From Promethearchaeota archaeon (GTDB lineage: Archaea > Asgardarchaeota > Lokiarchaeia > Sigyniarchaeales > SOKP01), in NCBI GenBank assembly GCA_016839555.1, contig JAEOUA010000011.1, positions 160,001 through 224,000 of the forward strand: 64,000 nt of DNA, in the 5' to 3' direction. Positions 1 through 64,000 of this stretch are shown here, piece by piece (positions within the stretch are counted from its first letter, which is position 1; each line of letters starts with the position of its first letter). Below the pieces are notes generated by a model. The model had not been told where the DNA came from, ran no database searches, and saw only the letters and a list, made by a program, of their open reading frames with translations. Both the position numbers and the translations under genes were made by a program.

Positions 1-1
1 T

Positions 2-403
2 CATCAAATAGATTCCCTTAAAAAGGATACATTAGCCGAATATTTTTTGTTTAATCGCCCTGATGGCTTATTAATCACTTCTACTATAGGTAAATTTGAA
101 TCTAAACCACTAGAGTTTATGAAATTTGAAATCGGAACTCTTGATTCCAATATATATAAAATCTATAAACTGATTTTGGAATTGAAGGGGATAACAAATA
201 TTTCACCGCTTAATCTTTCCACAATCATTTATCAAAGTGAAAATTCTTATATATTGATGAAAGATATTGCCAATGATGCTATTTTATTAGCTTTAACAAA
301 GACTAAAGATGAAAATGCCTTTTTTGAGGTAATGAAAAAACTAAATAGTGAAGAATTCCAAAATTTAGCAAATTTGTTGCAGGAGAAAATAGTTAATTTT
401 TAA
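2..403 (+). CDS. 5'-truncated protein; C-terminal Roadblock/longin-like domain (possibly the tail of a small-GTPase fusion)
   Basis: Frame is open from position 2 (HQIDSLKKDTLAEYFLFNRPDGLLITST...), so the gene begins before the window. The hydrophobic strand followed by DGLLI resembles Roadblock/LC7 domains. Confidence 0.45.
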   Translation, partial: HQIDSLKKDTLAEYFLFNRPDGLLITSTIGKFESKPLEFMKFEIGTLDSNIYKIYKLILELKGITNISPLNLSTIIYQSENSYILMKDIANDAILLALTKTKDENAFFEVMKKLNSEEFQNLANLLQEKIVNF

Positions 404-523
404 AAAATATCATCTCTATAATCGAAAATAACTATACAATATATAAGAAAGATAAACCATAAAAAATAATATGAAATATGAATTAAGAAAAAAAGGTTTG
501 TGAAATAGAACTATTTTTTTTGG

Positions 524-1363
524 CTATTTTTCCTTTTCATGCAGCTTGACTTTTGTTAAAAGGTGTTGATATTTATGATGAGGTGTTCTACGGACCGTAT
601 CATTGGATTTTTCTATTTCTCTTGCAATTTGACATAAATCTGCAGCAGTTTTCATCATTTCGTGTGCAGCAGCCAGTTGTGGCATATATCGTTCACGTTC
701 CTTCATTGCGAAGCAGGCCTTTCCTGTAATTTTTGAAACATTTGCTGCGATTTCAAATGCAGCGATTGCTTTTGCTCGAGCATAAGGATTCGAAAAATGT
801 GCTCTCTCAGTAGCCATTTCCGCATCAATTATAATCTGTGGGAGAGTTGGTGTTCTTCCATCCAACATATCTATTATAACTTTGTTTAATTCTTCTACAA
901 TAACTTGTAATACTCCAGTTCCTGCTAAAACTCGCAATAAGTTGGAATTAAAAAAGCTCATTTCAATAGGGTCTAGAAAAGGTCGGCGAGCACCAATCAT
1001 ACTATCACACTCTACAATTATATATCCTAATCCTTTTTCCTTGATTTCATCAATCGCTTTTTTAGTGGGGGCATCCGAAATTACTATGGCTGGAATATTT
1101 CCAACTAATTCTCTAGCTCTCATAGGTCCTTTTAAAGCGGCATTAGGAGAACTCATTAAAATTAGTTCGGGTTTAAACTCTAATAATTTATTCATTGTCT
1201 CAATGCACTCTTCAGGTGGGTGCATTTTTGGTCCTGATGTTACTTCTCTAAATGAAAGGCGTTCTGCTTCAGCCCTTTCATCTATTAGAAAAGAAAGTAG
1301 TAGAGAGCTTCCGATAGTGCCGTTTTTCAAGACACCTATCTTTAGGACTTTCTCTTGACTCAT
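524..1363 (-). CDS. mtd: F420-dependent methylene-H4MPT dehydrogenase
   Basis: KNGTIGSS..LIDERA, SPNAALKGP, DSMIGARRPFLDPIEMSFFN, FSNPYARAKA and AAAHEMM are Mtd motifs; 279 aa. Confidence 0.95.
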   Translation of the reverse strand: MSQEKVLKIGVLKNGTIGSSLLLSFLIDERAEAERLSFREVTSGPKMHPPEECIETMNKLLEFKPELILMSSPNAALKGPMRARELVGNIPAIVISDAPTKKAIDEIKEKGLGYIIVECDSMIGARRPFLDPIEMSFFNSNLLRVLAGTGVLQVIVEELNKVIIDMLDGRTPTLPQIIIDAEMATERAHFSNPYARAKAIAAFEIAANVSKITGKACFAMKERERYMPQLAAAHEMMKTAADLCQIAREIEKSNDTVRRTPHHKYQHLLTKVKLHEKEK

Positions 1364-1588
1364 ATTTTATTTTCACTTATTTTAAACTTATGTTCACTTA
1401 TTTTAGATTAAATTTTATAATCACTGATTATTAAATAAGATTTTTAGAGTTTTTTTATTTTTAAATGGGAATGATCTAAAAAGATAATAGATTTTCACTT
1501 TCTCAAATAAAAACTTTAAAATACAAAAAACTTTACATTAAATTATCTTAAAATTATAAATAAAAATATTTGAAAGATGTGATAAAAT

Positions 1589-2497
1589 ATGGAATTAAAC
1601 GGTGTTGAGATTGAAGATACCTTTTGTGAAGCATTTGGATCCTATTTCTCACGAATTATTGTCACAGCAACTGATAAGAAGTGGCTTGATATATGTAGTA
1701 ATGAAGCAACGGGCTACGGAACCTCAACAATCCATTGTGATTCTGAAGCTGCGATGGATGTCTTTGTATCTCCAGATGAAACCCCAGATGGGAGACCCGG
1801 AGTTGCTATAATGTTTTTCATAAGTGATAAGAAGAAAGTCGATTCAGTAATGTTAAATCGAATAGGTCAATGTATTTTAACCTGTCCAACAACTGCATGT
1901 TTCGATGGAATGAAAGATTCTCTCGATCCAGAAAAAGAATTTGAAATAAAAACAGGATATAAATTAAAATTTTTTGGGGACAAATTTGAGGAAAAATTAG
2001 AGGGTAAATTCCCTTTTGAAGCTTGGAAAATCCCCGTTATGGATGGTGAATTCATAGTTCAGAGTAATTTAAAAGTTGGAAAGGGCATTGCAGGTGGAAA
2101 TTTCTTGATTATGGGAAAAAATCAATCCTCTGCTTTAACTGCAGCAGAGAAAGCCATTAGTGCAATAAAGGATATCCCAAATGTAATTGCTCCATTCCCT
2201 GGTGGTGTTGCTCGGTCTGGTTCAAAAGTTGGTTCAAAATATGATTTCTTGGGAGCATCTACTAATGATCCTTTATGTCCAACTTTGAGAACCAAGATTG
2301 ATAATTCTTTATTAAAAGAAGGAGAAAATTGCGTTTACGAAGTTATTTTAGATGGTGCCACGGAAAAAGCTATTAAAAGCGCCATTAAACTCGGTATTAA
2401 AGCTGCTGTCGAAGTTCCAGGGGTTATGAGGATTTCTGCTGGAAATTATGGCGGAAAATTGGGTAAGTATCAATATAATTTACATGATCTTTTGTAA
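1589..2497 (+). CDS. ftr: Formylmethanofuran:H4MPT formyltransferase
   Basis: NGVEIEDTFCEAF, ETPDGRPG, RIGQCILTCPTTACF, GIAGGNF, RSGSKVGSKY and ISAGNYGGKLG are Ftr motifs. Confidence 0.97.
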   Translation: MELNGVEIEDTFCEAFGSYFSRIIVTATDKKWLDICSNEATGYGTSTIHCDSEAAMDVFVSPDETPDGRPGVAIMFFISDKKKVDSVMLNRIGQCILTCPTTACFDGMKDSLDPEKEFEIKTGYKLKFFGDKFEEKLEGKFPFEAWKIPVMDGEFIVQSNLKVGKGIAGGNFLIMGKNQSSALTAAEKAISAIKDIPNVIAPFPGGVARSGSKVGSKYDFLGASTNDPLCPTLRTKIDNSLLKEGENCVYEVILDGATEKAIKSAIKLGIKAAVEVPGVMRISAGNYGGKLGKYQYNLHDLL

Positions 2498-2594
2498 AAA
2501 TTACACATCATACAAAAACTAGATTAAAAATTCAGAGAATAAATAATTTTAGAGAAAAACTTATTTTTTTCTTTTATCATTACTATTTATTTTT

Positions 2595-4259
2595 TTACAA
2601 TTTTCTTTTTATTTTACGTTTTGTTGGTTTCTTTTCTTCTTTTTCTTCTTCTTTCTTCTCAGCTTCTTCTTTGGGTTTTTCTGCTTTTCTTTTAATCTTT
2701 TGTGGAGCTTTTTCAGAAATGGGTTCTTCTCTAGATGGTTCTTTAATTTTTCTCCTTGATTTTAGCAATTTATAGCCGAGTGCGAACCCGATTAAAAGCC
2801 CAGCAACTATGCCAATAATTAAGGTTATCCAAGGCATAATATTTTCAAGAGTATTTGCAATAATTTTGATCTGTTGAGGTGCTAATCCATAATCAGAAGT
2901 TAAATTTATGGTGCTTCCATCTGAATCTGTTGCTGAAATAAATACATACCACACGCCTGATTCTAATTCAGCAGAATTAATAGAAAGTACTTGATTTACT
3001 GTAGATATAATAAAAAATTTATATTCATCACTTATCAGGGTGACGGTAATATATTCAATATTGTTATCTTTATCTCTTATATCAAAAGCAAAGATAATAT
3101 CTTCTCCATAATCGATGGAAATGGTTTCAGTAGGTAGCTTTCCATTAATTAAATATAAATTAAATTGAGGCGGATTATTTTTTACTTCTATATCAGAAAA
3201 ATAGGATGTGGCGCCTCCATTTAGGTCTATAGCAGTTATATTTATTTTATATATACCTATTGGAGAATTTATACCAATGTGAAAATCCGTTGAAAAATTA
3301 TTCCCTATATTAGAAAGTGGATATTGAATTTTATTTGTCCCGAAGAGATCAGTTAGAGTCATTATTACACTTAAATTAGCTGGGTTATCATCCTCTATAT
3401 CAGTAACATTTAGAGAGACTCTGCAATTATTAACATTTGAACGAAAGATCTCTAAAGAGGAGAATTTAATTGTTGATTCTATTATCTGAGGATTATGATT
3501 TAAAATTTGGAATGGAAAATATGTAGCATTAACTTTTCCAGTGGATTCGTCAGTTAGATTCACCTTTATATAGTAAACTTTATTAAGTTCTCCAAAAAGA
3601 GATTCATCAGCTGTAATATTAAACCATTCTATATTGTTCCCAATAAATTTTAAATTAGTTTGAGCTTGCTCATTTGTACTATCTACAATCGCAACATTAT
3701 ATATGAAATTATGTTCAGTCGTATTTTTAATAGTTAGGGATATAGATAATAAATCTCCAATATAAAGCTCGTCTTTAAGAAAATCTGCACTATAGTAATT
3801 TGATTTCACTATGAAAGTTGTTTCTGTTTTATTATTATTTAACAAAGAATCAGTATCATCATAGATTTGAAAATAGATACTATGAATGCCTGTTGGAATA
3901 TTATAAGGAGCAGTATAATTATAGGTAAAATTAGCTTGTACAGTATGAGTCATATTATCAATAAAAGAGCTTCCATCAGCATAAATAAATAGAATTTCTG
4001 TATAATTTGCAAAATAATATTGGCTGGTGTTAACATCTATCTTTATGGTATCAAATAAGGTGATAATTTCTGTATCATTTAAGTAGATATCCGTTGAATT
4101 AAGCGCCCCATAAGAGGATTTTATTAATGGATTTTTAGTATTATAATTATAAGGTAAATTTTTAGTGTTATTCTTTTGATATATTTGGCTAATAATTACT
4201 AACCCTATTATTGACAAAATAAACACTGAATAAATTAAATATTTATTTGCTTTTCTCAT
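2595..4259 (-). CDS. Membrane-anchored surface protein with repeated Ig-like beta-sandwich domains
   Basis: N-terminal hydrophobic segment; Asn-rich beta domains with many N-x-S/T sites; repeated NHNPQI/NNPPQF...D-D units; C-terminal TM helix followed by a Lys/Glu-rich tail. Confidence 0.7.
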   Translation of the reverse strand: MRKANKYLIYSVFILSIIGLVIISQIYQKNNTKNLPYNYNTKNPLIKSSYGALNSTDIYLNDTEIITLFDTIKIDVNTSQYYFANYTEILFIYADGSSFIDNMTHTVQANFTYNYTAPYNIPTGIHSIYFQIYDDTDSLLNNNKTETTFIVKSNYYSADFLKDELYIGDLLSISLTIKNTTEHNFIYNVAIVDSTNEQAQTNLKFIGNNIEWFNITADESLFGELNKVYYIKVNLTDESTGKVNATYFPFQILNHNPQIIESTIKFSSLEIFRSNVNNCRVSLNVTDIEDDNPANLSVIMTLTDLFGTNKIQYPLSNIGNNFSTDFHIGINSPIGIYKINITAIDLNGGATSYFSDIEVKNNPPQFNLYLINGKLPTETISIDYGEDIIFAFDIRDKDNNIEYITVTLISDEYKFFIISTVNQVLSINSAELESGVWYVFISATDSDGSTINLTSDYGLAPQQIKIIANTLENIMPWITLIIGIVAGLLIGFALGYKLLKSRRKIKEPSREEPISEKAPQKIKRKAEKPKEEAEKKEEEKEEKKPTKRKIKRKL

Positions 4260-4265
4260 GATTTT

Positions 4266-6959
4266 TTATCTTTTTAGACGGTCAGTTTTTAATTTTTTAT
4301 TCTGAAAATAAATTACAATAGCAATGGGTATTAAAATGGGTAAGATATAAAAAAGTACTAGATTCATTATAGATATTAGAATTTGAGTTTTAAAAAAGAA
4401 TCGAAATAGTTCCTTTCCAGAATTATCAAACATGACCAGTTGATAAGTTTTAGTGCTAATATCGTATGGATTTATTATGGGATCAAGATCCACTTCGATT
4501 CTATTTTCACCGGGAACTAATAATCCATAAATTACTTTTCCGTTAATATATAATGCATATACTTCATTAGTTTCTTTATTATTATTTATAGTTAATATAA
4601 ATTGAGCGGATGTACCTTGAGTCACGCTCGATGGATAAAATAAGGTGGAAATTTCGAATGAATTAACGATTTGAATATTAATCGTTTTATTATAATCGGT
4701 TGTATTACTTCGAGATACTATGATGGTTATTTGCATTTCCTCTGTATTTATATTATCTTCAATATTTAAGTTTATTTCTATTAATTTGATTTCATTTGGA
4801 TTTAAATTATATTCTGCTTCAACGGGGGTAATATAATCTCCTGTGATACTCAAATTAAAGGATAAACTTTGATTTTGGAGAAAGTTGGCTATATTCAACG
4901 ATATCTGAGTAATATCTCCTTCAACCACCCGACTATCATATATTAAATTAGTAACTTCTATGGCTGTTTTAATTTCAATTATTTTTGTATAGTCTAAGTA
5001 AATATCACTCCCATTTTTCAAAATAAAATGAAATGTATAATTTCCAGGAAGGGCATTATTTTTTACCGTAAAATTATTCCAAATACTAGTTTCTTGTGAG
5101 GCATTTAATAAGTAAAAACGTGGAGATGTAATTAAGATTGAATCAGCTATTATTGAGAAATTCACCGTCACATTATTATTTCTAGTATTATTAACTAAAA
5201 GGGTTATATTCACATTTACTCCTTGATTGTATTCATTTTCATTTTCTAAACCAGAAATGTATTCGATGCCTGAGCTTACATTGAAATATAAAGTGGTCAA
5301 GGCAAATTTAAAAAAGCTTTTATTCGCTAAAATAGTGATTGAATAATTATTACCAATTAATAGACCAACTGGGAGAGGATACAAGAAGGTATGAGTTCCA
5401 TTTTCATTGGTACTATTATATTTTATTTTTAATATAGTCTCATTAGGATAAGGATATCTAATTATATAAGTTAAATCAGCATTAGGGATACTATAATTTG
5501 CATATGGTGAGGAATACGTATAATTTGTTGTTATATTCAAGGTTTCTTGATCAAAAATAAATTCAGGAATAGAAGCATTTGAATTAAATGAACAAGATAC
5601 TTTAGTATTCTCATAAACTTCTAAAGCTGTTAAATATGCTTCACAAACTCTCAAATTATAAAGAAAATTTTTATCTGTATTTTTAGACATAGTAAAAGTA
5701 TCTAATGAGGTCGAATATGCTTTATTAGTACTGTCATAAAAAGTATTTTCAAGTGTATTATATATATTTAACGCTGAATTGTAATAAGTAATATTTCCAG
5801 AAACCTCAAACAACTTTAAGCACGCTTGCATCATCATAGCATTAGATTTTACATCAATCAAATCATCATGACTTCCCCAATTTGAATTAGATTGATTTAG
5901 ATATGCTCCATAAGTTCCATCAAATAAAGTCGTGTTTATTTTATTAAAAATCAGAGTGGCATTATTTAAATACTCTGATTTATTGCTTACTTTCCAATAT
6001 TCAATTAAAGTAATAATTCCTAAGGCATTTGTTTCTAAATATTTGTTATTATTATCTGAACTTAAATCATTTTTAAGACTGTAGAAATATCCTTTATCAG
6101 AGGGATCCCAAAATTTCGCTGTCAATGTTTCCATTGTTTTATTAGCTAGATTTCCCGCATCGTTTTTATATTGATCGTCAATATTTTCTGTTTGATTTAA
6201 TAAAAGGTTTGCTAAAACGGCGTATAAATTATCTATAGCATACACATTACCATTTGAAGAATTATAGTTAAGAAAATTATTATTACTTTCATTCCAAAAC
6301 TGATTTGAACTAATAAGGTCAAATGCTTCGTAAATATTATTACGATATGTGCCTCCTGGACTATCTGGTATATTCTCTACTAATAGAAATATCGGCATTA
6401 AGTTATCTATTAAATTCCTCCGATAATTATTTACATCTTTTGTACTATTGTCTAGGGAATCCAAAAATCCATATTTATATCCTCCATTATCATACCATAA
6501 ATCAGTATCCTTTAAATCTAAATAGATACTAAGAATCTCGGAAGCACTATATTCATTTATATGCTTTAATAAAGTATTATACAAAAGTAAATTATCCAAA
6601 GAATACACTAAGTCATTCAGAATTGTTCCATCTTCATCTCCCAATCTAAAGTAGGTAGCAATATCAAAATTAAAATCGGAAGTATAATTTGTTTCAAAAA
6701 AAGTCCAAATATCGGTAAAATTTACTGTATATGGATCTTGTAATAATGAAATATCAATACCTTGAGATTGAGGGTTTTTAGCGGAATTATCTCCTTTTAG
6801 ATTTGGAAAGTTTAAGGGTTTGTTGGATTCAAACAAAAGATTTGAACTAAGGAGAAAAAAATTTAGAATAAGGAAGAAAATCAATAAAGCTCCGATAAAT
6901 ATCCTTTTCCTATTTGCTTTACATGTTTTTGATGAAAATAGTGAATTTCTTTTAATCAT
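4266..6959 (-). CDS. Membrane-anchored secreted protein with an (alpha/alpha)6 six-hairpin glycosidase-like domain (GH76/AGE-like) plus Ig-like domains
   Basis: Signal anchor; repeated helix-hairpin motifs (AIDNLYAVLA, KFWDPSDKGYF, YLETNALGII, SNAMMMQACLKLFEVSGNITYY); beta-rich stalk; C-terminal TM helix. Confidence 0.65.
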   Translation of the reverse strand: MIKRNSLFSSKTCKANRKRIFIGALLIFFLILNFFLLSSNLLFESNKPLNFPNLKGDNSAKNPQSQGIDISLLQDPYTVNFTDIWTFFETNYTSDFNFDIATYFRLGDEDGTILNDLVYSLDNLLLYNTLLKHINEYSASEILSIYLDLKDTDLWYDNGGYKYGFLDSLDNSTKDVNNYRRNLIDNLMPIFLLVENIPDSPGGTYRNNIYEAFDLISSNQFWNESNNNFLNYNSSNGNVYAIDNLYAVLANLLLNQTENIDDQYKNDAGNLANKTMETLTAKFWDPSDKGYFYSLKNDLSSDNNNKYLETNALGIITLIEYWKVSNKSEYLNNATLIFNKINTTLFDGTYGAYLNQSNSNWGSHDDLIDVKSNAMMMQACLKLFEVSGNITYYNSALNIYNTLENTFYDSTNKAYSTSLDTFTMSKNTDKNFLYNLRVCEAYLTALEVYENTKVSCSFNSNASIPEFIFDQETLNITTNYTYSSPYANYSIPNADLTYIIRYPYPNETILKIKYNSTNENGTHTFLYPLPVGLLIGNNYSITILANKSFFKFALTTLYFNVSSGIEYISGLENENEYNQGVNVNITLLVNNTRNNNVTVNFSIIADSILITSPRFYLLNASQETSIWNNFTVKNNALPGNYTFHFILKNGSDIYLDYTKIIEIKTAIEVTNLIYDSRVVEGDITQISLNIANFLQNQSLSFNLSITGDYITPVEAEYNLNPNEIKLIEINLNIEDNINTEEMQITIIVSRSNTTDYNKTINIQIVNSFEISTLFYPSSVTQGTSAQFILTINNNKETNEVYALYINGKVIYGLLVPGENRIEVDLDPIINPYDISTKTYQLVMFDNSGKELFRFFFKTQILISIMNLVLFYILPILIPIAIVIYFQNKKLKTDRLKR

Positions 6960-7091
6960 CTATCTTAAAATTTATATAATAATAGATATATTTCAGAGAT
7001 ATTATATCTTTAAAAAATTCTTCTCTTTAAAATTTTTTTAAATAATATCTAAAAACGAAGGGAATGGTATAAAGAGATTTTTACAAATGTG

Positions 7092-8594
7092 TTAAATTTT
7101 ACTTTTCTCTAACTTCTTTTTAATAAGTTCAGGAATTTCGGAAATTTTTACTCGTATCTGATCCATTGAATCTCGGTCTCTAATTGTCGCACTATCATCT
7201 TCTAAGGAATCATAATCGATAGTCACACAAAATGGAGTACCGAGCTCATCTTGTCTTCTATATCTTTTACCAATTGATCCTGATTCATCATAAAAGGAGT
7301 TAATTAACCTATTCTGAAGGTTTTGATGGAGATTTAAGGCGAGATTTCTTATTGCCTCTTTATTTTTCACCAAAGGGAATACAGCAACTGTATTTGGTGC
7401 AAGAAAATTGTTTAATTGTAAATTAATTCTGCCATCTTCCACCATAAAGGTTGTTTCAAGTAATGTATAAATAATACGATCGTTTCCAAACGCTGTTTCA
7501 AGAATTTGAGGTATTTCTTTTTCTTGGGAATCTGAATCCATCGCAACCTCAAAACTTTGGTTAGAGAATTCTGCATGCCTTCTTAAATCATAATCAGTCC
7601 TATCGTGGATTCCACATATCTCTACCCAATCGAATTGTTCAGTTTTGATCTCCAAATCCCACGCATCATCAGCGTAGTGCGCTCTCTCATTTGGACTATG
7701 CTGGCGGTATCTAATAACATTATTAGAATACCCTAATTTTTTAGTTAAATAGTGAGCGATAAAAAGGCAATAAGCAAATGCTGGTTTTTTAAGAATTTTA
7801 ATTTTTATGGCATCTTTTAAACTAATTAAATTGGGCTTTTCGATATTTTCTTCTTGTACTTTCCAATCCAATAAAGGTAATTGGTTATCTTTAACCTCCT
7901 CGAATGGTTCAAAATTATATTCTTGCTTTTTGCTAATGAACATCTGTATTTCGAACTGATCAAAGGATCTCATTCTTAAGACTCCTTGCCGTGGAGAAAT
8001 TTCATTTCTATAAGCTTTCCCGTATTGAAACACTTTTAGTGGATATTGTCGTCTCATTACTTGGTCTAATCTATTAAATAATAAATATGTGGTTGTTGCG
8101 GTCTCTGGTCTCAAATATACGATTGTATCTGTTCCTACTTTAGTTTCTAGCATTAAATTATATTCCTCAATATTCTCGAATTGACTACCACAACTTGGAC
8201 AAGTAAGATTATTTTCTCTGATAAGATTTTCCATCTCTTTATAAGAAAGACCATCTATCATTTGATTGGGTAATACTTTCTTAAGAAATTTATCTACTCG
8301 ATAAACGGAATTGCATTTTTTACAATTAAGAACAGGATCAATAAATCTTTCTAGATGACCTGATGCCTCCCAAACGATTTCAGGCATAATTGTTGGGCAC
8401 TCAACTTCTCCAAAACCCATTGCTCGTAGTTCTTTTCTAAAAATGGATAAGATATTATTTTTAAGTGCCATTCCTGCCGGTCCATAGGAGTAAAATCCTG
8501 CTAATCCACCATATATTTCTGGAGAGGGCCCCCAAATAAATCCACGACGTTTAAGTAGGCTATTGAATGTTTCTATATTATCTTTAATTTTCAT
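7092..8594 (-). CDS. glyS: Glycine--tRNA ligase (alpha2, archaeal/eukaryotic type)
   Basis: KRRGF..EIYGG, WEASGH, YLRPETA, GKAYRNEISPRQG, AHYADDAWD, GIHDRTDYDL, and anticodon domain SIGKRYRRQDELGTPFCVTID. Confidence 0.97.
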   Translation of the reverse strand: MKIKDNIETFNSLLKRRGFIWGPSPEIYGGLAGFYSYGPAGMALKNNILSIFRKELRAMGFGEVECPTIMPEIVWEASGHLERFIDPVLNCKKCNSVYRVDKFLKKVLPNQMIDGLSYKEMENLIRENNLTCPSCGSQFENIEEYNLMLETKVGTDTIVYLRPETATTTYLLFNRLDQVMRRQYPLKVFQYGKAYRNEISPRQGVLRMRSFDQFEIQMFISKKQEYNFEPFEEVKDNQLPLLDWKVQEENIEKPNLISLKDAIKIKILKKPAFAYCLFIAHYLTKKLGYSNNVIRYRQHSPNERAHYADDAWDLEIKTEQFDWVEICGIHDRTDYDLRRHAEFSNQSFEVAMDSDSQEKEIPQILETAFGNDRIIYTLLETTFMVEDGRINLQLNNFLAPNTVAVFPLVKNKEAIRNLALNLHQNLQNRLINSFYDESGSIGKRYRRQDELGTPFCVTIDYDSLEDDSATIRDRDSMDQIRVKISEIPELIKKKLEKSKI

Positions 8595-8856
8595 ATTTAC
8601 AACTAATTAAGTTTTATTTTTAATAATCAAATTTGCTATTAAAATCTCAATATATGATAAATTAAACCACTTAAGTAAAATTTCCTATAATTTTGAAAAA
8701 ACTAAGAAATCAATTATTTTTCAACATTACTTATTAAAATCCAATAATGATAAATAAAAAATATACGTAAAGATTAAATGCGAAAAAGAAAAGTAAAAAA
8801 TATATATGTATCACTTATATTATTATTATTAAATTATATTGATAACTTGATCAATT

Positions 8857-9684
8857 ATGATTTCTCAAATATTCCAACAAATAAACTTTTTTGAAATGAT
8901 TTATTTTGGGTTTGTTGATTCAATTGAATTAGGATTGTATTTCGTTGTGATTGGTTATTATTTCCTTATTTTCGCCTATTTTTTAATAATGAGGTTTCGC
9001 GTATCGAAAAAATTATATTGGTTATTCTTCTCACTATTATTTCTTATCTTATCAATTTCTAGAGGCTTTTTTATAATTTATTATTTCTATGCCCCAGAAA
9101 CTCATAGTGCGATTTTAATAATGCTTAATTACAGATTGGCCTTATTTTTTACATGGATCGCCATATCATGTTTAATGGGCATGTTGGGGATCTTTCTTTT
9201 TCCCCCAGAAGGTAATTTAGAAAAAAAATCTGTAGATAAAACTAAAGAATACATCAAATATGCTGTTAGATTAGTATTGATTATATCCCCTATTGTTATA
9301 GGGATTGTGGCATTGACCTTGCCAGATAGATTATTAATTGATGTTGAATTCTTAAAACAATTTTTTATTTTCACATCAATTGAGCCATCCACTATAGCAG
9401 GGTATCCCGCTGGACGCTTTATAATAAATTTAATTTTCCAACCACTATTTAACTTTTTAGTACCAATTATGTTTTTCTATTTGGCGAAAAAAACTTTTGG
9501 AGTACTTAGAAGGTCGTATTTGATAAATGGAATTGGTTTTCTTTTATATTACATTGGAAGGCTCTCTTATAGTATTTTTGGTGCTTTAAATTTACCCCAC
9601 ACCCAAGCCATTTTACCTCCTCTGATTATTTTATTATCATTACTCATAATTGTAATCGCAAATAGTTTTGAAGCATTAAAATAA
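8857..9684 (+). CDS. Uncharacterised integral membrane protein with about 7 TM helices
   Basis: Seven hydrophobic segments in 275 aa; no soluble domain. Confidence 0.7.
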   Translation: MISQIFQQINFFEMIYFGFVDSIELGLYFVVIGYYFLIFAYFLIMRFRVSKKLYWLFFSLLFLILSISRGFFIIYYFYAPETHSAILIMLNYRLALFFTWIAISCLMGMLGIFLFPPEGNLEKKSVDKTKEYIKYAVRLVLIISPIVIGIVALTLPDRLLIDVEFLKQFFIFTSIEPSTIAGYPAGRFIINLIFQPLFNFLVPIMFFYLAKKTFGVLRRSYLINGIGFLLYYIGRLSYSIFGALNLPHTQAILPPLIILLSLLIIVIANSFEALK

Positions 9685-9815
9685 ATAGAATTAAAAAAAA
9701 AAAAATTATTAATTTACTTAATATATATAGCATTTTTAACCATGATTATATTAAATTAATGATAATTAATTTTAAATTGTAATATTCCTATAAAATCTAT
9801 ATAGAGGTATAAAAA

Positions 9816-11480
9816 ATGTCAGTACATGGAGACCAGTACCTTCTACCATTATTTCTTGAAAAATCTTCAAATCGTCCAATGTTTCAAGTGGATGAGGAAA
9901 AAATTAATGATGAAATTTGTCTCGCATTTTATTTATTAACGAGAAATCTTAGAGACAATCAAAAAATTCTTTCCTTTGCGAGACTGGCTTGGCCATTTTT
10001 AGCAATACAAGGTGTTTCTAAGCCTGAATCCACTCATATATTTTTAGACGGGATCCAAATTCTCTCAAAAAAGGATAAATTTACTAACCCTCCTCGCAAG
10101 CCATTGATCGGACATTTAATTCGCAATGTAGATAATCTTTCAGAAATAGAGCAATTAAAAAAAATAATAGAAATACTAAAATATGAAGATAAGGATGCCA
10201 AAAAAATTGGTGAAGGGGAAAACGCAGAATTTCAAGAATTTCAAATAAAGAGTTTGGTAAATCCTGAGTTTTTAGATGCTCTAAAAATATTAATCCCTCA
10301 TTTAGAATATAAACCTATCAAAAATTTTGGTCAACTTGATACGGGATTATCAACTGAGAAAGCTTTAGACATTTCCGAGGGATATAGAGGTACTATTGAA
10401 AAATTAAGAGGAAATGCACTTAGATGGAAAGAAGAAATTGAGTTGATAAGCAATGAACTTGATAAAATGCTTAAAAATTTGAATTTACAAATTAAAGATG
10501 CAAGCTTACGTTATGATTCTGAAATTGCCAAACTTTCATTTAGTATTGATGAGGAAGCAGTAACAGAGCAAATTAATTTAAAACAAGATGAATTGAGTCA
10601 ATATAAAAGAAAAGAAAAGAAAAATCTTATTGATAATATCGCAGTTTTATTTAAAAATATTGATAGTGATATAGAAACGATTCTTAAAAAAAACAAATTT
10701 TTTAGTAATGAAGAAATGCTTATAAGAAAAGCTTTTGATGATCTTATACCTAATATAAAGGATCATATTGATTTTTTAAGAGTCCAAGGAAAATATTATC
10801 TATCCTCATTGGATACGATTGAAGATAAAATTCAGATGATTATAAATAAAGCAGATGATATCAATCGAGAGGGTGAACAAAGATTAGAACAATATAAAGA
10901 GGAGGTAAATCAACAATTAAGGGAACGGGATCAACAAATAGCAGCTAAAAAAGAAGAAAAACAGGCAGAAATCGAAAAATTGGAAAATTTAAAAAATAGT
11001 ATCGAGGAAATATTTTCACAGATTAAGCAAATAATCAATATAAAGCAACAAGATTGCTTGAATGAAGCACAAGAATTAATTGCGTGGTCCCTCAGAGATA
11101 CAGAAATAGAAGAGATAAAAATGCCCATTCAATGGATTTATATGCCATTTTACGCGATGTTTATAGAAGATCAAGACTTATTAGAAGAAAATATGATTAT
11201 AGTATTGCCAGGATATATTAATAAAAATTCTGATGAAATATATAAAGATCTTTCCGAAGCATTTTCAGAATTAAAAAAGAATATAAGTGAGAAAATCGAG
11301 GATGATATGGCAATTCGCTCTAATTTCGAATTTAGTGTGGAAAATAATAATTATCTAAAGGATGAGAAATTTAAAGAGAAATTAGAAAAAGGTTTAAATC
11401 TTCTAAAAGAAAAAAATATTATAACTTACAATATAGAAAATCAAATCAATTATACACTTAATAAAATTGATTTAGAATAA
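9816..11480 (+). CDS. Uncharacterised protein with a long central coiled coil
   Basis: 554-aa ORF; E/K/Q-rich heptads from about aa 185 to 420, flanked by globular regions; GAGGT upstream. Confidence 0.75.
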   Translation: MSVHGDQYLLPLFLEKSSNRPMFQVDEEKINDEICLAFYLLTRNLRDNQKILSFARLAWPFLAIQGVSKPESTHIFLDGIQILSKKDKFTNPPRKPLIGHLIRNVDNLSEIEQLKKIIEILKYEDKDAKKIGEGENAEFQEFQIKSLVNPEFLDALKILIPHLEYKPIKNFGQLDTGLSTEKALDISEGYRGTIEKLRGNALRWKEEIELISNELDKMLKNLNLQIKDASLRYDSEIAKLSFSIDEEAVTEQINLKQDELSQYKRKEKKNLIDNIAVLFKNIDSDIETILKKNKFFSNEEMLIRKAFDDLIPNIKDHIDFLRVQGKYYLSSLDTIEDKIQMIINKADDINREGEQRLEQYKEEVNQQLRERDQQIAAKKEEKQAEIEKLENLKNSIEEIFSQIKQIINIKQQDCLNEAQELIAWSLRDTEIEEIKMPIQWIYMPFYAMFIEDQDLLEENMIIVLPGYINKNSDEIYKDLSEAFSELKKNISEKIEDDMAIRSNFEFSVENNNYLKDEKFKEKLEKGLNLLKEKNIITYNIENQINYTLNKIDLE

Positions 11481-11738
11481 ATCTTATTAACTTTATTAAA
11501 TCATTAATATATTATATATAATTGATTGAACCAATTTTTTCCTTACCATTTCCAAAAACTTTTATCTTTATTCTTCATAACTAAAAATTGAATTTTCAGT
11601 TTCGTATTAGATTTATAAAAATTGAGATTGTCTCATTTTAAAATTTACTTAGGACTTGCTAAGAACTTTAAACGATTTAGAATTATTTGATAGTTAAGAT
11701 AAAAAATTTTTTCTATATCAAAAAATTTTAATAAATGT

Positions 11739-12389
11739 ATGCCTAGTAAACCCAAATTAGATCTAAAGAAAAATCGGATTAGAGCTTTTTTCCATTCTTT
11801 AGGAACACATGAAAAAGGAGAGCTTACTGAGGAAATTCAAAAGATTGAAAAAGAGGGAATGGCATATATTCAATTACGCCTTCCAGTAAAGCGTATAACT
11901 GAAGAATTTGAAAATAAAGTAAAAGAAAAAGTAGAACATAATGTTATAAAAGCAGAAATACGAGAAGCCTCCTACCATGATTTGCCAAGCATAAAAGATA
12001 TTTATAATAAAGCGTGGTTGACCAGCAGCACACCTTTTAGAGCTATTGATATTGATACCTTAGGAATTATTTTAGAAGATGAGGACACGGTGTTTTTAAT
12101 AGCAAAAGTATATGGTAGAGATGCAGGCTTTATTATTCTGGATTTTGAAGAAGGAGGAAAAATTGGTACAATTGCTGGGTTAGGTGTATTACCTCGCTTT
12201 CAGAGAAAAGGTTTAGGTACCATGATGGGTATAGCAGCTTGGAATTATTTCAAAGAACACTATCCAAAAATTGAAGAATTAAGGGCGGAAGTATACCAAA
12301 AAAATGAAGTTTCTTATAATTTCATAAAAGGATTAGGTTTTGAAGAATTTGATATAAAATATTATAGGAAGGAAGATTTCGAAGTTTAA
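11739..12389 (+). CDS. GNAT family N-acetyltransferase (paralog 1)
   Basis: Motif A GLGVLPRFQRKGLGT; EVYQKNEVSYNFIKGLGF. Confidence 0.9.
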   Translation: MPSKPKLDLKKNRIRAFFHSLGTHEKGELTEEIQKIEKEGMAYIQLRLPVKRITEEFENKVKEKVEHNVIKAEIREASYHDLPSIKDIYNKAWLTSSTPFRAIDIDTLGIILEDEDTVFLIAKVYGRDAGFIILDFEEGGKIGTIAGLGVLPRFQRKGLGTMMGIAAWNYFKEHYPKIEELRAEVYQKNEVSYNFIKGLGFEEFDIKYYRKEDFEV

Positions 12390-12492
12390 CAAATACTCTT
12401 ACTTTTGAATCTTACTTTTAATTGAAAATTATATTCTTTAGATAAAAAACATTCAATAGATTAAAAAATTAGAATTTATCTATTTAAAACTT

Positions 12493-13122
12493 ATGCCAGA
12501 AACTTTAAAAGAAAAGAGAATTAGAACTTTTTTTCAGAGTTTTGAGGAGAAATCTATAGAAGTAAAAGCAGAAGAAAAAGAAGAAGAAATTTGTCTTGAA
12601 TATATACAAATGAAATTACCAGTAGAGAATATAACAGAAGAATTTGAAGCAGAGATTACTGCTAAAGTAAAAAAAAATTTCTTAAATGCTAAAATTAGAA
12701 CGGCAAGTAAAGATGATCTAGAAAGTGTTTTAAGAATTCATAATCGGGCATGGCTCACAGCAAATGAACCTTTTCGACCAATAGAATTAGAATCTCTTGA
12801 GAAGATTTATGAATATCCTGAAACAGAGATTTTAATAGCAAAAGTATATGGTGATGACGGAGGATTTATTATGCTTGATTTTGAAGATGATGGAAAAATA
12901 GGAATAATTGCAGGATTAGGCATATTACCTCGCTTTCAAAGAAAAGGATTAGGAACTGTACTAGGGGTTGCCGCTTGGAACTATTTTAAAAAGAGGGGTG
13001 TAGAAGAATTACGGTGTGAAGTCTATAAGGATAATTCGGCATCATATTCCTTTATAAAATCATTGGGATTTAAAGAATATGGTAGAAAGAAATATACCAA
13101 AGAGGATTTCGCATTAGAGTAA
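12493..13122 (+). CDS. GNAT family N-acetyltransferase (paralog 2)
   Basis: Motif A GLGILPRFQRKGLGT; collinear with the upstream paralog. Confidence 0.9.
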   Translation: MPETLKEKRIRTFFQSFEEKSIEVKAEEKEEEICLEYIQMKLPVENITEEFEAEITAKVKKNFLNAKIRTASKDDLESVLRIHNRAWLTANEPFRPIELESLEKIYEYPETEILIAKVYGDDGGFIMLDFEDDGKIGIIAGLGILPRFQRKGLGTVLGVAAWNYFKKRGVEELRCEVYKDNSASYSFIKSLGFKEYGRKKYTKEDFALE

Positions 13123-13201
13123 TTTAGGTTAATTATTTATTAATTTATAGTTATAATTTTAATCTTTTTTATTAATTTCGAGATCTTAGGGAGTTGTTTT
13201 T

Positions 13202-13810
13202 TTGCTAGATAATAAAAAATTGCAGAGATATAATAGAGAATTTTTTAGTGGTAATACAAAGATTATTGCACAAAATCTTATAGGCAGTTATTTAATCAGG
13301 AAAGCTAAAAAAGGCGTAATGGTTGGAAAAATAATCGAAACTGAAGCATACTTAGGGCCAAATGATAAAGCGTGTCATACTTTTAGGTATAAAAAAACTA
13401 AAAGAACCAAGACGATGTATGAAATACCTGGCACATGGTATGTTTATCTTATTTATGGGATGTATCATTGTCTTAATATAATCACGGAACCAGAAGGAAT
13501 CCCTTGTGCAGTACTGATAAGACAATTATATCCTATAGATGGTATTGATTTAATGAAAAAAAATAGAGATACAAAAATAGGTAAAAATTATAAAAATCTT
13601 TTAGATGGTCCTGGAAAATTATGCTTAGCCTTTGATATAACCAAGGAAAAATTTAATGGAAAAGATTCATGCGCTTCAGATGCCAAATTATTTTTAACAA
13701 AAGGAGAAAACATTAAGCCGTTAGAAATCTCTTCCCATAAACGGATTGGAATTGACTATGCTGAAGAAGATAAAGATAAACTACTAAGATTTAAATTAGA
13801 AGAAGAATAA
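13202..13810 (+). CDS. mpg: DNA-3-methyladenine glycosylase (AAG/MPG family)
   Basis: GKIIETEAYLG..DKACH, YVYLIYGMYHCLNI, AVLIR, GPGKLC and RIGI; TTG start. Confidence 0.93.
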   Translation: MLDNKKLQRYNREFFSGNTKIIAQNLIGSYLIRKAKKGVMVGKIIETEAYLGPNDKACHTFRYKKTKRTKTMYEIPGTWYVYLIYGMYHCLNIITEPEGIPCAVLIRQLYPIDGIDLMKKNRDTKIGKNYKNLLDGPGKLCLAFDITKEKFNGKDSCASDAKLFLTKGENIKPLEISSHKRIGIDYAEEDKDKLLRFKLEEE

Positions 13811-13877
13811 TTATTTTACCTAATGTTTATAAGATTATTTTTTTAAAAAAATCACTTTGGAATTTTAATAGAAAAAA

Positions 13878-14720
13878 TTAATCCTTTTTTAGTAATTCTT
13901 TTTTAAGAAATGCATCTAATTCTGAATTTGAATTATAAGCAATTAGAGGTAAGAGTAGATCCATGGAAAGATCATGATCTAACTTTTCTCCATTTATCTT
14001 AAATATTTTTCCTCCCGCTTCCTTAACAATTAAATAGCCTGCTGCCATATCTACTAATCTTATTCCTTTTCTGAAATCAATGTATCCATCAAGACCGCCT
14101 TTAGCAAGATGGCATAAACTTAAAGCAACACTACCCATTACTCTAATTCTATATAACTTATTAAATATGGAGCGATAATCTTTTAATTTTTTTCTAAGAT
14201 TCCATAAATAAAAATCAACTTCAAATATTAATTGATCAGATAAACCTCGTTCAGAAACCGTTATTTTTTTATTATTATAGAATGCTCCTTCTCCTTTTTT
14301 TGCCCAAAAGAGATCTTTTGTCGAGAGATCCAGAACAATTGCTAATTTAATATCCTCTAATTTTTTTCCCTCCGCATAGGCTATAGAGACACTATAGAAA
14401 GGTATAGCCCTAATTGAATTAGTTGAACCGTCAATAGGATCAACAATTAGTTTTCTTTCGGTTTTTTGTGCTTTTATTTTATTTCCTATATATTTTTTGC
14501 CAATTTCTTCACTGAGTAATAAAATGTCTATTTTGTTTTTTTCCAATTCTTTAATAATAGTACTTTCTGCTAAGGTATCAATCCTCATGCTTATATCACC
14601 ACCTGCGCCACGACTTAATTCTGTAGCGCCCTCTTTAGTCCCAATCAATGGTGCGACGTTTTCATGAACCTTTAACACTAAATTTTTTAGAAAATCTATA
14701 TCTATTTCTTTTGAGCTCAT
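13878..14720 (-). CDS. suhB: Inositol monophosphatase / FBPase (archaeal bifunctional type)
   Basis: GAGGD..ID, LSEE, VDPIDGSTN, RVMGSVAL and DMAAGYLIVKEAGG. Confidence 0.9.
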   Translation of the reverse strand: MSSKEIDIDFLKNLVLKVHENVAPLIGTKEGATELSRGAGGDISMRIDTLAESTIIKELEKNKIDILLLSEEIGKKYIGNKIKAQKTERKLIVDPIDGSTNSIRAIPFYSVSIAYAEGKKLEDIKLAIVLDLSTKDLFWAKKGEGAFYNNKKITVSERGLSDQLIFEVDFYLWNLRKKLKDYRSIFNKLYRIRVMGSVALSLCHLAKGGLDGYIDFRKGIRLVDMAAGYLIVKEAGGKIFKINGEKLDHDLSMDLLLPLIAYNSNSELDAFLKKELLKKD

Positions 14721-14946
14721 ATTTAACTAAATTTAGTTTCCCCATATTATTTTTTCGAAAATTCCCCAAATAAAGATGAAATATACCACTATTTTAACCT
14801 AAAATACCCACTGATTATTTCAATTATTTATTGATAATTTAATGGTTTATCCACTTTAAACTCGATAAGAATTTTAATCTTAAATTATTTTTTTATTCTT
14901 TCTTTTAATATATGTTTAGCTACATTATTTTTTTCTTTTTTAATTT

Positions 14947-15492
14947 TCATATTAAATTCTTTTTGAAGTACTGTGATAATTCTTTCATCCAATTCGGCCA
15001 TTTTATGTTAGAAGGAGCATCATAAGAAGGATGGTGAAATTTTATATCAATTATGGGGCTTCCATCAAGAGCATCCAAGCCTTTTACTTTTAATATATTT
15101 TTTTTCCTTTCTAAAAGCTCTACTGTTGTAGAGCAAATAGGATTTGGTCTAGATGGACTTCTAGTGGCAAATACTCCCACCAATGGAAGTTTTTTTTGCC
15201 CTGTGGGATGAACTTTTCTGACTGCCCGACCTTCATCGCCTATATTATGCGACCAATATAGATCCATTATATGAGAAAAATCCTCTATTCCATCTAAACA
15301 CTCTTCCTATTCTTCTTTAATAATAAGTTCTGATATACTCTCTTTACCAGTCTTTGTCTTAGTTAAAATTTCTTCATCAAGTTCGAGATCTTGATCTTGA
15401 TAAGTTAGCGAAGCTTCTTTATAAGTGCTCTTTACTATCCCAATAGGTCTGATAAAATAATTTTCTAGTTTATTTTCTATTTTTCCTGTCAT
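14947..15492 (-). pseudogene. trmO: tRNA m6t6A37 methyltransferase TrmO/TsaA, interrupted by an in-frame TAG
   Basis: ORFs 15307..15492 and 14947..15267 are in one frame, joined by TAG (15307-15309) plus EECLDGIEDFSHI. Motifs IRPIGIVKS, GVFATRSPSRPNPI and GLDALDGSPIIDIK are present. Confidence 0.85.
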
Positions 15493-15545
15493 TTTTAAAC
15501 GAAATCACTCCTATCAAATCTATTGTTTTTTTTCTCTGATTTTTA

Positions 15546-16079
15546 TCACTTAATTTTTTTGAAGTTTAATATTTTGCCTTTCTCTATATGATCTTCATGA
15601 ACAACTTTTATAGTATATTCGCTTTCTAAACTAAAGCCGGTTGCTTTCATTTTTTCTTTAAAGTATTTTATACCATTTGAACTTATATGGGTGGGAAAAA
15701 CAGAAATCATGGCGTTTTCTTTTCCTACCTTATAGACCTCCTTCAATAAATTTTCCGTTTTTTTATCACGTGGACTAAAATACCAAAAGATATCATAGAG
15801 AAGAACAACATCTACTCTATTTGGTAAATAGATACCTAATTCTACATCTTTTTCAATTATTTTTATATTCTGTAATTTTTCTAAGTTGATTTTCTTTTTC
15901 AACTCGTCTAATTTACTATTGCTTCTATCTATTGCATAAACTAAACCTCCTTTACCAATTAATTTTGCAGCAGGAATTGTATAAGTGCCATCACCACAAC
16001 AACAATCCAATACTGTCTGGCCCTTACTAATTCCTATAGTTTTCAGAGCTTGTTCAGCATATGCTTTTAAATCTCTCAA
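15546..16079 (-). CDS. Class I SAM-dependent methyltransferase
   Basis: GQTVLDCCCGDGTYTIPAAKLIG..GLVYAID; TTG start; the start position is uncertain. Confidence 0.8.
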   Translation of the reverse strand: MRDLKAYAEQALKTIGISKGQTVLDCCCGDGTYTIPAAKLIGKGGLVYAIDRSNSKLDELKKKINLEKLQNIKIIEKDVELGIYLPNRVDVVLLYDIFWYFSPRDKKTENLLKEVYKVGKENAMISVFPTHISSNGIKYFKEKMKATGFSLESEYTIKVVHEDHIEKGKILNFKKIK

Positions 16080-16294
16080 TTTTTATCTCAATACGAGAAT
16101 CTTATTTTTTTATAATTTCAGAATATTTTATTATATACTTAGAAAAAATAGAAGATTTTAGTTTTATTGCAATTTTATCTTTTTTATTCAAGATTGCTCC
16201 TAAGTATAGTAATGAAAAACTATTTTTTATTCTTTTTTTAAATATATAAGATTAGATTTCAACAAATTTTACTATATAATTTTAATGGAAATTG

Positions 16295-16813
16295 TTAACT
16301 TGCTTTTTCATCATTTACAATTTCTTTTAATTGCGAATGATCGGTTTGTATTGCATCAATAAAGCTATTTTGAAAGACTAATTTAGGACCTTTTTTCAAT
16401 TTCATCCTTGTATATATCTTGTCAATATTATTAGAGCTTAACCAATCCGAAATTAAAATCCCTTTTCTCTTTTCTCTATCAACATATTTATTTTTTAAAA
16501 CTTCAATTTTTGATAATTCCCCATTTTCTAATTCTAAAAGTCCAAAAAAAGGAGCTTCACCATATCGCTCATGAATGTGAGAGTTTAATCCATCATTGTT
16601 TTCTAATGGTACAGCTATTTTACTTGTTTTAACTTTTTGAATACTTGTTGTTATAACGATTTTAAAAATTTCACGAAATTGCTGTTGGATTTTATTTGAT
16701 AACTTTTTTTTTAGTAAATCTACTTTTGAAAGTGGCAGATCTTTACTTAATTTTAAATCTGCTTCTAAAAAATTATATTTACCATATGCTCTAATCTCTA
16801 AATTATCAATACT
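16295..16813 (-). pseudogene. 5'-truncated remnant of a cation-diffusion-facilitator fusion: cytoplasmic dimerisation domain plus NifX/NifB-like domain
   Basis: Open frame of 172 sense codons absent from the ORF track: SIDNLEIRAYGKYNFLEADLKL...KIAVPLENNDGLNSHIHERYGEAPFFGLLE...GPKLVF. TAA lies immediately upstream (16814-16816) and there is no ATG/GTG/TTG near the 5' end. Confidence 0.75.
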
Positions 16814-16833
16814 TTAAACTCATTTTTTTGTCT

Positions 16834-17286
16834 CTATTCCTTTTTTTCTTTTTTCTCTGTGAAATCTCTTTCACTTAAAAATTCATTTGTAGCAAATTCA
16901 ATTTTCTCTGTTAGTAGATGACTTAATAATAAGGTTAATAATTTACTATCTGGAAACTTTAAATCATTACTATAAGAGCCAATTTCAAAAGTAAAAATGC
17001 TTTTCGAAGAGTCTTTCCAATATACAAAAATTTCAGTACTTTCTTGGTTGAATATATGATATCCGCGCCAACTATCTAATTTTTGTTCTAAGACCTCTAT
17101 AATACAAATAATTTCATTTAAGCTTATTTTTATCGTCTTTCCTTCCTTTTGTGAAAGCTTTTCCCAATCTCCATTTCCTTTCTTTTTTATAGATGTAAGA
17201 AAAATATAGGGAATTTTTTTGCCAGGACTTTCCAAAATTAGTGCTGTTTTATTTCCCCAAAAAGATTTTTTATGAATATCTGCCAA
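16834..17286 (-). CDS. Hypothetical protein
   Basis: 150-aa ORF with host-like composition; TTG start. Confidence 0.6.
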   Translation of the reverse strand: MADIHKKSFWGNKTALILESPGKKIPYIFLTSIKKKGNGDWEKLSQKEGKTIKISLNEIICIIEVLEQKLDSWRGYHIFNQESTEIFVYWKDSSKSIFTFEIGSYSNDLKFPDSKLLTLLLSHLLTEKIEFATNEFLSERDFTEKKEKKE

Positions 17287-17442
17287 TTTTGATCGGTCAA
17301 ATTTTACTATTTATTAAAAACCCAGTATAAAAAAGCTTCGTATTTTATTTCAGAATTATTAAATTAATAATTAATTAATTTTGATAGTTAACATAAATAA
17401 AGAGTTTAGAAAAAAGAGATATACTTAATAATTGAAAAAAAT

Positions 17443-17748
17443 TTACATTAGTTCGATTTCGACTAATACTGATTCGGGTATGGAAATCTTCATGATCAAA
17501 TGCATGGATCGTTCATTCGCGATTATCTCAAACAAACGCTTATGGATTCGCATCTCAAATTTCGCCCATGTAGCAGTTCCCTGGCCCGATGGCGCTTTAA
17601 GGATTGGTACTAATAATTTTTTAGTGGGTAATGGGATTGGTCCATGCTTTTTAATCCCTTGAGTTTTACATACGCTCTCTATTTGGTTGCATACGGTCTT
17701 TAAATCTTCTAATTCTGTTGATGATAATCTGATACGGGCCTTTTGCAC
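17443..17748 (-). CDS. rps10: 30S ribosomal protein S10 (uS10)
   Basis: QKARIRLSS, GPIPLPTKKL, PSGQGTATW.KFEMRIHKRL; GTG start. Confidence 0.97.
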   Translation of the reverse strand: MQKARIRLSSTELEDLKTVCNQIESVCKTQGIKKHGPIPLPTKKLLVPILKAPSGQGTATWAKFEMRIHKRLFEIIANERSMHLIMKISIPESVLVEIELM

Positions 17749-18104
17749 GTTAATTTAGCACCAAGAGTTTTTTAAAATAGTTCGGACAATATTATTTTAT
17801 TTATTGTTCCATTCGGAAACTTATAAATAGTAGTTTGGATAATTAATATTCTTAAAAAAACTTTTTTATAATTCTTCGAATATAGGATTCTACTCCTCAT
17901 AAATTCTATAGTATTATTTAAAAAGGAACGTGTAAAAATCATTTTAAAAACCCTAAGGCGGTGCTTACAAATATTTTTTTTTTAATATAGTATAACAAGG
18001 CAAATTTTATTCAAATCCAATAAATTTTTGAGATTAAAGCTGTAAATTAATTTTTTCTTATAAAAAATTCTTGAAATATATAGAGAATAGAAAAGAATGC
18101 TTTA

Positions 18105-19247
18105 TCATTCGAGTTCTTTATCTCTATGAGTTTTTATCATGTCTTCTTCCGTTATATCATTCCTTTCAGCAATATTAGCTAAAAATGCATCAAGAGTAAG
18201 GTATGTATTTAATTCAAACTGAGGGAAAAACAGAGAGGTGATGTGATAAAGAGATCTGTTAAAATAAGAAATTTTTTCAGGTCTTCCATCGATAAGTAGA
18301 GTACCTACATGATTTTTATACCATTTAGTAGTTCTTGCTAACGTAGAATCTTCAAAACAAGTAATAATAAACAACTGCATGCCAAAATCACCAGCTTGTC
18401 GTGCATATTTAATCATCTGTTCCGTTTCTCCACTACCACTCAATAATATGGCAAGATCATTAGTGCGCCGGCTTCTCCAGTGACTTTCATACACTACTTT
18501 TAGATCTCTGAGATTCTCCTTGTGTAAGTGACCATAACGGATAGCTATAACCCTTGATATAATGTCGTTTATACCTGATCCCTTAAAGTAAATTACTTTA
18601 TCATTATTGATATCTAAATAATCATCTATCGTTGTTAAAAAAGCGTTTATTGTAGGATCTTGTCGTTGAAGCTTTTCTAAATTGGATTTATATTCTTTAA
18701 TTACGCTTTCACAATAAGAGTTATATTGCTCGTTGGGATTTTTTTTGTCATAGGAACATGCAATACATGATAACAACGTAGCACTTGCTTGCTCAAATTC
18801 CGTCCCAAGCGGAGCATACCTTTTATTGTATCCGTCTTTTTTTAATAAAATTACGATGTCATATTGATCTTCAATATCTTCATTAGTGGTAATAAAAACT
18901 GTACGAAGTCCTTTCTTTTTGGCAACATTTATATTATTGACAACTCGTGAATCTGGTTTTGCTGAATTTGAGTTTGCTACAAAAATATCTCCTTCTCGCA
19001 AAGGACGTAAATTAGCATTTTGTACTTGATTGACACGAATACCATAGGATTTTTCTAGTTGAGTTGTTAATAATAGAGAACTTTGCAGGGAACGTCCCGA
19101 TCCATCAACAGTTACTCTTTTCTCTTGCATTGATTCTCTTAACAAGTCTATAAATTCATATACTTTGTTTCTATCAACATTTTTTAATATTCTTTCAATA
19201 CGCGAGACTAAATATAAATAGGCATCTTCTAAGAATGAATTCATCAT
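18105..19247 (-). CDS. Tandem SIS-domain protein, 6-phospho-3-hexuloisomerase (HxlB/PHI)-like
   Basis: GSGRS, LREGDIFVANSNS and APLGTEFE in the first half; GSG, LSGSGETEQM and ITCFEDSTLA in the second half; ends THRDKELE (compare PHI HANLE). Confidence 0.7.
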   Translation of the reverse strand: MMNSFLEDAYLYLVSRIERILKNVDRNKVYEFIDLLRESMQEKRVTVDGSGRSLQSSLLLTTQLEKSYGIRVNQVQNANLRPLREGDIFVANSNSAKPDSRVVNNINVAKKKGLRTVFITTNEDIEDQYDIVILLKKDGYNKRYAPLGTEFEQASATLLSCIACSYDKKNPNEQYNSYCESVIKEYKSNLEKLQRQDPTINAFLTTIDDYLDINNDKVIYFKGSGINDIISRVIAIRYGHLHKENLRDLKVVYESHWRSRRTNDLAILLSGSGETEQMIKYARQAGDFGMQLFIITCFEDSTLARTTKWYKNHVGTLLIDGRPEKISYFNRSLYHITSLFFPQFELNTYLTLDAFLANIAERNDITEEDMIKTHRDKELE

Positions 19248-19377
19248 TTGAAATTAAGAATTTTTTTAATAAAATTTTAATGATAGATTTTTTTCCTTGT
19301 TTTTGAAAAATTTTATCAAAATTCTACAGTCCACAAGAAAAAAAAAGGAATGATCAGAAAATGCTAAAAACCAGAGA

Positions 19378-21786
19378 TCATTCAGTTTCTTTTAAAATTT
19401 TATTAAGGGTTTCTATCGCATTTTCTATTATAGATTTGGAAGTCATTTTTTTAATGGTTTTTGCCATCATTTTATAGGATCCCGTGACTTCAATATCAAT
19501 TTCAGCAAAAACACCAATGCCAGATTCAATATCTTCAAAACTTATGGTATAAAACGTTGTACCTGGAGAAGGAACAACTTCAAATCTCGTAGAACGTTCA
19601 GTTCTTGGCCCAATCTCATTGGTTGAAATTTCTCTTCCCTGAACTACAGTAGTATGTTGTCCAATTGTATCAAAGAACTTGTTTATTATTTTTTGAAAAT
19701 TGGCTGGTTTCTCTTTTAATTCAAATATTAATTCCTTACCTTCAGGTTCTTCCTTTTGCTTTTCTTTACCAGTCACCACGACCCTCACACGACCGATATT
19801 CTGGATTCGTGCATGGCGAGTTTTAGGGTCGCCTTGTCTTTGTGAGGTTACACGAATCGCCGGGAAGTAAGTGGCACTCTCGGAAAAAGTATGAGTGTTT
19901 TTTACCTTTACATGAGTGCTCTTGGTGTCTTTAAGCTGCTCAGTTACTGGATACTCACCAGCACCCTCGAAATCCCATTCCACACCAACTACCGAACCAG
20001 CATCCGGTGGTGTTTCGATAACTGCAGAAAACTTAACTTTTTTCCCGACCTTGACGTCTGCACGCTCACCTCCGTTTACTTTAAGAGTGACCACCGGTTG
20101 AATCCCCTTACGCTCCGCAGCGGTTAGTGGCACTTCCACTTGGCCATCTACCACTTTATATGTAGTACTTGCTGGAGGTGCCACGCCTTTTTCAACCCAT
20201 GCGCTCACATCGCGAAGTGCCTGTTGCAACACACCACCATAATTTATAATCCGAGTGGTTATTATTGGAAGGGTATCAAACTGCGTGACTACAGGTGGAG
20301 TATGCATTGCACGGTCAATGAACCAAAGCCGGTAGTTATCATCAAACTTTTCTTCCAATGCGGCTTTTACCTTCGAACGATACCAATCAGCCTGCCAAGG
20401 AAAGGCAATTTCATCCATTAAGTTTTCAACCACGATCATCTTGCCCTCAAACTTACCAGTTTGAATTGAACCAGCGCCCCCCATGGCGTAGCGCGGTCCT
20501 ACAAACTCGGCTCGCTGCGGATACAGAGGTTTACCATTAGCATCTCGGAAATAATCATAGACATAGTATTCAGGTGGGGGAATCTGATGACGATGATAGG
20601 TTTGAATGGCGAGATAGTTAGAATTATCGATTAGCACTGCGTCTCCTACCTTGATCTTAGCTAAAGCTCGGTAGTAGGCTGCGCCGTAAGCGATCATTAC
20701 CATGTTATCGAATGCTGCAATAGCATAAGCCACGCAACCCTCTGCTTCACCACTTTTAAGAAAAATTGAAGCTCCCTGCAGGTCACCATCAGGCACACTT
20801 TCCAATACTAACCCTGCTGGGACCGTTATGTTACCCATTTGCCCAGCAGATATAGACAATGACCCTCCCATTTTCCTGACGTCATCGGGCATAATAAGTT
20901 TGCTGATAGTTGTTTTATGTTTGATTTTAGCGTCTAAAAGCGACTGGGGCGGGTTTGCACCAAGATAGCCCGATTTATTCCAAAAATCTTCAAAGTATGT
21001 GGGATCCCATTCAATCGTTTGGTCAAGGAGGGTAGTTAAGACTCCCGTATAGCCGAACGCTATCCTCGTGTAATTGAACCAAGCTTTTGGAGGAAATCCC
21101 ATCCTAGTCACTTCGGTGAGTGCCTCTCGTTCTTCTTCATTTAGGTCAGCATACATATCTCCACTACCACCAGGTTCTATCGCATCGACGATGGTTGGTA
21201 TTTTTTCCTTCAATATGCGCATAGCATGAGCTTGTACCGTGAAATTATTTAGCATAGCCATTGGTGTAGCGTGAATAAATGGCACAACACCATCCCAGAC
21301 ACCAACTGTGTTCTCTATACAACTCATGGTCTTATATGCCCCTCCACTACCACCCCAAGCATAACCATAGGGTCGGTGAGGATCATACATCTCCGAGGCT
21401 AAAACACGCGAGTATTTCGCAACAGCCGCACTGGTCCGATACCCAGCGATGGTGGGATCATCACCTGGAAACATGTCCTTTCTCCCCAGATTTGATTCTA
21501 CAAAATAAGCCCCGCTATCGAATACAAAATCTAATGAATAGCTAGGTTCAGGATAATCTGGGTTCTGTGCAAGATTCTCATTTCCAGATATCGGCATAAT
21601 ATACTGGAAGAACCGGCCTTCATATTGTTCTTTCGGCGGGAAATAGAATGAAAATCTGGCATCCGTGCCTTTAAAGCCACCATGAACGTATCGATGGCGA
21701 GCGGGCTCGTCCCGCCACTCATCAATATCTATATATGGCTCGGTAAAAAAAGAATCTCTTGATTCACTAGACTCATTTGCTGTTAT
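19378..21786 (-). CDS. Alpha/beta-hydrolase (tannase-like) plus PKD-domain protein with an extra C-terminal domain; probable ATA start
   Basis: GYAWGGSGGAY nucleophile-elbow motif; PKD-like VEWDFEGAGEY. The frame is open upstream of the ATG at 21597 through EPYIDIDEWRDEPARHRYVHGGFKG to an ATA at 21786 preceded by AGGAGA. GC is visibly higher than in the flanks. Confidence 0.75.
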   Translation of the reverse strand: MTANESSESRDSFFTEPYIDIDEWRDEPARHRYVHGGFKGTDARFSFYFPPKEQYEGRFFQYIMPISGNENLAQNPDYPEPSYSLDFVFDSGAYFVESNLGRKDMFPGDDPTIAGYRTSAAVAKYSRVLASEMYDPHRPYGYAWGGSGGAYKTMSCIENTVGVWDGVVPFIHATPMAMLNNFTVQAHAMRILKEKIPTIVDAIEPGGSGDMYADLNEEEREALTEVTRMGFPPKAWFNYTRIAFGYTGVLTTLLDQTIEWDPTYFEDFWNKSGYLGANPPQSLLDAKIKHKTTISKLIMPDDVRKMGGSLSISAGQMGNITVPAGLVLESVPDGDLQGASIFLKSGEAEGCVAYAIAAFDNMVMIAYGAAYYRALAKIKVGDAVLIDNSNYLAIQTYHRHQIPPPEYYVYDYFRDANGKPLYPQRAEFVGPRYAMGGAGSIQTGKFEGKMIVVENLMDEIAFPWQADWYRSKVKAALEEKFDDNYRLWFIDRAMHTPPVVTQFDTLPIITTRIINYGGVLQQALRDVSAWVEKGVAPPASTTYKVVDGQVEVPLTAAERKGIQPVVTLKVNGGERADVKVGKKVKFSAVIETPPDAGSVVGVEWDFEGAGEYPVTEQLKDTKSTHVKVKNTHTFSESATYFPAIRVTSQRQGDPKTRHARIQNIGRVRVVVTGKEKQKEEPEGKELIFELKEKPANFQKIINKFFDTIGQHTTVVQGREISTNEIGPRTERSTRFEVVPSPGTTFYTISFEDIESGIGVFAEIDIEVTGSYKMMAKTIKKMTSKSIIENAIETLNKILKETE

Positions 21787-21844
21787 AATAATACATCTCC
21801 TTTTTTTTATTTAGATATAATTTTTAATTCCATTTTAAATGAAC

Positions 21845-21863
21845 TTACGGTAATATACCGTAA
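21845..21863. promoter_or_regulatory. Perfect inverted repeat TTACGGTA-ATA-TACCGTAA; candidate operator
   Basis: 8-bp arms with a 3-nt spacer, in the short intergenic region between the divergent hydrolase and HTH regulator genes. Confidence 0.65.
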
Positions 21864-21951
21864 AGCTAATAAAAAAAGAATTTTATTATATATAATAATC
21901 TTAAGCTTGAAATTTCAAGTTATCTGTAACTATTAATAATTATACTAACAA

Positions 21952-22599
21952 ATGAAGAAACTAAAGAAGATTGTTCTGAAAATCCCTTTAGATCTAAAAT
22001 CTAAGGAATTCTTTGGTCTACTAGAAAGATATGAGTTACTCCAAATACACCGTCAAAACGAGGATCAAATCTTTGCAACACAGAAGGTAAAATTCAAGGA
22101 TCCTAAAATGCATCCAAAAATGTTGGAAGGAGAACATTATGGGATGTCATATATAGAAGTTATAAAAGAGGACAAGGAGAATAATGAATTTATTTTCTTT
22201 TCTAAGCATAACTGGGTTAAGCAAACGAAAGAATTCCTCGATAAATTAGATCTAATCATCGATCCCCCTATCATTCTAGATCAAGATCGTCTTTTAGTAA
22301 GTATTATAACAGAAAGTAAAAATGTTGATGAATTTATTAATTCCCTAAATCATTTTTATGATGAAGAATTGCAAATTCTAAGTATATCTCATATACCTCT
22401 TAACTATGAAAATCTTTTCTTAAAATTAACAGACCGTCAGAAAGAAATTGTTTACTATGCTGTTCATAATGGATATTTTGAAATACCTCGCAGAATCAAT
22501 TCAAAAAAAATCGCTAAGCATTTTAAAATTTCTCGGAGTGCATTTTATGACCATTTGCGAAAAATAGAAAAAACAATTTATCACTCAATATTCTATTAA
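21952..22599 (+). CDS. Transcriptional regulator with a C-terminal HTH_10 (bacterio-opsin activator type) domain
   Basis: LTDRQKEIVYYAVHNGYFEIPRRINSKKIAKHFKISRSAFYDHLRKIEK. Confidence 0.9.
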   Translation: MKKLKKIVLKIPLDLKSKEFFGLLERYELLQIHRQNEDQIFATQKVKFKDPKMHPKMLEGEHYGMSYIEVIKEDKENNEFIFFSKHNWVKQTKEFLDKLDLIIDPPIILDQDRLLVSIITESKNVDEFINSLNHFYDEELQILSISHIPLNYENLFLKLTDRQKEIVYYAVHNGYFEIPRRINSKKIAKHFKISRSAFYDHLRKIEKTIYHSIFY

Positions 22600-22798
22600 T
22601 GATTATCTTATAATAACAATTAAATGTTCAAAATTAAGGAAAAGAATGTTTAAGAAATCTTCTTTTTGACTCAAATTATGAATCTTTTATAATTTTATGA
22701 ACTTTAATGAATTTTTAAAAAAATTTTAATAGTTAAAAAATGAATATTAAATTATTTAAAATTCAAATGTATAAAATAATCAATTAAGAAAAAAGAAA

Positions 22799-24235
22799 AT
22801 GAATAAAAAAGAAAATATAAATAAAAAGTCAAATTCTATAGGTAAAAAAGCATCATTATACAGTTTTGGCCATGTAGCAGATACAGTATCCTACCAATCT
22901 TTTACATTATTATCATTTGTATTTTATTTTGCTATTGTAAAAGTTCCTACTCTGTATATTACGATTGGATTTTGCATCTGGTCAATATGGAATGCCTTCA
23001 ATGACCCCTTGCTTGGTTATTTCTCTGATCGAACCCATACAAAATGGGGAAGGAGAATTCCTTATATTATTTTTTCTTTTATTCCATTAGCAATCATAAC
23101 AGTTTTAATATATACACCCCCTCTTCCGGGATCAGAAGCGCCTACTGGACAGCTTATTAACTTTATATACTTTCTTATTATTATTATGGTGTTTGAATTG
23201 TTTTATACAATGTTTAGTCTTAATATGGTTGCACTTTTTCCAGAAATTTTCCTTTCAGATGAAGAAAGAAGAATAGGGAATAATATTAGACAATTTTTCT
23301 TAATTATAGGATTATTCATAGGAGTTATTTTACCAGGTATGATTATTGGAGATTTTACTGATGCCTCGAAGCACATCAACTATATAATTGTTGGAATAAT
23401 TATTGCAATCACAATAATACTTGGAGCGCTAATATTTTTAAAATTTGGTCCTAAAGAAAGGGATGCATTCAAAGAGGATTATAAAAAAGCACCAGGTTTT
23501 TTTCAAGCATTAAAATTATGCATAAAAAGTAAAAGCTTTATGTGGTATATCCCAGCGGAAATTGCGAACTGGTATGTATATGGATTATTACTTCCCATTG
23601 TACCACTCTATGGAGAATTTGTATTAGGACTTGAAGAAGGAGCAGTTATGATCTCATTATTTCTTGCTGCGACATTTCTCTCAGCGATCTTATTTATTAC
23701 AGTTTTATGGAAGCCAGCTGTGAGAAAAATCGGAAATAGAAAAGCATGGTTATGCTCTATGACGATTTGGATTGCCACATTTATACCACTATTCTTTCTA
23801 GGACCTAGTATGGAAATAATTGCGCTTATATCTTTCTTTTTTATTGGTCTTGGATTAGCTGGCTCTCTATATATAATAGATCTTATAATTTCAGATATAG
23901 TTGATGAAGACGAGGCTACTTGCGGATATAGAAGAGAAGCAGCTTATTATGGTGTGAATGCCTTGTTTTTGCGATTTAGTACTATTTTTGTTATGATATC
24001 TATAGGTCTTGTATTTACAAGCTCGGGATGGCGAGTTTTTAAACCTGAGAATGTAACTGCCACTACAATATTAGGCCTAAGGTTCTTAATGGTAATTCTC
24101 CCAATAATTGCAATTTTAATCGCTATTATTGTAATATATAAATATCCCTTACATGGAGAGAAATTAAAAAACGTTCAAAAAGAGTTAGATAGAATACACC
24201 AAGAAAAGGAATCTAAAATAAAAGGTTTAACTTAA
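22799..24235 (+). CDS. MFS glycoside-pentoside-hexuronide (GPH/MelB-like) transporter
   Basis: WNAFNDPLLGYFSDRTHTKWGRRIPYI; ISDIVDEDE..GYRREAAYYG; about 12 TM helices. Confidence 0.92.
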   Translation: MNKKENINKKSNSIGKKASLYSFGHVADTVSYQSFTLLSFVFYFAIVKVPTLYITIGFCIWSIWNAFNDPLLGYFSDRTHTKWGRRIPYIIFSFIPLAIITVLIYTPPLPGSEAPTGQLINFIYFLIIIMVFELFYTMFSLNMVALFPEIFLSDEERRIGNNIRQFFLIIGLFIGVILPGMIIGDFTDASKHINYIIVGIIIAITIILGALIFLKFGPKERDAFKEDYKKAPGFFQALKLCIKSKSFMWYIPAEIANWYVYGLLLPIVPLYGEFVLGLEEGAVMISLFLAATFLSAILFITVLWKPAVRKIGNRKAWLCSMTIWIATFIPLFFLGPSMEIIALISFFFIGLGLAGSLYIIDLIISDIVDEDEATCGYRREAAYYGVNALFLRFSTIFVMISIGLVFTSSGWRVFKPENVTATTILGLRFLMVILPIIAILIAIIVIYKYPLHGEKLKNVQKELDRIHQEKESKIKGLT

Positions 24236-24300
24236 AATATATAAAGTTTTAAGGTTTTTTAGTTTCAAACCTCCATTTTTTTATATTATTAAGTTTTTTT

Positions 24301-25548
24301 TTAAAAATATTCATTATTATAATTCTGAATGGCTTCAAACATAGCTAATATGTTTTCAGGTGGGACATCGGGTAAAATATTATGCACCGTGTTCCATATA
24401 TATCCCCCTCCTGGGGCAAATATTTCTAATAATTCAAATACATGTTTCTTTACATTTTTCGGGGATTTCCTATTAATAACATTTCTAGTATCTGCTCCAC
24501 CACCCCAGAAAGTAATTTCATCCCCAAAATTCTCCTTTAAAAACTTTGGTTCCATATCTCTAGCGTTAATTTGAACAGGATTAAGAATATCGATTCCTAT
24601 TTCTATAAAATCTGGGATAATTGGAATAATTGAGCCACAACAATGTAGAAATATCTTCATATCTGAATTTTTTTTTATATATTCACATACCTCTTTCAAT
24701 TTCGGTTTTATTAACTCTCGAAAGAGATCTGGATTCATAAAAAGACCATTATTTTCTCCGTAATCATCTCCAATACAAATTATATCAACTAAATCTCCCA
24801 CGTATTTACAAATCATTGTTAAAGATACTTTTTGAAGTTCTAAAACCAGATTTAAAAAATTTTCAACCTCTGCGGGACGTCTCATTATGTCAATTAAAAA
24901 CTTATCCATTGGTATTAAAGCTGTTCCAAATTGGAAAAAACTAACTCCTGCGCCCAAGCATAGTGCTCTGTCAGTATTTTTTTTAAAATCTATTGTTCTC
25001 CTTCTAAAATCACGCCAAAATCCTTTCTGGTTTAAATGATCCATGGGGGCCGTTATCATTTCAAATCCTGCCATTTTTGGCATAGCTTTTAGAAGATCAT
25101 TCATATTTTTAGGATATTTATCTTTACATGGAAAATATGTTTGGTCTATAACTTTTGCTGCTTCTGACATTCGTGCTAAAACAGTTCCATCAGTATGAAC
25201 GACTTCAATCGAATTATCCTCATTAAATTTAGGTTTAAACCATACTGGAAATTGCGCCTCAATACCATTAACATTTACATAATACCAATCTTCATCCTTT
25301 GTATTGTAAATCCTTCCGACATCAATTGCATCCACTGAAAATCGGTCTAGTATCATATTTTCTGGTTGAGCTAACTGTTGAGCAACATCATAAATTCTTA
25401 CATATCCAGATTTAATTCCAAGATATTTTTTAAGTCGAGAATAGGCTATTGCTGAAATACCAGTTGTATTTGTAGCACCCAAATCTACTGGGATTCGATC
25501 AGGCTCTTCATGATTAATGGCAGCAAAAATTCTTTCTCGAGAATTCAT
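24301..25548 (-). CDS. Uroporphyrinogen decarboxylase / MtaA-CmuA methyltransferase superfamily protein
   Basis: MNSRERI..AINHEEPDRIPVD, GDDYG, FLHCCG, DILNPVQ, FWGGGADT and GGGYIWNTVHNI. Confidence 0.88.
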   Translation of the reverse strand: MNSRERIFAAINHEEPDRIPVDLGATNTTGISAIAYSRLKKYLGIKSGYVRIYDVAQQLAQPENMILDRFSVDAIDVGRIYNTKDEDWYYVNVNGIEAQFPVWFKPKFNEDNSIEVVHTDGTVLARMSEAAKVIDQTYFPCKDKYPKNMNDLLKAMPKMAGFEMITAPMDHLNQKGFWRDFRRRTIDFKKNTDRALCLGAGVSFFQFGTALIPMDKFLIDIMRRPAEVENFLNLVLELQKVSLTMICKYVGDLVDIICIGDDYGENNGLFMNPDLFRELIKPKLKEVCEYIKKNSDMKIFLHCCGSIIPIIPDFIEIGIDILNPVQINARDMEPKFLKENFGDEITFWGGGADTRNVINRKSPKNVKKHVFELLEIFAPGGGYIWNTVHNILPDVPPENILAMFEAIQNYNNEYF

Positions 25549-25747
25549 ATTATAATTTCTTTTTACTTTTTTGTTCTATTTTTTAACATATTATTAAAGA
25601 TTTCTTAATATTAGAAAATAATTTTGAATATTTTAAAACATAGTTGATAATATTTATGTAATATAAATAAAAAATAAGGATAATAATAATTTAAAAATCA
25701 TAGTCTTATGTAAACAAATCCCTTTTTAATATTAAAACTCAAAAGAT

Positions 25748-28231
25748 ATGAAATTAGAAAATGATAAATATAGGATTAATTTTAAATTTAAACACGGCAT
25801 TTTAGATCAAAATATTAAAATTAAAACACAAAAAGGTTTTATTCCTGTTTTACGTAATTTTAACAATAAAAATATAATAAATTTTTCAAATAAACCATTA
25901 TATTTTTCAGCAATAAAGGGAAATAGAAATCCTAATAATTTTAATTTCATAATTAAATCTGATTCTGATATTGATATAGAATTTATTCCATCTATTGATA
26001 ATGAAGAGAATACTATTTATGAGAAATATGTAATCTTATTTCATAAAAAGAAAACATTATCCAAAATCTTAGCTGAGTTCGAAATTTGTTTAGGAAATCA
26101 AGCCGGTTTTGTTTGGGTACCACATCTCAGACCAAAACAAAAATATGTTATTGGAGATCATATTTTTAGATCTCCAGTAATTATCTATTCATCCAAAACT
26201 ATTGCATGTGCGTTAATTCCAGATTTAGATGAACTTAAAGAAAATAGACGATACCCCACTTATCTTAATTTGGAGATATACTCAAAAAATGAGAAAAATC
26301 CATACTTATCTTATGGTTTTGGGAAATATAAACCAGTAAAACATGTCTTTTTCAAAAAACAATGGTATAAGAAAATGAAATTCAAAAAAGGAGATTCCCT
26401 TACTTTTGGCTATTATATAAAGTTATTTCATAATAAATCACGCTCAGAACTTATCAAGACAATAAATTCATTTTTATGGATTAAATATGGTAAAAAACTA
26501 CTAAGACAGAATTTGAATCCTCAAATTCTTCCTTATAATATTAACGTACAAGAAGGCTTAAAAGCAATATTTAAGAGACATGAATATTGGGGCAATTTTT
26601 ATATAAATAATAAAAAGTGTGGTGGTATATGGCAAAGAAGTTGGTTAGGGAAGAAAAAGGCACCTTTAGAATATGTAGAACCAAAAGATTTAGCTTCTCA
26701 TAAAAAAGCCAGAATGAAAGAAATAGTTGGTACAAAATCAATTTTAGGGAAAATAATAATAAATATATCTTTTTCACCGAAGACTATTAAATTTTTTGAT
26801 AAGTTCACAAGAAATTATCCTATTGTACGTCGTGTGGCTGAAGTTTGGAACAATGCCTGGTTCTTAAACATTAGAACTGGATTTGGAATTAAATTATTTG
26901 GTATTGTTTATAATGATAATGATCTTATTGAAAAAGGGAATAGAATTTTAAATACTTTATTGAATTTACCACGGAAAAGAGGTTTATTTCCAAGTGTCAT
27001 TTTACCCGCAACTAAAAACGCTCAAGATTTCTCATTCATTAATGGAGTTAAAGGTTTTAGATATGATGATGAATTTCATCTTGTTGATTGTTCACTTGCC
27101 ATGTATTGGGCACTAAAATATTATCAATATTTTGAAAAAAATGAATTAATCAACGATTTGTCCTTAAAGTTAATAAATACTATAAAAGAGATTCAATTGG
27201 ATAATGGAGCAATTCCAACATATTTACGAATTGATGATTATAGTGAGAAACCTTTTATCAGCGAAAAATTAATTAATTCTGCTAGTTCTGGTGCATCAAT
27301 GATGTTTATTTTGGAATATTATAAAATAATGAAAGAAAAAGATTTAATACTAATGGCAAAACGGATTGCTAAATTTATTCATCATGAAATATTACCAAAG
27401 AATAAATGGCAGGATTTTGAACCATTTTATAGCTGTACGAATCTACCACTTAAGTTTTATGATAAATTCACTGAGAACAATGTGATGAATTGTCTTTCAA
27501 TTTATTGGTGTGCAGAAGGATTCAAAGAGTTGTATAAAATAACTAAAAATTCCAAATATTTAAAAATAGGAGAACATATACTTGGATTATTATCCCTATT
27601 TCAACAAGTTTGGAATTTGCCTTATATCGATTATAATACTTTTGGTGGTTTTGGTGCTCAAAATGCCGACGCAGAACTTGGAGATGCTAGGCAAGGATTA
27701 TTTGTCCGTACATATATGGATTATTATTTACTCACTGGAAATAAAGAATATATGGAGAGAGGAATTGCTGCCTTAAGAGCATGTTGGGCATTACAATTAC
27801 TAGAAGAATATAAAGATCAATGCCCTGGAAATTTATTAGGTATTGATAGCATAAAAGATATTGATAAAGGTTGCGTGAATGAGAATTATGGTCATTCGGG
27901 AATAGACTTTCGGACCCCTGGTTATGAAATGTTTGATTGGGGTATAGGAACATCAATTATGGCTACAGCTTACGTTAAATATAACTTTGGAGATCTATTT
28001 ATAGACTTTAAAGAACAAGCTGTTTGGGGAATTGATGGTCTTTTAATTGAAGAATATAATTTTAGTTCTAATATTATTGAAATATATTGCAAAATCATTC
28101 TAAATAAAAAAAATATTATCATAAAAGCTAGAAATATACCAGAAAATCTCATAAATATAAAAATTAATAATCAGCTAATTAAATTAAGAGACAATAATCA
28201 ATTAAAAAAAGGGTTTATATTTACTATTTAA
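25748..28231 (+). CDS. Large soluble protein with a C-terminal (alpha/alpha)6 glycosidase-like domain
   Basis: Helix-hairpin repeats (IQLDNGAIP, ELYKITKNSKYL, DYYLLTGNKEYMERG); conserved-looking DFEPFYSC, GGFGAQNADAE and ENYGH. Confidence 0.6.
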   Translation: MKLENDKYRINFKFKHGILDQNIKIKTQKGFIPVLRNFNNKNIINFSNKPLYFSAIKGNRNPNNFNFIIKSDSDIDIEFIPSIDNEENTIYEKYVILFHKKKTLSKILAEFEICLGNQAGFVWVPHLRPKQKYVIGDHIFRSPVIIYSSKTIACALIPDLDELKENRRYPTYLNLEIYSKNEKNPYLSYGFGKYKPVKHVFFKKQWYKKMKFKKGDSLTFGYYIKLFHNKSRSELIKTINSFLWIKYGKKLLRQNLNPQILPYNINVQEGLKAIFKRHEYWGNFYINNKKCGGIWQRSWLGKKKAPLEYVEPKDLASHKKARMKEIVGTKSILGKIIINISFSPKTIKFFDKFTRNYPIVRRVAEVWNNAWFLNIRTGFGIKLFGIVYNDNDLIEKGNRILNTLLNLPRKRGLFPSVILPATKNAQDFSFINGVKGFRYDDEFHLVDCSLAMYWALKYYQYFEKNELINDLSLKLINTIKEIQLDNGAIPTYLRIDDYSEKPFISEKLINSASSGASMMFILEYYKIMKEKDLILMAKRIAKFIHHEILPKNKWQDFEPFYSCTNLPLKFYDKFTENNVMNCLSIYWCAEGFKELYKITKNSKYLKIGEHILGLLSLFQQVWNLPYIDYNTFGGFGAQNADAELGDARQGLFVRTYMDYYLLTGNKEYMERGIAALRACWALQLLEEYKDQCPGNLLGIDSIKDIDKGCVNENYGHSGIDFRTPGYEMFDWGIGTSIMATAYVKYNFGDLFIDFKEQAVWGIDGLLIEEYNFSSNIIEIYCKIILNKKNIIIKARNIPENLINIKINNQLIKLRDNNQLKKGFIFTI

Positions 28232-28390
28232 AATTTTTTATAAGAAAGGTATTATTAAAAGAATTATTTTGGTTTAAAATATTATCATTAAAATTTTTAA
28301 TATTTTTAAATCAGACATATAGAGAGCCTTAGAAGATAAATATGAGAAATATCATTTTATAAAGTTAATGATATTATTGAATTCGTATAA

Positions 28391-29527
28391 TTAGTAACTT
28401 AAGAGAAATTTATTTCCTAAATGCACGTTATTTAAGTATTTCTTAGCAATAATGAGACATCTCATAGCTTGTTCATTAGGGTTAATTCCTAAATCTCTCA
28501 TCTGATAATCGGGATGGAAGACTAATAATGAATAGGGAATATTTTCATCTATGGAGCTAATAAATTGGGCAATTTTTTCAACATCTTTATAAATTGTGTA
28601 TCCAGGCACTAAAAGAGTGCATCCACTTAGCTCTGGCATTTCTTTTTCTCTCGTTCCAAAATATTTTTCTGCTAAGAATTTAAAATTAGAAAGTGTTCGT
28701 TTATTAGTATTACCACATAAAGCATAGTTTAATTTTTCATAAAATGCTTTTAAATCAAATTTAATATTTCCGCCGGTTTTTATTGCGATTTTCATGCATT
28801 CTTCAACCAAATCTCTATTTCCACTTCCATTCCATTCCCAACACACTCGAAATTTTCTTTTTTTTTGGTATTTTATCTTTTTAAGTATCAGATTTGAAAT
28901 CCTTATTGTAAATCTAAGTTGAGGTTCAGGGGTCCCTCCAAAATAACAGATACACGTAATTTTTTCATTATTAGCAATTTCCTCAGCTACATCTTCCGCA
29001 CATACTAGATTTCTTTTTGAAATAATCTTATGAGAGGCATTTTGACAAAATAAACAATCAAAAGAACAACCATACAAAAAGGCGGCATAACTGTAAGTGC
29101 CAAATTCAGGACCTTGATAATTGGAATATTCAGGAAATCCATATTCAGTTCCAGCAGGACAAAACCAAGCATTGCAGCAGTTTGTAGGATTTGAATCGAG
29201 ATATCCATGTAGATAACCTTCTGATTGATTAGGCATAGGTAGCTTTCCTTCCCTATCCTTTTTTATATTTCGCAAGCCACAATAACTTGTATCCTCCTCT
29301 GAAAGCCTACATTCATTTATACATAAATTACAGATAAATTTTAATTCTGATTCGGGGCATTTTGGAGGGGATGGGGGCAATCCTACTTGTTCTCGAACTC
29401 TCGCATGAATGGACATAACATGACTTTTTACTCTCTCCCAATCCTTGGTAAGAATACACTCCCTGCAAATCTTGAGAGTCTGTGAAATTAATTTATCTTT
29501 TTTCCCACAAAATTCACAAGTACCCAT
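28391..29527 (-). CDS. Radical SAM protein (PflA/AmmeMemoRadiSam-like)
   Basis: GCSFDCLFCQN (CX3CX2C), YFGGTP, WEWNG, KFDLKA and LLVFHPDY; N-terminal Cys clusters. Confidence 0.9.
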   Translation of the reverse strand: MGTCEFCGKKDKLISQTLKICRECILTKDWERVKSHVMSIHARVREQVGLPPSPPKCPESELKFICNLCINECRLSEEDTSYCGLRNIKKDREGKLPMPNQSEGYLHGYLDSNPTNCCNAWFCPAGTEYGFPEYSNYQGPEFGTYSYAAFLYGCSFDCLFCQNASHKIISKRNLVCAEDVAEEIANNEKITCICYFGGTPEPQLRFTIRISNLILKKIKYQKKRKFRVCWEWNGSGNRDLVEECMKIAIKTGGNIKFDLKAFYEKLNYALCGNTNKRTLSNFKFLAEKYFGTREKEMPELSGCTLLVPGYTIYKDVEKIAQFISSIDENIPYSLLVFHPDYQMRDLGINPNEQAMRCLIIAKKYLNNVHLGNKFLLSY

Positions 29528-30181
29528 TTATTCAACCTCTTTTTTTAATAATAAAAAGGTTTGCCCTCCTTTTTGCTGAGGATTATCTTTAATAACAAAT
29601 CCAGTAAAATTATTATTGATAAATGAAGTAAGATAAAGTTTTAATTCTTTTTGATTATATGGATAAAATTCAATCACAGCACGTCCTTTTTGCTTTAAAA
29701 TTAAAAATATTTGTCGAGCTGTTTCATCTAATACTTTTCTCATACTTTTTAAATCAGTCTTTTTATATGTTATAAAATTATATGCCGAGATAGAAATAAT
29801 AAAGTCGATTTTTTGAGGTTTTATAGGGAGATTGATTATACTAGCTAAGATGAGTTCCTCTCGAGTTTTATAATTAGATTTATTTCTCTTTTGGGATGCG
29901 ATTATCAACATATCTTTTAAGACATCAATTCCCACTACATTAAATCCGAGATTTAATAATTCATTGGTTGAGAAACTGGTTCCACAACCTAAATCCAATA
30001 TAAGATAATCTGAAAACTCTAATTTTTCATACTCTCCTAATTTTGGATCAAATAAATATTCAACACATCTTAGCGTAGTTGTTCTCTGATTCCTTTCCAT
30101 CCATGTTAAATTATTATATTCAATTGCCTTTTCTCCAGTGTAATCATCTGGAAAACGTGGCAGAGAATGTTTTCGTGTCAT
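29528..30181 (-). CDS. Bud23/WBSCR22-like SAM-dependent (rRNA m7G) methyltransferase
   Basis: Y...A..Y......Q...TLR..E.L; ILDLGCGT; DFIISISA; AVIEFYP.N; FTG..KDNP...FLLL, all collinear with yeast Bud23. ATG at 30181 (the track starts at TTG 30196). Confidence 0.8.
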   Translation of the reverse strand: MTRKHSLPRFPDDYTGEKAIEYNNLTWMERNQRTTTLRCVEYLFDPKLGEYEKLEFSDYLILDLGCGTSFSTNELLNLGFNVVGIDVLKDMLIIASQKRNKSNYKTREELILASIINLPIKPQKIDFIISISAYNFITYKKTDLKSMRKVLDETARQIFLILKQKGRAVIEFYPYNQKELKLYLTSFINNNFTGFVIKDNPQQKGGQTFLLLKKEVE

Positions 30182-30430
30182 GCTATAATATTCCAAAACA
30201 ATTTTTAATTTCGTATTCTAAGTAAAAAGCTTTTTATCATTAAACAAAATTATTTAAATAAATTAATTTTTATAAAATTTGTATAGAGAAACAAGTATAT
30301 ATTACAAATATTTCGTGTTATTGCTAATAACAATTCTATAAAATACAAAATTATATAAAGGTAGATTTGTTAAAGATTTTACGTAGAGATTTTGAATTAA
30401 GTTTACATTTTAAAGAGAAATCATTTTTTA

Positions 30431-30820
30431 ATGATCAAAATGGCAGAAAAAGAAAAAGTTATATTAGTTGTTGACGATGAACCTGACATACTAAATCTTA
30501 CTAAGAAATTTTTGGATTTAGGAAATTATAAAACCATTACGTGTAGTAATGGAAAAGAAGCTATGAAAATCATAGCAGAAAAGTATAATGTGATCGATCT
30601 CATTTTATTGGATATTATGATGCCTGGTCGTGATGGATACTCCATTTTAGAGGAAATAAAGACCAATGAAGATTATAAAGATATTATTGTCGTCCTTTTC
30701 ACCGTTAAGAGCTTCAACGAGGACATTCAAAAAGGAAAACGATTAGGAGCTGATTTTTACATTACTAAGCCTTTTTCGGGAAAAGAACTTTTAAAAAAAA
30801 TAGATGAAATATTAGCATAA
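30431..30820 (+). CDS. Stand-alone response regulator receiver (CheY-like)
   Basis: ILVVDDE, LILLDIMMP, FT and YITKPF. Confidence 0.93.
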   Translation: MIKMAEKEKVILVVDDEPDILNLTKKFLDLGNYKTITCSNGKEAMKIIAEKYNVIDLILLDIMMPGRDGYSILEEIKTNEDYKDIIVVLFTVKSFNEDIQKGKRLGADFYITKPFSGKELLKKIDEILA

Positions 30821-30975
30821 AAACATTGAGATTAAATTAGATGTGCTCTCTTAAATAATGAGAGTTTAGGGAAAGAAAAAGTCTAAAATTTTTAGGAAGA
30901 TGAAAAACCTTTTTCTCAACATCGCAAATTATCCTATTTATTATTTTTTTAGATTTTTATAAAAAGAAAGATGCA

Positions 30976-31098
30976 TTAAAATAAACCTGAGATAGCAGAA
31001 GCTATAAAAAGTAATCCAATAATAACAAAAATGAGAGCTATAATACCTAGGATTCCTAATAGAATAAGAAAGGCTGTTTCTGCTTTACTTGTTTTCAT
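30976..31098 (-). CDS. 40-aa single-pass membrane microprotein
   Basis: MKTSKAETAFLILLGILGIIALIFVIIGLLFIASAISGLF*, preceded by AAGGAG; below the ORF-track cut-off. Confidence 0.65.
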   Translation of the reverse strand: MKTSKAETAFLILLGILGIIALIFVIIGLLFIASAISGLF

Positions 31099-31231
31099 TA
31101 ATTTTCTCCTTATGGTAAATTTTTAAAAATTTACCCAATGGTTCTAAAGTTTTTTTTATTTTCTAATTTAAATAAATATATACTTATTATAATATATTAA
31201 AATTGGGAAAAAAGCAAAATAACTGAAAAAA

Positions 31232-31909
31232 TTGAAAAAGATAGTAGTTTTTGCTCCTCACCCAGACGACGAGCTTATAGGAGCTGGGGGGAGCATCTTA
31301 AAATGGATGGATGAAGGATATGAAACTCATATAATTTATATCTCAGACGGAAGAGCTGGATATACATACGAAAGAAAAAATAAAAATTTAATTGAAAATG
31401 AGGAAACAAATGTATCAGAAGAAGAATTAGCACAAATTAGAATGAATGAAATTGATAAGATAATAAAATTCTTGGAAATTCCAAAAAACAATATTCACAA
31501 GTTTAAAATCCCTGATCAAAAAGTCCGAGAGTTTATGCAATCAGGTATTGAGCAAAGTAAAAAAATTATAAAAGATGCGGATCGATTAGTAATTCCAAGT
31601 AATAATAATCCTCACGTGGATCATCAAGCGACTTTCGATATCGCAACTAAAGCAGCTAAAGAATTAAATTTGCAGCACAATGAATTTTATGTTTATGCTG
31701 TTTATTTGAATATTAAAGCCCCAAAAAACCATAAAATAAAAATTGACATAAAAAATTATAATAAAAAGGTTTATGAAGCACTCCAGCTTTATAAATCGCA
31801 AAGATTTATCAAAACGGTAAAAGCTGCATTTGAAAATAAAAAGAAACAAAAATGGGAACACTTTGGAGTTTTTTCCCTCAGGGATCTTGGAAAATTTTAC
31901 AATTTTTAA
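31232..31909 (+). CDS. PIG-L/LmbE family deacetylase
   Basis: FAPHPDDE..GAGG, SDG, HVDH and YKSQ. Confidence 0.92.
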   Translation: MKKIVVFAPHPDDELIGAGGSILKWMDEGYETHIIYISDGRAGYTYERKNKNLIENEETNVSEEELAQIRMNEIDKIIKFLEIPKNNIHKFKIPDQKVREFMQSGIEQSKKIIKDADRLVIPSNNNPHVDHQATFDIATKAAKELNLQHNEFYVYAVYLNIKAPKNHKIKIDIKNYNKKVYEALQLYKSQRFIKTVKAAFENKKKQKWEHFGVFSLRDLGKFYNF

Positions 31910-32086
31910 GGAATTTAGAATAGAACATTCTGTTTTTGTTTAATAAAAAGTCTAATTTGATATGGAAATAGATTCTTGCTTTCTATTAAGATAAATAAGC
32001 AAAATAAAAATTTTTCAATTAAGATTAATTAAAATCCCTAATAATACATCTGGTTTAATAAATAATTAACAAAATTAAATGTAAAA

Positions 32087-33448
32087 ATGGATTTAACCAA
32101 AATTATATCTGGGATTAATTCAAAAAAATTAATTATTTCGGTATTTGGCTTAGGTAGGATTGGGTTACCTACAGCATTAATGTTTACAAGAGCGGGATAC
32201 AATGTTATAGGAGTTGATATTGATAAAGATTTATTAAATGATTTGAAAAAGAAAAAAACTTTCATAGACGAACCAGGATTGCTAGATTTATTAAATAAAG
32301 CGATTCAAAAGAATTTAATAGAATTCAGTTCAGATTTTGAATATGCTGTAAAGAAGGCTAATATATTGATTATCTGCGTACCCACTCCTATTAGTGAAAA
32401 TAAAGTACCTGATTATAGCGCCATTAAAGATATTTCCGATAAAATTGGAAATTCTCTTACTCAAGGGCAAATAATAATATGTGAAAGTTCGGTTAGTCCA
32501 ACTACAATTAGAGATTTAATTATACCTATAATTGAAAAGAAGAGTGAGTTAAAGTTAAATAAGGATTTCGGAGTGTGTTCATGCCCAGAAAGAGCTGATC
32601 CAGGGAAAATTGTCGATAATTTTGATAAAGTTACACGAATAGTTGGGGGCTCTTCTTATAAAATCGGTAAAGTTATTATAGAATTATATGAATCAATCAC
32701 CAATGCAAATATAATTCAACTTAGCACTCCTGGTACTGCTAATGCTGTGAAATTAACGGAAAATATTTTTAGAGATGTAAATATAGCTTTAATTAATGAA
32801 TTGGCTGTTTTATATGAAAAATTAGGAATAGATGTTAAAGAAGTGATTAAAGGAGCATCCACAAAATATAATTTCCAGCCACATTATCCAGGACCGGGTG
32901 TTGGCGGTCCTTGTCTCCCTGCAAATCCGTATTATATTATCCAAGACGCAGATAAAATGGATTATATACCCTTTCTTATTCGCGTAGCTCGTGAAGTGAA
33001 TGATCGTATGCCAGCTTATACCTTAGATTTAATAACAGACGCTCTTAACTATGTAGGAAAAAGTGTTAAAGGAACTCGGATAACCGTTTTGGGGCTTTCA
33101 TATAAAGCAGATATTAAGGATATTCAAATTTCTCCATCTCTAAAGGTCGCACATTTATTGAAGGAAAAGAATGCTTCTATTCAAGTATGGGACCCATATT
33201 ATAAAGGTAAAATTATTAAAGATATAAAAATTTTAGATTCATTTCAAGAAGCCTTAAAGGAAACTGAATGTATTGTTCTCCTAACAGATCATAAAGAATT
33301 TAGGGACATCAATTTTCAACACATTATGAAAATCAAAAATGAAGATAGTCCCTTAGTGTTAGTGGATAGTAGGAACATTTATGATCCAGATAATCTCCCT
33401 AAGGGAATAGTCTATTGTGGAATTGGGCGAAAGATACTAGAAACCTAA
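32087..33448 (+). CDS. Nucleotide-sugar dehydrogenase (WecC/WbpA-like)
   Basis: GLGRIGLP, CVPTP, CPER, KLTENIFRDVNIALINE, GVGGPCL and GLSYK. Confidence 0.92.
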   Translation: MDLTKIISGINSKKLIISVFGLGRIGLPTALMFTRAGYNVIGVDIDKDLLNDLKKKKTFIDEPGLLDLLNKAIQKNLIEFSSDFEYAVKKANILIICVPTPISENKVPDYSAIKDISDKIGNSLTQGQIIICESSVSPTTIRDLIIPIIEKKSELKLNKDFGVCSCPERADPGKIVDNFDKVTRIVGGSSYKIGKVIIELYESITNANIIQLSTPGTANAVKLTENIFRDVNIALINELAVLYEKLGIDVKEVIKGASTKYNFQPHYPGPGVGGPCLPANPYYIIQDADKMDYIPFLIRVAREVNDRMPAYTLDLITDALNYVGKSVKGTRITVLGLSYKADIKDIQISPSLKVAHLLKEKNASIQVWDPYYKGKIIKDIKILDSFQEALKETECIVLLTDHKEFRDINFQHIMKIKNEDSPLVLVDSRNIYDPDNLPKGIVYCGIGRKILET

Positions 33449-33589
33449 TTTTTTATTTTTTAAAAGTTAAACCTTCATAGAATTCAAATAAAGTTTTTTA
33501 ATAAGAGATTTTTTCTAAAATTATTTCAAGAAATAAAAATTTAAATGGTTTAGGAAAAAAATAATAAGTTTTTTATATAAAATACTAAA

Positions 33590-34972
33590 ATGATGACCGA
33601 GCAAAAAAAGAAGATAGTTGTAATTGGGATGGGCTATGTTGGAATACCGATGGCAGCCCTTTTAGCGGATGTGCCAAACTTTTATGTGATAGGGATTCAG
33701 AGAAAATCTGAGAGAAGCGGATGGAAAATTGATTGGTTAAATGCTGGAAAAAATCCGTTTAAAGGAGAGGAACCTGGTTTAGATGAATTAATCGAAAAAG
33801 TGGTTCGTAATAAAAAATTTCATGTCACTGATAAATATGATAATTTAGATGATGCAGAATATGTTCTTATTGATGTGCAAACACCCATTGATTTATATAC
33901 AAAGGTCCCTCGATATGAATCACTTATCGAAGTGTCCGAAAAAACGGCTAGACATATGAAGAAAGGAGTTACAATTATTATTGAATCCACAGTAGCTCCT
34001 GGCACAACGGATAATATTATTCAACCTCTTTTAGAGGATGTAAGTGGATTAAAACGGAAAAAGGATTTTTATCTTGTCTTTTCTTTTGAAAGAGTGATGC
34101 CGGGCAAATTAATCGAATATATTACAGATTTTCCACGCGTTATTGGAGGAGGCTGCTATGAAGCAAACCAAAAAGCAAAATATCTTTATGGAAAAGTGGT
34201 TAAAAAAGAACTACAAGTGACAGATACACTCACCGCAGAATTAACTAAATGTATTGAAAACTCTTACAGAGATGTAAATATCGCATTTGCTAATGAGATG
34301 GCACTTTTATGCGAAGATTTTAATCGAGATATTTATAAGATTATAGAATTGATAAATTATCGCCATGATAGAATGATGCATTATCCCGGTTCTGGGGTTG
34401 GTGGCCATTGTTTAACTAAAGACCCCTATTTACTTTTATATGGACATGAAGCTTACTCTGAAAAAAATTATAAATCTCATATTAAACTTGTTCCTTTTAG
34501 TAGAGAACTTAACGATTTTATGCCAGTCCATATGGTAAGTTTGATGGAAGAAGCCTTGCAAGAAGCCAGAAAATTAGTCGATAATATCAAGGTAACCTTA
34601 ATGGGAGTCTCATATAAAGCCAATACAGATGATACCAGAAACACTCCCGCACAAGGTATCATAGAAACTTTGATGAAGAGATATCATTCCCATAATATTG
34701 TCTATATAGCTCATGATCCTTATGTAAAAGAAAGAGATTATGATCTTACGGTATTAACAGATGATTTTAATAAAGCTGTGGAGAATTCAGATGTTTTACT
34801 TTTTGCAACAAATCATAAACAATATTATAATATTGATTTAGACGCTTTAAAAGAAGCTATGAGAACACCGATAATTATAGATGGTCGAAATATTTTTAAT
34901 AAGAACTTAGTTGAGGAAAAAGGATTTATATATAGAAAGGTGGGAGAAGGCCCAAAAAATCATAGTTTTTAG
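33590..34972 (+). CDS. Nucleotide-sugar dehydrogenase (WecC-like, second paralog)
   Basis: GMGYVGIP, ESTVAPGTT, ERVMPG, ENSYRDVNIAFANE, GVGGHCL and DDTRNTP. Confidence 0.92.
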   Translation: MMTEQKKKIVVIGMGYVGIPMAALLADVPNFYVIGIQRKSERSGWKIDWLNAGKNPFKGEEPGLDELIEKVVRNKKFHVTDKYDNLDDAEYVLIDVQTPIDLYTKVPRYESLIEVSEKTARHMKKGVTIIIESTVAPGTTDNIIQPLLEDVSGLKRKKDFYLVFSFERVMPGKLIEYITDFPRVIGGGCYEANQKAKYLYGKVVKKELQVTDTLTAELTKCIENSYRDVNIAFANEMALLCEDFNRDIYKIIELINYRHDRMMHYPGSGVGGHCLTKDPYLLLYGHEAYSEKNYKSHIKLVPFSRELNDFMPVHMVSLMEEALQEARKLVDNIKVTLMGVSYKANTDDTRNTPAQGIIETLMKRYHSHNIVYIAHDPYVKERDYDLTVLTDDFNKAVENSDVLLFATNHKQYYNIDLDALKEAMRTPIIIDGRNIFNKNLVEEKGFIYRKVGEGPKNHSF

Positions 34973-35057
34973 GTTTAGGATTTATGAATAGATATTCAAA
35001 AAAACTTTTATTTGAAGAAAAACTATAAAAACTATAAAAATAAGGAAAGTGATTCTT

Positions 35058-35462
35058 ATGAAAATCGCAATCAGTACGGATAATGGTCGTGTATGTGCGC
35101 ACTTCGGCAGAGCGCCGGCATTCACATTTGTCACCATTGAAAATAATGAAGTTGTTGACAAGGAAGTGCTTCCAAATCCTGGACATACCGTCGGTAATAT
35201 TCCAGAATTTGTACATAGAAATAAAGCCACATATATGATTGCTGGAGGAATGGGGGGAAGAGCAGTAAGTTTTTTTAATAAATATGGCATAGAGGTTATA
35301 GTTGGTGTTCAAGGCACCATTGATGAAGTAATTCAAAAGATCATTGATGGTACTTTAGAAGGGGGAGAGAGTCTCTGCGCACCAGGTGGGGGAAAGGGAT
35401 ATGGTGTAGATAAGATCCATACAGAAGCAGATGATGAATATCATCACCATCACCAACAATAA
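35058..35462 (+). CDS. NifB/NifX-family metal-cofactor binding protein with a His-rich tail
   Basis: MKIAIST..GRVCAHFGRAPAF, IAGGMGGRA; ends YHHHHQQ. Confidence 0.88.
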   Translation: MKIAISTDNGRVCAHFGRAPAFTFVTIENNEVVDKEVLPNPGHTVGNIPEFVHRNKATYMIAGGMGGRAVSFFNKYGIEVIVGVQGTIDEVIQKIIDGTLEGGESLCAPGGGKGYGVDKIHTEADDEYHHHHQQ

Positions 35463-35622
35463 AAATTTTTTGTTTAAATTCTTTTATTTTTGAAATATTT
35501 TAATATTTAGAAAAATTTAATTTGTTCAAATTGCTATTTCTGAATAATTGCTTTTGAATTGTAAAAAAACGGGATTATACTTTTTAAAAGAATATTATTC
35601 CGTATTAATTCTACAAATAAAT

Positions 35623-35976
35623 ATGTTGGGAATAAAAGATCTTAAAGAAGAACTTACTGAAATGAATGCTGAAATGAAGGCGGTGCGCGAACAATTAGAA
35701 AAACTTTCAGAGCAAGTGGGCTCGGTTAGTGAGCATATAACTTCCTCCATGGATAAAATATCAAATACATTAGAAGAAACTAATGAAACTATCAGAAATT
35801 CTTTAAACTTAACCTCAGAAACTATCAATAACATGAGTATTAATTTTTCTAAGGCGCTTGAAAATGCACTGGAGAAAATGGCTAATTTCAAAGTCCAAAT
35901 GGACATTAGAGAAACGGTATTAAAATCTTTAGGACTAAAAGATATTATACCTCATTTTCTCAAAAAAGATAAGTAA
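35623..35976 (+). CDS. Small coiled-coil hypothetical protein
   Basis: Amphipathic helical repeats; the ATG at 35623 is preferred over TTG 35548. Confidence 0.6.
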   Translation: MLGIKDLKEELTEMNAEMKAVREQLEKLSEQVGSVSEHITSSMDKISNTLEETNETIRNSLNLTSETINNMSINFSKALENALEKMANFKVQMDIRETVLKSLGLKDIIPHFLKKDK

Positions 35977-36047
35977 GTCTTAAATTATTTGTATTTTTTG
36001 AAAATTCTTCAACAAAAAATTGAAACTTCTTAATTAAAATTGATATT

Positions 36048-36950
36048 TTATTTAAGTAAATTTATCAAGAGTGCTTTTTGTAAATGCAATCTATTTTCTG
36101 CTTGCTGGAACACAATAGATCGTTCAGAATCTAAGACTTGATCGGTTATTTCTATTCCACGATGAGCAGGAAGACAATGCATAATATACGGCATTTTTTT
36201 TGCATAACTTAAAAGCTTATTATTTATTTGATATGGTTTAAATACTTTTAATCTCTTTTTCGTTTCGTTTTCTTGCCCCATAGACACAAAGGTATCGGTA
36301 TAAACAATATCTGCTTCTTTTACAACTTCCTTGGGGTCATTTTTCAATGTTAATAAATGTTCTTTATTATTTTTTTTAACCCAATTGAGTACGTCTTTAT
36401 GGGGCTCATAGCCGGACGGTGTTGCAACACAAATAGGAAGTTCTACTTTCATACATCCTAAAATCAAGGAATTACATATATTATTGCCATCACCTACATA
36501 AGAGAGCGAAACACCGTCAAAAGTTCCAAATATTTCTCGAATTGTCATTAAATCAGAAAGAATTTGACAAGGATGATATTTATCTGAAAGACCATTAATA
36601 ACTGGAATATTTGCTGCTTTTCTCATAACTTCAAGAATTTTATGCTCATATACTCTCGCAACTATTAGATCGACATAGAAAGAGATACATTTTATCTCAT
36701 CGGGTAAGGCTCCAAGATGCAAATTGGTAGTAGTCCAATCCAAGTAGAGTGATGTTCCGCCTAATTGATATATCCCACTCTGAAATGAAATTCTTGTTCG
36801 AGTTGAAGTTTTCTGAAATAATAAGCCAATAATTTTGCGACGTAATTTTGATGAATAATCTTCTGGATTCTTTTTAATATTAAGAGCTAAGTTTAGTAGG
36901 TTATATATTTCATCTGTATTTAGATTTTTTATAGATAAAAGATCTCTCAT
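36048..36950 (-). CDS. argF: Ornithine carbamoyltransferase
   Basis: STRTR, HPCQILSD, YVGDGNN, YTDTFVSMGQE, HCLPAHRG and QAENRLH. Confidence 0.96.
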   Translation of the reverse strand: MRDLLSIKNLNTDEIYNLLNLALNIKKNPEDYSSKLRRKIIGLLFQKTSTRTRISFQSGIYQLGGTSLYLDWTTTNLHLGALPDEIKCISFYVDLIVARVYEHKILEVMRKAANIPVINGLSDKYHPCQILSDLMTIREIFGTFDGVSLSYVGDGNNICNSLILGCMKVELPICVATPSGYEPHKDVLNWVKKNNKEHLLTLKNDPKEVVKEADIVYTDTFVSMGQENETKKRLKVFKPYQINNKLLSYAKKMPYIMHCLPAHRGIEITDQVLDSERSIVFQQAENRLHLQKALLINLLK

Positions 36951-37012
36951 AATAATTAGTTTCTTTTATTAAATTGCTTTTATACATTAGGTTTATCTAA
37001 TAAAATCCTCTT

Positions 37013-37219
37013 CTATAAATTTTTTGCTTGAGTTGCTTTCTCTTGATATTTTTTTAATATAAAATATAAAATAACGAGTGAAATACTATATATAATCAAA
37101 ATTATTATCCAGAAAATTAGTTCATCCTTATTTTCATTTAAAACAGCCATTATAATTTTATAAATAAAATAGATACAAAATAAAGATAATAAGGTAATTT
37201 TATTTCCAATATTTTTCAT
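37013..37219 (-). CDS. Small two-TM membrane protein
   Basis: 68 aa with two hydrophobic helices. Confidence 0.55.
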   Translation of the reverse strand: MKNIGNKITLLSLFCIYFIYKIIMAVLNENKDELIFWIIILIIYSISLVILYFILKKYQEKATQAKNL

Positions 37220-37222
37220 TGC

Positions 37223-37250
37223 TTTTTATGAAATTATTTTTATGAAATTA
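37223..37250. repeat. 14-bp tandem direct repeat (TTTTTATGAAATTA x2)
   Basis: Exact duplication in the divergent intergenic region. Confidence 0.6.
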
Positions 37251-37290
37251 TTATTATATATAATATTAAATATTAAATTCAATTAAAATT

Positions 37291-37491
37291 ATGATAAACA
37301 AATGTTATATTTGCAAAAAAGAACTCTCTAAAAAAGAACTCTCCTCTACCCACTATTGCCTCTGCGATGCGACAATTTGTAGCGATTGTATTGAAACAGT
37401 AATGATTAATGAGAATTATTGGAAATGCCCAAAATGCGGTGAAAAAAATAATATTGGAAAAACTAAATTATTCAGAGAGAAAAAAGAATAA
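37291..37491 (+). CDS. Stand-alone C4C4 RING-finger protein (Not4-type spacing)
   Basis: C-x2-C-x14-C-x-C-x4-C-x2-C-x12-C-x2-C in 66 aa. Confidence 0.75.
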   Translation: MINKCYICKKELSKKELSSTHYCLCDATICSDCIETVMINENYWKCPKCGEKNNIGKTKLFREKKE

Positions 37492-37535
37492 AATTCATGA
37501 TCACTTCGCTTAATTAGAGATTAATAATTGAAGAG

Positions 37536-37603
37536 TTGCCAATGATGAAAACACTACGGAAATGATCTTAAAATGATCTAACAATTGAGGAAGTCTGAGG
37601 CGA
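37536..37603 (+). ncRNA. Box C/D guide sRNA
   Basis: Box C ATGATGA 37542-48, D' ATGA 37562-65, C' ATGATCT 37573-79, box D CTGA 37595-98; terminal stem TTGCC/GGCGA; guides of 13 and 15 nt; intergenic. Confidence 0.75.
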
Positions 37604-37763
37604 TAATCTTTTAATAAAGGAAGTTTTAAAACTTTATTAGGAGTTTTTGTCATTACGATTATAATAAATTATGTAAAATCAAAATTGTTTTTAAGAAAAA
37701 GTTAAAATCTAATGAAATAAATTCTTATATAATTAAAAAAGAGAATAATTGAATTGATGATAT

Positions 37764-38237
37764 GTGTCTTCAAATTTAATTTCTAAAGTTGTTGAAATTA
37801 ATTGTCCCAAAGAGGAATTATTAAGAGCTATATATACTCCAGAAATTTGGGAGGAAATAAGTCCAGTTAAAAGGATTAGTATCGAATTTACTGCTCCAAA
37901 TGTATTTTATAGTGAAATCTATGATGAAGTTGATATAATTAAAATACCGATTGAGATGAGTGGCGAATTGGTCATGATCGATAAAGGAGAGGATCTTGAT
38001 AAAGGTAATTTGATAGAATTGAATGTAAGAAATAATAAGGATGTGGAAAAATTAGAAGCACGATTACGAATAAAATCACTTGGTCCGAATCTCTCAAAAG
38101 TGGGAGTGTTTATTCATACCTTTAAATTAACTAGTGATTTTCTAAATTTATTAGGGGGAGCAAGCGATTTAATTTTGAGAAATAAATTAGCAGCAATTTT
38201 AAGAAATCTTCAGAAGTATTATAAAAATCGAGTTTAA
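37764..38237 (+). CDS. Hypothetical protein, SRPBCC/START-like fold
   Basis: VEINCPKEELLRAIYTPEIWEEISP start, then beta strands and a long C-terminal helix. Confidence 0.5.
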   Translation: MSSNLISKVVEINCPKEELLRAIYTPEIWEEISPVKRISIEFTAPNVFYSEIYDEVDIIKIPIEMSGELVMIDKGEDLDKGNLIELNVRNNKDVEKLEARLRIKSLGPNLSKVGVFIHTFKLTSDFLNLLGGASDLILRNKLAAILRNLQKYYKNRV

Positions 38238-38270
38238 AAATTATTTAAAAAATAACTTATTAAGAAAAAG

Positions 38271-39104
38271 ATGAATATTTGGGTTTTAGATGCGGGTTCT
38301 GGTATAACATTAGTTTATCTACCCTTTCGGGAAATTCCTATTAACGAGGATCTTGTGAGCGGATTACTTACTGCATTAAATAAATTTACTGTATTTGAAT
38401 TTAAGCAAGGTATAGAATCAATCGAAATGGGAGGATTAAGATGGGTATATCTTGAGGATAAGGAATCAAATCTCCTATTTATTGCAGCTGATAATAAAGA
38501 AGTAAGTGCCGATATGTTAAAAGCACGATTAAATGTGATAAAGCAAACTTTTTTAAAAGAATATGTCGAAACTAATATATTTAAAAAAGATAAATGGGAT
38601 GGAAATACGGATCCTTTTGAACCTTTTAAACAAGTTATAGATGAATATTATCGCCAATGGAAAAAAGCAGAAAGTATTACGACAGTAGGGGAGTTTTTCG
38701 ATATATTAGGGATTTTTCAACAAGTATTAAATATAATTATGAATGGGATGCAAAATGTTATAAAAAGAGATAAAATATTAAGCAGAATTGCAAATATGTT
38801 ATTTATTATGAAAACTAATCCAGACTTTCAAAAGGAGTCGGAATTGCAGAAAATAACCTTTAGTATTGAAGATGGCTTTAATATAATTGATATAAATCCT
38901 AATAAATGCGATATGGTGACAGTTGAACGCCATCTTATTCAATTAGTTAAAAACTCTGTTCAAATTATAAAAAATGAATTAAGTAGAGAAGAATTTGTGT
39001 ATTACTTTTTAAAAGAATATTTATTTAATTACCTTCTTAATAATTTAAGTTTACTGAAAAAACTTAATCTTGATTCTTTCCTTCTCAAACTATTTTTGAC
39101 TTAA
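38271..39104 (+). CDS. Longin-like domain protein (Asgard ESP type) with a helical C-terminal extension
   Basis: IWVLD..SGITL, EDLVSGLLTALNKF, IESIEMGG..WVY, LLFIAA, LNVIKQTFLKEY and WDGN...F..F. Confidence 0.75.
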   Translation: MNIWVLDAGSGITLVYLPFREIPINEDLVSGLLTALNKFTVFEFKQGIESIEMGGLRWVYLEDKESNLLFIAADNKEVSADMLKARLNVIKQTFLKEYVETNIFKKDKWDGNTDPFEPFKQVIDEYYRQWKKAESITTVGEFFDILGIFQQVLNIIMNGMQNVIKRDKILSRIANMLFIMKTNPDFQKESELQKITFSIEDGFNIIDINPNKCDMVTVERHLIQLVKNSVQIIKNELSREEFVYYFLKEYLFNYLLNNLSLLKKLNLDSFLLKLFLT

Positions 39105-39272
39105 TTATATATCTTTCTCTTAAAAGAAACTTTAAAAAACTATAATCAATAGCATTATAAAGAAAAGGACTAAAAAAAAGATAAACTCGTTATAAATAAT
39201 TTTTCTATAATTTCATCATAAGCTCATATTAAAACAAAATATTGATTTCAATTTTTTAATTATTAATTTTCT

Positions 39273-40214
39273 TCAAATTTTTTTTGTTGTTTTTTCATAA
39301 TTAATTATAAGAACAGCGATTAGAATGATAATTCCCCCCATTATATTCCAGATAACTATTATTTCATCTCGTTGGAGGAGGAAAGAAAAAAAGAGAGTCA
39401 AAAAAGGTTCAATATACAAAAAAGAGGCTACTTTAGAGGATTCCATATTTCTCTGAGAGCTCTGCCATATAAAATAACCAATAACATAACAACCAAGGCC
39501 CAAATATAAAGCACATAGGATTAGAATTAGATTTAAAAAATTATTTAGAAATCCTGATAATTCTCCAGTGAATAAGACAATTAAAAATAACTCAAGGGTT
39601 CCTAAATAACAGAGGTATTTTAACATCTCTAAACTAGACTTATTCTTAATTTGTTTTGTCATTGTGGAATAGATCCCCCAAAATAAAGGAGTAAGGAGCG
39701 CTAGAAAATAACCCAAAAAATTTGGTGAATTAGGAGCCAGAATTGTGACATCTCCACCCGTAACTAATAAAAATCCACCAATCGTAGCAATAATGAATCC
39801 AATTATTTTATATTTATTTAATTTTTCATCAAAAAAAATTAAGGCGAAAATTATAATTAAAACAGGAGATAAGAGACAGACAAATAGTGCTGGTAAAGAT
39901 GGCCCAATTAAATTTATCGCATTATATTGGGAAAAGAAAAAGAGCGAAATACCTGTAAAACTGGAAAAAATTATTAAGATCCATTCTCTTTTAGTATACT
40001 TTTTTTTATTTTGATTTGAATTTCGCTCACTATTCTTGTTATATCTTCGAATTTTCTTTAGAAAGTCTATTATTAAAAACGAGATAGAGGCAACTATGAA
40101 ACGATACAAGGCAACAGACATCGGAGAAATAAAATTTACTGCGATATCAACAATTATAAACGAAAAACTCCACAAAAAAATCATTACAAATAATAATATG
40201 TAAGAAATAATCAT
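39273..40214 (-). CDS. EamA/DMT family transporter
   Basis: LWSFSF, YRFIVA, FFDEKL and FLYIEPF; 10 TM helices in two repeats. Confidence 0.9.
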   Translation of the reverse strand: MIISYILLFVMIFLWSFSFIIVDIAVNFISPMSVALYRFIVASISFLIIDFLKKIRRYNKNSERNSNQNKKKYTKREWILIIFSSFTGISLFFFSQYNAINLIGPSLPALFVCLLSPVLIIIFALIFFDEKLNKYKIIGFIIATIGGFLLVTGGDVTILAPNSPNFLGYFLALLTPLFWGIYSTMTKQIKNKSSLEMLKYLCYLGTLELFLIVLFTGELSGFLNNFLNLILILCALYLGLGCYVIGYFIWQSSQRNMESSKVASFLYIEPFLTLFFSFLLQRDEIIVIWNIMGGIIILIAVLIINYEKTTKKI

Positions 40215-40394
40215 GATCTAAATAATTACATTTTTAAAACCTTAAAAATCCATTATTTTTTCAGTTTATTACATATAAGTTAGAAATCTAATTATGATTC
40301 CCGAAAGATCTTAATTTACTCTGGAATTATTTACGTCGTAAAAATTCTTTATAGAAACTATTTTAACTTTAGTTCTGCTAACATTATTTAAGGT

Positions 40395-41780
40395 TTACGG
40401 CATTTGAATAAGAGTAAGGAATATTAGATATATTATTGAAAGTGTAAGATGAATTAATGCGAAGATAGCCCCATTTTTAAGAAGTCGCTTAAAATTGAGA
40501 TTTTCTACCCCTGAATCTCGGGCAATTTTGAGGGTCATCAGATCACATGCTGCCCCTTGGGGTAAAAAGTTTCCCCCTAAATTAATCCCGATGATAAAGG
40601 CAAAAAGAATAGGTGCTGCTACATAACCCGAATTTATGATTGTTTGAACAATAGGAATAAAGATGAGCGCTGTCGGGGTGTTAGCTACCGCTCCACTCAA
40701 TCCACTCACTATTAATAATATAATAATACCTAATAGGATGGGAGAAATACCCGCTTCTATAGAAAAAAGTTTTTGGAATCCGGCTTCTAATAAACATCCA
40801 ACAACAATATATAGAGAAAGAAAAAAGAAGATCACTTCCCATTCCACATCTTTTAGAAGATCACGTGTTGATTTTTTAGTAAATTTTTTATTGATAAGAA
40901 TAAGCAGCATTGCAGCAATAATCGCCGTTATATAAAGAAGAGGCAGGATTGCAAAGAGTAAAATCGTAATAAGAATTCCTATTAAATTAATATAAAACAT
41001 TTTTTTATTCTTTACTACAGTATCAGTATCTATTAGTTCAATAATAAATTTCTTTTGTTGATCTTCAATTTTAGGCTCTTTTTTCAAATAAAAATGATCT
41101 ATTAAATAAATTGTTAAGAAAAGTAGGGCGAATGAGAAAATCCAGAAATTTTCGATAAAATAAAGCGTATTCAAATTAAAAGCAGTTGAGATAATAATAT
41201 TTTCTCCACTTGAGAATGGTGTAATAATAGATCCAATATTAATACAAATAGTCATACCCATTAAATAGGTCCCCGACCGAATTTTTAGAAAGTGACAGAG
41301 CCTAATAACAACCGGGGCAATGATTAATACTACCACTACATCTGTTATTATCGCCGCAAGAAGTGTGGTAATAATACAGATAAAATAAAAAAACGTATGT
41401 TGATTTCCACCAGATAATTTAAAAAGTTTTACCGCAAAATATTCTAAAATATTTGATTCCTCTGCAATCTTAGTAATAATAGACATACTCAAAATAATTA
41501 AGATCGCTTCAAATTCAATATGGGAAATAAATGTTTCTATTCCCAATTGGAGTACCACACCTGTGATTAGAGCACATATAAACGCACATATTAGTGAAAT
41601 CGCAACAAAATCTAATTTTTCAAACGAATAACTTATAATAATTAAAACGAAGAAAATAAAGGACATTAGTAATATAGGGATATTTAATTCAGTTGGGGCT
41701 TCACCTAAAAATAATGTATTATATAAATTCTCTAATAATGTTTTTAATGGCTCAAGATTCATCGATAATAAAAGTTTCAC
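40395..41780 (-). CDS. ArsB/NhaD/SLC13 (ion transporter superfamily) permease
   Basis: NIGSIITPFSSGENIII, VEWEVIFFF, VANTP and NLGGNFLPQGAA. Confidence 0.85.
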   Translation of the reverse strand: MKLLLSMNLEPLKTLLENLYNTLFLGEAPTELNIPILLMSFIFFVLIIISYSFEKLDFVAISLICAFICALITGVVLQLGIETFISHIEFEAILIILSMSIITKIAEESNILEYFAVKLFKLSGGNQHTFFYFICIITTLLAAIITDVVVVLIIAPVVIRLCHFLKIRSGTYLMGMTICINIGSIITPFSSGENIIISTAFNLNTLYFIENFWIFSFALLFLTIYLIDHFYLKKEPKIEDQQKKFIIELIDTDTVVKNKKMFYINLIGILITILLFAILPLLYITAIIAAMLLILINKKFTKKSTRDLLKDVEWEVIFFFLSLYIVVGCLLEAGFQKLFSIEAGISPILLGIIILLIVSGLSGAVANTPTALIFIPIVQTIINSGYVAAPILFAFIIGINLGGNFLPQGAACDLMTLKIARDSGVENLNFKRLLKNGAIFALIHLTLSIIYLIFLTLIQMP

Positions 41781-42051
41781 GCTTAAATTTTTAGAATATT
41801 AAGAATATTAAATCTAAAACATTTTATAAACCTAATTAATTAGTATAATGGAGCTAAAGGTTTATTATAATATTTATGAAGTTGGGTTTTAATTGTATTT
41901 AATAAATATTTGACAAAAATTTGATAAGATCAATTAAATAGACTTAATTATTTTTCTTTATTCAATGTTTAAATTCCTAGATGCTAAGAAAATTTTAACC
42001 CACAAGAATTTAGTTTTTAAAAGGAATTTATCACATTCCTTAATAGAAAAT

Positions 42052-43254
42052 TTATTTATCTTGATATTTATCCCATTTCTTATTTAATTCAGGATTTTTC
42101 AATGTTTCCATGACATAATTAGCAAATTCTTCCCCAGTTTTTCCCGTATCCCTCCCTGTAAGAATAATTTTCTTTTCGTAAAGCCCACATATATCTAAAG
42201 CTTTTTCTAATCGTTTTGCTTTCTCATTATATCCAATATGATCTAACATCATAACTACAGCTCTTAATAGACTTGAGGGATCGGCATATTTAGCTCTTTC
42301 TTCTTTAACCATCCTTGGAGCTGACCCATGAATGGCTTCAAACATCGCATATCTTTTTCCAACGTTAGCACTTCCTGCGGTTCCCACTCCTCCTTGCATC
42401 TGAGCAGCCTCATCAGTGATTATATCACCATATAGGTTAGGGGCCACGATTACTCTAAATTGTGATTGCCGAGAAGGATCAATTAATTTTGCAGTCATTA
42501 TATCTATATACCAATCATCCCATTCTATATCGGGATATTTTTTTGATATTTTTTCTGCCATGGACAGGAATTTACCATCTGTTAATTTTACTACATTAGC
42601 TTTCGTTACTATGGTTACTTTTTTAATATTATTTTTTTTTGCATACTCAAAAGCCAGTTTTATAATTCTTTCTGCACCTTGAGTTGTAATCACTTTAAAA
42701 TCTATAGCTAAATCATCGGTTATTTCGATCCCATTTGAACCAAGGATATAAGCTCCTTCAGTATTTTCTCTAAAAAATATCCAATCTATATCTTTTCCAG
42801 GTAATTTAACAGGACGAATATTTGCGAAAAGATCTAATTCACGTCGCATAGCTACATTGGCACTTTCTATATTCGGCCATTTATCTCCTTTTCTTGGTGT
42901 AGTTGTTGGACCTTTTAATAAGACATGACAGGATTTAATTTCTTTTAAAATATTATCAGGAATAGCTTTCATTACTTTGGCCCTATTTTCAATCGTTAAT
43001 CCTTTAATCTCACGCAGTTTTATTTTTCCATCATTTATTTCATCTTTTAATATGAATTTAAGTACAGATTTCGCATGTTTTGAAATTTCTGGACCTATTC
43101 CATCTCCACCAATTATTCCTATAATTATGGGTTTCAATTTGGAATAGTCTATCCAATCTCCTTCATCTTTTAATCTTTTAACTCGATCTAATTGTTCTCT
43201 TATTAGGGCTTCAAAATGATCTTTTGCGTGTTTAATTTCTTTTTCAAATCGCAT
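42052..43254 (-). CDS. Isocitrate/isopropylmalate family dehydrogenase
   Basis: GDGIGPEI, LKGPTTTP, NVAMRRELDLFANIRP, RENTEG, KANV, PNLYGDIITD and FEAIHGSAP. Confidence 0.92.
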   Translation of the reverse strand: MRFEKEIKHAKDHFEALIREQLDRVKRLKDEGDWIDYSKLKPIIIGIIGGDGIGPEISKHAKSVLKFILKDEINDGKIKLREIKGLTIENRAKVMKAIPDNILKEIKSCHVLLKGPTTTPRKGDKWPNIESANVAMRRELDLFANIRPVKLPGKDIDWIFFRENTEGAYILGSNGIEITDDLAIDFKVITTQGAERIIKLAFEYAKKNNIKKVTIVTKANVVKLTDGKFLSMAEKISKKYPDIEWDDWYIDIMTAKLIDPSRQSQFRVIVAPNLYGDIITDEAAQMQGGVGTAGSANVGKRYAMFEAIHGSAPRMVKEERAKYADPSSLLRAVVMMLDHIGYNEKAKRLEKALDICGLYEKKIILTGRDTGKTGEEFANYVMETLKNPELNKKWDKYQDK

Positions 43255-43313
43255 ACTTATTTCAATTAATTACAAAATTAATAATTGTTTATATAAAAAA
43301 TGAAAGAGAATTG

Positions 43314-44168
43314 TTAATCCATTTTGTATCCGCATTTTGGACATTTGAAGTCAAGTGGTAAATTAATTTTAGCTTTGTTTCCACACGATGGACAATACCA
43401 GAATGCTTGTTCTCTACTTTTAATTAAATAAGAAGATTTTTGACCAATTAATAAGTCCAGTGATTTTCTCTTAAAATAGGATTTAGGTTTACCACATATA
43501 ATACATTTCCAATTATTAGGTAATTCTTCCATTATAACTTGATCCCCACATTCCATACATTCCCAAATTATTTGTTCGTCTTGAACAAAACTTAAATATT
43601 TTTTTTGAAAATAGGATTTAAGTTGTCCACATGAAGGACACAGCCAATCTTCAGGTAAATTTTCTATTGAAATCTGAAAGCCACAACCCTGACATTCCCA
43701 AAGTGGTATACTTTCTTTCTTTAGTAAGGATTTATTATCAAATGCATTATCCAAGATTTGCAATATTTCATAAGCTTTTCTTTCTCTCTCAGCAATAAAA
43801 ATTAATCGAGATGAAATTTCATTTAAAGCTTCTTTATGTGCAATCTCAGCAAAATTTGGGTAAATCTCACGCCAAGCTTTAAGTTGCTCTCTGAGAGCAA
43901 CAGTAAGATTATCATATGTTTTTTCAATAGAAGGAATATCTCCAAATAGAGAAGAGGGTATTTTTAAGGAATTCTTATTTTCAATTTTTTTTAATAATAA
44001 ATAACTCCATTTTGCAAGTTCTTTTTTTAGGTCTGCTAAATTTAAAAAGAAGTTCGCAATTATTAGGAATCCATCTTCTTTTGCTTGATTAGAAAATAGT
44101 TCAAAAAGACATCTCATATGAGACTGATATAGATACGAAAACATTAAATTTTTAATTGTCCTTTCCAT
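43314..44168 (-). CDS. Degenerate rubrerythrin-like protein with three rubredoxin-like modules
   Basis: RTIKNL, QAKEDGF and IYPNFAEIA scaffold; WECQGCG..CPSCG, WECMECG..CIICG and WYCPSCG..CPKCG. Confidence 0.8.
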   Translation of the reverse strand: MERTIKNLMFSYLYQSHMRCLFELFSNQAKEDGFLIIANFFLNLADLKKELAKWSYLLLKKIENKNSLKIPSSLFGDIPSIEKTYDNLTVALREQLKAWREIYPNFAEIAHKEALNEISSRLIFIAERERKAYEILQILDNAFDNKSLLKKESIPLWECQGCGFQISIENLPEDWLCPSCGQLKSYFQKKYLSFVQDEQIIWECMECGDQVIMEELPNNWKCIICGKPKSYFKRKSLDLLIGQKSSYLIKSREQAFWYCPSCGNKAKINLPLDFKCPKCGYKMD

Positions 44169-44235
44169 CGCAGATTTTACTTAGATTTTTTAACCTCATT
44201 AAAATAATAGATATGATAAAAATAGAATGCAAAGT

Positions 44236-45000
44236 TTATTTATCAAATTTCTTTAAAAAATTACTAATCTCTGAAGGCATAAAGATAATTATCTTTTGAG
44301 AAGGCTCTTGGGAAATGTCTTGTATCGTTTGTAAAGTGCGCAAACTTAGAGCTCCTGGAGTTTGGGATAATATTTTTGCCGCTTCAGCAATATTCTTAGA
44401 AGCTTCATATTCTCCTTCTGAGGCAATAATTGCTGCTCTCTTTTCACGCTCTTTTTCTGCTTGAACAGCCATAGCACGCTTCATATTTTCGGGTAATTCT
44501 ATTTGTTGGATTTTTATTTGTGTAATTTGTATTCCCCAATCTCTTGTTTCTTCATCAACAACCTTTCGAATCTCCCTTGAAATCTTTTCTCTTTGCGTTA
44601 AAACTTCATCTAATTCCATATTTCCAATTACATCCCGTAAAGCCCCTTGTGTATAATTGAGCACCGCTCTCATAAAATTTTCAATCTTTGTTGTTGCATA
44701 TTCAGGATTAATCACTCGATAAAACACAGACGTATCTATTGTGATTGGGATATTATCTTTAGAAATGATTTCTTGCCGAGCAATGTCCAATGTTTTGATC
44801 CTTAAATCAATCTTAATTCCTTTTTCGATTACTGGTAATAAAAAGATTATCCCTGGTCCTACCGTTCTTTTATATCTTCCAAAGCGAAAAATAACCAATC
44901 TTCGGTATTCGGTTACAGTTTTTAAACTTACTCCCATTATAATGAGTATAATGACGGAAATAGTAACAACAAGTCCGATGATTAATAATAAATTTACCAT
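44236..45000 (-). CDS. SPFH/band-7 (stomatin-like) protein
   Basis: VIFRFGR..GPG, IDLR, ISKDN, LRDVIG, WGI, RAMAVQAEKEREKRA and LRTLQT. Confidence 0.93.
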   Translation of the reverse strand: MVNLLLIIGLVVTISVIILIIMGVSLKTVTEYRRLVIFRFGRYKRTVGPGIIFLLPVIEKGIKIDLRIKTLDIARQEIISKDNIPITIDTSVFYRVINPEYATTKIENFMRAVLNYTQGALRDVIGNMELDEVLTQREKISREIRKVVDEETRDWGIQITQIKIQQIELPENMKRAMAVQAEKEREKRAAIIASEGEYEASKNIAEAAKILSQTPGALSLRTLQTIQDISQEPSQKIIIFMPSEISNFLKKFDK

Positions 45001-45168
45001 TGTTTTAACCTCTTATTTACTTAATGAAGCTCGCTATTTAAAAATTATAATATGATTATTATTTTTCTATAAAAACTTATATTATTTTATCAATAGACAT
45101 CAAAAAGAGTTAAAGGATTAAAGAGAGGATTACTTTTTAATTTATATTTTAGAAAAAAAAAATTTTCT

Positions 45169-45882
45169 TCACAAAAAACTTTTAACTTTATTAATATCAT
45201 TTGTTATGAGGCCGTCAACTCCCCATGCTATCAATTTCTTAATCGCAATTATGGAATCAACAGTCCAAGGATGAACTCGTAAGTTATTTTCATGAGCAAA
45301 TGTGATTAACTTTTCATTAATTAATCTATAAAGCGGATGAATGGCATAACATTCTAAATTTTTTGCATTTTCGACCGCTTGTTTTTGATAACCCCATTCC
45401 TTCGACCAATTAGTTCCCGTAGGTTCTAATGATGCTATTCGCACACTTGGTTCAATTTTATGTACTTCTATTAATTCCTTATGGTTAAAGGAACTAATAA
45501 TAGTATCTTCTATAAAAGAAGAGTTTCTGAAGATATCTACGAGCGCAGATGCCATTCCTTCTGCTTTAATTTCGCACTGCAATCCGATTTTTCCCTTTGC
45601 AAGATCTATTAATTCTTGTAAGGTTGGAATTTGCTCACCCTCTTCGCACTGAAGCCTTTTTATTTCTTTTAGAGTCATATCTTTAATTAGTCCCTTATGA
45701 CCAGTAGTCCTAAAGGTATTTTCATCATGAATAATTACGATTTCTTTATCTTTTGTGAAATGCACATCAAATTCTACATAATCCGCTCCCAATTCTATAG
45801 CCCTTTCAAAAGCTTTTAAAGTATTTTCTGGAGCTTCTTTACTGGCTCCTCTATGAGCAATCAATAAAAAGTCTTTTTTCAT
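45169..45882 (-). CDS. Glycerophosphodiester phosphodiesterase
   Basis: IAHRGAS.EAPENTL, EFDVHFTKD, IHD, EIK, SSF, WTVD and GVDGLITN. Confidence 0.94.
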   Translation of the reverse strand: MKKDFLLIAHRGASKEAPENTLKAFERAIELGADYVEFDVHFTKDKEIVIIHDENTFRTTGHKGLIKDMTLKEIKRLQCEEGEQIPTLQELIDLAKGKIGLQCEIKAEGMASALVDIFRNSSFIEDTIISSFNHKELIEVHKIEPSVRIASLEPTGTNWSKEWGYQKQAVENAKNLECYAIHPLYRLINEKLITFAHENNLRVHPWTVDSIIAIKKLIAWGVDGLITNDINKVKSFL

Positions 45883-46158
45883 ATTTAACCACTTATTATA
45901 GTCTTCTACCTATACTATTTTGTTTATTTTTAGGTAAGTTATGTTATTATATAATTAAAAAAATTTATAATATATAATAAATATTGTAAATAAATTTATA
46001 TTTTTAAAACCAAACATCTATATACTTTCCCGATTGTTAATAAATTGTTTTGAAATGTTTTGAATAAGTTTAAATATAGGAATTTATTTTAAATGTAAGT
46101 TAAGGTTAATTTTTTTAATAAAAGCGTGCAAAAAAAAATAATAAGGTGACCTACATAG

Positions 46159-46413
46159 ATGAGATTCTGCCCAAATTGCGATAATATCTTAATTCCAAAA
46201 GATGGGAAGCTTTATTGTCAAGCCTGCGAAGAATATTTCGAGCTTGGAAAGAATGATAAGGATTATACCATTAGCAAAAAAATCCATCACGATGATCGTG
46301 AGAAGAGTTCCCGGGTTTTAAAGAAGAGTTCTAGAGTTAAATCAACGATTTCGATTGAAGATCGGAAAGCTTATGAAGAATTTTTTACGAACTCGGAGGA
46401 AGGATCTTATTAA
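46159..46413 (+). CDS. RpoM/TFS-like protein retaining only the N-terminal Zn ribbon
   Basis: MRFCPNCDNILIP...LYCQAC; no second CxxC pair; AAGGTGA upstream. Confidence 0.75.
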   Translation: MRFCPNCDNILIPKDGKLYCQACEEYFELGKNDKDYTISKKIHHDDREKSSRVLKKSSRVKSTISIEDRKAYEEFFTNSEEGSY

Positions 46414-46609
46414 TTTTCTTAACTTGTTTTAGAAATAGATATATTCTTATTCTTACTCGAAATATATCACTTCAAATTTATTTTTGTTTGATTTATTTAT
46501 ATTTAATTTAAATTAAAATATCTTCAAAATTTAAAAACTTAAAATATTTTCAAAATTTAAATTATATATCAAAAAATATCAAAAAAAATAAGATATTAGG
46601 AAAATAAAA

Positions 46610-47008
46610 ATGTCAGAAAAAAAAGAAAAAGGGAAGAAACTTAAAGGATTAGCAAAAATTCTAGATGATAATTTATCTCCTTTAAATCAGAATAAAAAAT
46701 TTAAAGAAGAATATAAAGATGCCGATATAAAGATTCTTATAAATGCTGTTGACGGGCGATGGGCTGCATTAATAAAAATTATTAAGGGTATAATTGAAGT
46801 GGAAGGTGTTAGAAACAACAAGGAGGAAATTACAAAAGAGAAGTTAGGATGGGACGGAAAATTAGAGACAACCACTGAAATTTTATTGAATATTGCGATG
46901 GGTAAAATATCTACACTATCATTCATGGGAAAACTCATAACGCGAAAAATTAAAATCAAAAATATGAAAAAAGTGATGGTATTAACTAACTTATTCGCTT
47001 TGCTTTAA
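46610..47008 (+). CDS. SCP2 (sterol carrier)-like small protein
   Basis: AALIKIIKGIIEV, D.KLETTTEILLNIAMGKIS and LITRKIKIK pattern. Confidence 0.55.
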   Translation: MSEKKEKGKKLKGLAKILDDNLSPLNQNKKFKEEYKDADIKILINAVDGRWAALIKIIKGIIEVEGVRNNKEEITKEKLGWDGKLETTTEILLNIAMGKISTLSFMGKLITRKIKIKNMKKVMVLTNLFALL

Positions 47009-47236
47009 TCTATAATTTTTTATTATTATAAAAGATTAATCTAAAGTATCAAATATTTTAAAAATTTTATTTTCTCTATAGATTATTTTCATTTGAATAA
47101 GATTCAGATATATCAATAGAAAATTATTAAATTAAGTTATAAGGAAATAAATTCTTATTATTTAGGTTTAATTAAGAAATTTTCACGTTTTATTTATCTC
47201 TATCTTAATTTGAAAGAAAATCATGCTAAATATAAT

Positions 47237-47674
47237 TTATAGATTTAGTTTAAATGTGTGTGTAAGAGATTCCAATTTCTCTGATAGATTATTGATATCG
47301 GCCCGAGTTAAATCATTTAATAAAACTGTTTTATCAGATTCAGAGATATCTGAAAATTTATTGAGAAATTTTCGTAAAAAGAATACTTTTTTGACAGGAG
47401 TATTTCTAATATCTAAAATTGTTTTATTAATAAGAAGTTGAGGTATAGAATATTGTTTTTCAGCTTTATCCTTATATAAGTCTTTCTGTAAGATACCCTC
47501 ATTTTTAAATATTATATTTTTTAAGAGAAGATCTTCATGAATTTTTTTAATTAATTCTTCTCTGGAAAGAATGGACATTTCTGAAATTAATTTTTCCAAT
47601 TCAAGGATATTATTATTTAGGTTATCAATTTTCGAGAGAAATTCTTTCCATATTTCATTATTAGTTTTATCCAA
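47237..47674 (-). CDS. Hypothetical protein
   Basis: 145-aa ORF with an N-terminal coiled coil; TTG start. Confidence 0.6.
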   Translation of the reverse strand: MDKTNNEIWKEFLSKIDNLNNNILELEKLISEMSILSREELIKKIHEDLLLKNIIFKNEGILQKDLYKDKAEKQYSIPQLLINKTILDIRNTPVKKVFFLRKFLNKFSDISESDKTVLLNDLTRADINNLSEKLESLTHTFKLNL

Positions 47675-47757
47675 AGATCACACCATTACTATCATTCACT
47701 AAATAATAATCTGTTCTAAATTTTTAAATTTATTCAACAATTAATATTAACGTTGAG

Positions 47758-48489
47758 ATGATTGATAAAAATAATCTTGAGCAACTACAAATCTTTCTCA
47801 ATTATCATTTTCGAGACAAAAACTTATTATCTCAGGCCTTAACTACTCCACAATTAGCTCATCAAAAAGGATTAAAGGATTATGAAATTTTAGAAACCAT
47901 TGGCGATGCTGTGATAAAATTAATCTTTTTATTAAAAAAGTATAAATCTGGAGTTCGAAAGCCAGGAAAAATAACTAAAATTAAACAACAATTAGAAAAT
48001 GATGATACATTAAAAAAAATAGCTCAAAAATATTTTCATTTAGATAAATTTATACTCAAAGCTGACGCTCAAGAAATAAAGGGTACCAAAATATTAGCAG
48101 ATATATTAGAAGCATTATGCGGGGCAATGTATCTGGACTCTAACGAAAATATAAAAATTGTTGAAGAAAAAGTCATTAATAAGTTTTATGATCAGTGGGA
48201 TGACCTTGTTGAGGGATCCGCCATTTTAAATAAGAATAAATTGTTGGAGTTTTTGCAGTCAAAATTAAGATTTACTCCTACTATAAAAACAGAGTTTAAA
48301 TCATTTGGTCCTGATAATCAACCATTTTGGATTGCTAAAAATCCAAAAATTTATGATAATAATAATAGAAAATTAAAAAATATTACAAAATTTGTAAAAG
48401 ATTTAAGTTCTGAGAAAGCAAAAACAAAAAGAGAAGCGGAACAAATTTTATTTTTGAAAATACTTAAGATTTTAAAGCAAAAAATTTAA
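47758..48489 (+). CDS. rnc: Ribonuclease III family protein with a dsRBD-like C-terminus
   Basis: LNYHFRDKNLLSQALT, YEILETIGDAV and LADILEALCGAMYLDS; C-terminal KNKLLEFLQ...GPDNQP...TKREAEQ. Confidence 0.85.
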   Translation: MIDKNNLEQLQIFLNYHFRDKNLLSQALTTPQLAHQKGLKDYEILETIGDAVIKLIFLLKKYKSGVRKPGKITKIKQQLENDDTLKKIAQKYFHLDKFILKADAQEIKGTKILADILEALCGAMYLDSNENIKIVEEKVINKFYDQWDDLVEGSAILNKNKLLEFLQSKLRFTPTIKTEFKSFGPDNQPFWIAKNPKIYDNNNRKLKNITKFVKDLSSEKAKTKREAEQILFLKILKILKQKI

Positions 48490-48514
48490 TTTGAGAAATT
48501 TCTATTAGAGCATA

Positions 48515-48871
48515 ATGAGAGAAAAAGAAAATTATATAGTAATGCAATATAGGTGTAATTTTTGTAATGCTATGCATGATGTAAGAATTAAAAAAAAACT
48601 TTTGGAGTCTCAAAGTAAATATCCTTTCCCCTATGTATTTTTACATAATTCTATAAAGAAAGGAGAAGCGAAGGAATTATTAACCATTTTATATATCGAC
48701 CGTGATGGACGAGTTCGCGGCCAAGAAATACAAGAGTTTGGAAATGATAATCTTTTTTCAAGGGAACAAGTAATGGCAATGATAGAACCATTAATGAAGG
48801 AAATTCGGTTTCTTCGTCAAGACAATCTCAAATTAAAAAAAAAGATTGAAGAATTAAAAAATAATCATTAA
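48515..48871 (+). CDS. Hypothetical protein (CxxC..H motif, C-terminal coiled coil)
   Basis: YRCNFCNAMH, YPFPYVFLH and LYIDRDGRVRG. Confidence 0.65.
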   Translation: MREKENYIVMQYRCNFCNAMHDVRIKKKLLESQSKYPFPYVFLHNSIKKGEAKELLTILYIDRDGRVRGQEIQEFGNDNLFSREQVMAMIEPLMKEIRFLRQDNLKLKKKIEELKNNH

Positions 48872-49089
48872 TATTACCAATTATTTTTAATTGAAATAGA
48901 CTAGCAAATAATATTATTAATTAATTATAATATATTTATTAGATAAAACTTAATATTTTATAGTCCTATAGCTATTACAATTATAAATACTAAAACAATA
49001 AAAAATAAAGATAGGATTTTTTTTTTAAGCTTTTTTTATTTAAGTAAAAATTAAATAAATATATACAAGAAGAAAAGGATAAGTAAGAT

Positions 49090-50250
49090 ATGCGAGAAAC
49101 AGAGCTAATGAGAGAATACGAAGAAGAAACTGGTAATTTGGCAGTAATAGATGGTGAAATAACGACTAAATATGAAAATTGGAAGAATATGAAAATAAAA
49201 GAGAAGATTAAAGAAAAAAGAAAACAAGAGTTACTAAGTTCTAAACAAACACGTAAAAAAATAAAAGAGGAATTTGATCAAGGCAAAAAAGTTGATAAAG
49301 ACTATGATCATCTTATAGTGGTTGAGAATATTCATAAAACTTATCTTCTTGGCACAACTGCTATCGCGGCTCTCCGAGGAATAAATTTAACGATCGATAA
49401 GGGAGAGTTTACGCTAATAATGGGACCTAGTGGGAGCGGAAAAACAACTCTCCTAAATTTAATTGGAGGCTTAGACACGCCAACCAGGGGTAAAATCTTC
49501 CTAGAGGGCAAAAATATTGCAACATTGAAGGATTCAGAGCTTGCAGACATCCGGAGAGACAAAATTGGCTTTGTCTTTCAATTTTATAATTTATTACCAC
49601 AAATGACAGCTTTAGAAAATGTAATGGTACCCCTTCATTTTAGTGGGAAGCTCTCAAAAAGAGGTAAAGAGAAGCGTGCAATGGACCTCCTTTCTATAGT
49701 CGGGCTAGAAGAAAGAGCGCATCATACACCGAGCGAATTAAGCGGTGGTGAGCAGCAGCGTGTTGCGGTAGCCAGAGCATTTGCAAATGATCCAGCTATT
49801 TGTGTTTTAGACGAACCAACAGGAGATTTAGATTCCAAAACAGGTATTCAAATCTTAAATCTTTTGAGGGATCTCAATAAACGAGGGGCTACTTTTATTG
49901 CAGTAAGCCACGATGCTGCGGTTTCTGAATTTGCTACTAGGACCTTACATATGAGAGATGGAAAACTTATACGTGAGGGGAAGATCGTAGGATTAAAAGA
50001 AACATACATAATGGAGATTCAAAGGAAAAATGAAGCAGAAATTAATAAAGAAAAATGCAAGAGAAAGATATATCAGTATTTATTTAACAATCAAGGGAAA
50101 AAAGAGTTCAAGATCACAGATATAGCAAATAGTATCCCAGAGCCGATATTAAAAAATTTGCCGATTCATTTTGATGACATATTAAGAGAAATAATTGAAG
50201 ATGATACGATTAAAGGACAAATTAAAGAGGATATCTTGATTTTAAAATAA
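49090..50250 (+). CDS. ABC ATPase, MacB/LolD/FtsE type, with N- and C-terminal extensions
   Basis: [41 protein letters not shown] and VSHD. Confidence 0.95.
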
Positions 50251-50300
50251 AATTTTAATTAAAATCTCCTAAAAAATCGAAATAAGTATCAAAAAACGAT

Positions 50301-53270
50301 ATGGTTCATCTCAAACTAATTTTTAAATATGCCTTTAATGATTTAAAGAAGCATAAAATCCGTACCATTTTAGGCCTTATTGGAATCACTATTAGCATCG
50401 CTTTATTATGTTTAGTTTTATTTATTGGAGATTCCGCCAGTTCAACGATGGTAGATTATATCGCTTCGGATTCTGGAAATCAAGATCTTGTTATATCCGT
50501 ACGCCATTATAATGAAGAGCCTGAAAATAGATCCAATTATTTTTCATATCTCCCTATGGTAGCAACACTTGAATCCCAAACTTCTTCCATCGATAAATAT
50601 ATTCCTAGAATGGAAGTATATGGAAAAGTAAATGCTTCAAAAGGATTTGATACGCAAGAATTAACGGCCTTACAAAGAACTGCATTAATTTCAGGTATAA
50701 ATTTTATGTTCGAAAACCTGATTGGATTTGGGTATTTTTCTTGGCCGATAATAAATCGCGAAATTCCAATCCCTTCTTTACCTGCCAATAGTTGTGCAAT
50801 ATACTACGGTTTTGATAATGATATTAAATATTCAATAGGAGATACTATTGAGATAGATATGAAATTGATGGATGAAAATAGTACTTATATTACAAAAAAT
50901 TTTACGGTTTCTTTTATATTTGATTTTAATTTTAAATGGCCCGTTAATTATAAAATAAAAAATTTAATTTGTGTAGATATAAATACTCTTTATGAAATTT
51001 TTGGAAAGGACGAATTTGAAGGGAAATGTTCTAAATTAATTACTACTTTTAATCAAGATGCGGGTTTTTATGATGTGAGAGATGTCAAAGGATCAGAAAA
51101 TCGGGTATTAGAACTCGCTACAATAATCCAAATTTTAATCGGGATGAATGAATACAATATACAATTACCAAAATTATTACTATTCAGTTATTCAGAGATT
51201 CTAAATATGATCTTCACAATCGCTATTGTGTTTGTAGCAATAATAACTATGCTGATTTCAGGGATTTTAATTAATGGAATTCTTAATACATCTGTTGAGG
51301 AGAGAATTAGAGAGTTTGGGATTTTTAGAACACTTGGAGCACATCAATTTCATAATTTAGCTACTGTTTTAGTTCAAGGGCTTCTATTATGTAATATTGG
51401 AACAATTATAGGAATCGCAGGAGCATTCCTTGGCACCAAATATTTTATATTACCAATAGCAAATGAGTTATTACTCACAAGATTTTATTCTGTTTTGGGA
51501 GGAGCAACATTATCTTTCAGTTTTACTTATGTTTCTATAGTGATTGCTTATCTTATTGGATTAATAGTTGGATTAATAGTCAGTATTTCTCCTGCAATAA
51601 GAGTGATGAAATTAAATCTTATAGAGTCCATCCATCCCTATCGACATCCTGAGGAACTTTATAAATTACAAAAGAAATCAACTATTAATTATAAACTTAT
51701 CATTACAGGCCTTGTACTTGCCATTGCTGCAGGTTTTATATTTTTCATTGTGCCGAGAATTATTATCTCATTTGATTTAACATTAATGGCAGGTGTCTTA
51801 ATTGGATTACTAATGATGTTTATCTTGGGTATGACATTAGCTGGTTTAGGATTAATGCCTGTGATACTTAGATTTTTTATTGAAATTTTTAGACCAATAA
51901 GTAGAAAACTTCATAATGTTGTAAAGACCTTTACATATAGATATCAGCGGAGAAATACAAGTACGATAGTCATTTTCGCGATATCATTTTCATTTGTAAT
52001 ATTTGTGTCAATATTTATTGAAGATTTATCTAATCAATCACAATCAGGAATATATTTAAATTATGGTTCTGATTTATTAATCGAATCAGATGGTTGGGCA
52101 GAACCAAGCGGATCTTTTGGGTTTTTTGGTGGAGGTAGAGGAGACGAATCAGAATCTACTAATAATTTAGACGTAAATAAAATATTTACAACGGAATTCC
52201 AGACCGAACTACTAAGTATTTATGGAATTGAACGAGTTTCGTCTGCTTTAGTACAGCCAAATCAATTAACACAGATATATTCAGAGAATGAGCAAAATAA
52301 AGAATTCTCAGCCGAAATGGGAGATTACGCGGGTCTTTTTACTCAAGATATTTCACTGATTGGTGTTGATCGAAATTTTTACTTCACTATTAATACAAAA
52401 TATATGAGATTTGAACAAGGAAATCCATCTGAAGCGTTTACTTTAATAAATACTCAAAATCCCTACTGGTGTATTATTTCTCAATCAATAGCTAATGAAT
52501 TAAAATTAAACCTATATGATTTGATTCGAATTGTTATTCATAGGGGGGAAGAAGTAGAAAGATTTAATTTTAGAATCGCCGGTATTGCTTCAAGCATTCC
52601 AGGGTTTTCTGGATCTTTTAGTGGTTCCTCAACTTTTGGTATGGGAGCCAATGGTGTATTAGTTTCCAAAGAAATATATTTAGATATTATGGAAATGTCA
52701 GAACCTATTTGGGTAGACAAATTCTTTATCAAAATCCAGAATGGAAATCCTAAAATTGCGGAATTCTTAGAATTCTATCTTACAAATAAATATTCTGATC
52801 AGTATAATTTTGATATCGGAAATTTAGCGAGTAGAATTGAGAGCCAGGAATCTTCTTTTGCTTTAATAGATACTTTTTTTATGCTTATTTTGATGTCTAC
52901 TATAGTTATATGTTTATTTGGGTTAATGGCATCTTCCTATTCTACTATAATTGAGCGAAAAAAAGAGATCGGAATAGTAAGAACACTTGGGCTGCGCGGG
53001 GGACACCTTAACCGATTGTTTATTTTAGAAGCTATAATAATAGTTCTTGCGAGTGGAACTGTAGGGACGATAGCGGGAATGCTAACTGGCTGGCTATTTG
53101 GTTCTTCGATGGGATTATTTATGAATACTTCTTATACATACTATTTTCCATGGATAAATTTTCTCGGGATATATGGTGCTTCTATAATATTCGTCTATAT
53201 TGGAATGAAATTACTCTTATGGAGAATTAGAAAGAAAAAAATTACAGAAATTTATAGAGAAACTCTTTAG
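50301..53270 (+). CDS. FtsX/MacB-type ABC permease (duplicated architecture)
   Basis: Two FtsX modules (SVEERIREFGIFRTLGA; IIERKKEIGIVRTLG), each with a large extracellular domain. Confidence 0.93.
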   Translation: MVHLKLIFKYAFNDLKKHKIRTILGLIGITISIALLCLVLFIGDSASSTMVDYIASDSGNQDLVISVRHYNEEPENRSNYFSYLPMVATLESQTSSIDKYIPRMEVYGKVNASKGFDTQELTALQRTALISGINFMFENLIGFGYFSWPIINREIPIPSLPANSCAIYYGFDNDIKYSIGDTIEIDMKLMDENSTYITKNFTVSFIFDFNFKWPVNYKIKNLICVDINTLYEIFGKDEFEGKCSKLITTFNQDAGFYDVRDVKGSENRVLELATIIQILIGMNEYNIQLPKLLLFSYSEILNMIFTIAIVFVAIITMLISGILINGILNTSVEERIREFGIFRTLGAHQFHNLATVLVQGLLLCNIGTIIGIAGAFLGTKYFILPIANELLLTRFYSVLGGATLSFSFTYVSIVIAYLIGLIVGLIVSISPAIRVMKLNLIESIHPYRHPEELYKLQKKSTINYKLIITGLVLAIAAGFIFFIVPRIIISFDLTLMAGVLIGLLMMFILGMTLAGLGLMPVILRFFIEIFRPISRKLHNVVKTFTYRYQRRNTSTIVIFAISFSFVIFVSIFIEDLSNQSQSGIYLNYGSDLLIESDGWAEPSGSFGFFGGGRGDESESTNNLDVNKIFTTEFQTELLSIYGIERVSSALVQPNQLTQIYSENEQNKEFSAEMGDYAGLFTQDISLIGVDRNFYFTINTKYMRFEQGNPSEAFTLINTQNPYWCIISQSIANELKLNLYDLIRIVIHRGEEVERFNFRIAGIASSIPGFSGSFSGSSTFGMGANGVLVSKEIYLDIMEMSEPIWVDKFFIKIQNGNPKIAEFLEFYLTNKYSDQYNFDIGNLASRIESQESSFALIDTFFMLILMSTIVICLFGLMASSYSTIIERKKEIGIVRTLGLRGGHLNRLFILEAIIIVLASGTVGTIAGMLTGWLFGSSMGLFMNTSYTYYFPWINFLGIYGASIIFVYIGMKLLLWRIRKKKITEIYRETL

Positions 53271-53281
53271 GAGGTGCTAGA

Positions 53282-56200
53282 ATAATAAAATTTAACCGTA
53301 AAAAGAGATTGGTTTCCATCATTCTGTTTTTTGTATTGATATTCCCTATAATTAATTCACTTTTTGGAAACCAAGAATCATCGAGTGATAATATATTTCC
53401 TAATGGGATACAAAAAAAATCTTTAAATAGCTCGGATATCGCAGGAATGGATTTATACGCAGAATCAATCGGAGCTTATGTAGCGGGAAATAGCTCTTTA
53501 ATTAAACATTCTATCTTTACCAATGATACAAATATTTTAAGAAGTTTCGATTTATCAGATCCTGCATTTTACAAATGTAATATTTTTTTAAGTGCATCTA
53601 ATAATATTAATTCTCCTATTTTTCCGCTTCCATTGACAGAAAGAGAAGTTGAGCAACAATTTAAAAATCCCATTAATTCATTTGTTGGATTTCTATACTA
53701 TGACCCAGATGTAAGTTTAAATGATGCTCAAGAAAGAGCTGAAAGAGCTCTTGAAATTATTAAAATGAACCTTGAAATGGATTTAATTATGGTAAACTCT
53801 TCTGAGCCGAATTTTTATCCATTTATCGGATATTACCCTAAATGGCATATTTTGTTAGGAGAATTCACAGAAAATATACCTAAAGATGGTTATTGGAAAG
53901 CATTCGATTTAAAAAGATTGGAGAGTCATACTTATAGAAATAATAACCATTTATCATTTTCATTTGCATTAATTAATTCACCGGATTTATTTCAGGAAGA
54001 AATAAACTTCGGAAATGATCAATTAAATTTTAATACTGGAGCGGCAATTTCCCCCTTTTTAAAGGGAAATATTATAGACGATATTTTTAATCAACTTACT
54101 AATATTTTAGAAGAAAATGAAGATTTACTTGAGAATTTGGGCATTTATTTAGGATTAAATGAAACTGATTCGATTGAAAATTTTGATGATTTAACCACAT
54201 CCTTTGGAAACTTTTCACTCTCAAAAAATTCTCATTATAGTATTATTGAAATTCAATATGAAGGATTAGAATCAGGAATTCAAAAAATAGCACCAAATCA
54301 ATATGAATTTAATTTATTTGATGCTTTAGGATATACTCAAAGTTCATTAGCCCCTAGCGAAAAAGTATATTCAGCGCTTATTGGGGGATTTCTATCACGA
54401 TTAGATGTAAACATTTTATGTACGGATATCATTGATTCGTCTCCAGATAATATTGCCTTTAGTGATTATTTCATAGATCAATTAGCATTATTATTTAGTT
54501 TCATGGATACTGATTTTAATCCATATGACCTACAAAATTATTCATTTCAATTATCCTGGAGAGATCAAGGGGGATTAAAAAAAATTTATACTAATTTAAT
54601 TAATGAAAACGATGAATTTGATCTTATTAATTTCTTACCAATTCTTGGTTTCACAGGATTTCCTACGTTTCCATCTGGATTAACAAATCCGTTAAATAAT
54701 TTAAATGTAAAATACGAGCTCTTGAATTCTGAGGCTAATATTAAGCTTGATAATCTGTTAATTGGAAAAAATACATCATTTGGAGCATATAAAAATTTTG
54801 ATTTTAATATTTCGGCGAAAACTGTTGGAAATATATCTGCTTATGGAGTTCCAATATCAATCCCCCTAGATTTGGATACAGTTCTCTATCTTATATTTAG
54901 AATAGAGGGAGGAAATCCCGATTTCATTGATGATCTAAAAGACGCCATAAAGAGTATTATTAATTCGGAATATCCTGGTGAATATGATGATTTAGAGGAT
55001 TTTTTCAATTTCGACGAAGAACCAAGAATTTTTCAATTTGATACTAATAATGATGGTTCCAACGATTATTATTTCCCAGATCCTTTAAATATTTCAAATT
55101 TATATCCATATAATGAAAAAATGAATGAAGTTGTGGATATTCTATTTATAGAACATTATTCTTTACTCGATAATATAGGATGGGAGGCAACACCAAGAGA
55201 GACTGCAAAAAGAGTCGAGGAAAGCTTTACAAATATATATAGTGTGTGGAATGATGATAATTGGGAATTAGAACCAGATAAATTTATATCCTATACCCAC
55301 AAAAATTATTCTATTTCTGATTCAGATACTTATACAAGATTCCATGCATTTGATTTTATTATAAACAACTCTTTAGGATTGCCCCGAATCATCTTTGGTG
55401 AGGAAGCTGAATCGAATTCTCCTGAGATGGCATTATATCCAGATAATGAGAATTGGACTATAATTTCAGAGGAATATTTTGATGAAAATAGAATTGAAGT
55501 TCAATTTGCTGCACAAAATACCACTTTTATTGATCTAATAAATAATACACTTGATAGAGTCTCTCTTACTTATAATTTCACTGAATCATTTACAAATATT
55601 GAATTTGAGCTTTTTAATTATACTAATGAAGAATATTTTGATCTCCAACCATATTTAACAGCTATGACTAAGACCTCTAGGATCTTTTCTGTAACAAAAT
55701 ATAATAATAGCATAAATCATATTTTTCAAAGTCCTTCTCAAGGAGATTATACTATAATATTTAGAATAAAAAAAAAAGATAGTAATCAATTTAATATATC
55801 AATTGATAATATTGACATTAAATTCTTAACGAGAGATATTAACCCCGTTGAAATACAAAGCAATATTAAATATACTTCTAAGAGTGGTAATGTGAAATAC
55901 ACTTGTTATTCAAATTCAATTACTTTAAGTACCGATAATATGTCTTCAATAGTTTCTTATTCCAGTCTTTCTAGCTATACGTCAAATCAAGGAGATATTA
56001 TTTCTTATTTCTTAAATTTGAAAAATATTGGTTCCGATCTTGCTACAAATATTACTATAAAAATTCCTATTCCGGGAATTATTCAGAGCTTTAATAACTT
56101 TAGTTTAAAAAATAATTGTCTTTTTTATCGTTTAAATTCTTTATATCCGGGCAGTGAAATACACTTAAATTTCTCTTTCTATGTTCCAAATTCTGAATTA

Positions 56201-57226
56201 TTTGAAAATCATATCATTAAATATAACAATTCAAAATTCTTAGAAAAAGGTAATTCATCAGTTCTATCATCTCATCCTAATAATCTTTATTCTGTTTCAC
56301 CCTTAAATTACAAAAATAGAACACCATATATACATATAATTGATATTTTTCTAAATTCTTCAAAAGAAAGTCCCTCAATTTCTGAAATATTCAATATATC
56401 ATTAAATATTAAAAATATTGGTCCCCAAGGTTTAATTATTGATAAAATTAATATTTCTTCAAGAGATAAATATGGAGATTTAATTAGAAGATCAAATGAA
56501 CATCTTATTTTTTACAATATATCTTATAATCAAATAAAATCTATTACTTATAGTATTAATAAAACGGAATGGAAGGGATATTTATATCCCGCAATAAATC
56601 TCTTGGATAATGGGGATAGTAAAACTTATCAGATACGCCAATCTGAACCTTTGATATTGGGTTCTATAATAATTTCAGTTAAAAAGTCGGTTAATAAAAA
56701 TGAATTAGAAAGGGGGGAAGTTATAATCGTAAATGTTAAAATTAAAAATGAAGGTACTATAATTGCTAAGAATTTAAAATTAGACGACATTGTAGGCTAT
56801 CCTCAGGATATTTTTACATTAGAATCAGGGAAATTAATTAAAACCATTGATACTTTAAAGCCTGGAGAATCAACATATATTACCTATATTTTAAAAGCAA
56901 ATACTCAAGCAATGACAATATTAACAAGCGCAAGACTAGAATACGATTTTCTATATAAAAATATTGCTAATTCAAATATTCTCTCTATAAAAGTTATTAT
57001 ACCAAAATCAATACAAAATTTAAACATATTAATTCCCATTGCTATTGTGGGAGGAATTTTATTTATATACATTTGGTATTTAAGGAGCTATAAGAAAAAA
57101 GTATTAGAATCAGAAAGGAAAGAAATTAAGGTCCTAAGTCTCACTTCACGGGAATCAATTCTTACCTCTGAAATAAGTTTAAAAGAATATTTATCAAATT
57201 TTAAAGAAGAAGAAGGAGGTTATTAA
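53282..57226 (+). CDS. Large membrane-anchored surface protein with C-terminal DUF11/Ig-like repeats; probable ATA start
   Basis: Signal segment; GDIISYFLNLKNIG, FNISLNIKNIG and KKSVNK..GEVIIVNVKIKNEG repeats; C-terminal TM helix. GGAGGTG at 53270-53276 precedes in-frame ATA codons (track start is TTG 53309). Confidence 0.75.
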   Translation: MIKFNRKKRLVSIILFFVLIFPIINSLFGNQESSSDNIFPNGIQKKSLNSSDIAGMDLYAESIGAYVAGNSSLIKHSIFTNDTNILRSFDLSDPAFYKCNIFLSASNNINSPIFPLPLTEREVEQQFKNPINSFVGFLYYDPDVSLNDAQERAERALEIIKMNLEMDLIMVNSSEPNFYPFIGYYPKWHILLGEFTENIPKDGYWKAFDLKRLESHTYRNNNHLSFSFALINSPDLFQEEINFGNDQLNFNTGAAISPFLKGNIIDDIFNQLTNILEENEDLLENLGIYLGLNETDSIENFDDLTTSFGNFSLSKNSHYSIIEIQYEGLESGIQKIAPNQYEFNLFDALGYTQSSLAPSEKVYSALIGGFLSRLDVNILCTDIIDSSPDNIAFSDYFIDQLALLFSFMDTDFNPYDLQNYSFQLSWRDQGGLKKIYTNLINENDEFDLINFLPILGFTGFPTFPSGLTNPLNNLNVKYELLNSEANIKLDNLLIGKNTSFGAYKNFDFNISAKTVGNISAYGVPISIPLDLDTVLYLIFRIEGGNPDFIDDLKDAIKSIINSEYPGEYDDLEDFFNFDEEPRIFQFDTNNDGSNDYYFPDPLNISNLYPYNEKMNEVVDILFIEHYSLLDNIGWEATPRETAKRVEESFTNIYSVWNDDNWELEPDKFISYTHKNYSISDSDTYTRFHAFDFIINNSLGLPRIIFGEEAESNSPEMALYPDNENWTIISEEYFDENRIEVQFAAQNTTFIDLINNTLDRVSLTYNFTESFTNIEFELFNYTNEEYFDLQPYLTAMTKTSRIFSVTKYNNSINHIFQSPSQGDYTIIFRIKKKDSNQFNISIDNIDIKFLTRDINPVEIQSNIKYTSKSGNVKYTCYSNSITLSTDNMSSIVSYSSLSSYTSNQGDIISYFLNLKNIGSDLATNITIKIPIPGIIQSFNNFSLKNNCLFYRLNSLYPGSEIHLNFSFYVPNSELFENHIIKYNNSKFLEKGNSSVLSSHPNNLYSVSPLNYKNRTPYIHIIDIFLNSSKESPSISEIFNISLNIKNIGPQGLIIDKINISSRDKYGDLIRRSNEHLIFYNISYNQIKSITYSINKTEWKGYLYPAINLLDNGDSKTYQIRQSEPLILGSIIISVKKSVNKNELERGEVIIVNVKIKNEGTIIAKNLKLDDIVGYPQDIFTLESGKLIKTIDTLKPGESTYITYILKANTQAMTILTSARLEYDFLYKNIANSNILSIKVIIPKSIQNLNILIPIAIVGGILFIYIWYLRSYKKKVLESERKEIKVLSLTSRESILTSEISLKEYLSNFKEEEGGY

Positions 57227-57269
57227 AGTATTTCAAAACTTTAATAAAAAATTTTTGGAGGGTAGGGAG

Positions 57270-60200
57270 ATGAATAAAAACAAATCAAAATCGAAAAAAG
57301 TATTCATAATTACAGCTTTATTACTATTTTCAAGTTTTTTGTTCATTTTTCTTCCTAAAGATAATTCATCATCTCAATTGCCAGCAGGATTAAATAAACA
57401 AGCCATTTATTCATCAGATGACTCTGATAATAATAGCTATTTGATAGTGTATTTCAAAAATTCTACATATAATCCAGGGGTGAAAAATAAGTTTGAATTC
57501 TATGGAGGTATAGTTCATAAAAATTGGAATGATACATTTGAATCATTTAGTGGATTTTCTGGAATAATACCAATAAGCAATAAATCTTTATTTCAAGAAT
57601 ATATTGAAAATGAAGTTCCCAATGCAACTTTAGAAAACGATGAAATTATTGAAGCACAATTAAATTTCGCCTCATTCCAAACTGGGGCTGTCAATTCTAC
57701 ATGGTTTAATAATGGTTATAAGGGGGATACAAATAGTTCCATAGCAGTTTTAGATAGCGGAATAGATCTTTCCCACATCTTCTTACAAGATAAAGTGATT
57801 GATAATAAAAGTTTTGTAGATGGAGAATCACCTTTAGATATTTATGGTCATGGCACTTTTATAGGATCCGTTATAGCGGGTACGGGAAAGGATCCGTATA
57901 ATTCTACACTTCCAAATCAAATATATATTAAACAGAATTATACACATTCAGAAATTTTTGGTTTTTCTATCGAACCAAAGAACTATTCAATTAAAATAGC
58001 CACATTTAATATTTCAGAACCTAATGAATATATCTCGGTTAATTCTTCTTGGAAATTAATAACTGAAGGAATAGATGAATTTTGGGTTCAAATATATTAT
58101 AATGGAGAGTTGGTTAATTCTTCCTTTAATGAGAATCAATCACAATATTATCTGATCAAACACAAGATTTCCAAAGATGAGTTAGGATTGTATGATGTGA
58201 TAATAAAATACTCTAAAGAAAGTTATAAAAATCCTCACTTTTCAATATCATCATATATCGAATTTTTTCCAGAATTTTATGTCCAAAATTATAACTATTT
58301 CACGGGCATTGCAAATGGTTCAAAATTGGTGAATTATAAAGTCTTAAATAATTCTGGTAAAGGGAGAGTATCCAATCTAATATCTGCTTTGGAATTTGTC
58401 TATAAAAATAAAAATTCTTCGAAAATAATAAGTGTCTGTTTAAGTGTAGGAACTCTTGGAAATGATATCTCGGCGATCAATAGAGTTATTGATGAAATTT
58501 CAGATGAGGGTATTTTAGTAATTATTGCTGTAGGAAATTATGGAATACAAAATTTTGAGACTTTAAATACATTAGGAAAAAATAGAAATTCAATCGTGGT
58601 AGGAGCTATAAATGATGATGATCAAGTTACTTCTTATAGCAGTATGGGCAAGATTATTGATGGAGGGATGATAAAACCAGATATTGTAGCTCCTGGTGGA
58701 AGTAAAATTGTCCAGCATCGTAATATTATTAGTGCAGCAGCTAATACTAATATTACTTCTTCGAGTTATGGAACATCTATATCAACAGCTATTATAGCCG
58801 CTGCGATAAATATTCTTATTGAAGCTAAATGGAATAATTGGATTCAATGGAATAGTCTTAACACTACAAAATGGAGTAAAATTATGAAATCCATTCTACT
58901 TATGACCGCAACAGAGACTTATCTTGAGAGAGAAGATGATCCAAATACAGAGGTAGATGAAAGCCAATATTCACCATCATTATATCAGGCTCAAATTAAT
59001 TCTACTCACCGAGCAGGGTTAAAAGATGAACATGAAGGATATGGACGAGTTAATATTCAAGCAGCAATAGACGCATTAACAAAAACCATCAGTCCTAATA
59101 TTACATATGAAGGGCATTTAGTAAGTTCTAGAAATAATCCACTTGGAACCCATGCTTTCGCTAGAAAGGTTAATTTAATTGCAGATCATCAATACCTTTT
59201 TAATCTCACAGATATAAATCTATTCTCTACATTTGACTTATATTTATATTCAAATGAAACAAATAGATTTGGTGAACCAATATTATTAGCATCATCACGA
59301 AAAAGCTATAATTCTTTTGATTATCTCTATTTCACCCCCAGAAAAAATGAAACGAATCCCATTTTAGTTATAAAAGCAATTAATGGCGAAAGTAATTTTA
59401 CCTTCAATTTAACTGAGGTCGAAAATATATTTGATCCAAAACTAAAAATTCCAGAAGTCTCTTATATCAACGGTCCTAAAAATACAACTGTATTAAGTCT
59501 TAGTGAAATTCAAGGAGATAAGCCCGAATATAATATTACACTTGACAGATACAAATTTTATGTTGAGTATTTTGATAATGATACAGCAAATGTTCCTCCT
59601 CAACAAGTTTATGTATATATACAAGAATTAGCCAAAAATTTTACTTTAACTCAATTAAATCCAGAAGATAATAACTATACTAATGGAGCAATATTTTCTA
59701 GCCAATATATAGAATTGCCGGAAAATAAAACCTATCATTATCGTTTTTATGTAAAGGATGGACTACGAAATGCAATACTTCCAATTGATATTTTTAATTT
59801 TTTTGAGATAGATATATATTTTCCTCCCGTAATAAAGCATTTAGAGTATCATCATCATTTTAATATTGGATTAGATAATTGGACAATAACAGGGACGGGA
59901 TGGGATTTATTAATTCAAAATAACTTAAACGATAATCGCTCTAGAGTATATGAAAATGATTGGAAATCCATTTATTTTGGATCATATCATAATTATCCTA
60001 AAAATTACACTTATCAACCAATAGGAACTGAAACATATTTAAATGGTTCATTTACAAGTCCCTATTTTAACTTAACAGGATTAGGAGAAGATTTCGTACC
60101 TATTGCAAAAATTGGATCAAGAGTAAGTATTAATGATTTAGATTCTATAAATCTTTATATCAATGTAAATGGAACGGGCTGGAAATCAACACCTCTGAGA

Positions 60201-61889
60201 AATTTTTCAAACTTGGAAGATGATTGGTTTCTCGAAGAAATAAATTTAACAGATTACAAAGGAAATTATGTAAAATTTAGATTTAATGCATCTTTAGATG
60301 AAAAACCAGATTTTATTTATTATAAAGGTTTTATGCTAGACTATTTTGCTATTGAAAATGCATCCAATATATCCCCTCCAGAAATCAATTTTAATTTAAG
60401 TAAAAATATACATTTCTCTCAAGATTTAAAATATCAGAAAGTTAAATTTTCTTTAGAATATTTTGATCAAGATAATAATTATCCTGAATATGTCTATCTT
60501 GAAATTAATAATGATAATTATTCTATGATTAATTATTTTGGAGATTGGAATGCTAGTTCCAATAAACCTGAAGATAAAGGGATTTATTTTGTACGATCTT
60601 TAAATTTAAATGAGATTTTAAATCAATCCTTTAAATTTTACGTTTCAGATGGTAATTTTACTAATTCAACTATACGTTATAATACAAATAATGAATTAAT
60701 TACGTTTAATACTCCAGAATTATTAGAATATAATGTTTATCAACAAGAAATTCCTATAGGATTTTTATTTTCTAATTCTTTAGAAAATCTTTATGTAATT
60801 GGTACACCTATTAAAACAGAAAGAACAGCTTGGCTACGAGGAGATAATACATGGCACATTATACATAAATTATATCGTGAGTATTTCTATGGAGGAATGG
60901 GACAAGGATTTAGTGAAAGTTTTAGAGGTTATGGGCAAAATTGGGATGCTCAATTAATTACCAAACCAATTAGAGTTTTATCAAAAGATAAGATATTTTT
61001 AGAATTTAAATATGAAATAGATCTCGAATATGAGGGGTCTCGTCCTGAGGATGAAAGAGATTATTGTCAAGTTTCGATTTCTAGTGATTTTGGAGAAACT
61101 TGGAAAATTTTGAAAAATTATTATTCTGATCCTGAAATGATCCTAAAAGGAAATGAAAGTATAGATATCTCTAGTTATAGAGGTGAGACTGTTATGATAA
61201 AATTTTCTCTTCATTCTAATGATTACGCTGGAGGATCCCCCGGTTATGGTTGGTTGCTATCTGATATTTATATTGGCTACGATAGAAATAAAGATCATAC
61301 TTCTCAAAATATTTTTAGTCTCTATGGTTATTTTTCAACTATTTATGATGAAGAGCAGATTAAAGCAAATCAAATAATTGATCCGATATTAATTTTTTAT
61401 ATTATTTGTGGAATAGCATTCTCAATTGTGTCGATTTTCATTATATATAAATCAGCATTATATCTAATAGGTATAAGAAATAAGATTATATCAAGAGAAA
61501 GAATTAAACAAGATTCGATATTAAGAACATTAATGACTAAGAAAAAAAGTTCAGATATTATTGCCGAAATAAAATATCTGGAAAAAACTCAAGCAGAGAA
61601 TCCTTTAATATTATATTGTAAATATTGTAAATCTTGGTTTTATACTAATAAAAAATATGATATAATCTGTCCTATTTGTGAAAAAGATCAAATTTATGCT
61701 GCTTATAATTGTATTAATTGTGATAAATGGTACTTTAAGGACAAACCAGATACAAATTATTATTGTGATGAATGCAATATCAAACTTTTAAAACAAGATA
61801 AAGAAATTATTGAAAATTTAATTCATGAAAAAGGAAAGATTTTACAAGAATATACAAAAAAGAAAGACCAATTTAGTATTTTGGATTGA
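57270..61889 (+). CDS. Membrane-anchored S8 subtilase with repeated accessory domains and a cytoplasmic Zn-ribbon tail
   Basis: IAVLDSGID, GHGTFIGSVIAG, AVGN, KPDIVAPG, GTSIS and EGYGRVN; TM helix near the C-terminus, followed by four CxxC pairs. ATG at 57270 follows GGAGG. Confidence 0.9.
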   Translation: MNKNKSKSKKVFIITALLLFSSFLFIFLPKDNSSSQLPAGLNKQAIYSSDDSDNNSYLIVYFKNSTYNPGVKNKFEFYGGIVHKNWNDTFESFSGFSGIIPISNKSLFQEYIENEVPNATLENDEIIEAQLNFASFQTGAVNSTWFNNGYKGDTNSSIAVLDSGIDLSHIFLQDKVIDNKSFVDGESPLDIYGHGTFIGSVIAGTGKDPYNSTLPNQIYIKQNYTHSEIFGFSIEPKNYSIKIATFNISEPNEYISVNSSWKLITEGIDEFWVQIYYNGELVNSSFNENQSQYYLIKHKISKDELGLYDVIIKYSKESYKNPHFSISSYIEFFPEFYVQNYNYFTGIANGSKLVNYKVLNNSGKGRVSNLISALEFVYKNKNSSKIISVCLSVGTLGNDISAINRVIDEISDEGILVIIAVGNYGIQNFETLNTLGKNRNSIVVGAINDDDQVTSYSSMGKIIDGGMIKPDIVAPGGSKIVQHRNIISAAANTNITSSSYGTSISTAIIAAAINILIEAKWNNWIQWNSLNTTKWSKIMKSILLMTATETYLEREDDPNTEVDESQYSPSLYQAQINSTHRAGLKDEHEGYGRVNIQAAIDALTKTISPNITYEGHLVSSRNNPLGTHAFARKVNLIADHQYLFNLTDINLFSTFDLYLYSNETNRFGEPILLASSRKSYNSFDYLYFTPRKNETNPILVIKAINGESNFTFNLTEVENIFDPKLKIPEVSYINGPKNTTVLSLSEIQGDKPEYNITLDRYKFYVEYFDNDTANVPPQQVYVYIQELAKNFTLTQLNPEDNNYTNGAIFSSQYIELPENKTYHYRFYVKDGLRNAILPIDIFNFFEIDIYFPPVIKHLEYHHHFNIGLDNWTITGTGWDLLIQNNLNDNRSRVYENDWKSIYFGSYHNYPKNYTYQPIGTETYLNGSFTSPYFNLTGLGEDFVPIAKIGSRVSINDLDSINLYINVNGTGWKSTPLRNFSNLEDDWFLEEINLTDYKGNYVKFRFNASLDEKPDFIYYKGFMLDYFAIENASNISPPEINFNLSKNIHFSQDLKYQKVKFSLEYFDQDNNYPEYVYLEINNDNYSMINYFGDWNASSNKPEDKGIYFVRSLNLNEILNQSFKFYVSDGNFTNSTIRYNTNNELITFNTPELLEYNVYQQEIPIGFLFSNSLENLYVIGTPIKTERTAWLRGDNTWHIIHKLYREYFYGGMGQGFSESFRGYGQNWDAQLITKPIRVLSKDKIFLEFKYEIDLEYEGSRPEDERDYCQVSISSDFGETWKILKNYYSDPEMILKGNESIDISSYRGETVMIKFSLHSNDYAGGSPGYGWLLSDIYIGYDRNKDHTSQNIFSLYGYFSTIYDEEQIKANQIIDPILIFYIICGIAFSIVSIFIIYKSALYLIGIRNKIISRERIKQDSILRTLMTKKKSSDIIAEIKYLEKTQAENPLILYCKYCKSWFYTNKKYDIICPICEKDQIYAAYNCINCDKWYFKDKPDTNYYCDECNIKLLKQDKEIIENLIHEKGKILQEYTKKKDQFSILD

Positions 61890-61929
61890 AATATTGAATA
61901 AAGAAAACTAAAAAAATAATTAAGAACAA

Positions 61930-64000
61930 ATGAATATAAGAAAATATCTGTATGAATTAAAATCAAGGTTCACCTTTCAAGCATTAAAACAAAGTTGGCT
62001 TGATCTTAAACGAGATAAGGCAAAATTGATTTTCGCCATATCAGGGTTAGCCATAAGCATTTTTCTATTGGTTGCTATCGGAACTATTAATGATACCCTT
62101 AACTACAATTATATTCAAATCGCAACTGAAAATTCTTCTGAAGCGGATCTCATTATAGCTAAAAATCCCACTACAGGTTTAACTTATGATCCTTATTTTA
62201 ATGAAAGCATAATTACTAAAAAGCTAGCAGGAGTTCCTGGTGTGGAACAATTTTTTCCTCGTATCACTATGCTTATTGAAGCTGGTTCTGAAAATACAAA
62301 TAAAAATGCAACAGTGCAAATGTATGGAATAGATTTTTTGACGGAATTTATAAGTGGTGATATGGGAGATCTAAAACTTGCCACTAAATTTTTCACTACA
62401 GATTTTATCTATCCTGGGAAACCTGATAAGGGGGAATGTATAGTTTTAAAAAGTGTAGCAGAATATCTAAACGTTTCAAGAGGAGACACCATCCATTTAA
62501 CTTACCAACAATTTGAACAAGATTTTGTGGTTGATCAGGTATGCACACAAGATAATAAATTTATGCAATTTGAAACTGCACTAATAATTTTGAATTTAGA
62601 AGACGCGCAAGAATTCTTGAATAAAGAAAATAAAATTAATTTCATCTATGGAACATTATTAAATCCGGAATCAATCTATGATGCGAGTAATATAGACACG
62701 ACAGTACAGAAAGCAAGACAAATCGGTACATATGTACAGTTAAGGTTAGATATAAATCAATATTATGTTTCAATGCCAAAATTAGAGGAATTAATTCAAG
62801 GAGAATATTTTTTAATGACCGTCACGGTTATTTTCTGGTTTATAATAATGCTTACTATGTTGATCACTTCTATCTTGATAAATTCTATATTATCAACCTC
62901 TGCGGAAGAACGAATGAGAGAATTTGGCATTTTACGTGTGGTCGGGGGTCAGAAAAAATTTCCTATTAAAATTGTATTGATTGAAGGGCTTATTTTGGGT
63001 ATAATAGGATCAATTATAGGAGTAATTTTAGGATATTTCTTAACTGAACCAATTTCAAGGTTATTTTTATCAAACTATAATTTTGGGTTTTCTGATTTAA
63101 CATTTGTCATACAATCAACAACGATAATTTCTGCCGCGATAATTGGAATTTTAGTAAGTCTAATTGTATCTTTTATACCCGCTATCAAAGCGGCGCGAAA
63201 AGATTTGATTAAATCGATTACCCCATTTAGAGCCGAGGAGGAAGGTTTCGAAATTAAAAAAGAGACAAGTGTAAAATTAAAATTAATGTTAGTAGGAATA
63301 GCTCTCTCCATTGTAGGGATCATTATGTTTATTTTAATGCCAAGAATATTGATTACAAATGATACTATGCTTATTAATGGGCTATTTATTGGGCTTCTGA
63401 TTACAATTTTAATAGGTTTGGTATTTGCGTCTATAGGAATAATTCCATTAATCCAAAGCCTCCTTTTAGGAGTAATATCTCCCTTAATAAAAAAATATTA
63501 TCAGATTGTAAAAATTTCGCTTAAACGATATAGAAGGAGAAATATTAGCACTATATTAATGTTTGCGATGTCGTTTTCATTTATCTTCTTCATCACAGGA
63601 TTAGTGGAAATGGAGGAAAAAAACTCAATCCTCTCCTTAAATTTTCAATATGGTTCTGATATAGTGTTAACAAATAAAGAGGGAAGGGATGTGGAAAATT
63701 CAATCACTCTGGAAATGATTAATGAAATTAAAGTAATGCCAAATGTAGAACAAATTGCTATAGTGCTTCATAATAGTATTGATCTTCAATCTATTCTTGG
63801 CTCATTATTTTCGGGATCGCTAGAATCAGGTGAAGAATCTCAAGAAGAACTATTTCAGGCGATTTTCGAATATTATTTAGGCGCGGAACGAACAAAATAT
63901 ATTGTCCATGCATCGGATATAGCCCAATATTCTGAAGTAGATGCGGGATTCATAGGAATTAATCCCAATTTTATAAATATAATAGATAGAGATCTTATTA
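61930..64000 (+). CDS. Second FtsX/MacB-type ABC permease (runs off the window end)
   Basis: Not in the ORF track because there is no stop in the window. MNIRKYLYELKSRF...DLKRDKAKLIFAISGLAISIFLL; SAEERMREFGILRVVGG; RYRRRNIST; QYGSD. Paralogous to 50301..53270. Confidence 0.9.
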   Translation, partial: MNIRKYLYELKSRFTFQALKQSWLDLKRDKAKLIFAISGLAISIFLLVAIGTINDTLNYNYIQIATENSSEADLIIAKNPTTGLTYDPYFNESIITKKLAGVPGVEQFFPRITMLIEAGSENTNKNATVQMYGIDFLTEFISGDMGDLKLATKFFTTDFIYPGKPDKGECIVLKSVAEYLNVSRGDTIHLTYQQFEQDFVVDQVCTQDNKFMQFETALIILNLEDAQEFLNKENKINFIYGTLLNPESIYDASNIDTTVQKARQIGTYVQLRLDINQYYVSMPKLEELIQGEYFLMTVTVIFWFIIMLTMLITSILINSILSTSAEERMREFGILRVVGGQKKFPIKIVLIEGLILGIIGSIIGVILGYFLTEPISRLFLSNYNFGFSDLTFVIQSTTIISAAIIGILVSLIVSFIPAIKAARKDLIKSITPFRAEEEGFEIKKETSVKLKLMLVGIALSIVGIIMFILMPRILITNDTMLINGLFIGLLITILIGLVFASIGIIPLIQSLLLGVISPLIKKYYQIVKISLKRYRRRNISTILMFAMSFSFIFFITGLVEMEEKNSILSLNFQYGSDIVLTNKEGRDVENSITLEMINEIKVMPNVEQIAIVLHNSIDLQSILGSLFSGSLESGEESQEELFQAIFEYYLGAERTKYIVHASDIAQYSEVDAGFIGINPNFINIIDRDLI

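Follow-up and report, generated by a model that had tools for sequence, protein, structure and literature searches.

Does a Lokiarchaeon encode the counterpart of Bud23, the methyltransferase that acts on the small-subunit rRNA of eukaryotes? This question is raised by a gene on the minus strand of the 64,000-nucleotide stretch of Promethearchaeota DNA analyzed here (the window), which corresponds to positions 160001–224000 of contig 11 in a 3.74-Mb genome assembled in 12 contigs (G000). Bud23 of S. cerevisiae and BUD23/WBSCR22 of human are 18S rRNA (guanine1575/1639-N7)-methyltransferases, working with Trm112 and TRMT112, respectively; the guanine that they modify belongs to the P-site of the small subunit, and Bud23 takes part in pre-40S maturation. 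According to two reviews, Bud23 homologs are missing from archaea, whose 16S rRNA has no known m7G at the corresponding position (PMC5372719; PMC6144793). BUD23 is among the ribosome biogenesis factors traced in the supplement of another study, the available part of whose main text gives no archaeal profile for this protein (PMC8481954). A literature search found no paper relevantly linking Bud23/WBSCR22 with Asgard archaea. An earlier note on this DNA had proposed that the gene encodes an archaeal Bud23 and that it is a candidate eukaryotic signature protein.

The gene (29528..30181, stop included) is an intact ORF. It runs from an ATG at 30181 to a TAA stop at 29528–29530, with a coding part at 29531–30181, and its 217-aa product is named P0001. 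The initiator methionine is shared with close homologs, the nearest of which come from MAGs labeled Lokiarchaeota or Promethearchaeota. The surrounding DNA is AT-rich (G+C content of 27–36% in the window), and an Rfam scan of the whole window returned no RNA family match. P0001 has the hallmarks of a class I Rossmann methyltransferase, namely, a GxGxG motif I within LDLGCGTS (residues 62–69) and the acidic residue D86 at the end of beta2. The strings on which the comparison with Bud23 had been based are all found in its translation (DYTGEKAIEY..NQRTTTLRCVEYL, DFIISISA, AVIEFYPYN, FTGFVIKDNP, and FLLL). Those of yeast Bud23 are present in the PDB alignment of yeast Bud23 with a paralog described below.

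The similarity to Bud23 extends over the entire catalytic domain. In a phmmer search of P0001 against all PDB chains, the best five distinct sequences are Bud23/WBSCR22, with E values of 6e-12 to 9e-10. Human Bud23/WBSCR22 is matched at 5.6e-12 and the yeast protein at 4.5e-10, the latter over residues 17–212 of the query and 17–198 of the chain. The next match, to a generic SAM-dependent methyltransferase (1.4e-6), covers residues 60–151 only, that is, the SAM-binding half. An AlphaFold2 model of P0001, built from an 84-row alignment, has a pLDDT of 93.5 and the expected strand order. When it was compared with the PDB by Foldseek, the top eight matches were yeast and human Bud23/WBSCR22 (E values of 5e-18 to 4e-15, TM scores by target of 0.73–0.91), followed by Trm11 of A. 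fulgidus at 5e-12. Likewise, eukaryotic proteins carrying a WBS_methylT tail matched at E values of about 1e-13 to 1e-8 in a search of 1.8 billion representative proteins. A. fulgidus Trm11 and the H. volcanii proteins Trm9, Mtq2, and Hvo_0019, which are known or expected clients of archaeal Trm112 (PMC6144793), share the class I fold with P0001. However, they resemble P0001 far less, and only in the SAM-binding half, and they lack both the Bud23-type N-terminal helix and the FYP...NP C-terminal half.

Pfam and NCBIfam recognize in P0001 only the generic Methyltransf_11/25/31 families, with NCBIfam scores far below the curated cut-offs. The same generic label, shared with UbiE and BioC, is attached to the whole P0001 family in databases, but a phylogenetic tree of 74 sequences (IQ-TREE, LG+C20) separates the Bud23-like family from generic methyltransferases with support values of 100/99. 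Sequence, fold, and phylogeny agree in placing P0001 within the Bud23/WBSCR22 family in the broad sense; the family is genuinely represented in a Lokiarchaeon by the flagged gene. The resemblance beyond the SAM motif reported in the earlier note is, in both sequence and fold, above chance and above the level of generic methyltransferases, and its preference for Bud23 over a generic Methyltransf_11 protein is borne out by the tree.

P0001 and Bud23 have in common the SAM-binding motifs, the SxSA loop, the FYP motif, and the end of the domain, with a TM score of up to 0.91 by target. As had been noticed, P0001 stops where the catalytic domain of Bud23 ends and, according to Pfam, has no WBS_methylT tail (PF12589). 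This basic C-terminal extension was found in nine of ten long eukaryotic representatives; the archaeal proteins of the two types described below, 200–220 aa long, lack it. P0001 also differs from Bud23 by two insertions, located before beta1 and before beta3, and by the replacement of its signature residues by LPxFP, N-F, E(FYP), and QKxGQT.

Searching the genome with P0001 revealed a second Bud23-like gene on contig 12 (G000:C12:227830-228462, or L003:1492-2127 on the minus strand of that locus). It encodes a 211-aa protein, P0274, of similar size, also without tail, and sharing about 30–33% identity with P0001 over its full length. It lies head-to-head with the gene for ribosomal protein eS25 (L003:2260-2559, plus strand; Pfam Ribosomal_S25, above cut-off). 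We refer to the flagged form as type A and to the contig-12 form as type B. Some members of both types already bear the JGI product name 18S rRNA (guanine1575-N7)-methyltransferase.

Type B is the closer relative of Bud23. It matches the yeast protein at 1.5e-23 with 86.7 bits, twice the 42.7 bits obtained for type A. When 35 eukaryotic Bud23 representatives were searched against the genome, their best match was type B in 31 cases and type A in four, with median scores of 85 bits for B, 73 for A, and 42 for the next locus. The reciprocal search that the earlier note had suggested therefore favors the paralog over the flagged gene as the counterpart of Bud23. The reading in which the flagged gene is the archaeal Bud23 ortholog, making m7G with Trm112 at the G1575 equivalent of the 16S rRNA, can draw on its sequence and fold, on the presence of a Trm112-like gene in the genome, and on the linkage, in related genomes, of type A to the uS10 gene and, through type B, to that of eS25. 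It is nevertheless difficult to reconcile with the existence of a paralog that is the reciprocal best match of most eukaryotic queries. On these comparisons, type B is a better candidate than the flagged gene for the functional archaeal Bud23.

The two types differ most clearly in their signature motifs. We compared them in an alignment that included eukaryotic and DPANN proteins (120 type A, 120 type B, 22 eukaryotic, and 26 DPANN-type sequences). In type B, eukaryotic, and DPANN proteins, four segments hardly vary, and all four are replaced in type A. In the N-terminal lid, RPE gives way to LPxFP with a deletion of six to seven residues. After beta4, the motif SxSAxQW, whose Q and W are 100% conserved in the three other groups, becomes SxSAYNF, whose Y, N, and F are 100% conserved in type A. 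After beta5, QFYP (Q in 95–100%) becomes EFYP (E in 100%). Finally, the hairpin NPxxKK[RK]K is replaced by NPxQK[SG]GQT, with frequencies, in percent, of Q99, K91, S68, G100, Q93, and T97. P0001 itself has LPRFP, SISAYNF, EFYP, and NPQQKGGQT, and hence none of the residues that define Bud23 proper (RPE, SxSAxQW, QFYP, and NPxxKK[RK]K). Type B, on the other hand, keeps all of these hallmarks (RPE, SxSAxQW, QFYP, and NPxxKKRK). N135, F136, E171, and G206 are found in 100% of the 120 type A sequences, and the sites of the first three are occupied by Q, W, and Q in 95–100% of the type B, eukaryotic, and DPANN-type sequences. This typing also holds for the copies from individual genomes. The loss of the Q-W, Q-FYP, RPE, and KKRK signatures further weakens the case for type A as the Bud23 ortholog.

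The SAM-binding motif I and the Asp of beta2 are kept in all groups; in type A, motif I (GCGTG) and the acidic residue of beta2 are conserved in 96–100% of the sequences. The Asp of motif III is a Ser in P0001 and in 18% of type A proteins. In class I methyltransferases, segments equivalent to the four replaced ones surround the substrate pocket. The type A substitutions, being invariant or nearly so, point to purifying selection acting on a changed pocket. Such a pattern is expected of an active enzyme whose substrate site has been modified, and not of a decaying gene.

In the 74-sequence tree, eukaryotic Bud23 is monophyletic (100/100). It belongs to a clade (93/88) that also contains type B, the copies from DPANN, and those of two Asgard families with a single gene (f5 and f27), and from which type A is excluded. 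With the generic methyltransferases as root, type A and the copy from a third family (f32) make up a basal grade. P0001 therefore lacks both the reciprocal best match and the sister position to eukaryotic Bud23 that would be expected from Bud23 proper. Constraining eukaryotes and type A to group together costs 37.8 log-likelihood units (AU test, P = 0.069), and constraining type A with type B costs 18.0 units (P = 0.17). The sister relationship of the flagged gene and eukaryotic Bud23 implied by the earlier note is thus disfavored, although not strictly rejected, by these data. This formal tolerance of the AU test is the last point that speaks for type A as the m7G-forming ortholog, a reading that we hold to be quite improbable given the best tree, the lost signatures, and the closer paralog. 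The task of Bud23, if any protein performs it in this organism, would rather fall to type B.

These results leave room for type A to be a duplicate of type B that has evolved fast. Since the best tree places type A outside the clade of type B, DPANN, and eukaryotic proteins, the duplication could predate the Lokiarchaeia, or this position could result from a long-branch effect. The interpretation that we favor, with a probability of about 0.55, is that type A is a neofunctionalized, ribosome-linked RNA methyltransferase of the Bud23 family, whose target would be other than the Bud23 m7G site.

A gene coding for a 378-aa radical SAM protein (28391..29527, minus strand; Pfam Radical_SAM, 1.9e-12) starts directly after the methyltransferase gene, the junction being TAA-ATG with no spacer, and the two are probably cotranscribed. 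A gene for a single-domain response regulator (30431..30820, plus strand; Pfam Response_reg, 3e-26) is divergent from the type A gene. Among the 22 type A loci of the family to which the window belongs, the radical SAM gene is adjacent to type A in 15 and the response regulator gene in 20. In most related loci, the gene for ribosomal protein uS10 is found 0.1–3 kb downstream of type A. In 15 of the 22 loci of the window's family, the map reads response regulator, divergent from type A, then radical SAM and, 0.1–3 kb further, uS10; in some other loci of this family, uS10 directly follows type A with no radical SAM gene between them. In the window, tblastn with the uS10 protein of a related locus (L011; Pfam Ribosomal_S10, 5e-26) located the gene at 17446..17748 (G000:C11:177446-177748) on the minus strand, that is, on the same strand as type A and 10.6 kb downstream. 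To judge from the gene order in the related loci, it is a remnant of a conserved A-(radical SAM)-uS10 linkage. The interval separating the radical SAM gene from uS10 contains an 827-aa ORF (25748-28231, plus strand) with no Pfam family at E ≤ 0.001.

The abutting radical SAM gene raises the possibility that the substrate of type A is not an RNA but, for instance, a ribosomal protein or a small molecule, perhaps in a pathway with the radical SAM enzyme. The absence of any spacer, the recurrence of this adjacency in 15 of 22 loci, the loss in the window's family of the basic KKRK hairpin, which is a plausible RNA-binding patch, and the UbiE-like label given to members in the source databases would all agree with such a role. 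However, type A loci of the sister families, and some of the window's family, have no radical SAM gene, and the association therefore seems to stem from its late insertion between A and uS10. The radical SAM protein itself belongs to an uncharacterized archaeal family, whose clusters in a protein atlas are unnamed and labeled mainly Bathyarchaeota and Nitrososphaerota. The protein scores below the cut-offs of all NCBIfam models it matches, and its nearest characterized relatives are glycyl-radical activases, at an E value of only about 1e-4. It also contains three extra N-terminal Cys clusters. As the sole characterized relatives of type A are rRNA methyltransferases, a non-RNA substrate appears rather unlikely to us, and an RNA target remains our preferred assignment.

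In 12 genomes of the sister families, a type B gene is directly followed by a type A gene on the same strand. The complete maps read eS25, divergent from B, then A and uS10 (loci L011-L019, including closed contigs of 4.32, 4.36, and 6.04 Mb). In L011, the gene after eS25 encodes a BpsA_C protein (branched-chain polyamine synthase-like). This tandem arrangement suggests that the two types arose by tandem duplication. Two metagenomic representatives, P0126 (412 aa) and P0238 (382 aa), contain two tandem Bud23-like domains in a single chain and may result from fusion of the B-A gene pair or from read-through in gene calling.

Such pairs and two-domain chains, together with the change of the motif III Asp to Ser in P0001, could also be explained if type A were a noncatalytic or regulatory partner of type B, either a pseudo-enzyme or a heterodimer subunit, as in other paired methyltransferases. 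This explanation sits badly with the near-complete conservation of motif I and of the beta2 acidic residue in type A, and with invariant pocket substitutions that fit a working active site. Moreover, the two genes are on different contigs in the window's family, and only B was seen in about 14 genomes and only A in several, many of these assemblies being incomplete. We regard an inactive partner as improbable, and a catalytically active type A with its own substrate as the better account.

Trm112 is the obligate partner of Bud23, whose beta3 it pairs with in a beta-zipper, and the genome search proposed by the earlier note did reveal a Trm112-like gene. It encodes a 207-aa protein of the Trm112p family (PF03966, 6.2e-11) on contig 5 (about 452.3–453.0 kb; L001:1375-1998, minus strand of that locus). 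Its zinc knuckle is split, with a CPxC motif near the N-terminus and a CxxC motif near residue 155, separated by about 130 residues. This split knuckle recalls the long Trm112 forms of crenarchaea and eukaryotes (PMC5372719); the protein is larger than these forms, which are 130–140 aa long. It is predicted that type A may work with this Trm112-like protein. The sole 16S rRNA match in the assembly (G000:C5:603237-603905) ends at the contig edge after about 660 nt, and the 3′ domain, which holds the Bud23 target site, is absent from the assembly.

We then considered the distribution of the family among 400 species genomes of the window's phylum, representing 33 families, using protein searches and a profile derived from the 84-row alignment. 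Most genomes of the window's family, and most of those of three sister families in its order, have type A, and likewise type B; the protein searches found single copies in three further families of the phylum. The profile search is bimodal, true family matches having E values of at most 1e-43 and being found only in seven families (f1-f5, f27, and f32). Single-copy genes of the QW/Q type occur in f27 (L027-L029; genomes of 1.3–1.4 Mb) and f5 (L025/L026), and a single-copy gene of the NF/E type, hence type A, in f32 (L030), the latter counting against the scenario given below. With this profile, the Bud23-like family was not found in 26 of the 33 sampled Asgard families. Weak matches in these 26 families (1e-16 to 1e-25) were discarded as generic methyltransferases, covering only model positions of about 20–170 and lacking the four signature motifs.

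A further scan of one genome per prokaryotic species, for which the query was a single pattern of limited recall from a seven-row alignment of unlabeled relatives, returned matches in MAGs labeled Micrarchaeota or simply archaeon, with genomes of 0.7–1.2 Mb. In one DPANN phylum, a full-length copy was found in 16 of 201 sampled genomes, with E values of at most 1e-53. The occurrence of copies in DPANN and the lack of true matches in 26 of the sampled Asgard families indicate that the family is archaeal and patchy, and not confined to Asgard archaea and eukaryotes. The proposal of a eukaryotic signature protein is accordingly weakened by this distribution. The Bud23 family may plausibly have arisen in archaea; the evidence does not show a vertical descent specific to Asgard.

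These observations can be combined in the following scenario. An archaeal Bud23-type gene, similar to type B, would have been duplicated in tandem in the ancestor of this order of Lokiarchaeia. In the lineage of the window's family, type A would then have parted from type B, kept its link to uS10, and gained the radical SAM gene immediately behind it. Type A has kept its SAM-binding core and the entire fold of Bud23. The N-terminal lid, the loop after beta4, the segment after beta5, and the basic hairpin are remodeled, and their role in forming the pocket, taken from general knowledge of these enzymes, would make them the seat of a change in specificity. Since the fold and the SAM core are maintained and the pocket segments are remodeled, the most likely substrate of type A is an RNA involved in translation, probably the small-subunit rRNA. 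The target nucleotide or atom would differ from that of the Bud23 m7G. A more elaborate scheme, which we consider doubtful, is that A and B form a two-enzyme module, perhaps a heterodimer, acting on the head of the Lokiarchaeal small subunit. Type B would write the m7G and type A a second mark, to be elaborated, in the window's family, by the radical SAM enzyme.

The Bud23 family is thus present in Lokiarchaeia as two conserved forms tied to ribosomal protein genes, and it is also found in DPANN archaea. This corrects a tempting misannotation, by which both genes of a genome would be named Bud23 when the flagged one is the remodeled form. Our comparisons pinpoint the type B paralog as the candidate for a eukaryote-like step and lead us to define type A as a new subfamily of the Bud23 family. 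If the two-enzyme module were confirmed, the Bud23 step of eukaryotes would descend from a richer archaeal rRNA-modification system.
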